Shown here piece after piece: positions 1 to 64,000 of a stretch of DNA of 64,000 bases. The stretch comes from a virus. The stretch's first letter is position 1; each line of letters begins with the position of its first letter. The stretch lies in the IMG/VR virus record IMGVR_UViG_3300046373_000196, positions 1-64,000 of that record; one strand, written 5' to 3'. Below the pieces are notes generated by a model, which was not told the origin of the DNA, made no database searches, and was given only the letters and a program-made list of their open reading frames with translations. The position numbers and the translations under genes were made by a program.

Positions 1-325
1 ATTCAGGCTGCATAATGTTCTCAACCTGTCTACCTGTTGGAGCGGTCAGAGCAACCTTTGTATTTTCGATCAACTCACCTTTCTCATTCCACTTTGGAGT
101 AAGGTAAAGAAAGCATACAGCAGCCACAGCGGTAACAAAGTCTTTCCCTCTTGCTGTACCACTGGCGACGCTTGTACGTGGGTTAAACTGAACAGAAGTA
201 AGAATAGCTTCTTGTTCCTTATCCAGGTTAACGCCAAGAGCTTCCCGTGCAAATTTGCACCAGTCTTTACGCCACTCGATAATTTTTGAAACCGCTTTTT
301 TCTCGTATTCTTCTACGTCCAACAT
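1..325 (-). CDS. terminase large subunit, N-terminal part (continues beyond window start)
   Basis: Frame open from ATG at 325 to the window edge, so it is absent from the ORF track. My translation: MLDVEEYEKKAVSKIIEWRKDWCKFAREALGVNLDKEQEAILTSVQ...ASGTARGKDF (Walker-A-like G-x-x-GK). Its start directly abuts the stop of the small-terminase gene. Confidence 0.6.
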   Translation of the reverse strand, partial: MLDVEEYEKKAVSKIIEWRKDWCKFAREALGVNLDKEQEAILTSVQFNPRTSVASGTARGKDFVTAVAAVCFLYLTPKWNEKGELIENTKVALTAPTGRQVENIMQPE

Positions 326-916
326 TTATTCGCTTTCAGTATCTGTGGATGAACTTTTAAGAAAGTCGTAAAACCCTTTGTTCAAAGATTCGCCTTGCGT
401 GGTATGGTCCTGCTTAATCGGCTCGTAATAACCCATCATTTTATTGATCTCAGCAGCTGCCCGGATCTTATCGTATGTCTTTACCTTTTTAATTGAACCA
501 ACATTTGCTTCGCCTACATTGAGTTCCTGACTTTCAATGCCCATGATCAATAGGGCATCGTCAGCACTTAGCTCATTGACTTTTTTGAGATTACCGTCAT
601 TATCGTAAAGACCTCTCATGTCGGCAAAAGCTATTTTAGCTACCAGTTCAAGGACGCGCTCTTTGCTGACTAAGAACTTATCTTCAAGCTTTTTTATAAG
701 TGGTTTTTGGAGTTCAGTAATGAATTCGGACACCTTCACATTACTTAACATCTGATGTGCTTGTTCTTTGGCTGTTTTAGCACTAAATCCGGCTCTTATC
801 GCACTTGCACTACCATTGAAGTCCAAAATATACTCACGACAAAAACGCTCCTGCTTAGGAGTTAATTTAGCCGCTTTCTTATCAGAGACTTCCACCTTCT
901 TTTTCACGCTTCCCAT
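326..916 (-). CDS. terminase small subunit
   Basis: LTPKQERFCREYILDFNGSASAIRAGFSAKTAKEQAHQML is the classic small-terminase (Terminase_2-like) HTH signature. It lies immediately upstream of the terminase large subunit gene. Confidence 0.8.
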   Translation of the reverse strand: MGSVKKKVEVSDKKAAKLTPKQERFCREYILDFNGSASAIRAGFSAKTAKEQAHQMLSNVKVSEFITELQKPLIKKLEDKFLVSKERVLELVAKIAFADMRGLYDNDGNLKKVNELSADDALLIMGIESQELNVGEANVGSIKKVKTYDKIRAAAEINKMMGYYEPIKQDHTTQGESLNKGFYDFLKSSSTDTESE

Positions 917-1095
917 TCTTCTAAATTAACACCCTTGACAAACCCCATCGCCTTCGCGTTTTTCAGCATTCCGGCTTTTCTTTTAAAACCTTCACTGCTT
1001 GCACCGATCGTTTCTCCATTCGGAGCTATGCACGTCCACCGCCATTCCTTTCGGGCATCGCGGTAGAATCTGAATTTGTTTGGGCGTTTTGTCAT
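904..1095 (-). CDS. YegP/DUF1508-like small protein
   Basis: FRFYRDARKEWRWTCIAPNGETIGASSEGFKRKAGMLKNAKAMG matches the YegP (UPF0339) repeat pattern. Confidence 0.7.
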   Translation of the reverse strand: MTKRPNKFRFYRDARKEWRWTCIAPNGETIGASSEGFKRKAGMLKNAKAMGFVKGVNLEEWEA

Positions 1096-1123
1096 GGGTG
1101 TGTTTGTTGTTTAGTGATTTATA

Positions 1124-2494
1124 CTACCAGCCGAACAAAGCCAACTTCGCTTTAACCCGGTTAGCCATAATCTGATAACCTCCTGTATTTAAATGCGTGT
1201 TATCTGTGGCATCATTTGCTTTTGCCCTTAAACCGAAAGGGAAAACACCATTTGCTATATCGGTCAGATCTTGCGTTGTTGGTGTGTAACCGATCTCTGA
1301 CATTTCAAGTAACGTCGGCGGTGTTACTTCTACGTACCGATCACCATATGTGCTTCTAAGAATAGCATTACAGGCAAGAATGTTAAGATATGCCTGATTG
1401 GTGCCTGTTTCCAGATAAGCATTTAAAACGCCTACGACAATATATCTACGTGGCCTGTTAAGCCTTGCCACGCATTTAGCAGTAATGCTTGGAATGTCGG
1501 TAAGTGTTGGGACATTGTTACGACCCATCCAAAACACATTGATATTATCAACCGTGTTGAATGGGTTGTCAAGTTCGATCAGAGAGCCGGCAGGTAGTAA
1601 AGAGTTTGCATTCTCGACAGGTGTGATCGTGTAAGATTCAACCTGTGATGGTGAGGTGCCTGTGGCCGTTCTTGTAATTACGTAATGCTTACCAAGAATG
1701 ACACAGGTTTCTGTGGTTGTGCTGTTACTCGACGGAGTACTAAGAAAATTAATATTCAGTGTAACGGCTACAGGTGATCCGGCAGATAATGTTACATCAG
1801 CGGCCAGGTAAATTGGCAGTGCTCCTGCACGTGCCGCAATCTGTTCTGCTTTTTGCCCGCCAATACCAAAACTATCAGCAAGTCTTTTGTTACCAACTTG
1901 TAAGAGTGCCGCAAGCGTTGAACTGCCGCCTGCCCCCGATGGTAAACTATCACCCCAAACAGTAATGGAATCTGTATAACCTCCCGGTTTATCTCCTTCG
2001 ATGAATAAATTATAAGAACTCCTTTGTTGGGTGTTGTTGACAGTCTGAACGAAACGGATATATCTAGCTACTTTTGTTCTTTGAAATTGAAAGGTTGTAG
2101 ATGCGGCAAGGGGTCCTATTTCAGTCGTCGTCAAAACAACTCCGTCAATATCTTTCACTTTAATAGCAACCCAGTTTAATAAATCATTAGATTCTTCAAA
2201 ACGGAATGTGTTTACATTGTTATTGCTTCTGTATTGTATGGAAACGCGGTTCATATTTCCTAAATCCAATATCTTAGCTGTTCCTGTTGCAAAGGAGAAC
2301 CGAAGCATTTTATTCGTCCTGCCAAGAACCGTAATGTTATCAGTTACTTCACCTGATTTTGCAAGGGTTGAAGCGTTTAGCGTAGCTTTTTCATTATCAA
2401 AATATGTGGCATCAACCTTAACCGGGAAACCCTGTTGTCCAAAGGCTGTGCTTGAAACGATTAACGCGAGTAATAATTTAAATAAATTTTTCAT
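1124..2494 (-). CDS. exported SGNH/GDSL-type esterase with N-terminal beta-sandwich (discoidin-like) domain
   Basis: Sec signal peptide MKNLFKLLLALIVSSTAFGQQ. GDS block ITVWGDSLPSG. The N-terminal part has a discoidin-like pattern (NWVAIKV...ARYIRF). Confidence 0.55.
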   Translation of the reverse strand: MKNLFKLLLALIVSSTAFGQQGFPVKVDATYFDNEKATLNASTLAKSGEVTDNITVLGRTNKMLRFSFATGTAKILDLGNMNRVSIQYRSNNNVNTFRFEESNDLLNWVAIKVKDIDGVVLTTTEIGPLAASTTFQFQRTKVARYIRFVQTVNNTQQRSSYNLFIEGDKPGGYTDSITVWGDSLPSGAGGSSTLAALLQVGNKRLADSFGIGGQKAEQIAARAGALPIYLAADVTLSAGSPVAVTLNINFLSTPSSNSTTTETCVILGKHYVITRTATGTSPSQVESYTITPVENANSLLPAGSLIELDNPFNTVDNINVFWMGRNNVPTLTDIPSITAKCVARLNRPRRYIVVGVLNAYLETGTNQAYLNILACNAILRSTYGDRYVEVTPPTLLEMSEIGYTPTTQDLTDIANGVFPFGLRAKANDATDNTHLNTGGYQIMANRVKAKLALFGW

Positions 2495-2509
2495 TAAGAA
2501 GGAAGTGTG

Positions 2510-2992
2510 TTATGGTGTGGTTACTAGATTCTTTAACTGATCAAAAGGAAAGGCGTACAAGTCTCCTTTATCCACCGCTGTGCCGATGCTATAATACATC
2601 TGAGGCTTTGCGGTTGTGCTGAAATTCGTATCGTTTAAAACCAGCACAAAACCTCGTTTTAAAGGGAATGTCAGATCGTTGATGGAGTTTACAATCACAT
2701 TACCGATCAGCGTTTGAATGTTGACTGTGCTTGGAATCAGGTTTAACTTAAACCCATCCCAGAAATAAATTGTATTGGTTATACCTATACTTTCATCCGC
2801 CTGAACAATGAACTGTTTGGGTATTCCGGGTGTGGTTCGTGTCAGCATTTCAGCGTAGGTATCTGTCCACGTAGCGACCATATCGCGGTCTTGTCTTAAC
2901 ATGGTTCTCAGATATCCTTCGGGCTGCTGCTGCGCGGTTGCTGACAAACAAAATCCAAAACAGAGGATGGGAATTAAAAAGCGAATTTTCAT
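2510..2992 (-). CDS. exported protein, stand-alone copy of the N-terminal domain of 3018..4652
   Basis: Signal peptide MKIRFLIPILCFGFCLSATAQQ. EGYLR..L...RD......DTYAEMLT...PGIPKQF.V..DE..G.TN..Y.WDGF.L is shared with the next gene. Confidence 0.6.
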   Translation of the reverse strand: MKIRFLIPILCFGFCLSATAQQQPEGYLRTMLRQDRDMVATWTDTYAEMLTRTTPGIPKQFIVQADESIGITNTIYFWDGFKLNLIPSTVNIQTLIGNVIVNSINDLTFPLKRGFVLVLNDTNFSTTAKPQMYYSIGTAVDKGDLYAFPFDQLKNLVTTP

Positions 2993-3017
2993 CTAGTGCG
3001 TGTTGAGTGTTTATTGC

Positions 3018-4652
3018 TTAATATCTTGTCATTATTACACCAGTCGGTGTTCTGTAGTATGCACCTATTGCAACATTACCTGCAGCGGCAGATGCATTAT
3101 CGGAATAGACGGGTAGAGATGAAGGTTGCGGGAATTTATTTAGATATAAATCAAGTTCTTGTGATGTTGGAACTTTACGCGATCCAATTCGATGAATTTT
3201 AAATTGTGCTGAAACTGGAAGGGTAGTGGAAGCGTCAACAAAGCTAACGCCGAAGGTTGTCACAACGATTGCGGGAACACCTCCGTTTAATTGCATTGGA
3301 GGGGTTTTGATCGTATACCTGCCTACTGGATAGTATGATAAAACAGCCGCATCTGGATAATATCCTTCCGTATATCCTAACTGAGTTGCATAGCCGGCTG
3401 TGTGTACAGTAATCTTTGGTCTTATAGCGTTAATATTGACCATGGGCGAAAGTATTTCAATATCCAGGATACCTTCAATTATATCGCCTTGCTGATAAAA
3501 TGAAGTAACGTAGTCTTGCACGACATTAAACCCTTTTCCATTTCCTGTATAATTACCTGAAATAGTAAACAACTGCTGATTTTGCCCATTAACAACAGAT
3601 TTTGATGGAGTTAATGTTGCTCCTCCTGTAAATTGCTGTGTAGAAAAGCTACTTGCTAATGTAGTACCTCCCGCTAAGGAATAGTTATTAACTCCTTCGG
3701 GGCTTATTTGATAACTTGCTGAAACGTCCTCGATTTCTGCTGCTAAAAGCTGACCCACAGATTTTCCTAACAAGTACGAACCCTGCGCATTAGGGTGTAA
3801 ACCATCGGCAAAGTAAGAAGCACTTGTCAATATTGTTTCGGCATTTACTGTACCGGTTAAATCTTTATTTGCTAAAATCCATGCATTTACATTTGCCCGT
3901 GTCGCCTCATTTGCTGTAGATAGCAAATCTGAAGGCGCATATCTTGGTGGTATCGTAATTGCAATAACCTTACACCCTATAGATAGTAGAGCCTTGTATA
4001 TAATATTCAGGTTGTTCTCTATAACCGCCTCGGATACGGATTGGCCGGTATCATTTGATCCAAGCAAGACAACGGCCATTTTTGGTCTCATAGCCAGGAT
4101 GGCGCCCAGTCGGGCTATAACCTGATCCGTTCGCTCCCCTGAGACCCCTTTATTCCCTCCAATTGGGTAATAATATTTATGACCTGCCGCAATATTTGCG
4201 TGGGTGGGATATCCTGCGCCCTGATAAAAATAGTTTGTACCATTGGCTGTAAAACCATGCTGGGTGATACTATCTCCTATGTAAACTATTTTAGAATCAA
4301 CGGGGAGTTTTTTTAGATTTAAAACCGCCGTATTGTCCGCTGCCGTATAACCAAGAGCCGTATTTATTTGACTGGCATTAATTGCAGGAGCGACTGAACC
4401 ATGCAACTCAAACCCGTCCCAATAGTAAACCACATTCGTTTGTCCGGATACTTCATCCGTTTCCACCACAAACTGTTTTGGGATACCCGGATTCTTCATC
4501 GTTAGCATTTCTGCATACGTGTCAGCCCTTTGGGCAATAAGATCGCGTCCTTCGCGCAAACCTTTACGAAGGTAGCCAGCCGGGACTTGCTGACCGTATC
4601 CGCAAAGGGATATGCTGATCAGTAGTAATGCGGAAATAAACCGTAGTTTCAT
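3018..4652 (-). CDS. exported SGNH hydrolase (GDSL esterase/deacetylase-like)
   Basis: Signal peptide MKLRFISALLLISISLCGYGQQ. SGNH blocks VYIGDSITQHG, VVLLGSNDTG and DGLHPN. The C-terminal 31 aa are shared with 36744..38312. Confidence 0.7.
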   Translation of the reverse strand: MKLRFISALLLISISLCGYGQQVPAGYLRKGLREGRDLIAQRADTYAEMLTMKNPGIPKQFVVETDEVSGQTNVVYYWDGFELHGSVAPAINASQINTALGYTAADNTAVLNLKKLPVDSKIVYIGDSITQHGFTANGTNYFYQGAGYPTHANIAAGHKYYYPIGGNKGVSGERTDQVIARLGAILAMRPKMAVVLLGSNDTGQSVSEAVIENNLNIIYKALLSIGCKVIAITIPPRYAPSDLLSTANEATRANVNAWILANKDLTGTVNAETILTSASYFADGLHPNAQGSYLLGKSVGQLLAAEIEDVSASYQISPEGVNNYSLAGGTTLASSFSTQQFTGGATLTPSKSVVNGQNQQLFTISGNYTGNGKGFNVVQDYVTSFYQQGDIIEGILDIEILSPMVNINAIRPKITVHTAGYATQLGYTEGYYPDAAVLSYYPVGRYTIKTPPMQLNGGVPAIVVTTFGVSFVDASTTLPVSAQFKIHRIGSRKVPTSQELDLYLNKFPQPSSLPVYSDNASAAAGNVAIGAYYRTPTGVIMTRY

Positions 4653-4694
4653 CTATCTTATGTAGTGTGTGATTATTACCGTAAATATAATTAA

Positions 4695-4723
4695 AAATAA
4701 ATATCTTCCTGTGATATTTATTT
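4695..4723. promoter_or_regulatory. 29-bp dyad promoter/operator element, copy 1
   Basis: AAATAAATATC-ttcctgt-GATATTTATTT. Lies upstream of the minus-strand gene starting at 4652. The -7-like TATATTTA (rc of 4682-4689) is only 5 bp from the arm, an outlier in spacing. Confidence 0.6.
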
Positions 4724-4761
4724 GTGTAATTTTTCGACCGTATGTGCGTATAGGCAACAGA

Positions 4762-5277
4762 TTAGGGAAGATTTACACAGGTTTCTGTGATGGATAGATT
4801 GCGCTTCATCCAACCGGCAAAGTATTTCTGTTTTATAGGTGCCTTATCAACGATCTTGTCGTAATAGTCAACCCGTGCCATTGCGTACTGCCAGGGAGTG
4901 ACATTGTGGATCTGCGCCATGGTCTTGTCGCCAAAGTTTCCATCTTCTTTTACGCCAATCACTTTTTGAAGAAGCTTTTTAGCTGCACCAACGCCTGCGT
5001 TAATAGCAAAATCAAGAACATGAAGCCTTATTTTAGCTGGTAAGCGGTCTGCACTGATCTCATTCCAGTAATCCCTTCGGTAAATGGCAAAAGCCTGGTC
5101 TTTGGTCAGGTTTTTAATGTCAACCTTTGGGTAAGAAGCGGCTGAAATGCCGTATTTAGTCCCTTTTAGTTCTCCTTTGCCGATCTTGCCGGTTGTCCAG
5201 TTGCCGGAATCGTCTTTATCGTCAGTAAAGGCACCTTCCTGATCAATGACGTATTTTATTGCTGTCTCGAAGTTCAT
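4762..5277 (-). CDS. endolysin, GH108-like lysozyme with PG_binding_3-like C-terminal domain
   Basis: IKYVIDQEGAFTDDKDDSGNWTTGKIG...GTKYGISAASYP...YRRDYW matches the GH108 pattern. DGNFGDKTMAQI matches the peptidoglycan-binding part. Confidence 0.75.
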   Translation of the reverse strand: MNFETAIKYVIDQEGAFTDDKDDSGNWTTGKIGKGELKGTKYGISAASYPKVDIKNLTKDQAFAIYRRDYWNEISADRLPAKIRLHVLDFAINAGVGAAKKLLQKVIGVKEDGNFGDKTMAQIHNVTPWQYAMARVDYYDKIVDKAPIKQKYFAGWMKRNLSITETCVNLP

Positions 5278-5278
5278 T

Positions 5279-5803
5279 TCAGAATAATAGTGTGTAGGAT
5301 AGAATAATCAGCCAGATGGCAAGTTTCCATAAGGCGTAAAGAAGAATGAAGGCAATGAGAATAAACGAGGCTGTGTAATAGATTGGAACGCGCTTAGGAG
5401 GTCTTTTGCCTATGAAGTCGTATTGTGTCCATCCCTGAATCGAAACCCAGCAGTGTCCGCCGTTCTTCCAGTTAGGGTAGTCGATTAGATTAAGCGTCCC
5501 GGCTAGTCCTTTGCCAAGAAAAGCCAGTTTGTCGTTCACCCAGTTCTTGCCGGTTGCTGAGCTGATCGTTTCATTCCGTGCTCCGTAGTGATAACCGCCT
5601 TTTTTAATGAACAGATCGTTTAGCATGGTTGCGTAGGCGATATTCCCATACACATCTTCTGCGTAGGCGGCATTTAAAAACGCCCTGTTAACGTAGTTCC
5701 AGCCACCTTTAAATCGGAATGCTCCGGCGATCGTGTGAAATAATGCAGGAACCTGCAATAAGTTTGATAATAGCTTTGCTAAAAGCCATAGGATGATGCC
5801 CAT
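5279..5803 (-). CDS. membrane protein adjacent to endolysin (holin candidate, atypical size)
   Basis: Hydrophobic N-terminus and a C-terminal TM pair (YYTASFILIAFILLYALWKLAIWLIILSYTLLF). There is a 1-bp gap to the endolysin gene. Confidence 0.4.
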   Translation of the reverse strand: MGIILWLLAKLLSNLLQVPALFHTIAGAFRFKGGWNYVNRAFLNAAYAEDVYGNIAYATMLNDLFIKKGGYHYGARNETISSATGKNWVNDKLAFLGKGLAGTLNLIDYPNWKNGGHCWVSIQGWTQYDFIGKRPPKRVPIYYTASFILIAFILLYALWKLAIWLIILSYTLLF

Positions 5804-5830
5804 TTATAGTGTGTGTTGTGTTTGGTTTAA

Positions 5831-6028
5831 TTATTGCAATTCTGGCACATATTTATAGCTATCGGCTATTGTCCAATCTTGAAAATTGATAACATTTCCG
5901 CTATCATTAATACATTCAAGAACCTGATCGCCTAAAATCCATAAATCACCTTTTGAATAAGGTAATGTCATTTTAAGATCGCCAATAGTGACGTTCCTTT
6001 TATAATTTAATACTTCTGTGTTAACCAT
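5831..6028 (-). CDS. hypothetical protein
   Basis: ORF track entry in an operon-like array. No motif recognised. Confidence 0.4.
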   Translation of the reverse strand: MVNTEVLNYKRNVTIGDLKMTLPYSKGDLWILGDQVLECINDSGNVINFQDWTIADSYKYVPELQ

Positions 6029-6048
6029 TGCTTAATTGATTAATGTTA

Positions 6049-6228
6049 TTAATATTTCTTATTTGGGTTAATAGCCGTTATTCTTATGTATCCATTACCT
6101 AAATCAGTGACAATATGATTATTTCTTAAATCAACAGCACCGGCAGCGCGAAGCCTATCTATCATAGGCGTATTTATCCAAGGGAATAAAAATTCGGCTC
6201 TTGTTTTTACTTTGCTTATCTTAATCAT
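6049..6228 (-). CDS. hypothetical small protein (59 aa)
   Basis: My translation: MIKISKVKTRAEFLFPWINTPMIDRLRAAGAVDLRNNHIVTDLGNGYIRITAINPNKKY. The start abuts the stop of 6229..6672. Below the ORF-track size cut-off. Confidence 0.35.
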   Translation of the reverse strand: MIKISKVKTRAEFLFPWINTPMIDRLRAAGAVDLRNNHIVTDLGNGYIRITAINPNKKY

Positions 6229-6672
6229 TTACGGTTTCGTTATAAAATCCTTAACCTTATCGAATACTGTACGCTTCGACTTTTTTTTTAAGTTGATCGT
6301 ATCAGGAAGTGACGGAGCGTTGACAACCAATGACGGATTAGAAGCAGGAATCTGCTTTACGTTTGGTGTTTTTCGGTACTGCTCGAAGCGTTCTTTCTTT
6401 TTTGCCACAGCAACGATAGCCTTTGCATTCTTCACACCCCATGCACTGTCCACCGCAACCAGACTATCAATCCTTGTCATGGATTTAGACTTCTCTGAAA
6501 GCTTAATTTGCGTACTGTCAGGAATCCTAACACCGATAACCGGGATAATGGAATCCCGAACAGTCTTTTGTTCATAAAATGAACTATGTTGTGACTTAAC
6601 GCCCATGCCCAGCAAAATAACAAGGCAAGCCAAAGGCAACAATGTTATCCAGTTTACATACTTAGTTTTCAT
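6229..6672 (-). CDS. N-terminally anchored or exported protein
   Basis: Internal Met chosen (MKTKYVNWITLLPLACLVILLGMGV...) because the upstream part of the tracked ORF overlaps 6662..7099. Confidence 0.45.
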   Translation of the reverse strand: MKTKYVNWITLLPLACLVILLGMGVKSQHSSFYEQKTVRDSIIPVIGVRIPDSTQIKLSEKSKSMTRIDSLVAVDSAWGVKNAKAIVAVAKKKERFEQYRKTPNVKQIPASNPSLVVNAPSLPDTINLKKKSKRTVFDKVKDFITKP

Positions 6673-7099
6673 TTGTTTGATTGGTTTGATTAGTAACAGG
6701 TGTTTTAATGGTTGGAATTGTTTCAGCAATTTTTTGAATACCTGCTGCATTCTTCTTACGCGATGCAATGCTTCGTTTCAGGCTTTCTTCGTAGTAGTCA
6801 AGCTTCTGTTGGTCTCTTATCGCATTAGCATCGGTACGGGTTAGTACAAGAGTGTTGCAGTCATCGTATTTTTTAGACATTGCATCAAACTTTCCTTGCC
6901 ATAGCTCAATTGATTTTGCGTCTGCGTCCCGCTGAAACTGAACGGCTGCAATTTTCTCTTCGTCTTTTGAATTCAATCTATTATTAAAGTAGAGAATTAC
7001 AGACACAAGCGATGCAATTGCAAGCAGGTAGCTTCGTATAAGTGCTTTATTGGGGTTCTTTTCCGATTCGTCGGTAATTTTATCAATGTTGTTCTCCAC
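6662..7099 (-). CDS. bitopic membrane protein with coiled-coil ectodomain
   Basis: TM segment LIRSYLLAIASLVSVILYF followed by charged helical sequence. GTG start in the ORF track. Confidence 0.45.
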   Translation of the reverse strand: MENNIDKITDESEKNPNKALIRSYLLAIASLVSVILYFNNRLNSKDEEKIAAVQFQRDADAKSIELWQGKFDAMSKKYDDCNTLVLTRTDANAIRDQQKLDYYEESLKRSIASRKKNAAGIQKIAETIPTIKTPVTNQTNQTNEN

Positions 7100-7144
7100 G
7101 CCGGTAGTGAGTTGTACTTTTGTAAGTGTGTGTGTAACTGTGTG

Positions 7145-7537
7145 TTAATTCCCGACTGCTCTTGCTATTGCAACTAATAACGTGCCAGCACCAAAGCCTA
7201 TCAGGAAGCTTTTAATTGTTTTCCCTCGCCCGGTTTTTCTTTCGGCAACAAGTGACGTCTGGCATTCAGACATTTTTGATTCATGCACGATATTGTCGAA
7301 CATGTGGGCGCGCTTTTCTGCTTCATAAGCTTCTGATTGTAATTTGTGATTAATGACTAATTGCCTCACATAAGGCTTTAAGGCTTCGTATTTAAGGGTG
7401 CTGTCCTCTAAGGCTGTCACGTACATATCTTGCAAGATTTGTGTCTTGGATTGCTGTGCGTAACTCTTTTCTTTTAAGCTGAGCCAAAGGACCGTTATCA
7501 GCAAGAGTTTTATCAAGTACTTTAAGCTTGTTTGCAT
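7145..7537 (-). CDS. hypothetical protein with signal-like N-terminus and C-terminal TM
   Basis: MQTSLKYLIKLLLITVLWLSLKEKSYAQQ ... FLIGFGAGTLLVAIARAVGN. The start overlaps the 3' end of 7392..7745 out of frame. The alternative Met at 7426 still overlaps. Confidence 0.35.
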   Translation of the reverse strand: MQTSLKYLIKLLLITVLWLSLKEKSYAQQSKTQILQDMYVTALEDSTLKYEALKPYVRQLVINHKLQSEAYEAEKRAHMFDNIVHESKMSECQTSLVAERKTGRGKTIKSFLIGFGAGTLLVAIARAVGN

Positions 7538-7745
7538 AATAAATGGCGCTATCGCCCGCTATCTTTGATTCAATGTCTTTTTTGTTTTGTTCCTGTAAAT
7601 AATATTCTAAGCTATCGACTGCATTTTGTCTGTTGCTGGGCACAACATCCGTCTGCTTGGTAAAATATGTAGCGATCACCCATCCAGCGACGCAACAAAC
7701 CAGAATAATACCAATGATCAGTACTCCTTTAAATCCTTTTGTCAT
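7392..7745 (-). CDS. bitopic membrane protein (N-terminal TM, coiled-coil)
   Basis: GVLIIGIILVCCVAGWVIATYF TM segment followed by helical charged sequence. Confidence 0.45.
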   Translation of the reverse strand: MTKGFKGVLIIGIILVCCVAGWVIATYFTKQTDVVPSNRQNAVDSLEYYLQEQNKKDIESKIAGDSAIYYANKLKVLDKTLADNGPLAQLKRKELRTAIQDTNLARYVRDSLRGQHP

Positions 7746-7766
7746 TGTGGTATAGTGTTATTGAGG

Positions 7767-8057
7767 TTATTCAGAAACTAAATCATAATTTTCAGCAAAA
7801 TAATCTGGTTTTACTGGCCAGAAGTGAACACCTAGTTCCGAGCTTTCACCTTTTACTATCCAATCTCCCGGTATAGCAGTCAATGTTCCTTCAACTGTAT
7901 CGATTTGCGTATAATTGCCTCTTAGATTATTTTCTGATGGTTCACATATGGGACTGGCATATACTTTTTTATTAGACCAAATAGATAATTCATTATCATT
8001 ATGCCCTGTGTATTGAATTGCTTCTATTACTACTGGCTTCTTTCTAAATTTTGGCAT
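7767..8057 (-). CDS. hypothetical protein
   Basis: ORF track. The KKPVVIEAIQY N-terminus is common in small phage proteins. No function assigned. Confidence 0.45.
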   Translation of the reverse strand: MPKFRKKPVVIEAIQYTGHNDNELSIWSNKKVYASPICEPSENNLRGNYTQIDTVEGTLTAIPGDWIVKGESSELGVHFWPVKPDYFAENYDLVSE

Positions 8058-8119
8058 GATCAGTTTTTTATAAGTCTATTATATCTCTCGCCTTTTAATA
8101 CTCAGCGCTTAATTTTTTC

Positions 8120-9922
8120 TTATTGCAATTTTATTTTTACGATTGTATTGATATTCCCGCCGTTCTGCCCCCATTTATTGCGGTATGGATCGCCTTTGAA
8201 CGTATCGAGCGTGTAAGTGACGGTTGGATTAGCTGGAAGCTGTGGGACGGTGTTTCCTGCCTTTACATAGTCATTCTGCAAAGTCCATAGTGCAGGAGCA
8301 AGCGTAGTAATGTTATTCCCCGCATCACCGTAGGAAAAGGCCATGGCAAAGTGAATGATCTTGCCGCCACGCTTGAAGAAAGAGGAGCCGTAATCAAGAA
8401 GTCTTTGTGAGCTGGTCGGGTTTCCGTAGTAGGTGCTTCCATCGGTTGATAAATCTTCGGGATCAAACTCAATGGCTGCTTCTGCGTTCGGGAACGTCCC
8501 TGCATTGAAATCAGCAGAATAGATTTTATCATTGACTGAATATTGGTTGCCGCCTTCGGAAGAGTAAATCACATCAACGCCTTCAAAGATTTTATTCAGC
8601 CGGTAGGTCATGTACCAGGCGGACTGCGCGCCTCCTGCATCGGCATAAAATCCGCAAACCTTGCCGCCTCCTTCGTGTACACCATCCCGGAAATAAGCGT
8701 GTACAGAGGTTAGTCCGTCGGTTATGAACTCGTACCAGTGCTTGCCGACTGTCGTATTCCACATGTCGCCTGTGGTAAAAGCATCGGTCGGATCCTGTGA
8801 AACAGGTGGAGCAGAGCCAGCCAGACCTTTGCTTGCAATGTAAGAAGCCCACGCGGTGCGCTCTGCTTGTGAATACCCTGTCAATGCAACATTTTTTATT
8901 TCATGCGTTGACGGGTTAAAGCTTTTGATGATCGGATTGTAGTACTCTTCCGTCTCTCCAAAGCCAAGTGAAATGTAGTCCGTATCATTCGGGTACTGTG
9001 CAAGTACCTGCGCCATGTGTTTGACACACTTTTTGAGCTTTTCCTTGCCGGTTTGCGAGTACAGAGCGAATTCATACTTATCATTCTCTAATATCCACAG
9101 TTCACCATTTGATCCTGTCACGCGCTCACCATCGGGTACGAAACCATCACCAATTTTACGCACTCCCCAGAAACAGACACTGAACTTTAAGCCGCGCGAC
9201 TTGCAGTAGTTCATTGCCGCAAGAAGCTTTGCATCGTTGTAGTTGTTTTCAGTCGGTTCGTAGTCCATCCAGCGGACAAGAAGCCTCACACCGTTAATTC
9301 CTGAGAAGGTAGTGCCGTTGTAGGAAAGCGTATTGAAAGCGGTAATCCTTTTTCTCCACTCTTCATTAATTCCGTACTGGTCGGTCGGGTCGAAACCGTA
9401 ACCCGTTGTGTTCATGTAGATCCGTAGCCCACTGGAAGCAACAACAGGCGGCGCAGTCAGGGTAAAGGCTACCGGATTAGGCGTTGTAGGGCACCCGATC
9501 CCTTTGATGTACAGGAAATACTCGCCGTAACCGATCTGGTTATAATTAACTGTAATTGTAGGCGAAGAGCTTGAAGCAGAGCCTTGTCTTACGATGCCTG
9601 TACCGTTTGAGATGTTCCAGACAATATCCGGTACATTCAGTCCTGACCATGTGAAAGTAAGTGAAGTCTGGCTTTTGGCTGTAATGCCTGTGATGGTTGG
9701 ACCCGAGCAGACCGGCGTTGGATTGGTGGGTGTTGTCGGATCAGTCGGATTTGTCGGCGTAGTGCCGCCTGTTGTATCGATCCGGTTCATTAAACTTTCC
9801 AAAAGTAGCTTCACGTACTCCTGTGTCGCTGCTTTTCCTCCGTTGTTAATCCGAAGGTTTACCTGACCCAAACACATGGTATGGACAAGCAAAAGGATTA
9901 TTAAACCTTGTAATTTCTTCAT
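8120..9922 (-). CDS. exported multi-domain protein: fibre-like N-motif, Pro/Thr linker, Cys-bounded Ig-like module, TIM-barrel glycosidase-like domain
   Basis: Signal peptide MKKLQGLIILLLVHTMCLGQ. ATQEYVKLL motif. TNPTDPTTPTNPTP linker. CSGPTITGI...GIGC module. LLVRWMDYEPTENNYND...SRGLKFSVCFWG resembles GH42/GH14-type barrels, recognised by eye only. Confidence 0.5.
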   Translation of the reverse strand: MKKLQGLIILLLVHTMCLGQVNLRINNGGKAATQEYVKLLLESLMNRIDTTGGTTPTNPTDPTTPTNPTPVCSGPTITGITAKSQTSLTFTWSGLNVPDIVWNISNGTGIVRQGSASSSSPTITVNYNQIGYGEYFLYIKGIGCPTTPNPVAFTLTAPPVVASSGLRIYMNTTGYGFDPTDQYGINEEWRKRITAFNTLSYNGTTFSGINGVRLLVRWMDYEPTENNYNDAKLLAAMNYCKSRGLKFSVCFWGVRKIGDGFVPDGERVTGSNGELWILENDKYEFALYSQTGKEKLKKCVKHMAQVLAQYPNDTDYISLGFGETEEYYNPIIKSFNPSTHEIKNVALTGYSQAERTAWASYIASKGLAGSAPPVSQDPTDAFTTGDMWNTTVGKHWYEFITDGLTSVHAYFRDGVHEGGGKVCGFYADAGGAQSAWYMTYRLNKIFEGVDVIYSSEGGNQYSVNDKIYSADFNAGTFPNAEAAIEFDPEDLSTDGSTYYGNPTSSQRLLDYGSSFFKRGGKIIHFAMAFSYGDAGNNITTLAPALWTLQNDYVKAGNTVPQLPANPTVTYTLDTFKGDPYRNKWGQNGGNINTIVKIKLQ

Positions 9923-9968
9923 TAAAATAGTGTGTGTAGAATACGGTCATAAAGATAATTAATTTTAT

Positions 9969-9997
9969 AAATAAATATTGTAGAATGATATTTATTC
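9969..9997. promoter_or_regulatory. 29-bp dyad promoter/operator element, copy 2 (bidirectional)
   Basis: AAATAAATATT-gtagaat-GATATTTATTC. -7 boxes TATGTTTG at 10012-10019 (+) and TATCTTTA (rc of 9950-9957, -). Confidence 0.7.
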
Positions 9998-10026
9998 TGT
10001 TGATTAATTAGTATGTTTGAGGCGTC

Positions 10027-10110
10027 AATAACGTTGCAGGTTATTAACACTCAAAAAGATATTCAAAGCCTGGCTTAGTAGCGCTGCAACCGCGAACAGC
10101 CGGGCTTTTT
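10027..10110 (+). promoter_or_regulatory. structured 5' leader: hairpin plus terminator-like hairpin with complementary 7-nt apical loops
   Basis: Hairpin 1: AATAAC/GTTATT (10027-10045) with loop GTTGCAG. Hairpin 2: AAAGCCTGGCT/AGCCGGGCTTT (10065-10108) with inner GCG/CGC and apical loop CTGCAAC (10084-10090), then a T-run. The ATG is at 10124. Confidence 0.6.
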
Positions 10111-10123
10111 GTAATTTAATATT

Positions 10124-10777
10124 ATGGAAAAAGAAAAGTATGAGACTCAAAAGGATTTGTTTTATATTCTTGAAAATTGGGTTAACGGAGATTACCAAGC
10201 CAATTATTTAAGAACTATCAATAGAGAAAACAAGAAATATTTAATTTCGGATTGCCAGCGATATGTAAAATCTTGGGATGTTCCTGGTCAGGATTACAAA
10301 TACACTTTTATATACAAGTGGGCAAGAAAGTACTTTAAAGATGATAGCGAGCTAGGATTTAGGCGTTCTATTGATAGGAATTCAAATACAGATGGTGTCA
10401 TGAATTACTCACTAGTTCAACCTTACGAAGTACAATGCAATGAAGATTTTAAAAAGTTATTTGAGGGCAAACATTTGAGTCTGTATGACTTTAATATTCC
10501 TACTAATCATCCCTTTTCTGGATGGGATTTAAAAACAGTCTCTTATCTGAAATCGCTATTTAAAACAAATGAAGTTTACGTTTTTTTTGATGATGGAATA
10601 GAAAGAAAGCCTCAATCTGACCTACATAAAACAGGTACTTTATTTCATATGAACCATTTCGGGATTGACAAAAAATTTATAAAAAACGATTTGCAGTATT
10701 ATAATAGAACTATCATTTTTTGGCTATTTGAAAACAGATTAGTTTTTAAATATGAATCGGGGAAAGATACTTGGTAG
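10124..10777 (+). CDS. hypothetical protein
   Basis: ORF track. First gene after promoter copy 2 and the leader. Confidence 0.5.
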   Translation: MEKEKYETQKDLFYILENWVNGDYQANYLRTINRENKKYLISDCQRYVKSWDVPGQDYKYTFIYKWARKYFKDDSELGFRRSIDRNSNTDGVMNYSLVQPYEVQCNEDFKKLFEGKHLSLYDFNIPTNHPFSGWDLKTVSYLKSLFKTNEVYVFFDDGIERKPQSDLHKTGTLFHMNHFGIDKKFIKNDLQYYNRTIIFWLFENRLVFKYESGKDTW

Positions 10778-10855
10778 TCATTATTAAACGCCTAGTGAGT
10801 ATTTGAGGCAGTTGATTGGAAAGGAAATTGAGAAAAGTAAAGGGAATTAAAGACT

Positions 10856-11041
10856 ATGAAAATTAAACTACCAAGAAAACGCAAGAAGCGATTTATAAAA
10901 GCTAAAAGTAGATACGATTATCATATGTGTTGTATTGCTAATGAGGTTCTGTTCGAAGAAATACCTTGGAGAAGCCGTACTAAGTTTCCTGAATTCTTGA
11001 ATGTTCCCGGTAAAAGATTGAAGGTTTTATTTAATTATTAA
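10856..11041 (+). CDS. hypothetical small basic protein
   Basis: ORF track. Confidence 0.4.
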   Translation: MKIKLPRKRKKRFIKAKSRYDYHMCCIANEVLFEEIPWRSRTKFPEFLNVPGKRLKVLFNY

Positions 11042-11045
11042 CACC

Positions 11046-11258
11046 ATGAAAATATCAGATTTACCGCCGGGATTGAAGGAGTTGGCGGAGAGGAGAAAGA
11101 GCGAATACCCATTAATATCTCAATCGAAAGATGTAACATTTGCTATTAGATGGAATAAAACACCCGAAGGGAAACATTTTTGGTTGAAGATTTCAGTTGG
11201 CAACTTCACTCCCTTCTACAACTGCAAAATTGTTAACTGTAAACCGAAAATGAAATGA
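11046..11258 (+). CDS. hypothetical small protein
   Basis: ORF track. The W..TPEGK.FW motif recurs in small phage proteins. Confidence 0.45.
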   Translation: MKISDLPPGLKELAERRKSEYPLISQSKDVTFAIRWNKTPEGKHFWLKISVGNFTPFYNCKIVNCKPKMK

Positions 11259-11656
11259 TTATGGATAAATTAAAATTTTGTTTTGGACTTTTTATTGTTG
11301 GAGGTATTCTGTTGTTTCTGGTTTTGCTCTGTATTGAAAAGGAGGAACAAGCACGATGGACTGAGTGCGGTATTGTGATTAACATGAAAGATGGTTTTGA
11401 TGTAGTAGAACATTACCACCATAAAAGGTCAACAACCGCTTCTCTTGAAAACAAACTTGTTTTGGTCATTAATTACAGTGGAGATTTCCGTACAGAAGAA
11501 GTTTCTGAAAACCTTTATTATCGCAAGCATATAGGCGATCCTATTTGTTTCACACGTCACCCAGAAGGCTGGGGGTTTGCAGTTTTTATGTCAGGTGTTA
11601 GTTTCGTTGTAATAGCTGTTATGTTCTTTTGGAATTTCATAAAACTATTTTTTTAG
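11255..11656 (+). CDS. membrane protein
   Basis: N-terminal TM (FGLFIVGGILLFLVLLCI) and C-terminal TM. 4-nt ATGA overlap with the upstream gene. Confidence 0.5.
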   Translation: MIMDKLKFCFGLFIVGGILLFLVLLCIEKEEQARWTECGIVINMKDGFDVVEHYHHKRSTTASLENKLVLVINYSGDFRTEEVSENLYYRKHIGDPICFTRHPEGWGFAVFMSGVSFVVIAVMFFWNFIKLFF

Positions 11657-11657
11657 A

Positions 11658-11942
11658 ATGGAAAAACTAACCAAAGAAGAGCAAATAGCTGTGTTGGATA
11701 TGGCTATTGAGAAGATCAAATCCAGAATTAGCCACTTCATGTGTACAGCCATAAATTTCTCTATATGTGATAAATTTTATACACATTTTAAAGATTGCGC
11801 TATCGAATGTTTCCCTGATTTGCTTGATTATAAACCTGCTGATTTGAAAGATGATAAGCAATGGTTTCCACCTCAAGAAGTTGAACGCCGCCTCGAAATT
11901 CTCACCAAAATGAAAAATGACCGGATCAATGGGATTATCTAA
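11658..11942 (+). CDS. hypothetical protein, tandem paralogue A
   Basis: Shares the pattern EQ..L..AIE...MC.AI....P.L..Y.P...WF...R..ILT with 11917..12198. Confidence 0.5.
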   Translation: MEKLTKEEQIAVLDMAIEKIKSRISHFMCTAINFSICDKFYTHFKDCAIECFPDLLDYKPADLKDDKQWFPPQEVERRLEILTKMKNDRINGII

Positions 11943-12198
11943 CGAACAAAAGAAGCCAATACTAGAAAAAGCAATTGAGCTATTGCCAAAACAATACTTA
12001 ATGTGCTCAGCAATAACCGAAGCGGCGGTTTTGTGTGGAATCCCAAAGGAGGATGCTAAGGATGCGTTTAAGGTGATTCCTGAACTGATGCTTTATATGC
12101 CAGAAGTGAAAGTGACAAAGCATATATGGTTTCACACGGATACTGAAGGGTATAATAAACGCATCAACATTTTAACCGAAATCTATAACCAATTGTAA
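11917..12198 (+). CDS. hypothetical protein, tandem paralogue B
   Basis: See 11658..11942. The start may be the second Met at 11929. Confidence 0.5.
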   Translation: MTGSMGLSNEQKKPILEKAIELLPKQYLMCSAITEAAVLCGIPKEDAKDAFKVIPELMLYMPEVKVTKHIWFHTDTEGYNKRINILTEIYNQL

Positions 12199-12200
12199 GT

Positions 12201-12581
12201 ATGAGTGTACTAAAATTAACCATTAAAAAAGAATGGTTCGACATGATAAATTCGGGCGTTAAAAAAGAAGAGTACCGTGAGATAAAACCATATTGGGTTA
12301 GTCGATTATTCAAAGCGGATTTTGGATCGCTGGACTTAAAAGAAGCACATGATTACATGAAAGAAGGTTTACGATTAGCGTACAAATTTCCAAATGGACA
12401 CTTTACAACTCCTAGATTTTCAACTATAGAGTTTAAAAATGGATATGCAAAAGATGCTCCAACTATTCATGTGGTATGTGAAGGAATTACAATTGGAGAA
12501 GCAAAGCCGGAATGGTCTAATAATTGGCAGGGGAAAGTTTTTGTAATTAAGCTAGGAGATATTTATAGAAACGACATATAA
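12201..12581 (+). CDS. ASCH domain-like protein
   Basis: LKLTIKKEWFDMINSGVKKEEYREIKPYW matches the ASCH N-terminal pattern. Confidence 0.6.
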   Translation: MSVLKLTIKKEWFDMINSGVKKEEYREIKPYWVSRLFKADFGSLDLKEAHDYMKEGLRLAYKFPNGHFTTPRFSTIEFKNGYAKDAPTIHVVCEGITIGEAKPEWSNNWQGKVFVIKLGDIYRNDI

Positions 12582-12582
12582 C

Positions 12583-12795
12583 ATGGCAACAACAATGTCC
12601 CGAACCAACCGCGTGAAGAAATTCAACAGCGACGAAAAAGCGATCAAACAATTGCAAAAGTGCCCGATGATGCTTTTATCGCTCGGCACTGCATTTATCC
12701 GGGAGAAACTCGGAACCGAAGCCAAACTCGTGAAGCGGGGAATATGGGTTTATGATGTAAGGGAGTATGTTAAAATTTGGGAGGAAGGGAAATGA
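12583..12795 (+). CDS. hypothetical protein
   Basis: ORF track. Its stop overlaps the next ATG (ATGA). Confidence 0.45.
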   Translation: MATTMSRTNRVKKFNSDEKAIKQLQKCPMMLLSLGTAFIREKLGTEAKLVKRGIWVYDVREYVKIWEEGK

Positions 12796-12892
12796 AAAGA
12801 GAACTATTTGAAAAAATATTTGATGACGGGGATTCTGAGTGGAAAGGAGATAATGCTTTTCATGGTCTGCTGATTATTGCAAAATACTTTGA
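12792..12892 (+). pseudogene. 5' part of a small gene interrupted by the IS21-family element
   Basis: MKRELFEKIFDDGDSEWKGDNAFHGLLIIAKYFD reads in frame up to the target site. After 12892 the ORF continues into IS sequence. Confidence 0.8.
12885..12892. repeat. target-site duplication, left copy (TACTTTGA)
   Basis: Identical 8-mer at 15518-15525, directly flanking the IS termini. Confidence 0.85.
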
Positions 12893-13012
12893 TGGATATT
12901 TCGGAGAAGTTGACCACCTGATTCCGTGGCAAATTGACCAGCAAATTAGCTGGCGGCCGGAAGCAATAAATGCTGTAGAAGCGATGTCAAAATTAGTAAA
13001 TAAAAATTATAA

Positions 13013-13762
13013 TTACAGGTAACCGTTTTCGGTCTCCGGTTTACGCTTTCTTCTCATGGATTCTCCTTTTAATTCTATGCGGTGTGCGTCATGAACAATA
13101 CGATCTAAAATTGCATCCGCAATTGTTTTTTCTCCGATTACTTCGTGCCATTTGCTTACCGGTAATTGAGATGTGATGATAAGTGATGTCTTGCCATGCC
13201 TGTCTTCAATGATTTCCATCAGCGCTGCCCTGCTTTGAGCATCGAAGGGCTGGATGCCAAAGTCGTCAAGAATTAGGAGCTGCTGCCGCTCGATTTTAGC
13301 AATTTCTTTGATATAAGATCCGTCAGCCTTAGCCATTTTGAGCTTGGCAAAAAGTTTGGGAGTACTCGCGTAAAATACGCGGTAGCCCAGGATGCATGCC
13401 TGATGGCCAATCGCAGACGCTACATAACTTTTGCCGATCCCTGTGCTTCCAGTGATTAGCAGATTCTCGTTGCGTTCAATAAAAGTACACTCTGCCAGGC
13501 GTATAACCTGGTTGCGGTCGATACTCCGGTCAGCGTGGTAATGTACATTTTCAACCATGGCCTTATAGCGGAAGCGTGCAGACAGGATCTGCCGTTCTAC
13601 ACGACGGTTATTTCGATCATCCCATTCAGCGTCAACCAGATGAGCTAAAAGCTCATCTGGTGTATAATTGTTGGTCTGCCCGGTTTCCAGGCTACTTTTA
13701 AAGGCATGGAACATGCCGAAGAACTTAAGCTTGCGTAATTTTTCTAATGTGCTGCTATTCAT
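13013..13762 (-). CDS. istB: IS21-family helper ATPase IstB
   Basis: Walker A GSTGIGKSY, Walker B LLILDDFG, and a typical IstB N-terminus (KLKFFGM...). Confidence 0.9.
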   Translation of the reverse strand: MNSSTLEKLRKLKFFGMFHAFKSSLETGQTNNYTPDELLAHLVDAEWDDRNNRRVERQILSARFRYKAMVENVHYHADRSIDRNQVIRLAECTFIERNENLLITGSTGIGKSYVASAIGHQACILGYRVFYASTPKLFAKLKMAKADGSYIKEIAKIERQQLLILDDFGIQPFDAQSRAALMEIIEDRHGKTSLIITSQLPVSKWHEVIGEKTIADAILDRIVHDAHRIELKGESMRRKRKPETENGYL

Positions 13763-13782
13763 TTTATTAATTGTTTAAAGGA

Positions 13783-15333
13783 TTATTGATAGTAATCTTC
13801 GCCTCTGATATTATCATGTTTTGGCATTTGCAATTCGTCCGCAAAAAGACTGTCTTCATATTGATCCATGTTCTTCTCCAGGATGGTCTGGATTGTCTTG
13901 TAATTATATATCCCATAACTTAAGGCCCTTTGACAGGCGCTGATCAGTCTTTGTTCACCAGCCTTTTTTGCAAAAGATAAAATGCCGATACAGGAGCGGT
14001 AGGCCTGTTCGGGGTGCTGCTTACGGTCCAGGATTTTAAGGATATACAACCTGACATCTTCGTGGATTGATGCGGCCCATTCCAAAAAACGGTCAGGTGT
14101 CCAGTCTGTTACGAAGCGGTGCGTGCTGGCCAGATGTTCTTTATCCGTGGAATAACTGTAGGGGCTTTTAACACGCTTGTGCAGGGCTATGCGCTCGTAG
14201 TGATAGTACATCTCAACAAGAGAAGTAGAATATAAAAGCTTTACTTTTTTACCAATAAAGCGGTAAGGAACGCTATAATAGTGCTTATCTACCCCCAGGC
14301 AAACGTGACCGTTCTTCATTACCGTTACATGGGCGTGCTTTTTAAACTCATACCGCAGAAGCGGAAGCGGGGCCAGCGCAGAACGCTCAACTTCTTCAAA
14401 CTGAAGCCGACGGCTGTAATTACGTCCGCGCAGGAGCTGACTGTTATGTACTTCAAGTGCCTGAAGTATCGCAGAATTTAACTCAGAAAGTGAGCTGTAT
14501 ACCTGTTTTCTCAAAGGAGCATAGATCCGGCTGTAAACGATTTTAACCGCTCCTTCAACCAAGGCTTTATCGCGTGGTCGGTAAGCACGTGCAGGCAAAA
14601 TGGTAGTGCCATAATGATCAGCAAAATCAGCAAACGATTCATTCAGGGTAGGCTCATAACGGTGACTTTTAGTAACTGCTGCCTTTAAATTATCCGGAAC
14701 AATGGCAGCTGGAACACCGCCGATATAATGAAGTGTATTCTCGCAGGCAGCTATAAAATCTTCCTTCTGCTGGCTCATAACAGCTTCTACATAAGTAAGC
14801 TGACTAGCGCCAAGAATAGCAACAAATACCTCAACGTCAGTCACTTCTCCAGTCTCTTTATCTGTTAGATTCAGCTTGACGCCAGCAAAATCAACATATA
14901 ACTTATCACCTGCCTTGTGATCCTGATGCATCACAGGATTTACCCTGGCTTTCCATTTGGTTAAATGGAAGCAGAACTGGGTATAGGCAAAACCGTCGGG
15001 AAACTCTTTTTTATAGGCTTCCCAAAGCATGCGCCTATTTACTCCGGTTCGTTTTAGCTCCTTGTCAATATGGGGAAAACAACGCTGTAAGACCAGTAAA
15101 CGGTCCTGTGATGGTGGTTCTTTAACCGTGCCGAAAAAGTCGTCAAGTTCTTTATCATTGAGGCTGTTGATCTGTTCGAATGTAAGCCCGCTCGCATCAT
15201 AGGTAGCCATATACTTCTTGGCTGTATTACGCGAGACACCGGTCTGCTCAGCAATTGAAAGTTTGCTGCGACCTTGACTGTACATCCTTAAAATCTGTCT
15301 TATCTTACTCATGCTGATTGTCGAATTAGCCAT
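13783..15333 (-). CDS. istA: IS21-family transposase IstA
   Basis: N-terminal HTH (IRQILRMYSQGRSKLSIAEQTGVSRNTAKKY). DDE-type core with DFAG...D...E spacing typical of IstA. 516 aa. Confidence 0.9.
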   Translation of the reverse strand: MANSTISMSKIRQILRMYSQGRSKLSIAEQTGVSRNTAKKYMATYDASGLTFEQINSLNDKELDDFFGTVKEPPSQDRLLVLQRCFPHIDKELKRTGVNRRMLWEAYKKEFPDGFAYTQFCFHLTKWKARVNPVMHQDHKAGDKLYVDFAGVKLNLTDKETGEVTDVEVFVAILGASQLTYVEAVMSQQKEDFIAACENTLHYIGGVPAAIVPDNLKAAVTKSHRYEPTLNESFADFADHYGTTILPARAYRPRDKALVEGAVKIVYSRIYAPLRKQVYSSLSELNSAILQALEVHNSQLLRGRNYSRRLQFEEVERSALAPLPLLRYEFKKHAHVTVMKNGHVCLGVDKHYYSVPYRFIGKKVKLLYSTSLVEMYYHYERIALHKRVKSPYSYSTDKEHLASTHRFVTDWTPDRFLEWAASIHEDVRLYILKILDRKQHPEQAYRSCIGILSFAKKAGEQRLISACQRALSYGIYNYKTIQTILEKNMDQYEDSLFADELQMPKHDNIRGEDYYQ

Positions 15334-15396
15334 ACTTCCACACGATTGGTTCGTGTCAAAAGTAAGGTTGATTCCACAGCATTTTTTGCTCTACCC

Positions 15397-15517
15397 GGTG
15401 GTCAGTTTGCTCCGAATTCAGGTGGTCAATTTACTCCGAATTCGGGTAGTCAATTTCGCCCGGAACAGGTGGTCAGCTTAAACCGAATTGAGGTGGTCAG
15501 TTACACCGAATTTTCCA
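15397..15517. repeat. five direct subterminal repeats at the IS21 right end
   Basis: GGTGGTCAGTTTGCTCCGAATTCA / GGTGGTCAATTTACTCCGAATTCG / GGTAGTCAATTTCGCCCGGAACA / GGTGGTCAGCTTAAACCGAATTGA / GGTGGTCAGTTACACCGAATTTTCCA. Multiple transposase-binding repeats are a hallmark of IS21 ends. Confidence 0.8.
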
Positions 15518-15525
15518 TACTTTGA
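15518..15525. repeat. target-site duplication, right copy (TACTTTGA)
   Basis: Identical to 12885-12892. Confidence 0.85.
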
Positions 15526-15691
15526 TGCCAAAGAAAAAGATATTCTGGTTGCAGCAGAACACGATATTATTTACAGTGTAGATATAGATGAAATTATTGA
15601 GGCTGGGATAACCGAAAAAGATGCAACTGATTTAATGTTATTGAATTGGGGTATTGATGTAGATAATGACTGTTTATATTGTTTTGTTTGA
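15526..15691 (+). pseudogene. 3' part of the gene interrupted by the IS21-family element
   Basis: Joining 12892 to 15526 restores one frame: ...IIAKYFDAKEKDILVAAEHDIIYSVDIDEIIEAGITEKDATDLMLLNWGIDVDNDCLYCFV. Confidence 0.8.
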
Positions 15692-15702
15692 ATTGTACTC
15701 TC

Positions 15703-15915
15703 ATGACCAAGCCAGCCCTACAACACCTAAAAGAATCCTTTTCTGATCTGGATGAAAAGGAAATGGATAAGATGGTTGAAGTGATGAAAAGGTATGCGAG
15801 GGAGTGTATTGTTGCTTCAATTAACGATATTATAGTAATTGCTTCGGAATATATCAAATACGAGTATGGTGAATATGCAGATAAAGTTGAAAACTATAAA
15901 ATTGAAACTCCATGA
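15703..15915 (+). CDS. hypothetical protein
   Basis: The ATG at 15703 (MTKPALQHLKE...) was chosen because it lies downstream of the previous stop. Confidence 0.45.
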   Translation: MTKPALQHLKESFSDLDEKEMDKMVEVMKRYARECIVASINDIIVIASEYIKYEYGEYADKVENYKIETP

Positions 15916-16049
15916 AAACATTTCCTGAAATATTAGATGAACAATTAGCAATAGCGCCAAAGATGTTATGAGAATAGCGAATTATATGATGATGGGTTTG
16001 CTGTCGAAATTAACAAAGGCTCCATTTTAAACACTGAAATAATACTGCC

Positions 16050-16340
16050 ATGAGTGAAATAGCAAATTTAAAAGCTATGGGTAAGAAGCAACGTCAATTT
16101 ATTGAAACTATGCTTCAACATAAAGATCGGTTCGTTCAATATGTTCAATACCAAAACGAGCATAAACAAGAATTTTTAGTGCGTGATGGTGATTCTAACG
16201 ATTGGGAATCGCTGACACTTCCTTTCTTTCAGTCTCTTATTGATAGACGTATAATTCTAAACAGTGAGAGTTTCAACGCTACTGAGCATATCGTAATTGG
16301 AAATTATTATTTGAATCATACAATTAGTTTTGATCAATAA
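16050..16340 (+). CDS. hypothetical protein
   Basis: ORF track. Confidence 0.45.
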   Translation: MSEIANLKAMGKKQRQFIETMLQHKDRFVQYVQYQNEHKQEFLVRDGDSNDWESLTLPFFQSLIDRRIILNSESFNATEHIVIGNYYLNHTISFDQ

Positions 16341-16342
16341 AT

Positions 16343-16510
16343 ATGAGAACTGTAAGCTGGGTTATTATTGAAACGGCAACAGGTAGAGCAGTTTTAGAAA
16401 CATATCAAAAATCTATCACAGAAAAGGTTAACACTGACAAGTATTTGGTTATCCCAATACTGTTATATTTACAGAATTTAAACAAAAACTATGGGATTAA
16501 CAAACTATAA
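16343..16510 (+). CDS. hypothetical small protein (55 aa)
   Basis: My translation: MRTVSWVIIETATGRAVLETYQKSITEKVNTDKYLVIPILLYLQNLNKNYGINKL. It fills the gap between neighbouring genes. Confidence 0.35.
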   Translation: MRTVSWVIIETATGRAVLETYQKSITEKVNTDKYLVIPILLYLQNLNKNYGINKL

Positions 16511-16775
16511 AGTAACCTATGAATGTGACTGTGGGGAAAATTGGGGAGATTGCGACAAAAGAAGTTTCTTTATTCTCCAATATAACAGGACTGTTGATAT
16601 CGGAACGCTTTTTCACAAGCATCATGCTGATGATGAAAATTCAAAAATGCAAGACTTAGGGGCATTTACCGATAAAGGACTTGCTGCGTTAGTAAAAGTG
16701 CTGACACAGTCGGATCCAGATGAAGAAACTAATGAAGCGGATGAAAAAGATATAAAAGAAGCAAGGGGTTATTAA
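16491..16775 (+). CDS. hypothetical acidic protein
   Basis: ORF track. Confidence 0.45.
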   Translation: MGLTNYKVTYECDCGENWGDCDKRSFFILQYNRTVDIGTLFHKHHADDENSKMQDLGAFTDKGLAALVKVLTQSDPDEETNEADEKDIKEARGY

Positions 16776-16785
16776 CCCCACAAAA

Positions 16786-16813
16786 AAAGACGAACTCAAT
16801 CAAGTTCGTCTTT
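16786..16813. terminator. bidirectional intrinsic terminator between convergent operons
   Basis: AAAGACGAACT-caatca-AGTTCGTCTTT, with an A-run upstream and a T-run downstream. Confidence 0.75.
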
Positions 16814-16841
16814 TCCAATTACAACCTAAACCCAAAAGTCT

Positions 16842-18320
16842 TTAAAGCGTTATCAATGTCGAATGAATCCCGGCACCTGAAACCACAGCGGTGTACACCT
16901 TGGAAGCGTCAAGCGGATGTTGTATCTCAATGGATTTACGGGTATTGTCAGCCCACGGGTTATAGTACATAATCGCCATTTTATTACCCAGGATACGGCA
17001 TCTTACAAAGCCGCGCTTTTCGTACCAGCAATCCACCAGATCAGCACCTACGGAAGATTTTTCAACCCAGTTTCCGCCATTGATCCGGTAACGCGCGTAG
17101 TAAGGTGTTCCGCTTGCCACCTGACCGGCTGTCTGATGCCAAAGTAAATTTCCATAGTAAGACAAATCACCGCCACCGGTTGACCACTGATTTCCGGCAT
17201 GTGGGAAATTTGGCTGTGCGCTGGTAGCTCCGTTAGGCCACCATTCGTCGCCTGGATTAAGATCAACTTTTTTATCCGGGTCCTGAAACGGGTAAACACC
17301 CCACTCAACAAAAACTTTTCCATATTCCTGCGCAAGAAAAGCCCATGCCATGTGATAAACCGGATCCAGTAAAGCTTTATCACTTTTATAGTAAATTCCG
17401 TCCGGATATGTTATTCCTTTTTTCCAGTTAGGGTTCCATTCGTGTGAACCAAATATGAAAACACCGGTATCTTTACCAAGTTTTTTCATCAGATCCATTT
17501 TAAACAGACCTCCTATAATATCCCCTAGTTCATCCGGGTTCGGCTTATAAACGGTGATAACAAACAGGTTGGTAGCACTTAACGTACCGCCTGGATGAAA
17601 CTGGGTGCGATCCCATGTGGAAGGATCCGTAGTGTACATGTTCGCATGTTCCGTCCTTGATCTTTGCCCTAAGGCCCAGGCTGAACCGCGATCAGGAACT
17701 GTACCAATACCCAGATATAAATAAGAATGACACACATAATAAGCCCGGCCATCAATAGCTTTCTGTGCTTCGTAGCGTTCTTTTAATCTTTCATAAAACC
17801 AGCCCCACATCGGGTAAGATTCAGGCATGTGATCTTCTCCTTCCGTGGTTTCTGCAATCCAGAGACTAGGCAAAGAACTTTCATTTGCTTTCTGGATTGC
17901 CTGAGCCTGATTGTAAGGGCCATTAGGCCACCACCGTTTCCAGTAACCTCCTTCGGTAATGTCCGGTCCGGTCGGGTTTAAACCAAATATCTCACGGGTA
18001 CGGGGAACGTTATTGTATTCCATGCCCGGATACTGCGCACGTACAGATGCATCCTGACCATCTCCGACGTGTCCGCGCGTCCAGTGCGTTACACCTTTGG
18101 CGAAAATCTGAGGAAGTGTCCAGCCTAATTTATTTTGATTTAATACAAAATAATGACCGCTAGGCATGGTCATATCCGGGGCAACGTCAGCCCATGTGGC
18201 AACTTGTTTGGTTAGGTCAGCATAAATAGGTATCTGACGTTTCCAGGTAATTGCAGTCTGCGCATGCACAAAGCCGGAAACAGCAAGCAGTGCAAATAAT
18301 AAACTTTTAAACTTTTTCAT
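16842..18320 (-). CDS. exported protein, possible polysaccharide-active enzyme (function unassigned)
   Basis: Internal Met at 18320 gives the signal peptide MKKFKSLLFALLAVSGFVHAQ and is preceded by a CACACAC leader. Third gene of the 20006->16842 operon. Confidence 0.55.
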   Translation of the reverse strand: MKKFKSLLFALLAVSGFVHAQTAITWKRQIPIYADLTKQVATWADVAPDMTMPSGHYFVLNQNKLGWTLPQIFAKGVTHWTRGHVGDGQDASVRAQYPGMEYNNVPRTREIFGLNPTGPDITEGGYWKRWWPNGPYNQAQAIQKANESSLPSLWIAETTEGEDHMPESYPMWGWFYERLKERYEAQKAIDGRAYYVCHSYLYLGIGTVPDRGSAWALGQRSRTEHANMYTTDPSTWDRTQFHPGGTLSATNLFVITVYKPNPDELGDIIGGLFKMDLMKKLGKDTGVFIFGSHEWNPNWKKGITYPDGIYYKSDKALLDPVYHMAWAFLAQEYGKVFVEWGVYPFQDPDKKVDLNPGDEWWPNGATSAQPNFPHAGNQWSTGGGDLSYYGNLLWHQTAGQVASGTPYYARYRINGGNWVEKSSVGADLVDCWYEKRGFVRCRILGNKMAIMYYNPWADNTRKSIEIQHPLDASKVYTAVVSGAGIHSTLITL

Positions 18321-18330
18321 CGTGTGTGTT

Positions 18331-19497
18331 TTATCTGAATATAAAGGTGGCGTAGGCTCCTGAGACGTTCCCTTGCATAAAAACTCCGGCAGCACAATCA
18401 TAATAGTATGTATTCTGGTTACAGTCTGCGATCCACTTGCCAAAGCTATCAAGGCCTATCTTACCCTGCATTTTAACAATACGGCCGGGGTTATTATTCT
18501 GGTAAGAGTAGTTGCTTAAAGGCGTGTTTCTTTTAATAATTTCACCGCCGATTACGTACGTCCACTCATAGCCAGAATTCAAAGGATAGGTTGCGATATC
18601 ATTAATGATCCAGTTCTTGGAACTGCCTGTAAATTGCAGGTTCATTATTGTAGTCTGTCCCTGATAAACAATCCTTGCCGTTACGTTGGGCTCTTCCGGG
18701 TCTGGATCAGGATCGACCGGTGTCGGATCGGTTGGGCCCGTGCTGGTTGTGACTGTAAAGGTCTTGTCTGACATCCCGGTACACAGCACACCGTAAAAGT
18801 GCAGGTTGTAGTTACCGTCAGGGATTCCCGGGTACGAAAGATTGACCGTTGATGATGTAGGCGTGATTTGCCCTGTTCTAAGCTTGATATTGGGCGTAGA
18901 AGCATTGGTTATCCACCATCCGATCTGCGTAACGCCGTTGCCGTGAAAAGTGGCTGTTAATCCGGTTTGTGTAGGGTTAACGATGGTGAGTATTGTTGGC
19001 CCTGCACTGCAATTCGGCAAGGGCTGCGTAGGATCTACCGGATCTGTGGGATCGGTAGGATCGGTCGGGTCTGGATTATCACCGCCACCAAGATTGTAAT
19101 TAAACCCTACATAGCACGTTGGACGCGCGGTTGGCCTGATGGTGATACGCACACTGTCAAGTTGTGGTACGCCTTCAATCCGCATGGTTTCACCCGTTTG
19201 ATAAGGGACTGCATTCCAAAACCACGATTTATCGTTCTTGACAATCCGGATCGAGTAGTTATTTAGTCCCTGAATCGAAGAACTCAGACCAAGTTCAATT
19301 GCTGAACCGTCCTGCACGATCGAGCTTATCTTTAAATCACAGTCAGAAATGTTATACTTCTCTAACTGATCGAAAAGATAATTCTGTACCCATTCTTCGG
19401 TCGCTACATTGCCTGATGCAGGATACGTGATAACAGACTGGGAAAATCCTGGAAGAGCCGCTACAAGTAGTAGCAGATTTAGAAAGTACTTTCTCAT
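18331..19497 (-). CDS. exported protein with fibre-like N-motif, PTDP linkers and Cys-bounded Ig-like module
   Basis: Met at 19497 gives MRKYFLNLLLLVAALPGFSQS. ATEEWVQNYL motif, DPTDPTDPTDPVDPT linker, and NCSAGPTILTI...YPGIPDGNYNLHFYGVLCTG module. ATGA overlap with the upstream gene. Confidence 0.6.
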   Translation of the reverse strand: MRKYFLNLLLLVAALPGFSQSVITYPASGNVATEEWVQNYLFDQLEKYNISDCDLKISSIVQDGSAIELGLSSSIQGLNNYSIRIVKNDKSWFWNAVPYQTGETMRIEGVPQLDSVRITIRPTARPTCYVGFNYNLGGGDNPDPTDPTDPTDPVDPTQPLPNCSAGPTILTIVNPTQTGLTATFHGNGVTQIGWWITNASTPNIKLRTGQITPTSSTVNLSYPGIPDGNYNLHFYGVLCTGMSDKTFTVTTSTGPTDPTPVDPDPDPEEPNVTARIVYQGQTTIMNLQFTGSSKNWIINDIATYPLNSGYEWTYVIGGEIIKRNTPLSNYSYQNNNPGRIVKMQGKIGLDSFGKWIADCNQNTYYYDCAAGVFMQGNVSGAYATFIFR

Positions 19498-20006
19498 TTC
19501 TTCCTTACGATAAAGTCCTCTGAATCTCTTCCGGTGCACGTGTTCGCAATTAGTGTTAGATGATAGGCTCCATCAGGCAGATTCGGATAGCCAAGTCTGA
19601 TCGTGTTGGAGGTAGGCGTTACCGATCCTTTGGTGATCGTTTCGTAGACCGGCCCAAGAAGCAGGTAATCCATCCCTTTCACATTCAAACCGTCAAACAC
19701 CACTGAAATCCCGATGGATGCATCATACGTCACTTTTGTGATCGTTGGCCCTCTGTCACAATTCGGGAGCGTTACAACCGGAGTTGTCGGAATCGTCGGG
19801 ATAGAAGGATTGGTCGGGATAATAACCGGTGGGATGTTGATTACAACGCCGGACTGCGCTTTTGCCAGTGAATCAAATTTGGCCTTGATGCGCTTTTCCA
19901 CATACTCTTCCGAGGCGATCTTTCCGGGTGGAAATGTGAGCGTAGTCTGAGCCAGTACCCCGTCATACAACAGCAGCCCAAATAAAATAAATAGTAAGTT
20001 CTTCAT
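19494..20006 (-). CDS. exported protein with fibre-like N-motif and Cys-bounded Ig-like module
   Basis: Signal peptide MKNLLFILFGLLLYDGVLAQ. ASEEYVEKRI motif, Pro-rich linker, and NCDRGPTITKV...YPNLPDGAYHLTLIANTCTG module. Confidence 0.6.
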   Translation of the reverse strand: MKNLLFILFGLLLYDGVLAQTTLTFPPGKIASEEYVEKRIKAKFDSLAKAQSGVVINIPPVIIPTNPSIPTIPTTPVVTLPNCDRGPTITKVTYDASIGISVVFDGLNVKGMDYLLLGPVYETITKGSVTPTSNTIRLGYPNLPDGAYHLTLIANTCTGRDSEDFIVRKK

Positions 20007-20101
20007 TGCCTGTACGTGTGTGTGTGATTGCTGCTCTATTACTGATCTTCAATCAATTGAATACGAGCATAGAGCATACAGACAAAGATAATTATTTTCG
20101 T

Positions 20102-20130
20102 AAATAAATATCGTAGATAGATATTTTTAT
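20102..20130. promoter_or_regulatory. 29-bp dyad promoter/operator element, copy 3 (bidirectional)
   Basis: AAATAAATATC-gtagata-GATATTTTTAT. -7 boxes TAGCTTTG at 20145-20152 (+) and TATCTTTG (rc of 20083-20090, -). Confidence 0.7.
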
Positions 20131-20161
20131 TGTTAGGAAATTAGTAGCTTTGGGGTGTACT

Positions 20162-20253
20162 AAATGGTATTTCTTTTGTGATAGGAAGTGATACCATTCT
20201 CTGGAATGGAACTTCCATCAGACCCCAAACTTGTCTATCACCTTGTTTGGGGT
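20162..20253 (+). promoter_or_regulatory. structured 5' leader: hairpins plus terminator-like hairpin with complementary loop sequences
   Basis: Hairpin AATGGTAT/ATACCATT (20163-20198) carries GTGATAG (20178-20184) in its loop. A small hairpin TGGAA/TTCCA follows. Hairpin ACCCCAAAC/GTTTGGGGT (20222-20253) carries CTATCAC (20235-20241) in its loop, followed by a U-rich tract. The ATG is at 20270. Confidence 0.6.
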
Positions 20254-20269
20254 TCTTCGTTTATTTATC

Positions 20270-20959
20270 ATGCACGATCCAAGAACACTAGCTTTCAGTA
20301 TAAAAAGTCCTTTTAAATCAAAGTCAGGCTATCAACCTTCATTAATTGATATATGGCACGTTGATCCGGATAAAGGGTATGATGATGACAGTTGTGGTTG
20401 GTTTATTCGTGAGCGTCACATGAATAAAAAGAATCTTGAATTTATCCGAAGAGATTTTGAGTATTCATACAAAGAGTGGTATTATGAATCAAATGGATTA
20501 GGTCGGTTTTCTCCCCATGCTATCGCTATAATGATGTACAATCGTGCTGTGTGGGAATTAGCAGATGGTAATACGGATTTTAAATCAAAAACGCGAGAAG
20601 TATTTATGAGAAAGTATTTGTATGATATACTTTATTTCTCAGAAAATAGTACAGATTCTATTTGCCGAACACTTACCAGTGCAACCAAAGGAGAAGTTGT
20701 TGATTTGGCTGGTATAATTGCCGCGGATGTAGCTAGAAAATTACGCCCTTGGTACAAGCACCCACGCTGGCATATTCATCACTGGGAAATTCGATTTAAT
20801 TTCTATTATGATTTTTATCGTGGTTACATTCAAAAATGCGACAATTGCGGGAAAAGGGGATGGAAAGGTGGATGGTTTAGGACTTACAAGAATGGAAAAC
20901 CATTGCTTTCATGCGGAAGGTGTCAGGAAATTGGATGTAAGTCAACGGTAAATTCTTAA
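20270..20959 (+). CDS. hypothetical protein with C-terminal Cys-rich (zinc-ribbon-like) tail
   Basis: ATG at 20270 (MHDPRTLAF...). HPRWHIHHW motif. CDNCGKRGW...CGRCQEIGC. Confidence 0.5.
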   Translation: MHDPRTLAFSIKSPFKSKSGYQPSLIDIWHVDPDKGYDDDSCGWFIRERHMNKKNLEFIRRDFEYSYKEWYYESNGLGRFSPHAIAIMMYNRAVWELADGNTDFKSKTREVFMRKYLYDILYFSENSTDSICRTLTSATKGEVVDLAGIIAADVARKLRPWYKHPRWHIHHWEIRFNFYYDFYRGYIQKCDNCGKRGWKGGWFRTYKNGKPLLSCGRCQEIGCKSTVNS

Positions 20960-21070
20960 ATATCATGACACCCCTCACCAAAACCCAAAAGTGGGCACTA
21001 TTCCTTTTAAGCATCCGAAAAGGGTCTTATGTGGTTCAGGATATTCAATAAAACAAATTACACTTCATCA

Positions 21071-21460
21071 ATGGAGAGACTAACAATTGAAGAGGAATCT
21101 TTCAGGGAAGGATTCGATAAGTGGCATTTGCGCGGCTTCAACTTTCACATAGCAATTCACAAAATATGGAAACCTGACTTTGGATTGGTTCACGATCATC
21201 CAACAGAAATCTTGACCACAATTTTAGAAGGCAGTTATTGGGAGCGTGTTTATACAGTCAATGAAGATTGCACTTGGTCTTTTGAAGATTTTCATAGAAA
21301 GAGAGGTGAAACCAGACTGATAGAAGCAACCACTATCCATGAGATTCTTTCCTTGCCCGATGGTGATTGTTACACGTTGATTCTGCCAGGTCCAATTGTT
21401 AGGCCGGATTGGGGTTTCTGGGATTTCAGTAGGGAGAAAGCGGAGTTTATTAAACGTTAA
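21071..21460 (+). CDS. hypothetical protein
   Basis: ATG at 21071 (MERLTIEE...). The HDHP motif is weakly cupin-like. No assignment made. Confidence 0.45.
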   Translation: MERLTIEEESFREGFDKWHLRGFNFHIAIHKIWKPDFGLVHDHPTEILTTILEGSYWERVYTVNEDCTWSFEDFHRKRGETRLIEATTIHEILSLPDGDCYTLILPGPIVRPDWGFWDFSREKAEFIKR

Positions 21461-21469
21461 TATATTATC

Positions 21470-21742
21470 ATGGAAATTACAAAACAGGAAATTGAATGGA
21501 TAAGCAAGTTGGATTTCACGATAAAATACATGGATCCAAAGATTAAATTATGGTTACTTAAAGCCAATCGACAGGCTGTTAAAGGTAAGTTAAATTATTT
21601 TCAGAGAAATTTTATTATTCCTGATCCATACGATCCTGAGTTATTTGGTTTTATCAAAAAAGAAATGATAAAAAGCATCAAGAAAATTAAGTCGTTGACG
21701 CGGCAAATAAGGAAGGTTAAGGCAAAAGGCGGCTTAAAATAG
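21470..21742 (+). CDS. hypothetical basic protein
   Basis: ORF track. Confidence 0.45.
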   Translation: MEITKQEIEWISKLDFTIKYMDPKIKLWLLKANRQAVKGKLNYFQRNFIIPDPYDPELFGFIKKEMIKSIKKIKSLTRQIRKVKAKGGLK

Positions 21743-21770
21743 CTCACATAATACACATCCATTTCCCCCT

Positions 21771-21801
21771 AAAACCACTACCAACCAGTAGTGGTTTTTT
21801 T
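21771..21801 (+). terminator. intrinsic terminator
   Basis: AAAACCACTA-ccaaccag-TAGTGGTTTTTTT. Confidence 0.8.
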
Positions 21802-21819
21802 ATTTGCAATTTATTTACA

Positions 21820-21848
21820 AAATAAATATCATAATACAATATTTATTT
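21820..21848. promoter_or_regulatory. 29-bp dyad promoter/operator element, copy 4 (head-tail operon)
   Basis: AAATAAATATC-ataatac-AATATTTATTT. -7 box TACATTTG at 21862-21869 (+). Confidence 0.7.
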
Positions 21849-21948
21849 GATTTTTTAATTATACATTTGTTGTGTATGATAAAAGCCAAGTTTTCATTCG
21901 ATTGAACCCTTGGAACGACAGAATACTACACACACACTTAATTATTTC

Positions 21949-22617
21949 ATGAAAGAGAAAATTTTAATCGCTCTTAAAACCAAGTATAAAAACTTGGGGT
22001 TTGGCGACAAAGCTTTTGATGGGGTTGCCGCTTTCCTCGCAACAACTATTACAGAAGAAGAAAACATTGAAACCGGCATCGCTGGGGTCGAAGGATTATT
22101 CAAAGGGTTTCAAGGTGATGTGGATAAAAGAGTTACTGACGCAGTGTCAAAAACGAAATTAGAAGCCGCTACGAACACTAAGAAAGAATCTACTACAAAA
22201 TCCGGGGGCGACGAACCCGACACTACCAAAAAAGACGAAGACGGAATACCTGCATGGGCGCAATCCTTATTGGATGCGAACAAAGCGTTAAGCGGTGAAA
22301 TAGCTACCCTTAAATCTGGTAAGACGGCGGAGTCAAGAAAAGCAATCCTTGAAACAAAACTGAAAGACGCTCAACCAAAATTCAAAGAGAAAATTCTTAA
22401 AGATTTCTCTCGGATGCAGTTTGAAAAAGATGAAGATTTTGATGCGTATGTGACTGAAACAGAAACAGACCTTTCAGAGTTTACACAGTCTTTAAGTGAT
22501 CAGGGACTTGGAAGCCAAAAGCCGCCTACAATTGCAGGTGGCAACCTAACCAAAACTGCTTTAGAAGCAGATATTAAAGGTTGGGCAGCTGCTACCGAGC
22601 CAGCGAAAGCGGTGTAA
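21949..22617 (+). CDS. scaffolding-like protein
   Basis: ATG at 21949, preceded by CACACACAC. Acidic and helical (KDAQPKFKEKILKDFSRMQFEKDEDFDAY). Lies just upstream of the capsid genes. Confidence 0.5.
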   Translation: MKEKILIALKTKYKNLGFGDKAFDGVAAFLATTITEEENIETGIAGVEGLFKGFQGDVDKRVTDAVSKTKLEAATNTKKESTTKSGGDEPDTTKKDEDGIPAWAQSLLDANKALSGEIATLKSGKTAESRKAILETKLKDAQPKFKEKILKDFSRMQFEKDEDFDAYVTETETDLSEFTQSLSDQGLGSQKPPTIAGGNLTKTALEADIKGWAAATEPAKAV

Positions 22618-22653
22618 GTAAGCATTTAACACACACACTTAATTTCTTGACAA

Positions 22654-23247
22654 ATGGGAATGAATTTCACCAAGAAGGTCGCCCTTTATGGAGTGGTGAT
22701 CTGGCAGAAAGTAATCGAGACTGCCCAGGGTGGATTTGCATTGGATGTTACAGGTTTAACCTTAGGAGACACTCTGAAAGGCGGAACACTGATTTCATTT
22801 GACGAATCAACCCGAATCGCCAAGGTTGTTAAAACTGCTACGGTTCAGGCCAATGCAGCAAACAATGCGGTAAACATCCGCGTAGCAAAAGGCCACCAGT
22901 TCAAAATTGGCGATTATGTTGCCCGTTCTATTGGCGGTGCTGCATATGCTATCACTGCAATTTCAACGACTGATCCTGTATACGATCAGATCACAATCGG
23001 AACCACACTTGGCGTTGCTCTTACTGCCGGTGATGCGCTATTTATTTCAAGTGCTACAGGTGCTTCAAATGCTGCCGTAACACTGGTTCACGGTCAGACA
23101 GGACTTTCTTACGAGGACTACGAAATCACTACGAGTACTGACATAGCTGTTGTGCTACGTGGGCGCGTATACGCCAGACGTATTCCGTCAATTACAGACG
23201 ATTTGAAAGCGAAGGTTAATTCGATCTTCTTCTCTCAATCATACTAA
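22654..23247 (+). CDS. capsid-associated protein (possible decoration protein)
   Basis: Ala/Thr/Gly-rich beta-type sequence. It lies immediately before the major capsid gene, as gpD precedes gpE in lambda-like heads. The call rests on position only. Confidence 0.35.
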   Translation: MGMNFTKKVALYGVVIWQKVIETAQGGFALDVTGLTLGDTLKGGTLISFDESTRIAKVVKTATVQANAANNAVNIRVAKGHQFKIGDYVARSIGGAAYAITAISTTDPVYDQITIGTTLGVALTAGDALFISSATGASNAAVTLVHGQTGLSYEDYEITTSTDIAVVLRGRVYARRIPSITDDLKAKVNSIFFSQSY

Positions 23248-23273
23248 TCACACACTGAAACACACACACTAAT

Positions 23274-24371
23274 ATGAGCAAGTTCAAATCCATTTTTGGA
23301 GAATATGCTTCAAACCTTCAGTTGGTGATCGACAGCAAATTAAACAGCTTCGCTCCAACCTGGTATCCGAAGTATTTCGGATGGTCGCCAACTCAGCAAT
23401 CTTTAACGTTCCAGTCAGCAATTGGCCGCGCACGTATAGAGGCTATGGCATCCATCGTTAACCGCGATTCTACCACTCCGCTTCGTAGCCGTCAAGGTCT
23501 TGAAAAATTGTCTGGTGAAATTCCGGCAATTAAGGAGATGTTTAAAATGCAGGAAAGCGACTATCGCGAATTCCTGTCATTGCAAAACATGCCTGTAGAT
23601 GACAACACCAAGAGAATTCAACTTTTAGATTTCCTTTTCGGGGATGTTAAAAAAGTAGGTGATGCAGCCCATAAACGTCTTGATGCAATGGCATTGGAGG
23701 CAATCTCTACGGGTTTTATCACGGTAACAGTAGGCAATAACCCTGATGGTTTGGTGCTTACTTCGGCTGTCCCTCTTGGGATGCCACCTGAAAACTTCGT
23801 ACAAAGTCCTTTTACCTGGGCAAACCCAACAACGGCTACTCCAATTTCAGATATTGAAACTGTAAATCAGTTGGCGTTTGAAAAAGGCATTGGACTTGAA
23901 AAAGTTCTTATGTCCATGGCGTTGTTCCGCAAGTTCAAGAAAGCAAAAGAAGTACTGGACACGCTGCAAGCTTTCTATTACAGCTCGAAGCCAGGCGGAT
24001 CTTTCAATCCTGTTGCGATCACAGCACTGGATAAAGTGAACGAAGCATTGCAGGCGCAGGGACTTCCTTACATCGAAATCGTAAACGAAGCGACTGGTAT
24101 TGAAAAAGATGGTTCAATTACTGTATTCCGCGCATTCAACGAAAACAACGCAGTATTTGTACCAGGCGGTCAGCTTGGAACGATCAAAAACGCTCTTGCA
24201 ATTGAACAATTCCGCCCTGTTACGCAGGTAGGTTATGGTAATTACAACCGCGCTGTGATTTCTAAATGGTCTGAAAACGAACCTTTTGGAGAGTGGACTA
24301 AGGTTGAGCTTAATGCTTTTCCTGCAGTTGAAGCGATTGATAGCATGTACATCCTGACAGCTTCATTCTGA
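23274..24371 (+). CDS. major capsid protein (gpE-like by size, position and pattern)
   Basis: 365 aa, strong CACACAC leader, lies between the scaffold and head-tail connector genes. Confidence 0.65.
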   Translation: MSKFKSIFGEYASNLQLVIDSKLNSFAPTWYPKYFGWSPTQQSLTFQSAIGRARIEAMASIVNRDSTTPLRSRQGLEKLSGEIPAIKEMFKMQESDYREFLSLQNMPVDDNTKRIQLLDFLFGDVKKVGDAAHKRLDAMALEAISTGFITVTVGNNPDGLVLTSAVPLGMPPENFVQSPFTWANPTTATPISDIETVNQLAFEKGIGLEKVLMSMALFRKFKKAKEVLDTLQAFYYSSKPGGSFNPVAITALDKVNEALQAQGLPYIEIVNEATGIEKDGSITVFRAFNENNAVFVPGGQLGTIKNALAIEQFRPVTQVGYGNYNRAVISKWSENEPFGEWTKVELNAFPAVEAIDSMYILTASF

Positions 24372-24380
24372 TAAGATATC

Positions 24381-24710
24381 ATGGCAACAATTCAGGATTT
24401 TGTAGTAGCGAAGCTGGAACGATACAATATCGAACTAACACCGGTGGAATTGGAAGTGATGTTAACTGACGCAAATCTTGTGGCAACCGACACCTATACT
24501 TCCGGGCACCTGGTGCAAATAAAGACAGCTTTCGTCTCTATAATCCCTGAATTGTTGCTAAGACCTGATATCACAGAAGGCGGTTACTCTGAAAAGTACG
24601 ACAAAGCAGCGATCAGGACTTTCTATTCAATGCTTTGCCGGGAAATCGGAGTGCCTGATGTATTCGAGGTTGGTCAGCCCGAGATCCGAAACGCTTCCAA
24701 TCTCTGGTAA
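24381..24710 (+). CDS. head-tail connector/adaptor protein
   Basis: Size and position directly after the major capsid gene. Confidence 0.45.
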   Translation: MATIQDFVVAKLERYNIELTPVELEVMLTDANLVATDTYTSGHLVQIKTAFVSIIPELLLRPDITEGGYSEKYDKAAIRTFYSMLCREIGVPDVFEVGQPEIRNASNLW

Positions 24711-24712
24711 TC

Positions 24713-25036
24713 ATGGTAAGACAATATCCCTACGAGCTGTATCTTTTCACTGCCGGTGGTGGTGGACAGGATGTAAACGGGAACTTCATTCCGCAGACCA
24801 ATAGCGAGTGGGTAAAACTTGGCATGTGCCGCGATGAAGTCAACTCGAAAGGCTCACAGGTGATGGTCGCTGATGGAACATCCTACGTCTTTGATTCGCT
24901 TATTCAGTGCCCTAAAAGTATCAGGAATGTTCATGTGGGCGCAAAGGTGCAGGTCAGGTCAGGTAGTGAAGTCAGGGTTGAAGGAACGGTTAGCCGGTTT
25001 GATCCGTCGCAAATGCACTCACGGATATGGGTTTAA
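24713..25036 (+). CDS. head closure / head-tail adaptor protein
   Basis: Size and position. Beta-rich pattern resembling head-tail adaptor proteins. Confidence 0.45.
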   Translation: MVRQYPYELYLFTAGGGGQDVNGNFIPQTNSEWVKLGMCRDEVNSKGSQVMVADGTSYVFDSLIQCPKSIRNVHVGAKVQVRSGSEVRVEGTVSRFDPSQMHSRIWV

Positions 25037-25470
25037 CTCCAAATTTTACTGCTGAATCTTTCCGAAAGGAGTTGGAAAAGCGTGCTGCCAACATCGAACG
25101 CGCGATCATCCTGCAACTTCAGGCGCTAGGCGAAGAGCTTGTAAACCATGCCCGGACACTTAACACATACAAAGACCAGACTGGAAACCTTCGGGCTTCT
25201 ATCGGGTATGTGCTGATCGTAAACGGCGTGGTATTCAATCACAACTTCGTGACCACCAAAGCAGGTGCATCAACTGGAAGGCAGCTAGCTGATGAACTGG
25301 CATCCAAGGCAAAGAAAGGCTTCGCTTTGATTGTAGTGGCCGGAATGGATTACGCGGGTGCTGTGGAATCAAAAGGATACGATGTGCTGGCTTCGGCTGA
25401 AATGCTTGCATCAAGCGAGTTCCCAAAGCTGAAAGCCAAAATGATGTCCAAAATCCAAAACATGAAATGA
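25027..25470 (+). CDS. HK97 gp10-like tail component
   Basis: The KDQTGNLRASIGY motif (TG.LR.SI) is typical of the HK97 gp10 family. Confidence 0.55.
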   Translation: MGLTPNFTAESFRKELEKRAANIERAIILQLQALGEELVNHARTLNTYKDQTGNLRASIGYVLIVNGVVFNHNFVTTKAGASTGRQLADELASKAKKGFALIVVAGMDYAGAVESKGYDVLASAEMLASSEFPKLKAKMMSKIQNMK

Positions 25471-25889
25471 AGACAGTACTCGATCAGAGCACAGCGATTT
25501 ACAAGGTTTTAAAAGCTCAATCCACGATTGCTTATGCAATATCAGGAGGAATTTACAAGACGCTAAGACCGGCAGACTCAGTGCTTGAAGATATCGTAGT
25601 CAACACCATTACGCTAAGCGATGGAAGTCTTCAAAGAGGCGTTTCAAACGTCAACATTCATGTGGCAGACATTCAGCAGACGATTGGAGGTAAACAGTTC
25701 TACGCACCGAATGAAGCCAGGTTAAACACGTTGACGAATTTGGTAGCTCCACTTTTGAAAAGCTACTTCAGTGATGATTTCAGCTTTAAGCTTGCTAATA
25801 CTTCATTGGTCAGGGAACCAGAAATCAATCAGCATTACGTGAATCTTAGAATCAATTTTATATTCGAGGATTTGGAAGCATTTAATTAA
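25467..25889 (+). CDS. tail completion/terminator-like protein
   Basis: Lies immediately upstream of the major tail protein gene. ATGA overlap with the previous gene. Confidence 0.45.
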   Translation: MKTVLDQSTAIYKVLKAQSTIAYAISGGIYKTLRPADSVLEDIVVNTITLSDGSLQRGVSNVNIHVADIQQTIGGKQFYAPNEARLNTLTNLVAPLLKSYFSDDFSFKLANTSLVREPEINQHYVNLRINFIFEDLEAFN

Positions 25890-25913
25890 AATACTTAAAA
25901 AACACACACTATA

Positions 25914-26435
25914 ATGGCAGTAACACGAGGAACCAGCGATGTTTTTATTGCGCCTATTGCATCGGACGGCGGTGTAGGTACGGCATGGGCGTCTATCGGT
26001 GCTATTTATGCTGATGAAACAGCAGCCTTAGCCCAGGCAGACCCAACAACCAAGGAGTTTAAATCTATTCAATCCGACCAGCCGCTTGACAAGGATATTA
26101 CACAAGGAGCTATTACAGTTCAATTGTCCCTGATGAATGTGACTGTCGATGATCTGCTTCTTCTTATGGGTGGTACGGTGACAGGAACAACCGAAGCGAA
26201 CAAAGTATGGTCAGCACCTTTACAGGCGGTAACGATTGAGAAATCACTGAAAATCGTACCTAAAAAAGGCAAGATTATTACGTTCGTACGTATGCAGCTT
26301 TCTTCAAAATCAAGCTTCAACCTTCAGCCGGATGGACTTTATCTTGTACAGGTACTTTGTTCTGTTCTTCAACCGACAAAACCAAATACTCTGCCTTACA
26401 CATTCGGTCCTGATGTATCAACATTGGTCGCATAA
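25914..26435 (+). CDS. major tail protein
   Basis: 173 aa, with a CACACAC leader, followed by a terminator hairpin, the chaperone pair and the tape measure gene. Confidence 0.6.
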   Translation: MAVTRGTSDVFIAPIASDGGVGTAWASIGAIYADETAALAQADPTTKEFKSIQSDQPLDKDITQGAITVQLSLMNVTVDDLLLLMGGTVTGTTEANKVWSAPLQAVTIEKSLKIVPKKGKIITFVRMQLSSKSSFNLQPDGLYLVQVLCSVLQPTKPNTLPYTFGPDVSTLVA

Positions 26436-26457
26436 CACCACACACTTTGAAATTATG

Positions 26458-26486
26458 AAAAAAGCCTCTTAACCGGGGCTTTTTTT
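26458..26486 (+). terminator. intrinsic terminator-like hairpin after the major tail protein gene
   Basis: AAAAAAGCCTC-ttaacc-GGGGCTTTTTTT. Confidence 0.65.
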
Positions 26487-26497
26487 GAATACACACT

Positions 26498-27004
26498 ATG
26501 GAAAATTTAGAATTCGATCCTATTGCCGCTGAAAGGAAGGAGTTAGACCTACTGAATAATAACGGGATGTTCTTTTCGGTCAACAAGCGATTTACAGGCT
26601 GGTTAAGCAAGAAAAAGACAAGAGAGTTTACGATTAAAAGCTTTCCGCTCGGTGTGATGGACCGGCTTAGCGGTGAATATATTCGGCTGGACCTTGATGA
26701 AGAGTTGATTAACATCAACCCACTTTATGAAGCTAAGGTATTGACTAAAAAAAATGCCTTAAGGTGCGCTAGGATCGTAGCTATTGCTGTGCTTAGCAAC
26801 AGCCCACTATATGCCTTTTTGGTCACTTTCCTAACCGGATATTTCTACATGCGTGTAACGCCAAAACAGTTATTTCAACTTACAGGCATCATCAATGGAA
26901 TGGCTAATTACAAGGATTTTATCAACTCTATCAGATATCTAAGGACTCAGACGACGACAAAACCGCAGCTGATAGAGAAAAACGAGCCAAGCAGCAAGGA
27001 TTAA
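26498..27004 (+). CDS. tail assembly chaperone (gpG analogue)
   Basis: Lies between the major tail protein and tape measure genes. A start-less downstream frame in -1 register follows. Confidence 0.6.
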   Translation: MENLEFDPIAAERKELDLLNNNGMFFSVNKRFTGWLSKKKTREFTIKSFPLGVMDRLSGEYIRLDLDEELININPLYEAKVLTKKNALRCARIVAIAVLSNSPLYAFLVTFLTGYFYMRVTPKQLFQLTGIINGMANYKDFINSIRYLRTQTTTKPQLIEKNEPSSKD

Positions 27005-27222
27005 AATCCACTTTCGGCTCACGCGGTTCTATTAGAAACCATTTACATCTAACCCGACATGAGATGCTATGGGAATATCCCTATGCTGAGATTATGCGCA
27101 TGCTAATCGATCAGCCATCCTTCGAAACCGACGATAAAACTTCCCCGCAAAAAGAAAAAGTAGTCGATCACGACGGGTTGATCGCTTCGCTAATGAATTT
27201 TCAATCTAATCTTCCCCGGTAA
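26941..27222 (+). other. -1 frame extension (gpT-like) reachable by programmed frameshift from the chaperone gene
   Basis: The -1 frame is open from at least 26941 (KDSDDDKTAADREKRAKQQGLKSTFGS...MNFQSNLPR) with no start codon of its own. It ends at a TAA overlapping the tape-measure ATG (TAATG). A-runs at 26959-26962 and 26978-26982 lie in the overlap. Confidence 0.6.
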
Positions 27223-30200
27223 TGAATAATAATAGCGGTGCTTTATCATTTGATGCGATTGTAGACGATGCTCAATGGTCTGCCACATTTAGGCGAATGA
27301 ATAATGATGTTCGGGGGTTAACAAATACTGCTACTACTGAAACAAATAAAATAGATGCGGTTTTCAGGCAGCTGGCAACCGTTGCCGGAGGAGCCTTCGC
27401 CTTTACTCAACTAGCATCACTTCCTCAAAAGCTTATCCAGGTTCGCGGTGAATTCCAGCAATTGGAAATTGCCTTTGAAACAATGCTTGGCAATAAAGGC
27501 AAGTCTGATGCCTTGTTTGCTGATGTGGTTAAGCTGGCGGCTACAACACCCTTTAATCTAAAAGAAGTCGCTACCGGCGCAAAACAGCTCCTTGCGTATG
27601 GTGTAGCCAGTGAAGATGTAACCAAGACCATGACAAAGCTTGGTGATATCGCAGCCGGACTTTCGATTCCTTTAAATGATCTTACTTATCTGTACGGTAC
27701 AACACGGACACAGGGACGGCTATTCACAGCAGATTTAAACCAATTTGTAGGACGTGGTATTCCATTGATCCGGTTATTATCAGAACAATTTGGTGTAGCA
27801 GAATCCGAGGTTAAGAACCTGGTGGAAGCCGGTAAAGTTGGTTTTCCGGAAGTTGAAAAGGCAATCAATACGCTGACACAATCAGGCGGGATGTTCTCTG
27901 GTTTAATGGAGAAACAAAGTAAATCACTTACAGGTCTTTACTCCAACTTTCAGGATTCGGTTGATCAGGCATTCAACAATGTTGGTAAAAGTCAGGAAGG
28001 GTTACTTGCTTCGGGTATTGGCTTTGCAACTACGATGGTTCAGAATTATGAACCGATCCTGGATGTATTAAAAGTCCTTGTTGCTACCTATGGAACGTAC
28101 AGAGCTGCCATCATTGCAACCGCTGCCGTTCAAGGTTTAGCTGCTAGCGCAGGATCAATAAAAACATTCTTCGAACTTTCAAAAAGTATTAAATCTGCTG
28201 CCGATGCTCAGGCGTTATTCAATCTGGTAACAGGTCTAAATCCTTATGTGGTTGCCGGTGCTGCATTGGTCGGTTTGATCACCGCCGTAGCTTTGTTCCG
28301 GGACACAACCACAGAAGCCGAAAAAGCGCAGAAGCGCATGGCGAATGTCAATGACACGGTTTCTCAATCCTTGGCAGGTGAGCAGGCGAAAATACAGGTA
28401 TTAACCGCACAGATCAAGAACGAAAGCGTTTCAAGAGAAGAGAGAAATAATAAGCTTCGTGAATTAATATCCATTCAGCCACAGCTTTTAAGTGGTCTGA
28501 CACTTGAAAATATTGCCACAGCCGAAGGGACAAAAGCAATCAACGGCTACATCGAAGCACGTAAACGCCAGATTGAAACAGAGCAGTTAAAGAACGAGTT
28601 GGACGAAAGTATCAAACGCCAGAACGATGCAAAATCCGGCAAAAAAGAAACCGGCGTTGTAGCTACGGTTTTAGGTGCAGCTTTATCGGTGGGCAATGCA
28701 GTTGCATCCGCTACGTCCGGCGTTGATCTGGCTAAGATTCAGGCGGCTAATACTAAGGCGGCGAATAAGGAAATAATAAAAAGTGAGGATGAACTTCAAA
28801 AGACAATCCTTGCCCGCGTAACCGCCTTACAGTCGGTTGATGCAGCTACTTTAAAATCAGGTGACAGTACCAAAGAAGTTGTTAAAAAGAACGTCAAGTA
28901 CTACGATGATCTAATTAAAGCCAAAAAGGATTCACAGGAAAGCGCAACGACCAATGCGGAATTCAATAAGCTTGAAGCCGAAATCAAAAACCTGGAAGCG
29001 CAGAAAGCCAGGATCACCGGCGCAATATCCAAAGAAGCCAAAGTAGCCAGCAAAGCATCGGCAAAAGAGGCTGAAAAATCAGGTCCATTCGGTTCAGTGG
29101 CTTACTGGGACTACATCGCAAGCAAGGCCAAAGAAATCCTTGATAAAACACCGGTTAGCAATACAGGTCAAATAGCTAAACAGCAGGCTATTCTTACCGA
29201 TGCTGAAAGAAATGCAGCATTAGCGCGTAAAAAGCTTGCCATTCTCACCTTCGACGAAGAGCTTGAACAAAAGAAAAAGAATTACGAGGCTTATCAGTTA
29301 TGGGTTGATAATCTAGGCACAAAAGCTGCTGATGAACACTTCGACGGACTGATCACGCAAGGTAAGTCTTACGCGGAGTATCTCAAACAGCAGATCGACC
29401 AGTTTCAATCCGTTCATCCTGAATCGTTAACCGGCAAAGAGCAGGATCAGCTAGTTAAACTTAAAGTTGAGTATTCCGATGCAACCAATGCGCAGAAACC
29501 GATGGAACTGTTTCAAAAGCGTTTGGATGATGCCAGAACGTCGGCTACTTCTTTAACGGATGAGATTGAACGGCTTAAAAAGATTCAGTCGGAGTTATCC
29601 CCAACGGATTTATCTCCTGATACCACAGCTAAAAAACAGGCTACACAGGAACAAATCAATGAGGCGACCGCGCAGCGTAAACTTGAATTCCGAAATTACC
29701 TTCTCGACGTTGCCGGATCAGAACAAAAACGCCTTGAAATCGAAAACCGCTTCAAAGACCTAAGGGTTGAACTGGAAAAGCAGTACGGCAAAGAAAAAGG
29801 TGCCGCCTACCTTAAAGCTTTAAAACAACTTCAGGAAGACGAAAAAGAGGCATACAAAAATCAAGACGTTCAATCTGCTGAAAAATCAAAGGAATTCAAG
29901 GAGTTCACAAAAATTGCCAAGCTTTCCAATGATGAAATAGGGCGGGATAAAGTCATTCAGGCGCGAAAAGACTTTGCTGAATTCACTAAAAATCTCGATA
30001 AGGAATCCGAAGAGTACCGTCAACACCTTGAAACGCTTCGTGGTATTGAAGAAAACTACAAAGAGAAAAGTATTACGTATTGGGATCTTGTAGCCGGGGC
30101 TATTGGGCAGATTAGCGAAGTGCTACAAGAAATGGGCGGCGGAATTGGTCAGGTAGGCTCTGCTTTATCTAGCTTGAGTGGCCAGTACGGAAATATTAAG

Positions 30201-31508
30201 CAGGCTTTCACTACGAATAAAGATGGTTCAACTAGTATGAACCAATATGCTGCTGCTATTCAAGGAGTTATAACAATTATTGGTGGGCTGACTGCTGCAT
30301 CTAAACGCAGACACGAAGAAGAAAAAGCGTTTGCAGCCGCTCGTTTGGGTTACGAACAAGACTACCAACTTGCCTTAAATCAAGAGCTAGGAGATTCTTA
30401 CAAAAAGAAAGAAAATCCTTACGTCAATGATATTCAGGCTAAAATAAAATCCGGTGTCGACCAATATAAGGACGCGCAGGAAAAATACCAGGCTGCAATA
30501 GATAAACTCGACGAAGGCCGATCTAAAAAGAATCAAAAGAATGTCGTTGACGGCAAGTCAGTCGGACAATTAGCAGGTGCAGGAGCGGCGGCCGGTGCCG
30601 TCATTGGTGGAATTGTCGGAGTTGGAGTGTTTTCTGTTGCTACGGCGGCAGTAGGGGCAGTTATCGGTGGCGCAGTCGGTGCGATATCCGGACTTTTTGC
30701 CAAGAAAAAGAAAGATGTTTACGGCTCTCTTTTAGAAGAGTATCCGGCACTGATTGATAAAAGTGCGGATGGTTGGGAAACGCTGAATGTGGCAATGGCG
30801 AAGTCATTAATTGCTAACAACCAATTAGATGATAAAACCAAAGAGCTAGTACAAACCGCTATCGAATACAATGAACAGCTTCAGGAAGCTAAACAGCAAA
30901 TCGAAGATGGAATTGTAGAGCTGACTGGGCAAATGGGTGATAGTATCCGTAACGCTCTGATCACTGCTTTTAGGGATGGAACGGATGCGGCGTTAGCCTT
31001 TGGGGATGCCGTTGGTGATGTAATTGGCAATGTTGTAGAGCAGTTATTGTTTGCAAATTTGATGCAACCGGCTTTGGATAGATTCCTTGAAGAAGCTACT
31101 CAATCATTAACTACGGGTGATGGATCTATTGTAGATGATCTTAACCGTTACAAAGACTATGGCAAAGCAGGTGCAGATGCTTACACTCAGGGATTAGCAG
31201 AGCTTGATCAGTTCTTGAAAGACAATGGGTACTCGAAAGGATTTGGCAAAACAGGATCAACATCAGCCAGCCCAATGCAGGGAGCTATTGCCGGAGTTTC
31301 CGAGCAAACAGCCGGCGTTCTGGAGGGAAATATCACAGCAATCAGGATCGGTCAGGCAGATGCCAATGTGATCTTACGGAATTCTTTGTTTCAACTTACT
31401 GCCATAGCTCAAAATACGAGTTATAATGTGCTTTTAGTAGATATCAATAAAAAGCTGGATAAACTTAATCTGCTTGACACCAATTACAACCGTCAATACG
31501 GCGGATAA
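27222..31508 (+). CDS. tail tape measure protein
   Basis: 1428 aa. TP901-type TMP core near the N-terminus (AATTPFNLKEV...GIPLIRLLSEQFGV...GGMFSGLMEKQ), long coiled-coil, and a Gly-zipper TM-like segment (GAGAAAGAVIGGIVGVGVF...GGAVGAISGLF). Confidence 0.9.
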   Translation: MNNNSGALSFDAIVDDAQWSATFRRMNNDVRGLTNTATTETNKIDAVFRQLATVAGGAFAFTQLASLPQKLIQVRGEFQQLEIAFETMLGNKGKSDALFADVVKLAATTPFNLKEVATGAKQLLAYGVASEDVTKTMTKLGDIAAGLSIPLNDLTYLYGTTRTQGRLFTADLNQFVGRGIPLIRLLSEQFGVAESEVKNLVEAGKVGFPEVEKAINTLTQSGGMFSGLMEKQSKSLTGLYSNFQDSVDQAFNNVGKSQEGLLASGIGFATTMVQNYEPILDVLKVLVATYGTYRAAIIATAAVQGLAASAGSIKTFFELSKSIKSAADAQALFNLVTGLNPYVVAGAALVGLITAVALFRDTTTEAEKAQKRMANVNDTVSQSLAGEQAKIQVLTAQIKNESVSREERNNKLRELISIQPQLLSGLTLENIATAEGTKAINGYIEARKRQIETEQLKNELDESIKRQNDAKSGKKETGVVATVLGAALSVGNAVASATSGVDLAKIQAANTKAANKEIIKSEDELQKTILARVTALQSVDAATLKSGDSTKEVVKKNVKYYDDLIKAKKDSQESATTNAEFNKLEAEIKNLEAQKARITGAISKEAKVASKASAKEAEKSGPFGSVAYWDYIASKAKEILDKTPVSNTGQIAKQQAILTDAERNAALARKKLAILTFDEELEQKKKNYEAYQLWVDNLGTKAADEHFDGLITQGKSYAEYLKQQIDQFQSVHPESLTGKEQDQLVKLKVEYSDATNAQKPMELFQKRLDDARTSATSLTDEIERLKKIQSELSPTDLSPDTTAKKQATQEQINEATAQRKLEFRNYLLDVAGSEQKRLEIENRFKDLRVELEKQYGKEKGAAYLKALKQLQEDEKEAYKNQDVQSAEKSKEFKEFTKIAKLSNDEIGRDKVIQARKDFAEFTKNLDKESEEYRQHLETLRGIEENYKEKSITYWDLVAGAIGQISEVLQEMGGGIGQVGSALSSLSGQYGNIKQAFTTNKDGSTSMNQYAAAIQGVITIIGGLTAASKRRHEEEKAFAAARLGYEQDYQLALNQELGDSYKKKENPYVNDIQAKIKSGVDQYKDAQEKYQAAIDKLDEGRSKKNQKNVVDGKSVGQLAGAGAAAGAVIGGIVGVGVFSVATAAVGAVIGGAVGAISGLFAKKKKDVYGSLLEEYPALIDKSADGWETLNVAMAKSLIANNQLDDKTKELVQTAIEYNEQLQEAKQQIEDGIVELTGQMGDSIRNALITAFRDGTDAALAFGDAVGDVIGNVVEQLLFANLMQPALDRFLEEATQSLTTGDGSIVDDLNRYKDYGKAGADAYTQGLAELDQFLKDNGYSKGFGKTGSTSASPMQGAIAGVSEQTAGVLEGNITAIRIGQADANVILRNSLFQLTAIAQNTSYNVLLVDINKKLDKLNLLDTNYNRQYGG

Positions 31509-31533
31509 TAGTTTATATGTGTATACAAATAGT

Positions 31534-31567
31534 AAAAAGGCTGATACCAATGGTGTCAGTCTTTTTT
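31534..31567 (+). terminator. intrinsic terminator after the tape measure gene
   Basis: AAAAAGGCTGATACC-aat-GGTGTCAGTCTTTTTT. Confidence 0.8.
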
Positions 31568-31585
31568 GTTGATGGAGTGGATAGT

Positions 31586-32410
31586 TTAAAATTTCCTTAT
31601 TGGCCTAACTCTACCATAGAAAGCACCTTTCTCGTAATTAGTACCGGTTAATGCAACAAAATTAAGCCCATAAGCTTTTGTGGCTGATGTTTCGGTAGAT
31701 GACCAGTACAATCCACTAGAAAATACAGTTGAGAAACCTCCAATAATAGATTTGTTATCTCGAAGTAATTCTAACTCATCAACTGACGGAATGTACCAGT
31801 CCTTATAACCATTTAAGTTTAATTCATTTTTAAAAGGATATGCGGCATAGTATGTTGATCCCGACACTACGGCCATTTTCTTTGTATTACTTTGCCCATC
31901 ACTATCATTTGTACCTACCAAGTTGGAGGGGCCCCAAAAGAATGTTTCATATCCATTAACATCTCTAAGGTTTTCTTTGGAAGCAATTAATCCAGTTTTT
32001 CCATCCTGGTTAATAAAAAATATTTTACCACCCCTATATTCATCACCAATTAATAATTTTATAGAGAATTTCGATTCTGACTTAAACTCATTGTTTTTAT
32101 CTGAGGTTGCAACAACAGTTAACGAATGTTCGCCACCATCAACATCTTTTGGCGTCCACTTGAAATTATAAGGTGACGCTATGACTGAGCCGATACTAGA
32201 GCCATCGACGAAATATTCAACTTTTTTAACGGGGTTGCTTGTAGTTGACTGGAATTCGTAATCTACATTGTTGTTTAGTATCTTATTCGCAGTCGGCGAA
32301 ATAATTGAGACTGTAATATTTTCTACTGGATCAGGATCAACAGTGTTATCTTTAGAAGGGCATCCAAAGCATAAAAATGAAATAGCAATAATAGGAAGAT
32401 ATTTTTTCAT
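31586..32410 (-). CDS. lipoprotein with Ig-like domain and DUF1566 (Lcl C-terminal-like) domain
   Basis: Lipobox LCFGC. The Ig-like segment VKKVEYFVDGSSIGS...YNFKW resembles a bacterial Ig domain. DWYIPSVDELELL and GLYWSSTE match the DUF1566 pattern. Confidence 0.65.
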   Translation of the reverse strand: MKKYLPIIAISFLCFGCPSKDNTVDPDPVENITVSIISPTANKILNNNVDYEFQSTTSNPVKKVEYFVDGSSIGSVIASPYNFKWTPKDVDGGEHSLTVVATSDKNNEFKSESKFSIKLLIGDEYRGGKIFFINQDGKTGLIASKENLRDVNGYETFFWGPSNLVGTNDSDGQSNTKKMAVVSGSTYYAAYPFKNELNLNGYKDWYIPSVDELELLRDNKSIIGGFSTVFSSGLYWSSTETSATKAYGLNFVALTGTNYEKGAFYGRVRPIRKF

Positions 32411-32539
32411 TTGTCAGAGGTTTATTTTTACAATGATACTGAATATCAGTGAATAAAAAAACGACCTCGAAATGAAGCCGTTTTTGATACTACACACACT
32501 ACTGAATCTTTTACTATTTTTAGTTTTTTAATATTCTCT

Positions 32540-32671
32540 TCAAACCTTTTTGAATTTATTTCGTTCGTCTTCCCTGCCCCAATTAGTTCCCCTTAAATAC
32601 CCTACTAAATAACAGAAAGAGCCAAAAGAAATAAGAGGTACCACTTTCATGAAAAATGTATAACTCGTCAT
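32540..32671 (-). CDS. 43-aa hydrophobic peptide, paralogue 1
   Basis: My translation: MTSYTFFMKVVPLISFGSFCYLVGYLRGTNWGREDERNKFKKV. The ATG overlaps the upstream stop (ATGA). Paralogue at 35516..35647. Confidence 0.55.
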   Translation of the reverse strand: MTSYTFFMKVVPLISFGSFCYLVGYLRGTNWGREDERNKFKKV

Positions 32672-32853
32672 GATTTTTTGGATTTATTTTGCTCTTCTAA
32701 GTGCATAAAAAAGAATTCCAGCGCCTTATAAGCGCTAAGTTCTCTATTGTGACAAACCTTAAAATAGTCGATATTGTCAAATATTTCCTGGGGTTTATAG
32801 TCATAGTCTTCATTCCTGGCTCCTAAAAGGAACATGTATTGATAGAATTTCAT
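32668..32853 (-). CDS. hypothetical small protein
   Basis: ORF track. 4-nt overlaps with both neighbouring genes. Confidence 0.45.
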   Translation of the reverse strand: MKFYQYMFLLGARNEDYDYKPQEIFDNIDYFKVCHNRELSAYKALEFFFMHLEEQNKSKKS

Positions 32854-33353
32854 TGGGTTGTGGGTAGGCTACATGGATAGAAATTATATACATTTTCAAA
32901 AGACTGCCTCACTTTCTTGCCATTCTCACCCTCCCAATTAGGCACAAAATTACAAATAGCAAAAGTTGTCCCTTGATGGAAGTTTTTAAGATGCTCTTCA
33001 ATAAAAGGTATAATTGAAGCTTGCTTTATTTCGCAATTACCCGGACAAAATCTTTCTAAATCTCCATGATCTACACCGATAAACTTTTTGTGGTTTTTAA
33101 AAAAATAGCTTTGAGGATTATAGGCGCAACCAAAATCAATTACTGTAAAGCTTAAAGGAATTAGTCTGGCCAGTAAATAATAATGATTAACAAATCCTAG
33201 AAAACTAGGATCAATGTCGCAGTTCTTTTGATTTAGTACCCTGTCAAGCTCACTTCCAGGTATTTCATCTAACAGCCAATCGGTAGCTACTTTAAATAGT
33301 TCGTCATCATCTATTCTAACGGATACTTTTGGCTTTGGTATAAAACTTCTCAT
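32850..33353 (-). CDS. hypothetical protein
   Basis: ORF track. VIDFGCAYNP faintly resembles methyltransferase motif I, which is not enough for a call. Confidence 0.45.
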   Translation of the reverse strand: MRSFIPKPKVSVRIDDDELFKVATDWLLDEIPGSELDRVLNQKNCDIDPSFLGFVNHYYLLARLIPLSFTVIDFGCAYNPQSYFFKNHKKFIGVDHGDLERFCPGNCEIKQASIIPFIEEHLKNFHQGTTFAICNFVPNWEGENGKKVRQSFENVYNFYPCSLPTTQ

Positions 33354-33442
33354 ATTTAAGACTTAGGCGATTTTTCTAATTAATTCTTCTTTAATAGATG
33401 ACTCTTATTAGTATTGAAGATGGGACTGTTGATTATTATAAA

Positions 33443-33706
33443 TCAATTTTTGTTATTTGGATTAACCAAGCTTCCTACTGTCTTTTTTAAACGTTTGTTT
33501 TCAAATGCTTCAAATTCTTCTGGACTATCCGGGGTTGCCTCTTTTGCTGATTTGGTAACCAATATAACAGCTTGGCAATACATAGTTCCCGTGTAAATGA
33601 CACCCCCAGTAGCATGATATCCTTCTTCCAGAGCTAAATTAACTTCTTCTTGTAATTCCTCCAGTGTATCACCTGTGATTACTTGATAGTGAGAATGTTC
33701 TTTCAT
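33443..33706 (-). CDS. DUF1737-like small protein
   Basis: The Met at 33706 gives MKEHSHYQVITGDTLEELQEEVNLALEEGYHATGGV, which fits the DUF1737 pattern. Confidence 0.5.
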   Translation of the reverse strand: MKEHSHYQVITGDTLEELQEEVNLALEEGYHATGGVIYTGTMYCQAVILVTKSAKEATPDSPEEFEAFENKRLKKTVGSLVNPNNKN

Positions 33707-33732
33707 GATTTTTATGTTAAAGGTTAAATTAT

Positions 33733-34707
33733 TTATACCAAATCTTCCGGCTCCCAAATAAAGCCAATTTCATTCAGCTTATATACTTCAAAGTCAGACA
33801 ATAACTTATCTTTAAATAATGATCTCATTCTGTTTGCCCAACTGTAAAGTGTTTTTTCTGCTAATGGAAAATGAATCAATCCGTTATGTCTGTAAAACTT
33901 ATCCGCTTTTTTAATCATTACCATGAATTTCTGTTCCTTATCGGTAAGAATATTGGCAGATATGTATTTTTCAATTTTATTTATTTTATGCTTGCTAAGC
34001 ATTTCCCTGTTAACCTTTGAATATTTTGCAATCCTGATGGACTTATCTTCGGGTATGGTAAATTCCTGTTTCTTAGCTGAGCCAATTTGCCAGGAAAAAT
34101 TAATGTCATTCAGTTTTCTAATTTTATCTCTGTCAAGAAGATTCTCATTTCTCAAGTCCCTTTGTTTAGTCAACCAAACACTAAGGAGTGAGTCTTCTTC
34201 TTTCAATATAATTCTTCGTGTTTTATCATAAATAGCCTTGGCCGTATTATACATTTCCAACCATTCAGAATTCACTTTATTACGGTTACTAACGCTTATT
34301 ACATGATCAAGATCGGTTTGTGTACGTTCTGCCGTAATCAACAAAACCTGAGACTTAATTTTTAGATTCGGATCATTTGGTTTGATGATAGTTGGCAGTT
34401 TTTTATCCCTTCTTTCAAAAGGCTTCATTTCGTAGCCCAAGGATCTGATATAATCAACGATTTCAAAGTCAGTTCTGATTACGTAATCTTCTCGGTCGCC
34501 CGGAAAATTACGTGTAATTAAACCCAATCCGTCGTACCTGATCCAAAAGTTATGACCATATTGAATAACAAATCCATCAGACAAAGGAGTGTACGAAACG
34601 CTTTTTACTATTGCAATCCCTGTAATAAAATTGAAAAGGTTTTTTGCATCGGCTTCGGTTATTTCCAGTAATGGTTTTAGGTCAATTTTCTCCATACATG
34701 CTTTCAA
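33733..34707 (-). CDS. protein with two helicase-associated (HA) domain-like repeats
   Basis: LSVWLTKQRDLRNENLLDRDKIRKLNDINFSW and LYSWANRMRSLFKDKLLSDFEVYKLNEIGFIWE fit the HA-domain pattern. Confidence 0.5.
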   Translation of the reverse strand: MKACMEKIDLKPLLEITEADAKNLFNFITGIAIVKSVSYTPLSDGFVIQYGHNFWIRYDGLGLITRNFPGDREDYVIRTDFEIVDYIRSLGYEMKPFERRDKKLPTIIKPNDPNLKIKSQVLLITAERTQTDLDHVISVSNRNKVNSEWLEMYNTAKAIYDKTRRIILKEEDSLLSVWLTKQRDLRNENLLDRDKIRKLNDINFSWQIGSAKKQEFTIPEDKSIRIAKYSKVNREMLSKHKINKIEKYISANILTDKEQKFMVMIKKADKFYRHNGLIHFPLAEKTLYSWANRMRSLFKDKLLSDFEVYKLNEIGFIWEPEDLV

Positions 34708-34987
34708 TTCCCATAGTTAGAAATAATCTGTAAAAATACCCTTTTTCATCCTTCTTTAAGTGAACAAAGCGCACCTTCATTATTTCTTCAAAATATCGAT
34801 TATCGGTATGCCTTTCAAATAAAAGACGTAAATCAGCTTCGGTAAGAATACAGGCCATATCTACATGTTCTCCAACTCTGGGTATTATAGGCAAATCAAT
34901 CCAATACTTTTCAAATATCGACCACTCGTCACCCTTGAAATCTTTATCATCATAATAAAAGAAATCTATGTCTAAATGTACTCTCAT
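34682..34987 (-). CDS. hypothetical protein
   Basis: ORF track. Confidence 0.4.
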   Translation of the reverse strand: MRVHLDIDFFYYDDKDFKGDEWSIFEKYWIDLPIIPRVGEHVDMACILTEADLRLLFERHTDNRYFEEIMKVRFVHLKKDEKGYFYRLFLTMGIESMYGEN

Positions 34988-35000
34988 GGTTTTATTTAAC

Positions 35001-35410
35001 TTAAACAGCAGATTTCTTACTCTTTATAAATTCCTCCTTTAATTCTTGCAAAGAAACCATCAGTTTACCTGCCGTTTCCTCTGTCATGCCGCTAATGGCA
35101 TGTTTTAATTTCCCTATCATATCAAATGCCGCCAGTGCATTAAATACTCCCCCGGAGCGGTCATATTCTCGATTGCCCTATCAATTGTAGCCAAGCCAAC
35201 TGCTTCAAGTTTACCAACTTCTTCAATTGACAAACCCAATACTTTAGCCACTTCTGCATAAATAGGAACTCCTAAGCCAGCTAATGCTTTAATGCCATCT
35301 TTTGATGCAAATCCTTTTTCTTTAATTGATCTATAAACGGGCATAATAAAACCATTATTACCTGTTCCGGCTTCAATGTCCTGAATCTGAATTGTTTTTT
35401 GAATGTTCAT
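35001..35410 (-). pseudogene. tape-measure-core-like fragment split by a frameshift at a G5 run
   Basis: GLGVPIYAEVAKVLGLSIEEVGKLEAVGLATIDRAIENMTAPG parallels TMP GRGIPLIRLLSEQFGVAESEVKNLVEAGKVGFPEVEKAINTLTQSGG. The similarity (GGVFNALAAFDMIGKLKH...) continues only in the -1 frame after the C5/G5 run at 35149-35153. Confidence 0.55.
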
Positions 35411-35515
35411 TTTGATGTATGTTTAGATTGTGTTTAATTTTTAAATACAATTGATAGGTATAATACAAGCCAGAGAATACAAGAATAAGAGTTGAACTAA
35501 TGTCTAAGAATTGCC

Positions 35516-35647
35516 TCATAGATTTCTAAGTTTATTCCGTTCATCTTCGCGTCCACAACTCATGCCTCGAAAAAATCCTATCGAATAACAAAAGGAACCA
35601 AAAGAGACAAAAGGTAGAACTTTCATAAAAAATGTGTAAGCCATCAT
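35516..35647 (-). CDS. 43-aa hydrophobic peptide, paralogue 2
   Basis: My translation: MMAYTFFMKVLPFVSFGSFCYSIGFFRGMSCGREDERNKLRNL. It starts 5 nt after the stop of 35653..36417. Confidence 0.55.
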   Translation of the reverse strand: MMAYTFFMKVLPFVSFGSFCYSIGFFRGMSCGREDERNKLRNL

Positions 35648-35652
35648 AATTG

Positions 35653-36417
35653 CTATTGATTTAACTTTCTTGCCGGCGAAGTGTATCCATCTTTCTGAAA
35701 ATCGTTAATCCAAATCAATTCTTTCGTCCACTCACCATCTTTCTTTTTTGGTTGCAAACGGAAGTGTCCACGAACTTTGAAAGCATCGGATTTAATAAGA
35801 GTAGTGAACCATTTACTGTCAAGGTGGGTGATAGGTAGCTTGGTGTCATTAAGGTAATTGCAGTTCATGATACTTACCTTTTTCGATGGAGGTAAGTAAT
35901 CGGTTTCTACTGAAGCATACTTTATAAAATAATCAATAATAACAACAGATAATAAATAGCTATCAACAGTGGCGTTGGGGCTAACACCATTTTTAGATAT
36001 GAATGAATATTTTATATGAGCTCCATAAGTAAAAAGGAAAAACAATAAGCTACCTGACTTACTGAATCCGAAAATACATATTTCATCCGATCCTTCTTTT
36101 GATAAGTAATTAACCATCAAAACCAAGTTTTTTGTAACATATGTTCCAGATACATTAATTTGTTCACCTTCCTTTAAGTCGGATAAATATAAATCCTTAA
36201 GTTTTTCCTTAGATAAGTTAACTGCCTCAATAAAAGGGTCAGTGACATAAAAGATTTTGCTCTTATAATCATCTGTATTCTTTTTAAAATTTTTAAATAA
36301 AACACTGTGATTCATCTCGATCCATTCTCTATCGCGCTCGCCAAAAGTTAAATTGTCTGAGTTTAACCCGTCAATTAAAAATTTAAGAGCAGGGTGCGTT
36401 CTGTAACTGATTCTCAT
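35653..36417 (-). CDS. hypothetical protein (254 aa), middle gene of the RHH cassette
   Basis: ORF track. C-terminal FKVRGHFRLQPKKKDGEWTKELIWINDFQKDGY. No family recognised. Confidence 0.5.
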   Translation of the reverse strand: MRISYRTHPALKFLIDGLNSDNLTFGERDREWIEMNHSVLFKNFKKNTDDYKSKIFYVTDPFIEAVNLSKEKLKDLYLSDLKEGEQINVSGTYVTKNLVLMVNYLSKEGSDEICIFGFSKSGSLLFFLFTYGAHIKYSFISKNGVSPNATVDSYLLSVVIIDYFIKYASVETDYLPPSKKVSIMNCNYLNDTKLPITHLDSKWFTTLIKSDAFKVRGHFRLQPKKKDGEWTKELIWINDFQKDGYTSPARKLNQ

Positions 36418-36450
36418 AAAAAAATTATTTTAATTAGATTTATGACCTTA

Positions 36451-36618
36451 TTAGGAGGCTGTCTCAATTTTTCCACTATTCTTGCGAGCCTTTTTAAGTT
36501 CTCTTGTAATCAGCTCCCTCAAATGCTCACTTGGCGTTGTTTCATTATTTTCACACAAGTCGGTGAACTCTTTTTTGACGTTGGCGCTTACCCGAACCGG
36601 TATCATTTTGTCTTTCAT
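36451..36618 (-). CDS. ribbon-helix-helix (CopG/Arc-like) DNA-binding protein, 55 aa
   Basis: My translation: MKDKMIPVRVSANVKKEFTDLCENNETTPSEHLRELITRELKKARKNSGKIETAS. This shows the beta-strand then two helices of the RHH pattern. It lies directly downstream of promoter copy 5. Confidence 0.6.
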   Translation of the reverse strand: MKDKMIPVRVSANVKKEFTDLCENNETTPSEHLRELITRELKKARKNSGKIETAS

Positions 36619-36666
36619 ATTTACGTGTATTATTTATGTATTACAAATGTAGGTTTTTTATTTCTA

Positions 36667-36695
36667 AAATAAATATCATCCTTAAATATTTATTT
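36667..36695. promoter_or_regulatory. 29-bp dyad promoter/operator element, copy 5
   Basis: AAATAAATATC-atcctta-AATATTTATTT. -7 box TACATTTG (rc of 36644-36651, -). Confidence 0.7.
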
Positions 36696-36697
36696 CA

Positions 36698-36725
36698 ACA
36701 AAAAACCGCCAGTCTCCCAGCGGTT
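36698..36725 (-). terminator. intrinsic terminator after 36744..38312
   Basis: On the minus strand: AACCGC-tgggagactg-GCGGTT followed by a T-run. Confidence 0.7.
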
Positions 36726-36743
36726 CTAAAATCAAAGCAAATC

Positions 36744-38312
36744 TCAGTACCTAACCTTTATATCCCCTGTGGCTGTTCGGTATCTGGCACCTACTGGAAG
36801 TCCAGCGGATGTTGCAGCGGTGTTATCTGTATAAACACGAAGGATCTGTTCAAACCCAAACAATTGAAATGTGTTATTTGAAGCAGGCTTCTCTGAGCCA
36901 TTTTCCAGCGCGTAGGAGAATGAATACATCGAAGATGAACTATTGTTCGGATCAAGCCTAGCGGTCTGAATATTGGTGAAATGAACATTGGTTGTTCCCC
37001 ACTGACGAACAGTGACCTGATTAGGCGTAAAGTTTGCATCACCTTTCATCGGGATCTCACGAAAGATCATTTTATCAAAGTGGATGTTGTTGGAATTACC
37101 GATAAAGACAGCGCATTCATTCTCTCCCCAGCCATCACCACCATACTGATTTTTTAATGGTGAATTCCGGTTTGCTCCTTGCAAGATACCGCCTGTAAAA
37201 GTGAGGTTGTTGCAGAATCTTAGCTGAATACAGCCCGAATCCGAATAATCATACCAATTGGCTGTAAAATCAGACGTGAACGAATTCTCCACGTACAAAG
37301 GAATGGGTGCCGGTGTTTTAAAGTCCCCGGAAATGTAGTTGTGATCAAAACGTGAATTCCCAAATGATTGAAGCTCGACAACGCGCGTGAACTTACTGTC
37401 TGCCTGCATTCTGGTTCCGTTGTACTCATAGCCGCCACCTCCGAATTTATTGGAAATAATATCGCAATCGGAAGCGCCTAATTTAAGGCATCCTTGCGGC
37501 ATAAAGTTGAAATAGTTGTTACGAAGATCAACCAGGATTAAAAACAGGTCAATTGTTTTGAAGTACCGAAACCCGTTGAACTGGATCGTGCTATTTCTGA
37601 TTTGTGACTGACCACCTTTGCTGAATGGAGGAAGAAAACCAACGGACATATCCTGTTTGCCAAAGAAACCGATTCCCTGAATCGTAATATCGTCCAGATC
37701 CGCACCATTGTAGGTGTTATCGACTTCATTGTAATAAAACATTGTTGTTCCCGGTGCCCCCTGATACGTCCAGCTGCAAAGGTTCCCGTTTTCATTGGCT
37801 ACTCCGTTGGACCCGTTTAACTTCACGCCCGAAAATAAAGGAAGCGGAACTGTCGTGATGTATGCGCCTAGCCCTGCATTGATCGGTACACCTTTTGGAT
37901 ACCTTCTGTCAGGCGATCCATTGATGTTGGCCTGCATAATCCTTCTGGCTTCTGTAAACATGTTCACAAGTGCAGGTGTGTCAAACGTTGGCGACTGACC
38001 ATCACCTTTCGCACCCCATTGATGCGGATTTAACCCTAAACTTTCGTTTTGAATAAGAATCCACCTACCAGCTCCTTTGATCGTTTTAGGTGCCTGAATT
38101 GTGCCGTTATTATCAGCTTCTGTGGATTTACTATCGTAGATATACTTTGCTCCGCCACCGTCGCCGGGTGTCCAGTAACCTGCTGTATTCGCAATCGTTC
38201 CGTTGGTTGGCGGTTTAACTGCTTCGAGTGCCGCAATTGTGGGATAATCCCTTGTCGTGCCGAATGAACTGCCTGAAATAAACAGGAGTGAAAGAAAAAG
38301 AAACCTTTTCAT
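36744..38312 (-). CDS. exported right-handed beta-helix (pectate-lyase-superfamily / tailspike-like) protein
   Basis: The Met at 38312 gives the signal peptide MKRFLFLSLLFISGSSFG. NPHQWGAKGDGQSPTFDTPALVNMF matches the Pectate_lyase_3 N-terminal pattern. C-terminal motif YTDNTAATSAGLPVGARYRTATGDIKVRY. Confidence 0.6.
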   Translation of the reverse strand: MKRFLFLSLLFISGSSFGTTRDYPTIAALEAVKPPTNGTIANTAGYWTPGDGGGAKYIYDSKSTEADNNGTIQAPKTIKGAGRWILIQNESLGLNPHQWGAKGDGQSPTFDTPALVNMFTEARRIMQANINGSPDRRYPKGVPINAGLGAYITTVPLPLFSGVKLNGSNGVANENGNLCSWTYQGAPGTTMFYYNEVDNTYNGADLDDITIQGIGFFGKQDMSVGFLPPFSKGGQSQIRNSTIQFNGFRYFKTIDLFLILVDLRNNYFNFMPQGCLKLGASDCDIISNKFGGGGYEYNGTRMQADSKFTRVVELQSFGNSRFDHNYISGDFKTPAPIPLYVENSFTSDFTANWYDYSDSGCIQLRFCNNLTFTGGILQGANRNSPLKNQYGGDGWGENECAVFIGNSNNIHFDKMIFREIPMKGDANFTPNQVTVRQWGTTNVHFTNIQTARLDPNNSSSSMYSFSYALENGSEKPASNNTFQLFGFEQILRVYTDNTAATSAGLPVGARYRTATGDIKVRY

Positions 38313-38405
38313 TATAGTGCCTAAGTTAGTGTGTGTGAGCAATAAAGGTACTAAATGATCGGGTTTTTGGGAAGGGAAAAGTGGGATTTATTCTACAAGG
38401 CGTAT

Positions 38406-39434
38406 CTAGTTAAATCCAATCGTTTTATTCTTAACCAACGAGAAGTTTATTTCTTCTTGATTGTACAAATCACTCAAAGTCATTGGTGTTAAAATCGGTT
38501 CTGAATTATTTAAGCTTTTATTTATAGAGTTACATTTTTCTAATGCCAACTCTTTAAACTCGTACTTGGCTATAATTCTTCCTTTTCTCAGTAAAGCTTT
38601 GTCAATTGTAGTTATGTCAGAATTAAACGTGCATAGTATTTGTATGTTTAGAATATCAGAAAGCAACCCATCACTTAAATTTAAAAGATTAGACACCGAA
38701 TTGCTATTTCCTAATTGTCGATCCATAATAACATTTTCAGCATCTTCGATAACCAAAATAGAATTAGGATGTTGTATTAAAAAAGTAATAAAACTGGGAT
38801 CGGTTAATGATGGAGTTAAACTTGGCGGAATAAATATGATTTTTTTTCTTATATTGTTAATTAAATGTCTAATATAAGTCGTTTTACCGGTACCTGGTTT
38901 TCCGTATAATAAAACAACTCCTTTACTACCATTACTATTAAGCCTGCTATTAATCAAGGCATGCACATCAATAAAATCATCATTATAGTTTTTATAAATA
39001 TCTAAACCTATGGTAGGTATCTCAATGCTTTGTAGATAAAGTCCGCCACTATTAGCACACACAATATTGATATTAGAGGTCTTGAATTTAATTGGATTTT
39101 TTAAAATAATTTCCTTTAATCGACTGGTGCATTCACTTTCATTATTGAAAAATATATTCACTTCTGAATATTCTTTATCGAAAGATAAGTAAATAAGTAC
39201 TTGTTCTTTAGTTAACTTAAGTAAAGATGTATATGAGGTTATAAAATCACTGTCCACAAAATTTTCAGTTGTTTTAATAACTTCATATTCAAACTCTGAA
39301 ATAATTTCATTCTCAATATCAATGGTATTGACATTACTTTTGAAATATATACTAGGAATAATTCCGAAGGAATGGTGATAATATTTGTGTAATGATAATG
39401 CGCCGTAATTATCGTATAAATCTGAATTTTTCAT
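38406..39434 (-). CDS. AAA+ ATPase with unassigned N-terminal domain
   Basis: Walker A LLYGKPGTGKTT and Walker B ILVIEDAE, followed by a sensor region. Confidence 0.8.
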   Translation of the reverse strand: MKNSDLYDNYGALSLHKYYHHSFGIIPSIYFKSNVNTIDIENEIISEFEYEVIKTTENFVDSDFITSYTSLLKLTKEQVLIYLSFDKEYSEVNIFFNNESECTSRLKEIILKNPIKFKTSNINIVCANSGGLYLQSIEIPTIGLDIYKNYNDDFIDVHALINSRLNSNGSKGVVLLYGKPGTGKTTYIRHLINNIRKKIIFIPPSLTPSLTDPSFITFLIQHPNSILVIEDAENVIMDRQLGNSNSVSNLLNLSDGLLSDILNIQILCTFNSDITTIDKALLRKGRIIAKYEFKELALEKCNSINKSLNNSEPILTPMTLSDLYNQEEINFSLVKNKTIGFN

Positions 39435-39467
39435 AAAATTAATTTTAAATATTTTACTTCACTCCTT

Positions 39468-39680
39468 TTAAACCTCCCTAACCAAATCATCACCCCACTT
39501 CTGCAAATAACCATACACCGTTCCATCCCGGTAGTAAGCATTCCCTGACACTCCAACAAAATCCCGGTCACCACTTCTATCCTCCTTGATGATCGTGTCC
39601 TGAACCGGCCAGCCCATAAATATGCAGAAATCCGGGTCTCGGACTGAGTAGGTGTGGTTGAGTTTTAGGAGGATTGGCAT
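39468..39680 (-). CDS. hypothetical protein
   Basis: The internal Met at 39680 (MPILLKLNH...) avoids overlap with 39685..39963. Confidence 0.4.
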   Translation of the reverse strand: MPILLKLNHTYSVRDPDFCIFMGWPVQDTIIKEDRSGDRDFVGVSGNAYYRDGTVYGYLQKWGDDLVREV

Positions 39681-39684
39681 GGGG

Positions 39685-39963
39685 TTATTCCGAATCGCTA
39701 AGATGAAAAAACACACTTCCGGCTTTAAATACCACTTTTGCTTCATCGCCATAATATTCTAAATATTCCTGAAATTCTTCTTTACTTATTGCGTCTTTTG
39801 GAAAGGCACCATCTTCGCTAAACCAATGATCTTTATCAAATTCACTCAATGCGATTTTACCGCCCGAAAAGCCATTATCTTCATCCACCATAATCAAAGC
39901 TTCCTGCTCTAACTGGTCGTCAGTGAGCGATTCTAGGTATTCTTTTACGTCTTTTAGTTTCAT
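39685..39963 (-). CDS. hypothetical strongly acidic protein
   Basis: Visibly D/E-rich sequence: LESLTDDQLEQEALIMVDEDN...EEFQEYLEYYGDE. Confidence 0.45.
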   Translation of the reverse strand: MKLKDVKEYLESLTDDQLEQEALIMVDEDNGFSGGKIALSEFDKDHWFSEDGAFPKDAISKEEFQEYLEYYGDEAKVVFKAGSVFFHLSDSE

Positions 39964-39971
39964 AGTTTTAT

Positions 39972-40238
39972 TTATTTCACAAATTTATAATTCCTAAACA
40001 ATCCATTATAAGGCTCAAATTTAGCGTCACCAGTAAACTTTTCCAGTTCAGGGTCGTAATATTTAAACCCGTTCATGAAAACATGGTTAATCGTGTTATT
40101 TGCTATGCGAAAATCTACTTCCTGCTGAATCTGCATGCAAGTTTCGTAGTCTTCAATTTTCAAAGCATTTCGGTGGTTAATAGCCAATTCCCACTCGTTC
40201 ATTTTCTTGTAGTAGCGAGGGTCGCGGAGTGGTCTCAT
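39972..40238 (-). CDS. hypothetical protein
   Basis: ORF track. ALKIEDYETCMQIQQEV is weakly UVR-motif-like. Confidence 0.4.
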   Translation of the reverse strand: MRPLRDPRYYKKMNEWELAINHRNALKIEDYETCMQIQQEVDFRIANNTINHVFMNGFKYYDPELEKFTGDAKFEPYNGLFRNYKFVK

Positions 40239-40247
40239 AGCTTGTAA

Positions 40248-40595
40248 TCAATACTTGAAAGGAAAGTACTTTTTAATAAAGTCTGCTTGTTTTGTCGAAT
40301 CTTTCTTGAATTCTTTAACAACATTATCAACCTTTAATTGAATTTGTTTTGATTCGTTATAATTACTATCTGCAATTACCCTGTACTTAATCATTTCACT
40401 TGTATTTCCATAGCTCATATTTGACATACTCATATTGAATATGGCCGTGTTCATAATTTCTGACTTATCGTTCATGAGTTCTTTCCATTTGTTAAAACGG
40501 TTAGATGACACGAAACTTCCCGGTTTAGCAATACAAATCCATAAAACTAAGTAAACGCCAATTATTGATCCAATTGTAATTAGAGTAACTCTCAT
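40248..40595 (-). CDS. N-terminally anchored membrane protein
   Basis: VTLITIGSIIGVYLVLWICIA TM segment. First gene after promoter copy 6 and the leader. Confidence 0.5.
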   Translation of the reverse strand: MRVTLITIGSIIGVYLVLWICIAKPGSFVSSNRFNKWKELMNDKSEIMNTAIFNMSMSNMSYGNTSEMIKYRVIADSNYNESKQIQLKVDNVVKEFKKDSTKQADFIKKYFPFKY

Positions 40596-40616
40596 AAAAT
40601 TAATTTTTAAATAAGA

Positions 40617-40704
40617 AAACCCGCATCAAGTGAGGTTGACGCGGGTTTCTATGAATTTCCATTCATTGAATGGTATTGAGGAGCCTCACTTCGCCAATAC
40701 CATT
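40617..40704 (-). promoter_or_regulatory. structured 5' leader (minus strand): hairpin plus terminator-like hairpin with complementary loops
   Basis: RNA sense. Hairpin 1: AAUGGUAUUG/CAAUACCAUU (40669-40704), loop containing AGUGAGG. Hairpin 2: AAACCCGCGUCAA/UUGAUGCGGGUUU (40617-40648), apical loop CCUCAC, then a U-rich tract. The ATG is at 40595. Confidence 0.6.
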
Positions 40705-40733
40705 TAGTATGTAGCAAAGGTAATAAAATCTCA

Positions 40734-40762
40734 ATAAAAATATCGAATAAAGATATTTATTT
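40734..40762. promoter_or_regulatory. 29-bp dyad promoter/operator element, copy 6
   Basis: ATAAAAATATC-gaataaa-GATATTTATTT. -7 box TACCTTTG (rc of 40715-40722, -). It starts 10 bp after the argH stop. Confidence 0.7.
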
Positions 40763-40771
40763 AAACAAAAT

Positions 40772-42106
40772 CTATTCAAGCAACTTCTCAAAAGCCACTT
40801 TCACATTCTTAAACTCAAATTTGGATATCTCCGCCATCATCCGGCCATAGATCAGATCATTCTGCAAGTTTCCGATACTGCCTTCGTGCGTATGTTTCAG
40901 TTGACGCGGCGGAACATAACTTCCATCACCAATTTCTGCTCCAACCTGACGGTACGCATCACGGAAAGGAACGCCGTTGATTACCAGCTCATTCACCCTT
41001 TCCACACTGAAAAGTAGATCGTATTTAGGGTCGTCAAGCAAATTTTGTTTTACCTTGATATTTTCAAGCATAAAGGCTGCAATATCCAGACAGTCCAGTA
41101 TTTCGTCAAAAGCCGGCATCAGGATTTCTTTCAAAAGCTGCATATCACGATGATAACCTGATGGAAGATTACTCAAAACCATTGTTATTTCCATTGGCAA
41201 AGCCTTCATCCGGTTCGTTTTGGCACGAAGCAATTCGGCTACATCCGGATTTTTTTTGTGCGGCATAATGCTGCTTCCGGTCGTTAGATCATCTGGCAAA
41301 ATAATAAAGCTGAAATTCTGGCTGTTGTACAAACAAACATCCATCGCAAGTCTTGAAACCGTAGCAGCTAAGGAAGAAATGGCTGTTAGCGCAGCTTGTT
41401 CCGTACGTCCACGGCTCATTTGTGCGTAAACAACATTGTGGTGCATTCCTTCAAAACCCAGCAATTCCGTTGTCATAGTCCTGTTCAACGGGAAGGAAGA
41501 ACCGTAACCGGCACCCGATCCCAGCGGATTTCTGTTTGCCAGACGGTATGCAGCGTTTAATTGAATTACATCGTCGATCAAACCTTCGGCATAAGCACCA
41601 AACCATAATCCGAAAGAGGAAGGCATGGCAATCTGCAAGTGGGTATAACCTGGCAAAAGATCATTTTTATGTTCTTCTGATTTGCTGATTAAAACATCGA
41701 AAAGTTTTTCCGTAGCTTGTACAACCTGAAAAAGTCGGTCACGGGTATAGAGTTTCATATCAACCAGAACCTGATCATTACGGGAACGACCGCTATGGAT
41801 TTTCTTGCCAATATCACCCAATTTGCGCGTCAGCATTAATTCAACCTGTGAATGAACATCTTCAACGCCGTCTTCAATGATAAATTCGCCTAGCTGAATC
41901 TGCGCATAAATTTCTTTAAGTTCCGCTTTCAATGCAGCCAGATCATCAGCCGTTAGCAAACCAATTGTTTCCAGCATAATCGCATGTGCAAGATTTCCAA
42001 GCACATCAAATTCTGCCAAATGCAGATCCATCTCACGATCACGACCTACGGTAAAACGTTCTATTTTTTCAGAAGTAACGGTATTTTCTTTTTGCCAGAG
42101 TTTCAT
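40772..42106 (-). CDS. argH: argininosuccinate lyase
   Basis: MKLWQKE start (ATG at 42106). Fumarate-lyase signature GSSIMPHKKNP. Full-length ArgH-like sequence throughout. Confidence 0.9.
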   Translation of the reverse strand: MKLWQKENTVTSEKIERFTVGRDREMDLHLAEFDVLGNLAHAIMLETIGLLTADDLAALKAELKEIYAQIQLGEFIIEDGVEDVHSQVELMLTRKLGDIGKKIHSGRSRNDQVLVDMKLYTRDRLFQVVQATEKLFDVLISKSEEHKNDLLPGYTHLQIAMPSSFGLWFGAYAEGLIDDVIQLNAAYRLANRNPLGSGAGYGSSFPLNRTMTTELLGFEGMHHNVVYAQMSRGRTEQAALTAISSLAATVSRLAMDVCLYNSQNFSFIILPDDLTTGSSIMPHKKNPDVAELLRAKTNRMKALPMEITMVLSNLPSGYHRDMQLLKEILMPAFDEILDCLDIAAFMLENIKVKQNLLDDPKYDLLFSVERVNELVINGVPFRDAYRQVGAEIGDGSYVPPRQLKHTHEGSIGNLQNDLIYGRMMAEISKFEFKNVKVAFEKLLE

Positions 42107-42129
42107 AGTCCTAAAATTAGGCTGCAAAC

Positions 42130-42336
42130 TTACTTTATTTTATGAATTAGTCTGGCATCAAATGTTGTTTGTGGTAAGGTTCCGCCATTATATCCCTGAA
42201 GCACGTATCTTGGCTCTGTTATAATTTCATATCTATCTCCGGCAATCTCAATCACTTGACCATAATAAAGGGAATCATCCGGATCAACGCAAATTTGAAA
42301 TAGATCATCTTTTAAAGGAAATATGCCTGGATTCAT
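42130..42336 (-). CDS. hypothetical small protein upstream of argH
   Basis: ORF track. 23 nt upstream of the argH ATG. Confidence 0.4.
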   Translation of the reverse strand: MNPGIFPLKDDLFQICVDPDDSLYYGQVIEIAGDRYEIITEPRYVLQGYNGGTLPQTTFDARLIHKIK

Positions 42337-42388
42337 TTTTTTTAGGTTTATGTGAAATTAAAAATACTAAACTTTCGCGTATCCGCAC

Positions 42389-42421
42389 AAAAAAAAGCGA
42401 TCACCAAAGGCAGCCGCTTTT
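42389..42421 (-). terminator. intrinsic terminator (minus strand) upstream of the argH unit
   Basis: On the minus strand: AAAAGCG-(15-nt loop)-CGCTTTTTTTT. Confidence 0.6.
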
Positions 42422-42448
42422 CTAAAACACACACACTATTTATTAATC

Positions 42449-42670
42449 TTAAAATAATCTTAGTTGAACAAATTCTCTTTTTAAAACAACCGGAAAGCAT
42501 ATGGGACACCTTTCTTTTTCTTCGGTCACATCCCATGCTCTTTGATTAAGAGAAGGATTACATTTAATATACTTGTTTTTAACCTCATGAAGCACACCTT
42601 CGATAACGACTGAGCCAGAAACCCATACGTTTCTACCTGATGAACTATCGAAAGTGTTTGTTGGCTTCAT
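42449..42670 (-). CDS. hypothetical protein
   Basis: ORF track. Confidence 0.4.
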   Translation of the reverse strand: MKPTNTFDSSSGRNVWVSGSVVIEGVLHEVKNKYIKCNPSLNQRAWDVTEEKERCPICFPVVLKREFVQLRLF

Positions 42671-42963
42671 GGCTTAATTCCGTGTTTGTGAAAAATGTCA
42701 AGGAGTTGCTGGTGGTAGATGTCTTCGTTGGAGCAATATAAATCAAAAATATCAATCCAAAAACTATGTTTCTCAATTGTGAAACTCCATGAATTGAAGC
42801 AAATTATAAGGCTTGCACAATCAAGTTCGTTAAAATTTTTACTTGGCCTTAAAAGAGATAGATAGTCTTTAATATAATGATAATTCAATTGCTCCATCAA
42901 CCGTCTCGAAATAATTGCAGGAAACCGGTTTAAGTAAATTAATTTCTTTTCTTCGATTGTCAT
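42667..42963 (-). CDS. hypothetical protein
   Basis: ORF track. 4-nt overlap with the downstream gene. Confidence 0.45.
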   Translation of the reverse strand: MTIEEKKLIYLNRFPAIISRRLMEQLNYHYIKDYLSLLRPSKNFNELDCASLIICFNSWSFTIEKHSFWIDIFDLYCSNEDIYHQQLLDIFHKHGIKP

Positions 42964-43127
42964 ACTGTCACCGTTTTACTTCCAATTACCAACTCCCATT
43001 CATCAAACCCATTTTTTACCATATACTCCGTGGCTAAGTCAAAAGCCTTTTCTTCGCTGTCAGTCTTAAAATCCTCTGTCGAGCAGTAGATTTTCTTTTT
43101 GTGGAATTTAAAGGTGTACCTCTTCAT
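42960..43127 (-). CDS. hypothetical small protein (55 aa)
   Basis: My translation: MKRYTFKFHKKKIYCSTEDFKTDSEEKAFDLATEYMVKNGFDEWELVIGSKTVTV. ATGA overlaps at both ends. Confidence 0.4.
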   Translation of the reverse strand: MKRYTFKFHKKKIYCSTEDFKTDSEEKAFDLATEYMVKNGFDEWELVIGSKTVTV

Positions 43128-43360
43128 CCTTTCTCAATTTTAACAATCTTCAAGTTCTTAGCAACAATCCCGGATTCGCGTAGTACAAAATCAACCAAGA
43201 CCTGATTAACTTCTTTGGATTCTTTGATCTGATCGGGCGTGTAATTTGAGCTTAACTCTGTTTCTCCCTGCTTCTTTACTACTTTCTTGCCTTCCTGGGT
43301 CTCGAAAGTGTAGTGGACGTGGTGTTTGTTTGGCATATTGTTAGTTATATGGGTTTGCAA
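43124..43360 (-). CDS. hypothetical protein
   Basis: ORF track. Confidence 0.45.
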   Translation of the reverse strand: MQTHITNNMPNKHHVHYTFETQEGKKVVKKQGETELSSNYTPDQIKESKEVNQVLVDFVLRESGIVAKNLKIVKIEKG

Positions 43361-43820
43361 CTAAATTATGAACACTTACAGCTAATCCTTTATCAATAAG
43401 TCTAAATACATCAAACTTCATTGAGCAAAGTTTATCGAAAACACACCATTCAATTGTTGTCTGGCTTAAATCCTGCGAATGCATCCATTCACTCCAAAAT
43501 GATTCAAAATTTGGTGAGTTAGGAAATTCTGTTAAAATTTCGTTAACCACTTCACTTCCCACGTCGGACATCGGCCAAAGGATAGGTTTAACCAAACTCT
43601 CTTTACTCTTCCTTATTTCGTAATCCGCAAACTCAAAATGTCCGTCAGCTTTTCTTTTCATTTCAATTACCAAGTTGCCATTTCCACCGATTGAAAGACC
43701 TCTAAGGTCCAATACGAAATTACCCAACTTATAATGAAAGGAAACCGATGATTCAATGCCTTGCATTTTCAGCCCATACGGCAAATAGGCCGATAAATGT
43801 TTAATTTCTAACTCAATCAT
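43341..43820 (-). CDS. hypothetical protein
   Basis: ORF track. Confidence 0.45.
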   Translation of the reverse strand: MIELEIKHLSAYLPYGLKMQGIESSVSFHYKLGNFVLDLRGLSIGGNGNLVIEMKRKADGHFEFADYEIRKSKESLVKPILWPMSDVGSEVVNEILTEFPNSPNFESFWSEWMHSQDLSQTTIEWCVFDKLCSMKFDVFRLIDKGLAVSVHNLVANPYN

Positions 43821-44089
43821 GCCATCACAATTTTAGTGTTCACAATATTTTCAATATCCACAATGCAGAAGTGCTGATCCGGGTGCATTTTAATCGCTTT
43901 GGCGGTGTCCCGGGCTTTTTCAAGTGTCGCAATGGTCGTTGCTTCTGAAAACCTGTGAGCAGCTAATTGATTAGCTTCCCGAATCGTTCTTTCTGACCGG
44001 CTGTTCTTCTCGTAATAGTATTTCCACGATGCGCATGAGTTTTCACGGGCAATATCTTCCAGGTGGTCGGTGAAGGTTTTTAGTTTCAT
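43817..44089 (-). CDS. hypothetical protein
   Basis: ORF track. 4-nt overlaps with both neighbours. Confidence 0.45.
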   Translation of the reverse strand: MKLKTFTDHLEDIARENSCASWKYYYEKNSRSERTIREANQLAAHRFSEATTIATLEKARDTAKAIKMHPDQHFCIVDIENIVNTKIVMA

Positions 44090-44274
44090 AGTTTAATTTT
44101 TGGATCTTCGATAAGAGTATATGATACATGCAATTGCTTGATAACTGTGATTTTACCAAAACCTTTAAGCATTAAATGAAGCATTTCGTGTTGTTCTTTG
44201 GTTAGGCCTACCGCATGTGCAACACCTTCACCATTATATACAAGAGAGAATTCTCCCGGTTTTGCTTCTGTCAT
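44086..44274 (-). CDS. hypothetical small protein
   Basis: ORF track. Confidence 0.4.
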   Translation of the reverse strand: MTEAKPGEFSLVYNGEGVAHAVGLTKEQHEMLHLMLKGFGKITVIKQLHVSYTLIEDPKIKL

Positions 44275-44277
44275 GAC

Positions 44278-44676
44278 TTAAACTGAATGAAGGAATAATT
44301 TGTCCGCATTTGTTTCTATGTAATCTGCAATTTCTAACCAGGTTTTACCAGTATCATTCATAACAGCTAAACTATTTGAGCCATCTTCAATGCTGCCTAC
44401 ACTATTTCTTAGCCCAAATTCACTATAAGAAACAGATAAAGTGCTGCCTGATTTTAAATGACCTTCGCCATCATAAATTGATCCATATTTTAATTCTTCA
44501 CCTCTCAATTCTTTATTGCACAATAATAGTTGACCCAAACAGCAGCAAGTAATTAACCCATGGCCTCCAACATAGCCAAGTGTTTCTCTATGCTGGCGTT
44601 CTGGATATTTCCTTAAAGTTTCAACCCAAAGCTTTTGCAATGGACCCAATTCGAACTTTTCTTTTTTGTTTGACAT
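44278..44676 (-). CDS. hypothetical protein
   Basis: ORF track. Confidence 0.45.
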   Translation of the reverse strand: MSNKKEKFELGPLQKLWVETLRKYPERQHRETLGYVGGHGLITCCCLGQLLLCNKELRGEELKYGSIYDGEGHLKSGSTLSVSYSEFGLRNSVGSIEDGSNSLAVMNDTGKTWLEIADYIETNADKLFLHSV

Positions 44677-44736
44677 ACTTTCTCCTGTTAAGACTTTTCT
44701 CGAAGCCAGATGAATGATTGATAAATGATGTGATGG

Positions 44737-45345
44737 TTATTTTAAAGAGTTCAAAAAGTCTTCAACCCATTTGTTTGATTCATTGCAACGTTTTACTTCT
44801 TTTTTAAGCTCTTCGGAATGATAAATCAAGTCTTTGTTAGCTACCCTTTCTAAATTCTGGCGTATTTTATCTGGATCCATATTTTCTAATTCCAGATTAA
44901 TTTTAGCTAACTCTTCTTTATGATAATCTGCATTGTTATCAAAAGAAATAGTTTGCTTAATCTGATCAATCATAAAATCTTTAATTCCTACATGTTCAGA
45001 AGTGGGTGGAGTAAATGATTCAGCTTTAATGAGAAATTCATTTAATTTTATTTGCCCTGCAATACATTTGTCAAGTGCTTCTTCATGATAAGATTTAGAT
45101 TTAAGTAAATCAACTCTTCTTTCCTGAATTATAACCTCGTTTGACTTTTTATTTTTAAGTATTGACTTAGCTTTTTTAATTTCTTTCTTATGATAATCGC
45201 CCGGAATGCGTTTTTGATACTCAATTCCCATGTCTTCATCTCTCATATGAATAGTAGTACCGAACGCCCTCATACAATCCTTTGCGAAGTCTTCAAATGT
45301 TTTTGTTGTGCCGTCAATAATTCCGGCTGTATATCCTGTTGGCAT
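44737..45345 (-). CDS. hypothetical protein
   Basis: ORF track. Helical, charged C-terminal half. Confidence 0.45.
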   Translation of the reverse strand: MPTGYTAGIIDGTTKTFEDFAKDCMRAFGTTIHMRDEDMGIEYQKRIPGDYHKKEIKKAKSILKNKKSNEVIIQERRVDLLKSKSYHEEALDKCIAGQIKLNEFLIKAESFTPPTSEHVGIKDFMIDQIKQTISFDNNADYHKEELAKINLELENMDPDKIRQNLERVANKDLIYHSEELKKEVKRCNESNKWVEDFLNSLK

Positions 45346-45387
45346 ATTGGTGTTATGATTAATAACTGTTATGTGTATACGATTACT

Positions 45388-46104
45388 TTATGCTGCTACT
45401 TGCTGAACATATTTCTTTGTCCAAATCTCCCTGATGTATTCCATCAATGCGGTGAATGATTTGATAAATCCGGCATCAATGGTGAAGGCCAAATTATTTT
45501 CAAGGCGTTCCAATTCTTTTAACTGCTCTTCTGTGCCAGTATTGCGAATACCCGTTTCATGTCTTCCAAAAACAACATGGTTTAATGCCTTAGATAAAGA
45601 AGCGTAATCAACATCTTTAAATTTGGAAACAGCCTTGGATAAATCCTTATACATATTACCGGCTTCAATTCTGTTGAGAATTAACTTGTCGGTCAACCAA
45701 GTAACGACTTCGCCATATAGCATAGGGTTCATTTCCATCGCAATCAACACCCATATATAAGGGTTACACGATGTACTCTTATCTGCTCTACGTCCACGGG
45801 TGACATAACAGTTGATAGATTTCAAAACCTTTGTAAGTCCGTCTTTTTTAACCATTTCCATAAAAGCGGGAAAACCCGTTTTTATGAATCCTTGCTTTTC
45901 AAGTATGTAGTAGGCGCGTTCTGCATTGTTTACTGACGCAAGAATGTCGCTAACTCTTTTATCACTCCATCCATGCAAAGACCTTGCAGTTGCATAAGCA
46001 TCTTGCAAATCTGAAAGATTCAAAAATCCAGTTTTAGTTTCTTGTCTAATCGTTATGCCGAACAAATCCCTGCTTTGGCTTGAAAGTGTTACATTGGTTT
46101 TCAT
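45388..46104 (-). CDS. KilA-N domain-like DNA-binding protein
   Basis: LFGITIRQETKTGFLNLSDLQDAYA fits the KilA-N N-terminal pattern. Confidence 0.5.
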   Translation of the reverse strand: MKTNVTLSSQSRDLFGITIRQETKTGFLNLSDLQDAYATARSLHGWSDKRVSDILASVNNAERAYYILEKQGFIKTGFPAFMEMVKKDGLTKVLKSINCYVTRGRRADKSTSCNPYIWVLIAMEMNPMLYGEVVTWLTDKLILNRIEAGNMYKDLSKAVSKFKDVDYASLSKALNHVVFGRHETGIRNTGTEEQLKELERLENNLAFTIDAGFIKSFTALMEYIREIWTKKYVQQVAA

Positions 46105-46134
46105 AGAAATTTAGTTTGTTAAGAAGTGAATACG

Positions 46135-46404
46135 TCAGGCATTTAATAAATTCAGTAGCTCATTCCTTGCAACTTCCGTTTTTGACTTAATATCCTTAAA
46201 TTCCGGCTCGAATTCACGAATGATGTTTACGGATGTTTTAAGAAACAAAGCAAACTGCTCAGGACTTGGCTTTGCCCTTCCTTTTCGCCAGTGATGGACA
46301 GTACCCCTTAATTCAGGGAATACGTCATAAAATTTCTTTGTGGCTCCCGGAATGCTTTTTAGCCTGGTTAATGTAATGTCGATTAATTCTGCTGTATCAT
46401 TCAT
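46135..46404 (-). CDS. small putative regulator
   Basis: First gene leftward of bidirectional promoter copy 7. Small, basic and helical. No firm HTH call. Confidence 0.35.
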   Translation of the reverse strand: MNDTAELIDITLTRLKSIPGATKKFYDVFPELRGTVHHWRKGRAKPSPEQFALFLKTSVNIIREFEPEFKDIKSKTEVARNELLNLLNA

Positions 46405-46447
46405 TTGCTGTTAATTGATGTGCGTTACAAATGTATGTTTTTTATTG

Positions 46448-46476
46448 AAATAAATATCATAAAAAGATATTTATTT
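46448..46476. promoter_or_regulatory. 29-bp dyad promoter/operator element, copy 7
   Basis: AAATAAATATC-ataaaaa-GATATTTATTT (perfect dyad). -7 box TACATTTG (rc of 46428-46435, -). The plus-strand ATG at 46493 is only 17 nt away. Confidence 0.7.
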
Positions 46477-46492
46477 TTACAATTAATTATTT

Positions 46493-47101
46493 ATGTCCGA
46501 ATTCCCGATTGAATTACAGGAACTGATTAATCAAAAATCCATTGGCGGGAAGTATTTGGGAGATAAGCTTTTAGAAATGCAGCGGTCATTCCCTGAATTT
46601 AATTTTTACTGGGATAAACCAAGTTGGCTATCAACTGGACATTATCTAATGGCTGAAAAACCTGTTCCGTTCAAACTGTACAACATTTACGGACAAGTGA
46701 AGCGTTGGTTTTTAGATGTGATCACCAAGGCTCAGGAACTTGAAAAGAAAGGGGATATTGAATCAGCGATCTGGGCGTATGAGACGTTGATTGAGCACAG
46801 ATACCCTAATTATAAGCCTTATGATTTATTAATCGCTCTTTACCGAAAAAACAAGGATGTGGTCAATGAAGTACGGGTGCTCAATCATTCTATCAACTTC
46901 TTTACTGCGCTTCGTGAGAATCAAAGAATCTACGTGTTGTCCCTGGCAAAGAAGGTCTGGATGACCGAGAAGTGCCAAGAGCTTCTTAACAAAGGCGAAA
47001 AGATTCACTATTATGGCGGCTCGTTCGTGCTTTATGATCCGGTGAAGGCGATGGTGAAGTGGGAAAAGAGGTTGGATAGTTTAAAGTTGTTGGAGGAGTA
47101 G
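46493..47101 (+). CDS. hypothetical protein, TPR-like helical repeats
   Basis: GDIESAIWAYETLIEHRYPNYKPYDLLIALYRKNKD. The only plus-strand gene inside the 31.6-51.5 kb block. Confidence 0.45.
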   Translation: MSEFPIELQELINQKSIGGKYLGDKLLEMQRSFPEFNFYWDKPSWLSTGHYLMAEKPVPFKLYNIYGQVKRWFLDVITKAQELEKKGDIESAIWAYETLIEHRYPNYKPYDLLIALYRKNKDVVNEVRVLNHSINFFTALRENQRIYVLSLAKKVWMTEKCQELLNKGEKIHYYGGSFVLYDPVKAMVKWEKRLDSLKLLEE

Positions 47102-47103
47102 GA

Positions 47104-47463
47104 TTATATATCCTCAATTACAATAACTGTTTTCTGTTCGCCTTTCGTTTTCACCTTTACCTGCTTGTATTCTCGCTCTGAAATTATGCTTTCTTTGTCA
47201 TCTAATATCACTCTAGCAAGTACAATGCTATCCACCGGTATCTTTCCTGTTGAAACTAAATTGTCATAGTCGAGAGGTTGTGTCAAGTAGTACCGCGTTA
47301 AATTAAGCTTCACTTTGCCTTGGTGCCTATTTTTAGTTAAGACTTTAACTAGCCATGTAAATTGGTCACGAAGTTTATTCCTTGCAGTCCAGTGCATCCT
47401 TAAAAGCCCTTTTGACCCATTATTACCAGGCAGAACGCCGGGAAATATCAATTCAGTTTTCAT
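47104..47463 (-). CDS. RusA-like Holliday junction resolvase
   Basis: About 120 aa. LDYDNLVSTGKIPVDSIVLARVILDD matches the RusA D.DN...K...D....DD pattern. Confidence 0.5.
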   Translation of the reverse strand: MKTELIFPGVLPGNNGSKGLLRMHWTARNKLRDQFTWLVKVLTKNRHQGKVKLNLTRYYLTQPLDYDNLVSTGKIPVDSIVLARVILDDKESIISEREYKQVKVKTKGEQKTVIVIEDI

Positions 47464-47480
47464 AGTGTGTGTTCAATTAT

Positions 47481-47702
47481 TCAGCCTCTTAAATACTGGT
47501 AGGTAATAACACCTTTTTTAAGTGCGCTGGCTGCAATTCCCAAATAGAATACCTTAATTTTACTTTGATCATCCGTCCATCCATATCCAAGATCATCTGG
47601 ATTTATGGTACGAACATCTTCCTCTGATTCTGCACATCCGACAAATTCAGTAATTTTATCCCAATCGTCTTCGTGGTACGCTTTTACAAGATAAAGGTTC
47701 AT
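47481..47702 (-). CDS. hypothetical protein
   Basis: ORF track. Confidence 0.4.
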   Translation of the reverse strand: MNLYLVKAYHEDDWDKITEFVGCAESEEDVRTINPDDLGYGWTDDQSKIKVFYLGIAASALKKGVITYQYLRG

Positions 47703-47719
47703 AGTTGATTGTTTTAAAT

Positions 47720-47962
47720 TCAGGCATTATACCGTTCAAAGTCTTTACGGCTTAGTTCAATGATGTTAGTAAGGATAATACCAGTAAAGCTTTTATTGCT
47801 ATTTCTGATATAAGTAATCATTTCTTTAAATGACGGATAGAGCTTTTCTGATTGCATTACCGTCGATCCCTCTGAAAGACCCTGACCGAATTGACCTTCA
47901 GCCTTAAAGAACAGAATGAAATATCTTTTCCTGTTAAACAGGTTTTTAATGAATTGTAGCAT
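47720..47962 (-). CDS. hypothetical protein
   Basis: ORF track. Confidence 0.4.
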   Translation of the reverse strand: MLQFIKNLFNRKRYFILFFKAEGQFGQGLSEGSTVMQSEKLYPSFKEMITYIRNSNKSFTGIILTNIIELSRKDFERYNA

Positions 47963-47973
47963 GTGATTTTAGT

Positions 47974-48408
47974 TTATTTCCGTTCAACTCCGGCAGCAAT
48001 CCGGAAAATATCAGTTCCTAGTTTTTCGACTACTTTGTCAATGACTTCGCTCGTATTAGCTGCAATTTGTATCTGAGAGTGTATTTTTGACGCTTTTTGT
48101 GCAATACTCAGCCCAATATCATTTCTGTTTTCATTGTAATACCAGTAATATTTCCATAGATCTTTCGTATCACTTGGATTTTTCTCATTTTCTTCCTGTA
48201 TTGCCTGATTGATCGTGCTCAGAGCCAGTGTGTCAATCTTTTGAAGATAAGGCCTTTCAAGATGCTCTCTGGCTTTCTCGATAATCTCCCAATCCGATAA
48301 TTCCTTTTTCACTTCTTCGACCACAAGCATTTTATACTTCTTTCCTTCATACTCTTCAAAAATGAAGGTTCCTAAAATTTGGTTACCCGGACTTGTTATT
48401 GTTTCCAT
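47974..48408 (-). CDS. hypothetical protein
   Basis: ORF track. Confidence 0.45.
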   Translation of the reverse strand: METITSPGNQILGTFIFEEYEGKKYKMLVVEEVKKELSDWEIIEKAREHLERPYLQKIDTLALSTINQAIQEENEKNPSDTKDLWKYYWYYNENRNDIGLSIAQKASKIHSQIQIAANTSEVIDKVVEKLGTDIFRIAAGVERK

Positions 48409-48562
48409 TATTTCTGAATATAAAATAAAATACGATTGGTAAATAAATTACTGAAAGCATGGACATTGTGAAGGCTCTGGGATCGTCAATCAACCACCAG
48501 CACAACGCAGTGAAACAAACAGTGAGTAAAAATGACATCAGGACTGAACGAATCTTACTCAT
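48383..48562 (-). CDS. small two-TM membrane protein (59 aa)
   Basis: My translation: MSKIRSVLMSFLLTVCFTALCWWLIDDPRAFTMSMLSVIYLPIVFYFIFRNNGNNNKSG. Confidence 0.4.
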   Translation of the reverse strand: MSKIRSVLMSFLLTVCFTALCWWLIDDPRAFTMSMLSVIYLPIVFYFIFRNNGNNNKSG

Positions 48563-48565
48563 ATT

Positions 48566-48745
48566 TTAATTTCCCCAGTTAGGTAGGTAGCTAATGTACC
48601 ACTTTCCTATCGTAATGCACTTTCTTAACTTGTTACGCTCCGAAAACAGCAGCTGATGTTTTTCCAGGTTCTTCCATTTGAAGCCTATGCTAAATATTCG
48701 TATCCAGCCGCCGCCGTTGTAGATGTAGTAGGAGAAATTTCTCAT
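48566..48745 (-). CDS. hypothetical small protein (59 aa)
   Basis: My translation: MRNFSYYIYNGGGWIRIFSIGFKWKNLEKHQLLFSERNKLRKCITIGKWYISYLPNWGN. Tightly packed between neighbouring genes. Confidence 0.35.
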   Translation of the reverse strand: MRNFSYYIYNGGGWIRIFSIGFKWKNLEKHQLLFSERNKLRKCITIGKWYISYLPNWGN

Positions 48746-48754
48746 AATTTTATT

Positions 48755-49117
48755 TCAATAATTACCCCATGAATACCCAAATACTGTATAAATCAATTTC
48801 AATTCTCTTTCTGATCGCCACCAATTGCGACGTAACCTCCATTCATATCGAACCAGCCAATAAAACAAAATGATGATTGAAGGATTTCTTAATTGGGGAA
48901 AGTTTTCATTTCCTAAAACAGATATTAAATCATTAGAATATTTATTAATAAAGGATTCCAGTCTTTCAATCTCCACCGGATATTCATTATAAAAGGCGGC
49001 TACTTCGGTTAATAACTGAAAATGTTCTGCATTCTCAACAAATGGTTTTCCTGTTAACTTTTTAAAGGCATCATAGATAACCGGGATTACATAATCTTTT
49101 TGATCTGGTGCTATCAT
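48755..49117 (-). CDS. hypothetical protein
   Basis: ORF track. Confidence 0.45.
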   Translation of the reverse strand: MIAPDQKDYVIPVIYDAFKKLTGKPFVENAEHFQLLTEVAAFYNEYPVEIERLESFINKYSNDLISVLGNENFPQLRNPSIIILFYWLVRYEWRLRRNWWRSERELKLIYTVFGYSWGNY

Positions 49118-49419
49118 TTCCCCATCTTTAAATACTCCCCAAAACCAATACTGTAATCACTCATTTCACTTATATATTCCATCCACTCCCATATCTTACC
49201 TTTGGGCACATCGTTATCAATATCGTAGCGTATGTCCTCGTATTGAAAATATTGTCCAGCAATGTGAATCGTTTCGCCCGTTTTATCTGCTACCCAAAAT
49301 CCACTTTGCACATTATTTTTCCTGCAAAACTGCTCCACGTAGGTGTTAGCCAGTTTATCGAAGCGGTCTTTGAGAGATGGGGTTTTTGGTGCTGACATGT
49401 TAGTTTCCTGTACTGCCAT
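49114..49419 (-). CDS. hypothetical protein
   Basis: ORF track. Confidence 0.45.
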   Translation of the reverse strand: MAVQETNMSAPKTPSLKDRFDKLANTYVEQFCRKNNVQSGFWVADKTGETIHIAGQYFQYEDIRYDIDNDVPKGKIWEWMEYISEMSDYSIGFGEYLKMGK

Positions 49420-49873
49420 ATCCTAACCCACGACCATATTCAACCAATTCATCCACTGCTTCAAATTCAATCGGAATGACTTCTTCCAAATAAATTTGAC
49501 CTATGCGATCACCTTTTTTGTAGGGGAATGGTGAGATTACTTTAGAGAATAAATTAAATAAAGAGAACATATCAAATAGTTGACGCGAAACAGGTAAACA
49601 CCTAAATCTTAGCTGATATTCTTCTGTGAAGTCACAATCTCCCAATCCTGGTGAGTTCTGAATTAGCCAAGGTGTTTTCGTAATTGAGCTACGAGGGACC
49701 AACGTTACTTTGTATCCTACTGGCGGCTGCATGGCAAATCCAAGCTTACAGATAACATACCCCGGATACACTTCTTCAATTTCTGTAGCTACAACATCCC
49801 AACCTCCTGCATATTCAGTGGCTTGTTTTGGCATTACAGCGTCAGGGTGTATCTTTTTGATTTTTACTAGCAT
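49400..49873 (-). CDS. dut: dUTP diphosphatase
   Basis: dUTPase motifs: AGGWDV, VPRSS, GLGDCDFTEEYQ, GDRIGQ and RGLGYGSTG. Confidence 0.8.
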   Translation of the reverse strand: MLVKIKKIHPDAVMPKQATEYAGGWDVVATEIEEVYPGYVICKLGFAMQPPVGYKVTLVPRSSITKTPWLIQNSPGLGDCDFTEEYQLRFRCLPVSRQLFDMFSLFNLFSKVISPFPYKKGDRIGQIYLEEVIPIEFEAVDELVEYGRGLGYGSTGN

Positions 49874-49877
49874 GGTA

Positions 49878-50492
49878 TTATTGGGTCACTTTGGTATAAA
49901 TTACTTTTCTATTCCCCGGTTCTTCGAATTCTAATGTCCGTCGTCCCGGTAGTATTTTTAGTTTATTACTTATGTCAAGTGTAATTTTGTCGCCTGACAT
50001 CTCATAGTTAAACTTCATCGGATCTTGATTATTTCGATAATACATGTTCATTATTGTAGGCGTAAATGATAACTTGTATCCATCTTTGTTAATCCAAACC
50101 GTACCGTTTAGTGTGTTTTCTGTTTTGAGGTAAAATACCCCTTCAATCTTCAATATCGAATCAACTCTGTTATCAGAAAAATGAGTAAAATGAAAACTAT
50201 CATCTATTATTTCGTCCATAAATGCCACCGATTCTGCACGTTGCATTTTAAGCGGACTTTTATAAATAAAAGGATAAGCTAATGTGTCAAACAACTCTGT
50301 TCTGGCAAATTTCTTATGCTTTATTTTCAAAACAGCGTACTTATTCGCAAACGTTAGTGAATAGTAGACAGAATCTTTCTCTCCTTTTCGCCATACTGGG
50401 TTCGTTGCCCAAATCGTCCCTTCCAACTTATTTCCTTGTCCATACCCTACCAAAGAAGCAAATAGCAGGAATGCGAGTAAAATGTTTTTCAT
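49878..50492 (-). CDS. exported protein
   Basis: Signal peptide MKNILLAFLLFASLVGYGQG. Confidence 0.5.
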   Translation of the reverse strand: MKNILLAFLLFASLVGYGQGNKLEGTIWATNPVWRKGEKDSVYYSLTFANKYAVLKIKHKKFARTELFDTLAYPFIYKSPLKMQRAESVAFMDEIIDDSFHFTHFSDNRVDSILKIEGVFYLKTENTLNGTVWINKDGYKLSFTPTIMNMYYRNNQDPMKFNYEMSGDKITLDISNKLKILPGRRTLEFEEPGNRKVIYTKVTQ

Positions 50493-50496
50493 GATT

Positions 50497-50748
50497 TCAG
50501 ATAGTTGATTGTAACTTTATAAGCTCACCTACTGCTGATTCGTAATCGGGATGCTCCTTAGGTGCGAATCCATTGATAACCAGTTTATAGTTATTCCTGA
50601 TTTTGCTGTAATAGATGTAAAAATTACAAGAATCCGTTTCTTTAAACTTCTCGCCCCATAGGTATGTTTTAATAATATTCCAATCACCTTTTCGGTGCCA
50701 CACTAACTTCCATTCAGGAAAAAATATGTATTTGAATACTCTTATCAT
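50497..50748 (-). CDS. hypothetical protein
   Basis: ORF track. Confidence 0.4.
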   Translation of the reverse strand: MIRVFKYIFFPEWKLVWHRKGDWNIIKTYLWGEKFKETDSCNFYIYYSKIRNNYKLVINGFAPKEHPDYESAVGELIKLQSTI

Positions 50749-50755
50749 ATTATCC

Positions 50756-50989
50756 TTAAACCTCTTTAAATTGCGAATTAAACCTACTTTCAGAAACCAT
50801 ATTCCAGATCACACGTTCAGATTCTTCCCCCGATCCGTTGACCTTCGGATAAACAGTGCCTATTTTAATCACTCCATCTTTTCGGGCACACAAATACTCT
50901 TTCCCGTTATTCTGCTTCACTTTGATTGTGTCGGGGAAATTTGGAACGGAGGCGGATAGTTGGGGTTCGGTTGGTAGTTGTTCGGTCAT
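50756..50989 (-). CDS. hypothetical protein
   Basis: ORF track. Confidence 0.4.
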   Translation of the reverse strand: MTEQLPTEPQLSASVPNFPDTIKVKQNNGKEYLCARKDGVIKIGTVYPKVNGSGEESERVIWNMVSESRFNSQFKEV

Positions 50990-51016
50990 TGGTATTTTTA
51001 GTAAGATAAAAAATAT

Positions 51017-51385
51017 TTACAAACCAGATTTAGGTGTTTCTCCGTGGAAATATTCGTTAACAACAATTATCTTATCGGCTTCAAAATAAGGATCTTTACC
51101 CATTTCTGGACCACCATATAAAACGTACTTGTCACCCACCATACCAACAAAGAGAGAAGGCCAATGACCTTTATTTCCATATGTGTCGATTACATATACC
51201 AAATCACCACTTTCTGGTTTAATAAGTTCTACATCTTTCAATACAAAAACTGTTTCGTGCTTTTCAAAATCATCCTTTGAAAATGGAGTACATAAATACA
51301 ACCCTTGAAACATGGTTATAAATCTTAAAATCTTTCCTCCATCTGGATCTTTAACTAAATCTTCTGATTGCAGCTCTTTGTCCAT
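51017..51385 (-). CDS. hypothetical protein
   Basis: The internal Met at 51385 (MDKELQSEDL...) was chosen. The upstream part of the tracked ORF looks non-coding. Confidence 0.4.
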   Translation of the reverse strand: MDKELQSEDLVKDPDGGKILRFITMFQGLYLCTPFSKDDFEKHETVFVLKDVELIKPESGDLVYVIDTYGNKGHWPSLFVGMVGDKYVLYGGPEMGKDPYFEADKIIVVNEYFHGETPKSGL

Positions 51386-51541
51386 TTTACTTCTGTTTTC
51401 AATTAAATTATTAAACAATCCAGAACCCCTAGACCGGTAATACCGCCAACTACTGAGAGAATTTTTAAGTGTTGGAAAACTGAATTGTTGTTGTGGGTTC
51501 CTGCCGTGCATTCAATGAGAATGCTAGTCAACCCTATGCCG

Positions 51542-51614
51542 TCGCGAATATCAGAATTGAACTGATGACCTTTGGTTTATGAATCCAACGCTCTACCAAC
51601 TGAGCTAATTCGCA
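51542..51614 (-). tRNA. tRNA-Met/Ile2 type, anticodon CAT, with non-canonical 1:72 U.G and 31:39 A.A
   Basis: Hand-folded cloverleaf: acceptor TGCGAAT/ATTCGCG, U8, D arm GCTC-AGTTGGTA-GAGC, anticodon arm TTGGA-TTCATAA-ACCAA, variable loop AGGTC, T arm ATCAG-TTCAATT-CTGAT, discriminator A. No CCA is encoded. Confidence 0.75.
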
Positions 51615-51884
51615 TTTTCTTTGCTCAACCGGGAAGATGCGTCTAACTTCTTCCCGGCCACCAACCTTTAATCAGAACATCCACCTTGCAGACTTCTGAG
51701 CGTGATTTTTATTTCATAGATGCGCTTTCCAAGCTATAAAATTAAGGTTCGAACTAAAAAGAGGAAACCCCAATCGGTAGAAGGCGACTGGGGTTAGGCG
51801 GAACACTAATTCCGTGAAACAATGTTCGCGCCTTCTACCTCGAGGACATTGTTAATTGCTCTGTAAACATACAAATAATTTCAA

Positions 51885-51913
51885 TATAAAATATCTTTCT
51901 ACGATATTTATTT
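51885..51913. promoter_or_regulatory. 29-bp dyad promoter/operator element, copy 8 (distal tail operon)
   Basis: TATAAAATATC-tttctac-GATATTTATTT. -7 box TAACTTTG at 51926-51933 (+). Confidence 0.7.
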
Positions 51914-51956
51914 GATAAATTAATTTAACTTTGAGCATTACAACACACACACATAA

Positions 51957-53741
51957 ATGGCAATATTTCTTTCAGCAGGAGATTCCCAGTTTCAACAAAC
52001 AGGCAAGGGAGATATAAACTTTTTCAGAAACGGATTTGATACAGAGGTAAATAACATCTTTGAGGCAACCGACAAAGGAAAAGCTGGCCAGTTTATATAT
52101 AATCCCGATAGTCAGGGACTGGATGACAATGGAGGAATGTATCTTGTCAAAAACGGAAGAGTATACGAACGGACGTTTGAAGGTTATGTAAAGCCTGAAT
52201 GGTTTGGTGTTTCTCTTGCTACAACATACGTCAATGAAACTGCCCTGATGATGAAGGCGGTAGCTTATTTAATCAGTAAAGGCGGCGGTGTTCTAAGGCT
52301 TTGTAATAAGGTTTATTTCTGCAATCTGGCTTGGAGAGCAGATGATAATATTTCGATCCAGGGATCGAACGCGGAAAGAACGATGATTCAAAGCGTAAAT
52401 GAAAATCAGTTTGCTGTAAGGATAGATGGCGGTTTTTTATCTAAGGGTTCGTTTTTAAGGGATATTACCATCACAGGGCAGGGGCAGGTAAACAGAAGAC
52501 GGCACGGAATTTATTTTAACTGTGGATCTTTACCTTACCTTGACAATGTGGCTGTTGTTGATTGCGGGATTGGAATATGCCTGAACGGCACCATTGACGG
52601 TCATTTCAACCGTCCTATATTGAAAGGGAATTACGTAGGTGTTTTTATTACGACAGTTCACGGAGCCAGCGCAACAATAACCAACGTAGTAGAAGGAACA
52701 GATGAATTTAGCCTGGTTCTTTCTGATGCCGCCGACACACACCCCTCAGAGCACACTTTCATCGCTCCGGTATTTTTTGCAAACACCTTTCATTACATTG
52801 TTGACAATCACTCTACCTTCCCGGCAAACGCGAACATTAAGATATTTGGAGGCAGTATGCAGGGTTCAGCATGTGGGGTAGTGGTAGAATCAAGTCCTGG
52901 ACTTTTAGAGCAGCCGATGGTTTGGGACGGCGTATGGCTTGAAAATACATCAAGCAACCCGCAGCCGCACAAATTTAATGGTAAAACTTACGCGCCAAGA
53001 GATCTTTTGATGAATAGCGGACAGGCTTTGATTAAAGGATCTTTCATAACCAAAATGCACGCAGGGCCTGGCGCTATTATCGAATTTGATAACTGTAATT
53101 TTTATGATACTTACGAAGGACAGCTAACAACTTCGGGCAACGGCACCTTTATCGGAAAAGGCATAAAAGGCTACGGTACATTTTTACCTTTTAATTTCGA
53201 AAATGGTATAAACACTGACGCAACCCACATGCTTGGCTTTTATACCAAACCAAAAACGGTTCTAAGTAGGGCCTATTCCCAAAATAAAAGATATGCTAAC
53301 ACATTCGGGGAAACCGGCGCCAATGTTAATTCTTGGGGACAAGGAACGGTAATCAGCAAAGTTCCGGGTGGTGTCATGGATGGTACTTGCATGAACGTTC
53401 TGGTTCCTACAAGCGGTGGCGGGTTTTACGTTGATGTTCCTGTAAAACAAGATAAAATATACGCTTCGTGCTTTGCTATAAGAAGTATAGGTGATGGCTT
53501 TAAGATATCCCATGCAAACACTGGTAATATCCACTTTGGAAATACTGCTTTCAGTATAACACCGGAATGGAAAACCATTGTCATGATAGGCAGGGGTAAT
53601 GGTGAGGCTACAGCCGGGGTGCTATTAACTCAAAGCACCGGATCATCAAAAGAGTGGCAGATGTCAGGCTGGCAGATCCTTGAATTCAATAATCCTGGGG
53701 AGCTAAACCAATTCTTAGCCTCTGAGACCTTTGCAATATAA
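51957..53741 (+). CDS. beta-helix tailspike/depolymerase-like protein (pectate lyase superfamily)
   Basis: YVKPEWFGVSLATTYVNETALMMKAVAYLISKGGGVLRLCNKVYF matches the Pectate_lyase_3 N-terminal pattern. No signal peptide. Confidence 0.6.
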   Translation: MAIFLSAGDSQFQQTGKGDINFFRNGFDTEVNNIFEATDKGKAGQFIYNPDSQGLDDNGGMYLVKNGRVYERTFEGYVKPEWFGVSLATTYVNETALMMKAVAYLISKGGGVLRLCNKVYFCNLAWRADDNISIQGSNAERTMIQSVNENQFAVRIDGGFLSKGSFLRDITITGQGQVNRRRHGIYFNCGSLPYLDNVAVVDCGIGICLNGTIDGHFNRPILKGNYVGVFITTVHGASATITNVVEGTDEFSLVLSDAADTHPSEHTFIAPVFFANTFHYIVDNHSTFPANANIKIFGGSMQGSACGVVVESSPGLLEQPMVWDGVWLENTSSNPQPHKFNGKTYAPRDLLMNSGQALIKGSFITKMHAGPGAIIEFDNCNFYDTYEGQLTTSGNGTFIGKGIKGYGTFLPFNFENGINTDATHMLGFYTKPKTVLSRAYSQNKRYANTFGETGANVNSWGQGTVISKVPGGVMDGTCMNVLVPTSGGGFYVDVPVKQDKIYASCFAIRSIGDGFKISHANTGNIHFGNTAFSITPEWKTIVMIGRGNGEATAGVLLTQSTGSSKEWQMSGWQILEFNNPGELNQFLASETFAI

Positions 53742-53763
53742 TTTCAATCACACACGATAATCA

Positions 53764-55005
53764 ATGTCATTAGCAGTACATTTTCCTTTTGACGAATCGC
53801 CGGGGTCAACCGTTGCTTACGACTATTCCCCTGCCCAGTTGCATGCAAATGTAATGGGTGGCGACTTTGTAAAAGGCAGGGAAGGAAACTGTGTTTATTT
53901 TCCAGGTGCCGGCAAAGCAGAAGTGAAAGACGTTCAACCAATCAACTTTAACGGAGATTTTACAGTACACGGATGGTTTAAGGCGGAAATTAAAGGAAAC
54001 CTGCCAACGAAATCAGAAGTACGGTTCAAATTCCCTAACGTCAACGGGTGGGTTGTGCTTGATTTAAAATCCAACCTTCACAACTGGACACATATTGCTA
54101 TTACCAGAAAAGGCAATGACCTGTGTGCTTATAGTAACGGAAAACTTGCTGATTTCGGATATCAGGGACCTTATGGGCCTATCTCAGGACTTCATATCAG
54201 AACAGATTCGGCTTATTCGGGTCCGGGCTACTGCTACATTGACAATTTTATCGTACTCAATGATCAGGTGCTCACACCGCCTGATCTGATCAATATAATT
54301 TCAAACGCCACACTAGAATTGAACTTCTACATCAATGGACGAAACTTCAAGGAATTTGGGGTAGTTGTCAAACCTAATCCAAGAGGTGTTATGTCACGCC
54401 TTGAAACCAAAACCAAGGCATCTTACGACTGGACTGAATACCACGGACGAGTAGTGGATCTTTCTGATCTTCGTTTTGAGCCGCGCAAAATTGAACTGGA
54501 TTGCTATTTTAAGGCAACCGGCAAGGATGCAACCATAGATAACGTCATGGACCTTAAACAGGAACTGTCCAAGTCAGGAACTATCCGGCTTATGATTGAG
54601 CTTGGTTCAAAACCATTTGTTTATGAATGTTACATGCAGGAGGAAATGGAATTTGATGTGTTGAAATGGCGAGATAGTCAAATGTTTACCGAATTCACAT
54701 TAAAATTCATTGAGCCTGAGCCTGTGAAAAGAGTGCTGCTATTTACAGCAACGAATTCAAATAAAACCGCATCCATTACACTGAAACCCGGTAGTCTGAT
54801 CAATGTATATTGGGGGGACGGAGCGGTGACCAATGATGTTTACAGCCTTTACAATACAACTTCCGGGCTTGAAACGCCCAACACAATCACACACACATAC
54901 GCACAGAATGGCCCGTATTATATCGTAATGTCCGGAGCAATCGAGGATATAGATCAGGCCACCTTTGCCCATAACGCAGTATTAGTATGGAGCCGCTTAT
55001 TCTGA
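53764..55005 (+). CDS. distal tail protein (Dit) with N-terminal LamG/concanavalin-like domain
   Basis: The N-terminus FPFDESPGSTVAYDYS...FTVHGWFK...WTHIAITRKGNDLCAYSNGKL matches the Laminin_G_3 pattern. The C-terminal half (LNFYINGRNFKEFGVVV...RKIELDCYF...FVYECY) is siphovirus Dit-like. Confidence 0.6.
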   Translation: MSLAVHFPFDESPGSTVAYDYSPAQLHANVMGGDFVKGREGNCVYFPGAGKAEVKDVQPINFNGDFTVHGWFKAEIKGNLPTKSEVRFKFPNVNGWVVLDLKSNLHNWTHIAITRKGNDLCAYSNGKLADFGYQGPYGPISGLHIRTDSAYSGPGYCYIDNFIVLNDQVLTPPDLINIISNATLELNFYINGRNFKEFGVVVKPNPRGVMSRLETKTKASYDWTEYHGRVVDLSDLRFEPRKIELDCYFKATGKDATIDNVMDLKQELSKSGTIRLMIELGSKPFVYECYMQEEMEFDVLKWRDSQMFTEFTLKFIEPEPVKRVLLFTATNSNKTASITLKPGSLINVYWGDGAVTNDVYSLYNTTSGLETPNTITHTYAQNGPYYIVMSGAIEDIDQATFAHNAVLVWSRLF

Positions 55006-58000
55006 TCAAAAATGATGGCTCACGCTATCCGTTGCAAAGAACCAAGCTAGCGACCAACATCACCAAAGCAGAGCAGGTAAAAGAACTTTTAGGGCAGAAC
55101 GTTGTCAATATTTCGTTTGAATCATCCGGCCCTTTGGAGCTGGAAATTGGAACGAAGGTCAATGTTTTTGGCGAAGAATACCGCCTAAATTATATTCCGG
55201 AAGCAAAGAAAGGTTCTACCAAGGATTACGCCTATGATCTGGTATTCGAAGGTGCGCAGTATGATCTTTTGCGCTCCCAGTATTTTAATACCGATGCATT
55301 AGGCGTTTATACCAGCGGGGAATTCTCTTTAACCGGACTTCTGGATGTATTTATTTCCATCATTATATACAATGCCAACCGGACGTTCGGGGATGGTAAA
55401 TGGATTAAGGGAGATGTAGCGGTTTCCGAGACAAAGACCATGACATTCTCGAACCTGGATTGTTTGGCCGCGCTTCAAACCATTTGTCAGGAGTTTTCCA
55501 CCGAATTTGAGATCATTCAGAACGGCGATGGCAGCAGAACCATTAACGTCGGTAAAGTTGGACAACTTTTAAATGACACCTTCCAGTACGGGAGAAATAA
55601 AGGGCTGTACGAGCTAACCAGAAAGTCGGTCAACCCGACCGGCATGGTTAACCGTTTGTATCCGAAGGGATCAACGGAGAACATCAAAGCCGGATACCGT
55701 GGGTTTTCTGACCGCTTAAAGATTGGTGATAAAGGAAGTGATTATGTACAGAATGATGCTTCGGTTGCCGCGTTAGGCATCATTGAAGGGACGAAAATCT
55801 TTGACGAAGTAAAACCCCACCGTGAAGGGCAGATCACGGCCTTGGTGGATGGCGATATCAATTCGTTCATTGATTCGGGAATGGACTTTGATCTGAATGC
55901 ACTGGAAACAGGAAGCACGACCGATACCAAATACCTGATTGCCGGAACATCGGCTAAAATACATTTCAATTCCGGTCAGCTGGCGGGTTGGGAATTTGAT
56001 TTGCTGGATAAGACCGGATATATTGATACGACCAAGAAGTTTACGATCATCCCTTCCACAGAAAAACAAGGCGGAATAAAACCATTAGCCGCCAGTCCTT
56101 TTTTGATGGCCGTTGGTGATAAGTACGTGATTCTTGGAATCAATATGCCGGACACGTATGTGCAGGCAGCCGAAGACGAACTAAGAACCAAAGGACAGAC
56201 TTTTGTCGATGCGAACTGCTGGCCGATGGTTTCTTTTGCCTTGAAACTGGATCCGGAGTATTTAAAAAACCAAAGTTCATCCGGCGCGGTCACCAACTTT
56301 TTTTCCCTTGGTGATTATGTCAACATTAAAGATGCAGGTCTGGGTGTCGATAAAGCATCACGCGTAACGAGTTTTACCCGCCAGATTCAGAATCCTTATC
56401 AGTATGATATAGTCGTTTCTGATACGTTCCAGGTTAGTATTATTCAACGAACACTTACAGATAAAAGAGATCTTCAAACTATTATTCGCATTTGGGATTT
56501 AAGAAACCCACAGAAAGCTCGTGATAGTTACAGGAATGGCAGAGAATTGCTTGCGAGTGTATTTGACACAGACGGATATTTTGATACTGATCGAATTAAG
56601 CCCTTGTCGATTGAAACAAGTATGTTGTCTGTTGGCTCAAAATCCCAGCAGTTTATATTAAACACGGTTATTAAACCAAATTACGGAGGTGACCCCAATG
56701 TAGTTCGCTACGAAGCCGGAACATTGGTTCACTACACTATAGAAGAAGAAATCCGTAACTGGGTTTTTACTGCCGGAAACGTTCCAATTTCGCCGGAGGA
56801 TAGCGATAAGTATTTTTATATCTACGCAAGATGTAATAAATCAACTACGGCAGCATCGATTAAATTTTCAAAAGAGCAGATTAAGGTAAATGATGATGCA
56901 AATAATTATCATTTTTTACTGGGTTTGCTGCATTCCGTAACCAATAGTGTAGCGCCAGATGGTTCTTTATTATTTGTACGATGGATTAATCTAACCTACG
57001 GAGCCACAACAATCAATGGTGGCTTTATTACCACCGGCATGATTAAGAGCAATGGCGGTGATACGTACATTGACCTTGATAACAGTGAAATTGGTGGAAA
57101 CATAACCTTCAGAAGAGCGGACGGCACAAAGGGAGTTGTTGCTGATATGGAAGCTGAAATGGCTTCTTTTGTTGATACGATTACCGATTTAGTTGCAGGG
57201 ATTGATAATAAGATTGATACGTGGTACTATGCTTATGATCCAACGTTAAATAATGCGCCAGCAAATACCTGGTCAACCAATGAAATCCGAGATGCACATA
57301 TCAATGATAGTTTTACTAATACATCATCAGGAAAAAGTTTTAGGTATGTAAAGCAATCCGGAGTTTATAGCTGGGCAGCTATTTCAGATACAGATATTCA
57401 GACCGCTTTGGATTTAGCCGGAAAAGCACTGGATACGGCTGATCATAAAAGAACGGTGTTTGTTACGACGCCTTACACACCTTACAATGTAGGGGATCTT
57501 TGGAAGAATGGTAATGATCTGTTTATCTGTATTGCGGAAAGGCTTGAAGGCGCTTTCAATTCCTTGGATTGGGGAAAAGCTACCAATTACGATAATACGG
57601 TAACGACAATTAACGGTGGAGTTGTAACATCCGGATTAATCCAATTAGCGGGAATTGGAGGTTCTATTCTAGCCGGTATCTCAGGAGAAGGAACAGCAAA
57701 CACATCTGTAAGATTTTGGGCGGGTGCAGCTACCGAGAACCGGGCAGCAGCACCGTTAAGAATTTTGCAATCAGGTGAAATTGAAGCACGTAAAAAAATT
57801 GAAGTTTTTAATTCAGGTAATATCGGGATGGCCGGTATCTGTGGTTTTAATGTTTCAGGGGATGGCCCAGTGGTGGCTTTCTTCGGTGCTCCTTATGCGC
57901 AGCGCAATACAGCACCATGCCGGATTGAGCAGGATGGAACAATTAAAACCGGTGGTTGGGCCATTGGCTCGGCTGGTATTGTAAATCTTGATGGATCGGG

Positions 58001-58538
58001 TGTTTTTGTTGCAGCATCCGGAACCGGAAATAATGTTACAAAAGCCATCATTGGAGCGAATGCCGTATCCAGCGCGTCCGGAATTGTGGCAGCTGGCTTA
58101 TTTTCATCCAAGCAAACAGGGGCTAATAATGTAGGAGCGATCTTCGAGGCTTCGGGAGGTACTACGAATTACGCTTTTCAGGCTCTTTCCGGTAAGGCTT
58201 TAATCAACGAAGGATTGACAAACGGAAGGAGTTTCTTATCTGAAACGGTTCAGAATGCAACGCTTTTAGTTGATCCATCTTTGTATGATATTCTGATCAT
58301 TAATGGCGTAAAAGTTGGAAATACAATAGCCGGGGTAAAATTATCAGCACCTTCCAAACCGCTTGGCAACGGTAAGGAGTTGACCTTATTCCAGATCAAC
58401 GATTCTGCGACATTACGACTTTATCAAACGATCAGAGGCCAGGAAAATGTAGACTTAACGGGAGGTGGGATGATGAAACTTACCTACGTTGATGGATTCT
58501 GGTATATTTCTTCCTTCTACGATAATACATGGACTTAA
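54987..58538 (+). CDS. tail-associated lysin/Tal-like baseplate-hub and fibre protein
   Basis: 1183 aa. The N-terminus resembles prophage-tail/minor-structural-protein N-terminal domains. It lies directly after Dit with an overlap. Confidence 0.6.
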   Translation: MEPLILIKNDGSRYPLQRTKLATNITKAEQVKELLGQNVVNISFESSGPLELEIGTKVNVFGEEYRLNYIPEAKKGSTKDYAYDLVFEGAQYDLLRSQYFNTDALGVYTSGEFSLTGLLDVFISIIIYNANRTFGDGKWIKGDVAVSETKTMTFSNLDCLAALQTICQEFSTEFEIIQNGDGSRTINVGKVGQLLNDTFQYGRNKGLYELTRKSVNPTGMVNRLYPKGSTENIKAGYRGFSDRLKIGDKGSDYVQNDASVAALGIIEGTKIFDEVKPHREGQITALVDGDINSFIDSGMDFDLNALETGSTTDTKYLIAGTSAKIHFNSGQLAGWEFDLLDKTGYIDTTKKFTIIPSTEKQGGIKPLAASPFLMAVGDKYVILGINMPDTYVQAAEDELRTKGQTFVDANCWPMVSFALKLDPEYLKNQSSSGAVTNFFSLGDYVNIKDAGLGVDKASRVTSFTRQIQNPYQYDIVVSDTFQVSIIQRTLTDKRDLQTIIRIWDLRNPQKARDSYRNGRELLASVFDTDGYFDTDRIKPLSIETSMLSVGSKSQQFILNTVIKPNYGGDPNVVRYEAGTLVHYTIEEEIRNWVFTAGNVPISPEDSDKYFYIYARCNKSTTAASIKFSKEQIKVNDDANNYHFLLGLLHSVTNSVAPDGSLLFVRWINLTYGATTINGGFITTGMIKSNGGDTYIDLDNSEIGGNITFRRADGTKGVVADMEAEMASFVDTITDLVAGIDNKIDTWYYAYDPTLNNAPANTWSTNEIRDAHINDSFTNTSSGKSFRYVKQSGVYSWAAISDTDIQTALDLAGKALDTADHKRTVFVTTPYTPYNVGDLWKNGNDLFICIAERLEGAFNSLDWGKATNYDNTVTTINGGVVTSGLIQLAGIGGSILAGISGEGTANTSVRFWAGAATENRAAAPLRILQSGEIEARKKIEVFNSGNIGMAGICGFNVSGDGPVVAFFGAPYAQRNTAPCRIEQDGTIKTGGWAIGSAGIVNLDGSGVFVAASGTGNNVTKAIIGANAVSSASGIVAAGLFSSKQTGANNVGAIFEASGGTTNYAFQALSGKALINEGLTNGRSFLSETVQNATLLVDPSLYDILIINGVKVGNTIAGVKLSAPSKPLGNGKELTLFQINDSATLRLYQTIRGQENVDLTGGGMMKLTYVDGFWYISSFYDNTWT

Positions 58539-58554
58539 TTAACATACACATATC

Positions 58555-58896
58555 ATGAAAAAAGTAAAATTAAATGTCACCGATCGCGTATGGCTGCCCC
58601 AGATATTGCCATGTGATTCATTAAAAACCGGTCCGCTAAGATATTCGTTACTAAAAATGTCCCTTTTAGCGGATATAAAGAAAACTTTAAAATTCTCCCC
58701 GGAAGAAATAGAAATCTGTGAAATGACTGAAAATGAGATGGGGGATTTGTTGTTTTTTGACAGAATCGAAAAGGAATTTGAGTTCAGTGACAAGCAAATT
58801 GAAATTTTTAAAGAAGGAATTTTACAGGCAGATCAGGAGGAAAGAATCAGTGAAAAGATGTATGAGGCTGTTCTGAAAATTGATCCAATAGAATAA
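58555..58896 (+). CDS. hypothetical protein (last gene of the tail operon)
   Basis: ORF track. Confidence 0.45.
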   Translation: MKKVKLNVTDRVWLPQILPCDSLKTGPLRYSLLKMSLLADIKKTLKFSPEEIEICEMTENEMGDLLFFDRIEKEFEFSDKQIEIFKEGILQADQEERISEKMYEAVLKIDPIE

Positions 58897-58926
58897 GATT
58901 TTTACTTATTGATTTAGTTAATCGTT

Positions 58927-58956
58927 AAAAATGCCAGTCGGTTGATTGGCATTTTT
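58927..58956. terminator. bidirectional intrinsic terminator
   Basis: AAAAATGCCA-gtcggttgat-TGGCATTTTT, between convergent genes. Confidence 0.75.
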
Positions 58957-59382
58957 TTATTCATTCACCATTTCGCCCTGACCCGTTAAAAGCCAGTGCG
59001 CTGAAATATTATACTTTTCAACCAGGCGGGAATAGTACACTACATCCATGGCGACTTTCTCAAAATTGGTCTTAAACTGATGCAGGAACGTATACCTAAC
59101 GTTGATAGTTAGAGCCACGGCTGTTAAATTGGATGCCTGACCTGAACTGATAATATACTGAACCGCCGATAAAAACCTTTGTCTGGCAGCGATCGATTCA
59201 GGGTTATTGTTCTTGCTGCTTTTAACCGCGATCTTTTCACGGTATATCTTATTAGCCTCACCAACGGGAAGGTTTGGGTCTCTTTTCGGAATACGGACCT
59301 TTTTATCTGCTTCTGCTTTCTTAGGCCTTCCCGGTTTTCTTTTATCAGGTATTTCAAATTTTGAAGTATCCTTCTTGGTCAT
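58957..59382 (-). CDS. DNA-binding protein with AT-hook-like N-terminus and CI-repressor-type HTH C-terminus
   Basis: KRKPGRPKK motif. The C-terminus ...YNISAHWLLTGQGEM is the characteristic end of the phage CI-repressor HTH domain. Confidence 0.55.
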   Translation of the reverse strand: MTKKDTSKFEIPDKRKPGRPKKAEADKKVRIPKRDPNLPVGEANKIYREKIAVKSSKNNNPESIAARQRFLSAVQYIISSGQASNLTAVALTINVRYTFLHQFKTNFEKVAMDVVYYSRLVEKYNISAHWLLTGQGEMVNE

Positions 59383-59438
59383 CGTTTGTGTTTTGATGTG
59401 TCTAAGGTTTGCCGGACGTGCGGGTCCGGCTGGTATGT

Positions 59439-60707
59439 TTATAGTAATTGTTTAACCTGTTCTGTAGTGCCGAAAAACTGGTGGGAGAGGGTATCGCTGC
59501 TTACTACCGTATAAGGTGCCGCTTCTTCGATTTTCTTCCAGCCCATTATTTCGATTACATAATACGGATTGATCATCTTTATATTAATAATATAATTCGC
59601 CATGGTCTTTCTGGCTGTATGAAACCTGATTACCCGGTTGGACCCGATCATGTTCATGAATGTATTGAGCATGTTTGAAATCTTGACCAGGTTAAAGGGT
59701 AAATGATCTATTCCGCCGTATTCTTCCAGGATGGCTTCTACTTCTGGTCCAATAGGAACCCTGAACATAGTCCCGGTTTTCCTTCGTTTCCCGATCAGGA
59801 ATTTCCCTAATCTTAATTGAATGATTTCGCCTGGCTGAATATCTTTTGGGCTTTCCGCTTTTTTTACCAGATCATCCCTTTTTTTAGGATTCAAAAGCAT
59901 GTAATCACCAATGGATAACCCAGTATAACAGCAGAAAATGAAGGCAGCTCTGTAATGCCTGGCTTCACCCGTAAGGTTTAGATTCATCAGCGCATGCACT
60001 TCTTCCTGTTCAAGCCACGCCCTGCTAACCGGTGCCGGTACTTTGACAGTCTCTACATACTGGCAAGGGTTTTCGGTAATTTCTTTGGATTTTACAGCAA
60101 AGTTAAATGCATACTTGAAGACAGGGTAAATCCTGGCTGCTGTACCTACTGCGTATTTGGATTTAATTACATCGCGAACTCTTTCTACATCGTGTTCAGT
60201 GAAATTGCATATAGGAACAATCACCAGATCAGTTTCCTCTAAGGCCCATCTGATTATATTCTTATATCTTTTTCTGACCCGGTGCGTACCGATACTTAAA
60301 GTCTTCCCTACATCCTTTTGTTCTGCGTCAATAAATTCATCGAAAATATTTAGGTAGGTTTTTGCATCAGACGGTTGTCCGTGCTTGATCCGGTAATAAA
60401 CATTCTCAATAGACTTTTCTAAATGAGTCTTTGTGAAAATGAATTTTTTTCTTTCGTATTCACTGTGTATCCGGTTAATCTCTTGACGGATACCAACCAT
60501 GAAGTTTTGAACCTCAAAATACAAATCACATTTCTTTCTGGGGTTTTGCGTTCTGACGTCGAACTCTTCAGGATACATGGAAAAGGATTTTACAGCACAA
60601 GCGATCTGCTTATTGTTGACTGTAATCCTAACATTGAGACGCCCTCTTTTTCCTGGGACAGTAGAGGGTTTAACATAAAAATAAATAGTCACTTGATTTA
60701 AGTTCAT
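59439..60707 (-). CDS. int: tyrosine recombinase/integrase (Bacteroidota type with Arm-DNA-binding N-domain)
   Basis: N-terminus VTIYFYVKPS...RLNVRITVNNKQ. Catalytic region RRKTGTMFRVPI, HTARKTMANY and ...APYTVV. ATG at 60707, with an alternative TTG at 60734. Confidence 0.8.
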   Translation of the reverse strand: MNLNQVTIYFYVKPSTVPGKRGRLNVRITVNNKQIACAVKSFSMYPEEFDVRTQNPRKKCDLYFEVQNFMVGIRQEINRIHSEYERKKFIFTKTHLEKSIENVYYRIKHGQPSDAKTYLNIFDEFIDAEQKDVGKTLSIGTHRVRKRYKNIIRWALEETDLVIVPICNFTEHDVERVRDVIKSKYAVGTAARIYPVFKYAFNFAVKSKEITENPCQYVETVKVPAPVSRAWLEQEEVHALMNLNLTGEARHYRAAFIFCCYTGLSIGDYMLLNPKKRDDLVKKAESPKDIQPGEIIQLRLGKFLIGKRRKTGTMFRVPIGPEVEAILEEYGGIDHLPFNLVKISNMLNTFMNMIGSNRVIRFHTARKTMANYIINIKMINPYYVIEIMGWKKIEEAAPYTVVSSDTLSHQFFGTTEQVKQLL

Positions 60708-61029
60708 TATACTATTAGAGATGGGTAGCCTCAATAGTACAGAATGATTTTTATAATAAACGTTAATATTCTAATTTATTAGCATAATAAGTTTTCTACA
60801 ACTATTAGTCACAAATTAAAATAAACTAGTCACAGAACTACCAGAAAAGGCAAGTCATAGTTAATCAATCCAGTACGTCAATGAGCGACAACAATAATAG
60901 TTAAATAAGGCCCTTTTGACCTTGCTGTAGAGAGGAAGATAAACGAAATTTTCATTTATTTTTCCCGTAACTACTTGGTATTTAAACTGCTATAATTGTC
61001 ACCCGATATCTTAGTCACGGAACCAGCAT

Positions 61030-61527
61030 TTAAGCGGCTCTGTAGACGATACCTTGACCGCGCCCCACCGACATTTTAGATCTTCTTCTAGCTTCGGCAG
61101 TTGCTTTGCTGCCTTGCTCTTTTCTGATTTCTAAAAGACGGTTTGGGCTTTTGAGCGCGGTCCTAGTTTTTCCCAAGACATTAGTCTTCTGATTCCTCTC
61201 GGACATGCCAACAAGGTTCCTTATTACTGCATCTTTCAGATCCAGATCATAAAGCAACTTTTGCATCTTACCGGATTCGTCCCCAGCCCTAACTCCGGTG
61301 ATTACATAGGTAGGATCAAACTCCGGAAAGTAAAGGTGAATCTTGTGCAAAAGTAACAAGCCAGGTAAATTCCTTCCTTTAGTAATGTTTGTAAAAGTTT
61401 GAGCCGAAAACTCAACCTTATCTGCAATGGCAGTTTTGGGAGTTTTTATTTTCTCAATCTCGTCTTTGAATCGGGAGATCATCCCCAACTCTTCTTCAGT
61501 CATCACTTTTTTCTTTTCTTTTTCCAT
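61030..61527 (-). CDS. CI-like repressor (HTH)
   Basis: KTAIADKVEFSAQTFTNITKGRNLPGLLLLHKI HTH. DPTYVITGV motif. Divergent from a cro-position gene. Confidence 0.6.
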   Translation of the reverse strand: MEKEKKKVMTEEELGMISRFKDEIEKIKTPKTAIADKVEFSAQTFTNITKGRNLPGLLLLHKIHLYFPEFDPTYVITGVRAGDESGKMQKLLYDLDLKDAVIRNLVGMSERNQKTNVLGKTRTALKSPNRLLEIRKEQGSKATAEARRRSKMSVGRGQGIVYRAA

Positions 61528-61639
61528 AATTTTATATAAGTATATTTTGATAAGAAATCAACATTATTTATATTTGCATAGTTATCAACCTCACCAATCA
61601 TACAATATTTAGATATTGTGTAAACAAAGATTAAATATT

Positions 61640-61906
61640 ATGCTGAAAGAAACAAGAAAACTTTACGAGAGATTAGGAAAAAGAGCAAAATTGCCCGCAA
61701 AAGCTCTTGAATTACTCAACGCAGCAGGGTTGAAGACGCCTTATAAGAATGTTCCATACACAATCGGGAACGTTTATGCAGTCCTAAATGGTAAGCACGA
61801 AGACCGCCAGGTTGACGAAGCAATTATCAAAGCTGTCAAACAGCATATTGAAAAGGAGAAGGATTTAACTTTTGATTTAAAAGAACTGCTTCAAGGTATT
61901 TATTGA
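61640..61906 (+). CDS. small protein at the cro position
   Basis: ATG at 61640 (MLKETRKLYERLGKRAKL...). -7 box TATATTTG at 61569-61576. Confidence 0.4.
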   Translation: MLKETRKLYERLGKRAKLPAKALELLNAAGLKTPYKNVPYTIGNVYAVLNGKHEDRQVDEAIIKAVKQHIEKEKDLTFDLKELLQGIY

Positions 61907-61932
61907 CATTTTTATTAAAATCTGACAAGGTT

Positions 61933-62502
61933 ATGCAAATTTCAGAAATGGAGCTAGAGGATATAATATTCTACGAAAATTTCCATAGCAACGTTGATAG
62001 GGGGTTAATAATTTATAATCATGATAGGGTATTCCGGCAACTTGATCTTGGAAAATATGGTATACCTGATTTAGTTGGAGTTTCTTATATCTCGAAAGAT
62101 CATTTCTATGAAGATCCTGAAAGAAGTATATACATAACTGTTTATGAATTAAAAAAAGGAATTGTAGATATTACAACAATAGCTCAGGCTAACAGGTATC
62201 AATGCGGTATTAAAAAATATATTTCTGAAAGAGGCCTTTTTAAGGGTTGCCATATACATATCGATTTAGTTTTAATTGGAGCTGTAGTAGATTCCTCCGA
62301 TGATTTCATGTGCATGGTTTCCGAGTATGAAATTTACTGTTATAAGTACGCTTTTGATATTCACGGAATTTCTTTTGAAAAAATAGGCACTTACAATTTT
62401 ATTCCAGTTAAAAATGCTTGGAAAAAATATGGAGACTTAGAGAATTTAGATTTTAGGTTTATCCATAAGAATATATATAAAAAACAAATTTCCAATGGCT
62501 AG
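61933..62502 (+). CDS. PD-(D/E)xK nuclease-fold protein (DUF91/NucS-like)
   Basis: GIPDLVGV ... ITVYELKKG ... QANRY matches the D...E.K...Q..Y arrangement. Confidence 0.5.
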   Translation: MQISEMELEDIIFYENFHSNVDRGLIIYNHDRVFRQLDLGKYGIPDLVGVSYISKDHFYEDPERSIYITVYELKKGIVDITTIAQANRYQCGIKKYISERGLFKGCHIHIDLVLIGAVVDSSDDFMCMVSEYEIYCYKYAFDIHGISFEKIGTYNFIPVKNAWKKYGDLENLDFRFIHKNIYKKQISNG

Positions 62503-63340
62503 ACCCTCAAAGAATAATGCAGAGTACTTTCCGCACTATGCCGACCTTAGAAATCATAGAAAAATAAAAGTTCTAAGGAACCGATTTGGGATGGTTCTTG
62601 GATATGCCTTTTGGTGCTTGATGTTGGAGTGGCTAACAGAGCATGATGGATTAGAATGGGAATACTCTGAAATGGAAATTGAAATGTTCGCCTCAGAGTT
62701 AGGAGTTTCTGCGGCAGAAATACGTGAGATGGTGGATTTATGCTTCAAGCTGCAGCTGTTAAGCCTAACGAGCAGTAATTACGTTTATTCAGAATCCCTA
62801 AATGAGTACTTACAGCCTGTTTTTGATAAGAGAGAGCGTGAGAGAGACAGGTCAAAACAGAGGAAAAGATCTGAATCTGGCACCTATATTTCCGGAAATA
62901 TCCTAACTGGTGGAGTTTCTGCCGCAGAAATGCCACATAGTAGAGTAGAGAAAAGTAAAGAAGAAAATTTTAATGATATAGAAGAAGAAACTATTGAAAG
63001 CAATATCAAAAAAGAGCTTCACGATAAGGTTGAGAATTATAAAAAAAGCAGAATAAAGTTAACTCTTGAAGATGCCAGAAATATTTTCATAAATACAGAT
63101 GAATTAAAAAGGGTTTGCATCAAAAAGAATGAAATAAGTGAAAAGGAATATTTCCAGGCAATAGAAGACTTTATTGATACCCAAACAGCTGCGGCTTACG
63201 AAATAAAATCTGAAACAGATGTTCGCAAATATTTTATGAATTGGCTTCCTCTTTGGAAAATAAAAAAAGAAAAGGAGCGGCTTTCTAGGCCTGTTAATGG
63301 CAAAATGTCTTACCTAAATGATAAATATTCTCAAAATTAA
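62495..63340 (+). CDS. DUF4373 (Lin1244/Lin1753-like) replication-initiation/organiser protein
   Basis: MARPSKNNAEYFPHYADLRNHRKIKVLRNRFGMVLGYAFWCLMLEWL is the typical DUF4373 N-terminus. Confidence 0.65.
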   Translation: MARPSKNNAEYFPHYADLRNHRKIKVLRNRFGMVLGYAFWCLMLEWLTEHDGLEWEYSEMEIEMFASELGVSAAEIREMVDLCFKLQLLSLTSSNYVYSESLNEYLQPVFDKRERERDRSKQRKRSESGTYISGNILTGGVSAAEMPHSRVEKSKEENFNDIEEETIESNIKKELHDKVENYKKSRIKLTLEDARNIFINTDELKRVCIKKNEISEKEYFQAIEDFIDTQTAAAYEIKSETDVRKYFMNWLPLWKIKKEKERLSRPVNGKMSYLNDKYSQN

Positions 63341-63341
63341 T

Positions 63342-63707
63342 ATGAGCCGAATATGTAATTGCATTCCGGTAGAATATCCTCCCGATGCAGAAGTTTCAGT
63401 AATTTATTTAATCCCGTGTAAATTTTGTGGTTATCACACGATGATTCGTAGGAAGGGAGACTATTCACAACCGAAAAGAGTTGATGTTTTTAAAGAAGGC
63501 CACGTGAATTTAATTTTTAACTACTCGACGCTTGACCTTGATTTTTTTAAAATCCATAGCTCACTTTTAAGTATCCCCAAAAAATTGCCTGATTTTTCTG
63601 TAAGTACTGGATTTGACCCAGATAAAAGCCGGGAAATACTTTACGAAATGTTGGCTGATGGGGATATCACAGAAGATCAGTTTAATAATAAAATCTTTAA
63701 AATTTAA
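63342..63707 (+). CDS. hypothetical protein
   Basis: ATG at 63342 (MSRICNCIP...). Cys pairs suggest a zinc ribbon. Confidence 0.4.
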   Translation: MSRICNCIPVEYPPDAEVSVIYLIPCKFCGYHTMIRRKGDYSQPKRVDVFKEGHVNLIFNYSTLDLDFFKIHSSLLSIPKKLPDFSVSTGFDPDKSREILYEMLADGDITEDQFNNKIFKI

Positions 63708-63710
63708 TCT

Positions 63711-64000
63711 ATGAAACAGATTGCTCCTCCTGAAGCTCCGGCCATTGAAAAAGATGTTTTATCAGTTTTGTGTAACCGGCCAGAATTAATTCAAAGCGTT
63801 GAAGAAGTTTTAAATATTGAGTGTTTTTATAATTCAGATTATCAATATTTATTTGATGTTATCTTTAAAATACATTTAGAAGGCGGGCTGGTTTCTCAAA
63901 GCTCGATTTTGCATCAAATAATACCTTCGGGTAAAAAAGACATTCTGGCCACGTACCAGGAAATGAAGAAGTTCTTCACTACTGAAAAAAACCTACTTGT
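63711..64000 (+). CDS. replicative DNA helicase (DnaB-like), N-terminal part, continues beyond the window
   Basis: My translation: MKQIAPPEAPAIEKDVLSVLCNRPELIQSVEEVLNIECFYNSDYQYLFDVIFKIHLEGG... fits the DnaB N-terminal domain pattern (PP...E..vL...l......F....IF). Confidence 0.6.
   Translation, partial: MKQIAPPEAPAIEKDVLSVLCNRPELIQSVEEVLNIECFYNSDYQYLFDVIFKIHLEGGLVSQSSILHQIIPSGKKDILATYQEMKKFFTTEKNLL

Follow-up and report, generated by a model that had tools for sequence, protein, structure and literature searches.

A phage genome of ∼79.2 kb carries five paralogous leaders, in each of which the loop of a 5′ hairpin contains a perfect Watson-Crick complement to a stretch in the loop of a terminator-like hairpin further along the same strand. 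The complements span 7, 7, 8, 11, and 8 nt in the five members (M1 to M5, in that order), and their sequences differ in every copy. Four members lie in the window, by which we mean the whole 64-kb stretch of DNA that was analyzed, and the fifth lies just outside it. Judged from the sequence, the leaders are a real, selected RNA architecture. They constitute an RNA family without prior description, seen in one phage, whose parts are known kinds of element (a promoter-proximal terminator and kissing loops) in a new combination. The architecture by itself, with no function attached, would still make this a new structured RNA family. An earlier note, built around the member at 20162-20253, had proposed a leader family that keeps loop-loop complementarity while the loop sequences change; this proposal is upheld here, with five members rather than three.

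The Phage and Its Likely Host

The window is contained in a circular genome, as an identical Logan contig extends both window ends and the two extensions overlap. The phage encodes a lambda-E-type major capsid protein, an SPP1-type portal, Terminase_2, a GH108 lysozyme, RecT/YqaJ, and a DnaB-like helicase, together with one tRNA gene, for tRNA-Met. A DNA search among GenBank phages returned no close relative, the best match being a 53-nt chance hit. Homologues of the first gene downstream of M2 (the M2 gene) are found on prophages of Terrimonas, Spirosoma, Hanamia, and Flavobacteriaceae, and in other phyla too. The host is likely a member of the Bacteroidota, because the TAnnTTTG boxes of the phage promoters fit the sigma-ABfr −7 consensus and because prophage-borne homologues of the M2 gene occur in that phylum. 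A separate feature of the genome is a tandem repeat that is iteron-like and may mark a replication origin:

15397-15512: 4.9 copies of the 24-nt unit GGTGGTCAGTTTACTCCGAATTCA, inside a 700-nt gene-free gap (15334-16049)

The Promoter Module

A palindrome of the form AAATAAATATC-N7-GATATTTATTT occurs at ten sites in the 79.2-kb genome, including the following:

Window 4699, 9973, 20106, 21824, 36671, 40738, 46452, and 51889; genome 71759: palindrome sites

In most copies a TAnnTTTG box lies 15-19 nt past the palindrome arm, on one or both sides, and the palindrome overlaps the −33 region of the promoter. The Bacteroidota sigma-ABfr promoter consensus is cited as TAnnTTTG centered near −7 (PMC7366714). 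At 9973/9993, 20106/20126, and 51889/51909, a single palindrome serves two divergent promoters. The palindrome resembles an operator at which a dimeric regulator of the phage would act on nearly all operons, and a small protein encoded beside one copy is a candidate to bind it:

36451-36618, − strand: 55-aa ORF, the first gene after the promoter copy at 36691(−), with sub-threshold ribbon-helix-helix matches (RepB-RCR_reg, 1.2e-3; RHH_1, 0.014; RelB, 0.033)

The Member 2 Leader

The region 19800-20700 was re-read from the sequence, and every element of M2 was found where the earlier note had placed it:

20102-20130, divergent (+ toward M2, − toward the ORF at 19494-20006): promoter palindrome AAATAAATATC-GTAGATA-GATATTTTTAT
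20145-20152, + strand: −7 box TAGCTTTG, which fits the sigma-ABfr-type TAnnTTTG
20163-20198, + strand: first hairpin (HP1), with an 8-bp stem (AATGGTAT at 20163-20170, ATACCATT at 20191-20198) and a 20-nt loop
20178-20184, + strand: X, the HP1 loop heptamer GTGATAG
20202-20217, + strand: HP2, a small hairpin in the 23-nt linker (TGGAA at 20202-20206, TTCCA at 20213-20217)
20222-20253, + strand: HP3, terminator-like, with a 9-bp G+C-rich stem (ACCCCAAAC at 20222-20230, GTTTGGGGT at 20245-20253) and a 14-nt loop
20235-20241, + strand: X′, the HP3 loop heptamer CTATCAC, reverse complement of X
20254-20269, + strand: 16-nt U-rich tract TCTTCGTTTATTTATC between HP3 and the start codon
20270-20959, + strand: first gene of the M2 operon (229 aa, ATG at 20270), with conserved Cys, His, and Trp positions
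21771-21798, + strand: canonical intrinsic terminator closing the M2 operon, just before the promoter copy with the palindrome at 21824

The predicted promoter has a TAnnTTTG box near −7, as expected of a sigma-ABfr promoter, and would place the transcription start at about 20156-20159. GTGATAG and CTATCAC are indeed reverse complements, each in a hairpin loop (shuffle P = 3.5e-3). X′ has a predicted unpaired probability of 0.98, and the predicted energy of the X:X′ duplex is −7.1 kcal/mol. The 121-nt region has a predicted fold of −35 kcal/mol (z = −3.5), with none of 200 shuffles as good. The octamer TTTGGGGT appears twice in M2, at 20148-20155, where it overlaps the −7 box, and at 20246-20253, in the 3′ arm of HP3. 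A transcript that ran in from further upstream would contain the first copy as a possible competitor for the 5′ arm of HP3; the repetition is probably a coincidence, since the other members have no equivalent.

The M2 leader is noncoding, because the ATG at 20270 is the true start of the gene: in the N-terminus MHDP..., Met1, His2, and Pro4 are invariant or nearly so in 37 homologues. This 229-aa protein has more than 200 homologues, in phages and in prophages of several phyla, and no match in Pfam or PHROG. Its invariant positions include DDSCGWF, WYKHPRWHIHHW, and a CxxC, and it represents an uncharacterized, probably metal-binding family. The operon holds three genes, which encode this Cys/His-rich protein, a cupin-like protein, and a 90-aa protein.

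Five Members with One Order of Parts

All five members have the same order of parts: promoter copy, 5′ hairpin HP1, linker, G+C-rich HP3, and U-rich tract. The leaders are promoter-proximal and ∼95-105 nt long, with X and X′ as separate sequences on the same strand, 50-57 nt apart.

10027-10107, + strand: M1; X GTTGCAG, X′ CTGCAAC, 7 pairs; HP1 6 bp, linker 20 nt, HP3 10 bp
10012-10110, + strand: M1 leader with its −7 box (10012-10019); HP1 at 10027-10045, with the 7-nt loop GTTGCAG at 10033-10039
10066-10107, + strand: M1 HP3, with an inner GCG/CGC stem and the 7-nt loop CTGCAAC at 10084-10090; a T5 tract is next, and the ATG is at 10124
20163-20253, + strand: M2; X GTGATAG, X′ CTATCAC, 7 pairs; HP1 8 bp, linker 23 nt, HP3 9 bp
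40704-40617, − strand: M3; X AAGTGAGG, X′ CCTCACTT, 8 pairs; HP1 10 bp, linker 20 nt, HP3 11 bp
40616-40722, − strand: M3 leader with its −7 box (40722-40715); HP1 at 40704-40669, X at 40691-40684, HP2 at 40665-40652
40648-40617, − strand: M3 HP3, X′ at 40635-40628; a T-tract is next, and the ATG is at 40595
51853-51766, − strand: M4; X GGTAGAAGGCG, X′ CGCCTTCTACC, 11 pairs; HP1 8 bp, linker 22 nt, HP3 9 bp
51766-51871, − strand: M4 leader with its −7 box TATGTTTA (51871-51864); HP1 at 51853-51818, X at 51839-51829
51795-51766, − strand: M4 HP3, X′ at 51786-51776; HP2 lies in the 22-nt linker, and a T-tract follows HP3
51541-51614, − strand: tRNA-Met, the first gene downstream of the M4 leader
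Genome 71826-71904, + strand (L104, 19332-19410): M5; X GTTCGAGA, X′ TCTCGAAC, 8 pairs; HP1 4 bp, linker 30 nt, HP3 6 bp
Genome 71759-71904 (L104, 19265-19410): M5 including its promoter, between the DUF4494 and YopX genes

The two partners in M1 are both 7-nt loops, complementary over their full length. M5 is the weaker member, with an HP1 stem of 4 bp, an atypical −7 box, and a longer 5′ lead; its palindrome has two mismatches, and the only −7-like box, TACATTTA, stands 6 nt past it. The small linker hairpin HP2 is present in M2-M5 and absent in M1. A U-rich tract follows all HP3 stems and is interrupted in M2 and M4.

HP2 contains GGAA in three members (20202-20217, 40652-40665, and ∼51814-51799): M2 and M3 have it in the loop, M4 has it in the stem. 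A CsrA-type GGA site in HP2 was considered and set aside as a family feature, GGA being absent from M1 and M5. We also rejected two other ideas: a single long inverted repeat spanning the leader, since the 3′ arm of HP1 and the 5′ arm of HP3 are not complementary, and a tRNA-like (D-loop/T-loop) mimic, which is ruled out by the dimensions and the lack of an acceptor stem.

Loop Complementarity and Covariation

To assess the loop matches, both loops of each member were shuffled with lengths and compositions kept, and complements at least as long as the real one were counted. The resulting P values are 2.2e-3, 3.5e-3, 8.6e-4, 3e-5, and 3.2e-4 for M1-M5, or jointly ∼1e-16. Only cognate pairs match in this way, as loop 1 of one member and loop 3 of another match over 5 nt at most. 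A detector that calls for HP1, a G+C-rich HP3, a T-tract, and a loop complement of at least 7 nt, applied genome-wide to both strands, gave exactly the five members. The detector alone is not highly specific, because its same-sense control gave six weak matches, which lie inside genes. All five detector sites have strong stems and fall within ∼130 nt downstream of a palindrome copy, a portion of the strand space that we estimate at ∼1.6%.

M2, M3, and M4 align with 70% column identity in an alignment that is not structure-aware. On it, 84% of cells pair, against 35-54% when the partners are slid by 1-3 columns, and the HP1 stem is 100% paired in the three members, with four compensatory pairs. 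The earlier note had called the HP1 stems of M2 and M3 nearly identical, and the two do have ACTAAATGGTATT in common and can be aligned gap-free across HP1; their homology is clear. It had also held that the loops co-vary. The loop helix does change between M2 and M3 by two double-sided replacements in register, U-A to G-C and A-U to G-C, in paralogues of one genome; in M4 the loop helix is one column out of register on the M2-M4 alignment. The covariation evidence rests on paralogues within one genome, because leader orthologues were not found in other phages.

Operon Context and Distribution

All five leader-bearing operons are nonstructural, and those other than the M2 operon are as follows:

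M1 operon: five small genes of no recognized family
M3 operon: small unknowns, an AAA ATPase, and a 532-aa protein
M4 operon: tRNA-Met, dUTPase, and unknowns
M5 operon: YopX and unknowns

The leaderless promoter copies precede scaffold and major capsid genes, GH108/GDSL lysis-type genes, and large tail-like genes. They have short unstructured UTRs with CACACAC runs, whereas the kissing-leader copies are without such runs. The motif CACACACA is ∼tenfold enriched in the genome, with 13 matches against 1.2 expected, and several copies, among them those listed below, stand 5-25 nt upstream of structural or late-type start codons (capsid, scaffold-like, tail-like). It may be a Shine-Dalgarno-independent translation enhancer.

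Window 20017-20026(−), 21929-21936, 22630-22637, 23261-23268, 51944-51953, 7127-7134(−), and others: CACACACA copies

No leader counterpart was found in the ∼1.3 Mb of phage and genome loci examined. None lies near the homologues of the M2 gene that were inspected (L001, L100 at 76% identity, L101-L103, and twelve GTDB genomes, L126-L137). In these relatives the gene sits inside ordinary operons, and the leader therefore belongs to the promoter module and not to the gene. The leader was likewise not found in the neighborhoods of a homologue of the 600-aa protein (L106, a 78-kb relative), in those of the adenylosuccinate-lyase-like gene (L107, L108), or at the locus of the one distant homologue of the protein downstream of M1 (L125), and searches with the 594-aa and DUF4494 proteins yielded no relatives. 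In fourteen loci (210 kb) around related capsid genes of 55-65% identity, the detector was at background, with 11 complementary and 9 same-sense matches. Promoter-pattern scans of viral and metagenome contigs gave single chance matches only. A covariance model built from M2-M4 recovers its three training members and, weakly (16 bits), M5; in 425 kb of external sequence it found nothing. At the gathering threshold, Rfam 15 matched only the tRNA in the whole window, and permissive scans (E up to 10) of M2, M3, and M4 gave sub-threshold matches of at most 26 bits, against cut-offs of 38-114, to generic terminator-bearing leaders and sRNAs. We found no description in the literature of a leader in phages or Bacteroidota in which a 5′ hairpin kisses a terminator loop.

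Proposed Function and Alternatives

Our leading reading, offered tentatively, is that the leader is a promoter-proximal attenuator or gate in which the terminator hairpin HP3 is docked by HP1. Transcription would begin a few nucleotides past the TAnnTTTG box, and HP1 would be the first element to fold, its loop displaying X. Some 20-23 nt on, the polymerase would make HP3 and the U-rich tract, a signal of the intrinsic-terminator type with X′ in its loop. X and X′ would then form an intramolecular kissing helix of 7-11 bp that docks HP1 on the terminator loop, and the docked state would set the efficiency with which HP3 closes and the polymerase stops. A pre-formed X:X′ helix could organize the large HP3 loop and speed closure of the stem, such that termination would hinge on HP1 being available; an effect of opposite sign, in which docking delays HP3 closure, is conceivable too. 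In either case, the leader would lower the expression of five nonstructural operons, or make it conditional, relative to the structural and lysis operons, which have the same promoter type, often at the same palindrome in the opposite direction, and short, unstructured, CA-rich leaders. The sequence itself shows the anatomy, the family, and the complementarity statistics; where transcription starts, that the loops kiss, that HP3 terminates, and which way the effect runs are inferred from it.

Several observations bear on this gate. A G+C-rich hairpin with a U-tract stands between promoter and first gene, as in attenuators, with M2 and M5 fitting less well owing to large loops and interrupted U-tracts. 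In a terminator scan, the HP3 hairpins of M3 and M4 are the two best sites in 13 kb, with M3 at the top in 39.5-52.5 kb. A simple scan of this kind misses M2 because its HP3 loop exceeds 8 nt, and in M1 the 10-11 bp HP3 stem is followed by a T run (T106-T110). Several HP3 loops measure 14-22 nt before inner stems, far larger than is usual for terminators, which is why docking could pre-organize HP3. Among the long-range interactions in the predicted folds, only the loop contact is conserved. MFE and constrained folds revealed no conserved nested alternative pairing of the HP3 5′ arm that would make a mutually exclusive antiterminator, and only in M2 and M4 does X find another, weaker partner in the linker. 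The linker is nearly constant in M1-M4 (20, 23, 20, and 22 nt), as expected if the hairpins must meet within one molecule. M4 precedes a tRNA and not an ORF, which excludes a purely translational role for that member. Counting against a role for docking, the HP3 stems are already very stable and therefore need no thermodynamic help. With HP2 folded, moreover, the linker is by geometric estimate short for a straight coaxial complex of ∼25-30 bp, which implies bending or opening of HP2; known 7-bp kissing complexes do bend. No antiterminator, Rop-like or other RNA-binding regulator, or Q-like protein was recognized in the genome, in which most early proteins have no family match.

A bolder form of this reading, which is possible though rather doubtful, is that the five leaders are a new class of riboregulator, self-addressed kissing-loop terminators with a private loop code of 7-11 nt for each operon. 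Termination at HP3 would then depend on docking by the cognate 5′ hairpin. All five operons could then be switched together, with no cross-talk between transcripts, by one sequence-independent factor, be it the polymerase itself, an RNase, or a Rop-like protein, that recognizes how the loops kiss; Mg2+ or temperature could do the same. If so, terminator strength would be programmed in a modular, orthogonal, and protein-free manner. A loop contact that controlled termination would be a compact, natural way to adjust terminators through tertiary structure, already orthogonal in five versions, and could be put to direct use in Bacteroidota synthetic biology, which has few regulatory parts. Pseudoknotted cis-regulators backed by within-genome covariation are rare in DNA phages, and this would be one of them. 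The phage, whose operons nearly all have one promoter type, would then exemplify how expression classes can be kept apart in RNA, with kissing leaders on nonstructural operons and CA-repeat leaders on structural ones.

Several of the rival readings that follow could hold alongside the attenuator. It is unlikely, in our estimate, that the units are stand-alone sRNA genes, each the source of a plentiful small RNA, compact and locked by the kissing contact, that would serve, for example, as a decoy or as a platform for proteins, with the downstream genes expressed only by leakage through the terminator. Each unit does have every part of an sRNA gene (a promoter, a 5′ hairpin, and a 3′ hairpin of the terminator type), the gene after M4 is a tRNA rather than an ORF, and there is precedent in Bacteroides, where sRNAs derived from 5′ UTRs and ending at Rho-independent terminators are documented (PMC7366714). 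However, in M1-M3 the start codon stands only 16-22 nt past HP3 and no other promoter is visible for these operons. Read-through would therefore be obligatory, which makes each unit at least as much a leader as a gene. Complementarity to targets elsewhere in the genome is not above chance either, 10-mer matches of the loops being at chance level; one 14-nt loop match, at genome position 74240, is inside a coding region.

We give a similarly low probability to an mRNA-stabilizing or insulating 5′ UTR, in which HP3 would not terminate and a kissing-locked dumbbell would block RNases and keep the A/U-rich initiation region unpaired. Such a device would matter in a phylum without Shine-Dalgarno-led initiation, and translation in Bacteroidota is tuned by mRNA structure around the start (PMC6847099). 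In M1-M4 the predicted 5′ end lies only ∼4-10 nt ahead of HP1, and the tract from HP3 to the ATG is A/U-rich and unstructured, both as this alternative would have it. On the other hand, M4 precedes a tRNA, a simple 5′ hairpin would suffice, and neither a perfect loop complement of 7-11 nt nor a U-tract after a G+C-rich stem would be needed. The structural operons, presumably the most highly expressed, also do without the leader.

Intermolecular pairing, in which HP1 of one leader kisses HP3 of another copy in dimers or rings as in the phi29 packaging RNA, appears quite improbable. The cognate-only complementarity would suit it, as would a linker that looks, by estimate, short for a straight intramolecular complex with HP2 folded. 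Yet the near-constant linker argues for an intramolecular constraint, the local concentration of intramolecular partners is very high, the units stand at operon starts and not near packaging genes, and the Rfam pRNA model is unmatched. Finally, that the matches have no RNA function at all, being chance heptamers, remnants of inverted duplications, or protein-bound inverted repeats in DNA, is scarcely credible: the relaxed detector has a nonzero background (the six weak same-sense matches) and there are no orthologues for an independent covariation test, but the joint shuffle probability is ∼1e-16, all five sites come directly after promoter copies in ∼1.6% of the strand space, both partners always lie in hairpin loops on the transcribed strand with covarying stems, and one DNA-binding protein cannot read five loop pairs that differ.

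Comparison with Known Systems

Like the phi29 pRNA, each leader has two complementary, covarying loops in one phage RNA. In phi29 the loops pair between molecules through 4-nt contacts to form a ring on the portal, and the RNA comes from a single gene. The leaders differ in fold, match no pRNA family at the Rfam gathering score, and, rather than a single copy by packaging genes, occur as five copies at operon starts in a phage with a lambda-E-type capsid, an SPP1-type portal, and Terminase_2. The gating of phage operons by a promoter-proximal structured RNA or terminator recalls HK022 put and the lambda pR′-tR′ (6S RNA)/Q system. In put there are two stem-loops but no pairing between their loops, and put is no terminator in its own right; lambda has one gated late promoter and a DNA-bound Q protein, whereas no Q-like protein was recognized in the leader-bearing phage.

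In the P4 CI RNA (seqB with seqA/seqC) and the P1/P7 c4 RNA (a′/b′ with a2/b2), a 5′ element pairs downstream and causes premature termination or a block, and related phages differ by compensatory changes. The leaders resemble these in being phage leaders with a structured 5′ element complementary to sequence further down the same transcript. The P4 and P1 RNAs are processed and act in trans as immunity factors on linear target sites; in the leaders, by contrast, the targets are the loops of terminator hairpins ∼50 nt away, and there are five independent units per genome. No P4/P1-type Rfam model matched over the window at the gathering score.

The fully complementary 7-nt loops of M1 have the classic geometry of ColE1 RNA I/RNA II and TAR/TAR*, kissing complexes that are bound by Rop/Rom. 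In ColE1 the two RNAs are antisense to each other, transcribed from opposite strands, and are therefore complementary of necessity. Unlike ColE1/pT181 countertranscripts, X and X′ lie on one strand, and because both loops belong to one transcript, their complementarity must be kept by selection.

The nearest documented principle is the L5-L13 interaction of the corrinoid riboswitch, and a complement between an upstream loop and a platform loop is present, at the sequence level, in all five leaders. In that riboswitch the upstream loop pairs with a loop of the expression platform, stabilizing the regulatory hairpin there and deciding between terminator and antiterminator (PMC10327014). No Cobalamin or AdoCbl-family aptamer matched M2, M3, or M4 at E up to 10. 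The kissing helix has 3-5 pairs in the corrinoid riboswitch and 7-11 perfect pairs in the leaders, whose loop sequences are private to each copy instead of conserved and whose kissing hairpin is itself terminator-like.

Follow-up and report, generated by a model that had tools for sequence, protein, structure and literature searches.

On the minus strand of a 64,000-nt stretch of phage DNA (positions 1 to 64,000 of IMG/VR virus record IMGVR_UViG_3300046373_000196; hereafter the window, meaning the whole stretch analyzed), a leader region, here called Mc, lies between a 451-aa fumarate-lyase-family (Lyase_1) gene at 40772-42127 and an operon starting at 40595. The former, called argH in an earlier note made from the sequence alone, is directly upstream of Mc and may be an auxiliary metabolic gene. 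The first gene of the latter (40248-40595, minus strand) encodes 115 aa and is followed by three small ORFs, an AAA ATPase (38406-39434), and a 532-aa protein. Read on the minus strand, the region begins with a palindromic element, AAATAAATATC-N7-GATATTTTT (40762-40736), lying upstream of the -33 region, and the box TACCTTTG (40722-40715), which has the TAnnTTTG form of the -7 box established for Bacteroidota sigma-A promoters; transcription is inferred to start at about 40708. Three hairpins then follow. H1 (40704-40669) is a 10-bp 5′ hairpin with arms AAUGGUAUUG (40704-40695) and CAAUACCAUU (40678-40669) and a 16-nt loop; H2 (40666-40651) is a small hairpin, AUGAAU-GGAA-AUUCAU; and T (40648-40617) is a 13-bp G+C-rich terminator hairpin with arms AAACCCGCGUCAA (40648-40636) and UUGAUGCGGGUUU (40629-40617) and the 6-nt loop CCUCAC (40635-40630). 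The U tract UCUUAUUU occurs at 40616-40609, and the ATG lies at 40595, 21 nt after the stem.

The earlier note had proposed that this is a leader RNA downstream of a repeated promoter, that its two loops are complementary, and that it belongs to a family. Every coordinate and sequence it gave was confirmed. The H1 loop carries AGUGAGG (40690-40684), and the complementarity with the T loop is 6 nt within the loop and reaches 8 nt, AAGUGAGG (40691-40684) with CCUCACUU (40635-40628), if the first two nucleotides of the 3′ arm, both U, are counted. Folding of the RNA from its likely start predicted H1, H2, and T at -37.8 kcal/mol, the wider 131-nt region had z = -5.9 against dinucleotide shuffles, and a consensus terminator scan also picked out T, with 14 pairs, 6 of them G-C. 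When the upstream leader was shuffled, a complement of at least 8 nt to this terminator loop occurred with P = 0.002. Furthermore, one G-U pair in the T stem (G40640-U40625) would be an A-C mismatch on the other strand, in agreement with the minus strand being the RNA strand. The suggestion of the note that the hairpin would also stop read-through from argH is plausible, since it lies on the same strand about 125 nt after the stop codon.

The window is part of a phage genome of about 79 kb, which was closed by two flanking loci from a Logan assembly of the same phage. PHROG and Pfam hits included a major head protein (23274-24371), a 1428-aa tape-measure protein, tail proteins, and a small terminase, and the large terminase (TerL) has 65-77% relatives in prophages of Spirosoma, Emticicia, Parapedobacter, Fibrella, and Chryseobacterium. 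The closest isolates by capsid and tail proteins are Riemerella, Porphyromonas, and Bacteroides siphoviruses, at about 40-44% identity. An IS21-family insertion sequence sits inside the genome (13013-15333, minus strand), with an IstA-like transposase at 13783-15333 (phrog_1157) and an IstB-like ATPase at 13013-13762 (PF01695, E = 8e-71), and a short tandem repeat follows just beyond its end (15399-15449).

To examine whether the architecture recurs, the copies of the palindromic promoter element were inspected. This 27-bp element, AAATAAATATY-N7-GATATTTWT with slight variants in some copies, occurs at least eight times in the window (4697-4723, 9969-9995, 20102-20128, 21822-21848, 36669-36695, 40736-40762, 46448-46474, and 51887-51913) and at 18438-18464 of L166, a locus in the rest of the same genome. 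It lies just upstream of the -33/-7 promoter boxes of most transcription units, in some places serving divergent promoters, and is probably the binding site of a phage transcription regulator. The same pattern happens to be contained in a repeat of about 75 nt at the ends of five contigs of the Chitinophagaceae MAG JBDHYH01, which is probably the end of a multicopy mobile element that breaks the assembly and is unrelated to the phage.

Besides Mc, three copies in the window are followed by the same kind of leader. In Ma (9969-10123, plus strand), the element at 9969-9995 and the box TATGTTTG at 10012-10019 precede H1 (10027-10045), whose 7-nt loop GUUGCAG is at 10033-10039, and T (10065-10108), whose apical 7-nt loop CUGCAAC is at 10084-10090, so that both segments are complete loops; the ATG is at 10124. 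In Mb (20102-20269, plus strand), the element at 20102-20128 and TAGCTTTG at 20145-20152 precede H1 (20163-20198, with GUGAUAG at 20178-20184), H2 (20206-20218), and T (20222-20253, with CUAUCAC at 20235-20241), and the ATG is at 20270. In Md (51913-51756, minus strand), the element at 51913-51887 and TATGTTTA at 51871-51864 precede H1 (51853-51818, with GGUAGAAGGCG at 51839-51829), H2 (51814-51799), T (51795-51766, with CGCCUUCUACC at 51786-51776), and a U tract (51765-51756). Downstream of Md lie a tRNA-Met (CAT) gene (51614-51541), about 150 nt away, and an ORF at 51511-51017. If the tRNA is cotranscribed, its expression would depend on read-through of this terminator; a further strong hairpin without a U tract lies at about 51622-51652, just upstream of the tRNA. 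A fifth member, Me, lies outside the window at 18438-18623 of L166, with GUUCGAGA and UCUCGAAC as its complementary segments, ahead of a YopX gene.

Next, other phages were searched. Because the members share too little sequence for a meaningful alignment and the loop-loop pairing is a pseudoknot that Infernal cannot model, a purpose-written detector was used in place of a covariance model. In L041, a 45-kb Logan contig, the orthologue of the gene behind Mb (51% identity) has its true ATG at 10130, the database gene call being 43 codons too long, and is preceded by TAAATTTG, H1 with loop AGUGGAAG, H2 (GUGAAAC-ACAU-GUUUCAC), and T (GCCCGUAUGG-UCUUCCAC-CUGUGCGGGC-U6), the loop-loop pair being GUGGAAG/CUUCCAC. 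In the contig L232 (TerL 68% identical), a clean three-hairpin leader was found, in which the 7-nt H1 loop CGGCGAA and the 7-nt T loop UUCGCCG are fully complementary and the fold has z = -5.6. In the contig L245 (TerL 71%), the pair is GAGCGAA/UUCGCUC. It is worth noting that in related phages only about 10 kb on each side of TerL, less where a contig ended, was examined.

These eight leaders from four phage genomes share one layout: promoter, H1, usually H2, T, U tract, and then the start codon. They are 90-104 nt long, with the two complementary segments 42-50 nt apart, and H2 is present in seven of eight, Ma lacking it, and abuts T by 0-3 nt. Apart from short motifs shared by Mb and Mc, they show no sequence similarity. 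Mb (20163-20209) and Mc (40704-40659) have the strings ACUAAAUGGUAU, AUACCAUUC, and GAAUGGAA in common, while their loops and terminators are unrelated. Searches of viral contigs with the core motifs of these two (AATGGTA..TACCATTC..GAATGG) gave only chance hits inside coding sequence, blastn of two leaders and megablast of 10 kb against GenBank phages gave nothing, and no sequence homologue was found in the phage, viral-contig, genome, or metagenome collections.

The architecture at orthologous loci gave a mixed outcome. Whereas the orthologue of the gene behind Mb carries it in L041, it is absent where that gene sits inside an operon, which holds for the loci L005, L038, L039, L229, and L230 and for all 58 viral-contig loci, although one of the 58 (L204) gave a complement of at least 7 nt on a weak hairpin overlapping the gene start. 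The architecture is absent upstream of most orthologues of the downstream genes, and Mc itself has no orthologous locus in the data. Homologues of the AAA ATPase and of a 594-aa beta-helix tail protein (Phage_tail_beta; 51957-53741, plus strand) led to unrelated contexts; the only homologues of the latter (38-39% identity) sit inside bacterial capsule or exopolysaccharide gene clusters and not in phages, suggesting a depolymerase exchanged with the host. Riemerella phage PJN03 showed no example, and RAP44 gave only one A+T-rich match that we judge to be chance. Of note, the protein behind Mb (20270-20959, plus strand) belongs to a large uncharacterized phage family with invariant Cys, His, and Trp motifs (DDSCGWF, WYKHPRWHIHHW, CxxC), which occurs in phages with G+C from 27% to 67% and has no Pfam, PHROG, or PDB match; a profile of this protein found no solved structure. 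In this family, the database gene call for P0005 starts 43 codons too early and swallows the leader.

To determine whether the loop complementarity could be coincidental, cognate and noncognate pairs were compared. The cognate complementarity is 7, 7, 8, 11, 8, 7, 9, and 7 nt, with a different sequence in each of the eight members, whereas noncognate combinations among the six members compared pairwise (Ma to Me and the L041 member) reached only 3-6 nt. Shuffling of each upstream part gave P = 0.024, 0.041, 0.002, 4e-5, 0.003, and 0.031 for the six members tested. Because Md, Me, and the three members from other phages were found with a detector that requires the complementarity, their P values are conditional, and the unbiased test rests on the promoter copies: all five copies in one genome that are followed by a terminator within about 150 nt also show at least 7 nt of loop complementarity. 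In about 2.8 Mb of other phage and bacterial DNA, 6-7% of terminator-like hairpins had a complement of at least 7 nt, and these were mostly A+T-rich, had very large loops, or lay in coding sequence. At a 7% background, five of five corresponds to about 2e-6. One unrelated bacterial terminator, AAAAUCCCGCU...AGCGGGAUUUU, at about 6699-6734 (minus strand) of a Lysinibacillus mangiferihumi contig, has a loop with an 11-nt perfect complement, CUAUCAAACUA, about 70 nt upstream, and may be an antiterminator or another kissing arrangement.

These data bear on the possibility that the hairpins are ordinary gene-end terminators and promoter-region repeats, or that the inverted repeats act at the DNA level as protein sites or cruciforms, the complementarity being coincidental. 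The position of the Mc terminator after argH, the 6-7% background, and a general scan for pairs of hairpins with complementary loops, which gave 2-9 hits per shuffled window, would be compatible with this. However, five of the eight members (Ma, Mb, Md, and those of L041 and L232) have a divergent upstream gene, indicating that in these T cannot be a gene-end terminator and must act on transcripts from the leader's own promoter. The complementary sequences all differ, which rules out a shared protein site, and G-U pairs in the stems fit only the proposed strand. We therefore consider this explanation very unlikely.

Only 11-37 nt separate T from the start codon, Md with its downstream tRNA-Met being the exception, leaving no room for a second promoter, and no antisense TAnnTTTG box was present within the regions scanned around the four window leaders. 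Expression of the operons therefore requires read-through of T, which is the logic of an attenuator. No classical antiterminator competing for the terminator arms was predicted, as folding showed no alternative structure that disrupts the T stem. In transcripts truncated at the end of the T loop, however, pairing of the two segments was thermodynamically favored, with a net -1.7 to -7.7 kcal/mol, suggesting that the kissing loop should form before the 3′ arm of T emerges.

Based on these findings, we propose with moderate confidence that each unit is a cis-acting transcription attenuator, in which an intramolecular kissing loop of about 7 bp, private to each leader, sets or switches how often T completes; termination in vivo, the kiss, its sign, and the regulatory input are inferred from sequence without expression data. 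A coaxial H1-kiss-T stack would be about 80 Å long by a rough geometric estimate (2.8 Å per base pair), and by the same estimate H2 folded directly against T would leave too short a tether for H1, the kissing helix, and a full-length T stem to coexist. We therefore slightly favor that the kiss hinders completion of the lower T stem and promotes read-through. When the H1 loop is unavailable, T would form and a roughly 90-100-nt RNA would be released. The loop could be hidden by a trans factor or by an alternative pairing of the H1 3′ arm with H2, as the 5′ part of H2 in Mc (GAAUGG) can instead pair with the 3′ arm of H1 (CCAUUC); the mutually exclusive AAUGG/CCAUU/GAAUGG arrangement, which allows H1 or an alternative hairpin but not both, is shared by Mb and Mc, and Md has a comparable alternative, but it is clear only in these three. 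Nevertheless, the opposite sign, in which the kiss organizes large T loops and helps termination, is almost as likely: T loops of 14-22 nt in Ma, Mb, and the L245 member argue for it, and the short-tether argument does not hold for Ma, which lacks H2. In addition, the kissing segments lie almost wholly in the loops and do not compete with the T stem for base pairs, and a 6-7-bp kiss is probably compatible with a closed hairpin, as in ColE1 RNA I/II, so that an effect on termination is not guaranteed.

Two other readings appear possible but less likely. In the first, the terminators would be constitutive, partial volume controls that lower expression of accessory operons relative to structural operons driven by the same promoter, whereas the kiss, H1, and H2 would only shape or stabilize the 5′ untranslated region or the released RNA, for example, against RNases. 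Supportively, the copies of the promoter element without a leader run straight into a gene, including 21822-21848 before the head-tail operon at 21910, as well as 4697-4723, 36669-36695, and 46448-46474, whereas the operons behind leaders are mostly accessory or DNA-metabolism genes. U tracts and kiss strengths also differ between members, as expected if each is tuned, and no regulator was identified among 50 phage proteins scanned, many small ORFs not being included. However, a fixed level could be set more simply by terminator strength alone, and this reading explains neither why a 7-bp loop-loop complement at a fixed distance is kept in eight unrelated sequences nor the mutually exclusive pairing shared by Mb and Mc.

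In the second, the terminated 90-100-nt RNAs would themselves be functional phage small RNAs whose loops act between molecules, either by the free T loop of a finished RNA kissing the H1 loop of a nascent leader of the same operon, giving operon-specific feedback, or by pairing into dimers or rings or serving as seeds for other targets. The private complementary pairs and weak noncognate matches would matter mainly if the RNAs can meet in trans; a strong promoter, a 5′ hairpin, and a terminator are the anatomy of a stable sRNA; terminator loops of sRNAs are known to pair with targets (PMC11979758); and finished RNAs would have free loops if H2 and a full T stem exclude the cis kiss sterically. 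On the other hand, intramolecular pairing has a large advantage in effective concentration, the constant 42-50-nt spacing points to a constraint within one molecule, and private sequences can also arise by drift with compensation. A still more speculative and rather improbable combination is that the leaders form a natural set of orthogonal, sequence-addressed RNA switches, in which the cis kiss permits read-through, whereas terminated RNAs keep their loops free and push nascent leaders of the same 7-11-nt address to terminate as well, giving an operon-specific, protein-free, self-reinforcing shut-off timer during infection. This would be a single-transcript version of countertranscript attenuation and a natural counterpart of engineered orthogonal RNA transcription regulators.

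To our knowledge, no antitermination or attenuation system has been described for phages of Bacteroidota, in which gene regulation is almost uncharted, and kissing-loop control of a terminator is otherwise known only inside ligand-binding riboswitches. If the kiss controls termination without a ligand pocket, this principle would work as a free-standing module with exchangeable specificity, of interest to RNA biology, phage annotation, as these units mark operon starts, and synthetic biology. The eight examples also provide a search template for more members.

The leaders were then compared with known systems. No Rfam 15 family matched at gathering score in the window or in the four other loci, and relaxed scans (E <= 1-10) over four leaders gave only far subthreshold generic leader or terminator hits. 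Phage promoter-proximal terminators overcome by antitermination, such as lambda PR′-tR′ 6S RNA with Q, HK022 put RNA, and P4 CI RNA with seqA/seqB/seqC, likewise seem to place a short structured RNA and a terminator ahead of an operon, with paralogous copies (putL and putR) in one genome and, in P4, complementarity within the leader controlling premature termination. None of them appears to use complementarity between a 5′ hairpin loop and the terminator loop, the present element contains the terminator itself, unlike put, and no match to a known antiterminator family, Q-, N-, or NusG-like included, was found among the 50 proteins scanned. The phi29 pRNA, of about 120 nt, probably likewise carries two mutually complementary loops whose complementarity is conserved between phages while the sequence is not, but these probably pair between molecules over 4 nt to build the packaging motor ring, from a single gene in phi29-like podoviruses; here, no Rfam pRNA hit was obtained, five copies per genome lie ahead of unrelated operons, and the phage has a tape-measure protein and so is siphovirus-like. 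In countertranscript-driven attenuation (pT181, pIP501, pAMbeta1, and Enterococcus pCF10 Anti-Q), loop-loop kissing with a leader hairpin decides whether an intrinsic terminator forms, and specificity lies in the loop sequences, which is why engineered orthogonal sets exist (PMC3753616). Those systems use a separate antisense RNA from the opposite strand, whereas here both partners lie on the same transcript, no antisense promoter box was present in the regions scanned, and the only weak ctRNA hit (RF00236) scored 20 bits against a gathering score of 45. In corrinoid (cobalamin) riboswitches, an L5-L13 kissing loop steers terminator formation in either direction (PMC10327014), but that system needs a large ligand-binding aptamer, its kiss is only 3-4 bp, and P13 is a hairpin separate from the terminator; no Rfam cobalamin hit was obtained here, only about 45-65 nt precede the terminator, and the terminator's own loop takes part in the predicted kiss. 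The closest analogue is the guanidine-IV riboswitch (mepA motif), also of about 100 nt, in which a kissing loop between P1 and the hairpin that extends into the terminator hinders the complete terminator stem through a linker-length constraint and so controls read-through (PMC11611296). Its loops, however, are conserved and form the ligand site, and its kiss is weak without guanidine, whereas here the loops differ in every member, are complementary over 7-11 nt, and offer no conserved pocket; no guanidine or mepA model was listed in the Rfam scans, and the downstream genes are phage ORFs (small membrane proteins, an AAA ATPase, YopX, and dUTPase) and tRNA-Met in place of guanidine exporters. 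We therefore regard the element as a putative kissing-loop-controlled attenuator that resembles the expression platform of the guanidine-IV riboswitch but is free of a ligand pocket and variable in sequence.
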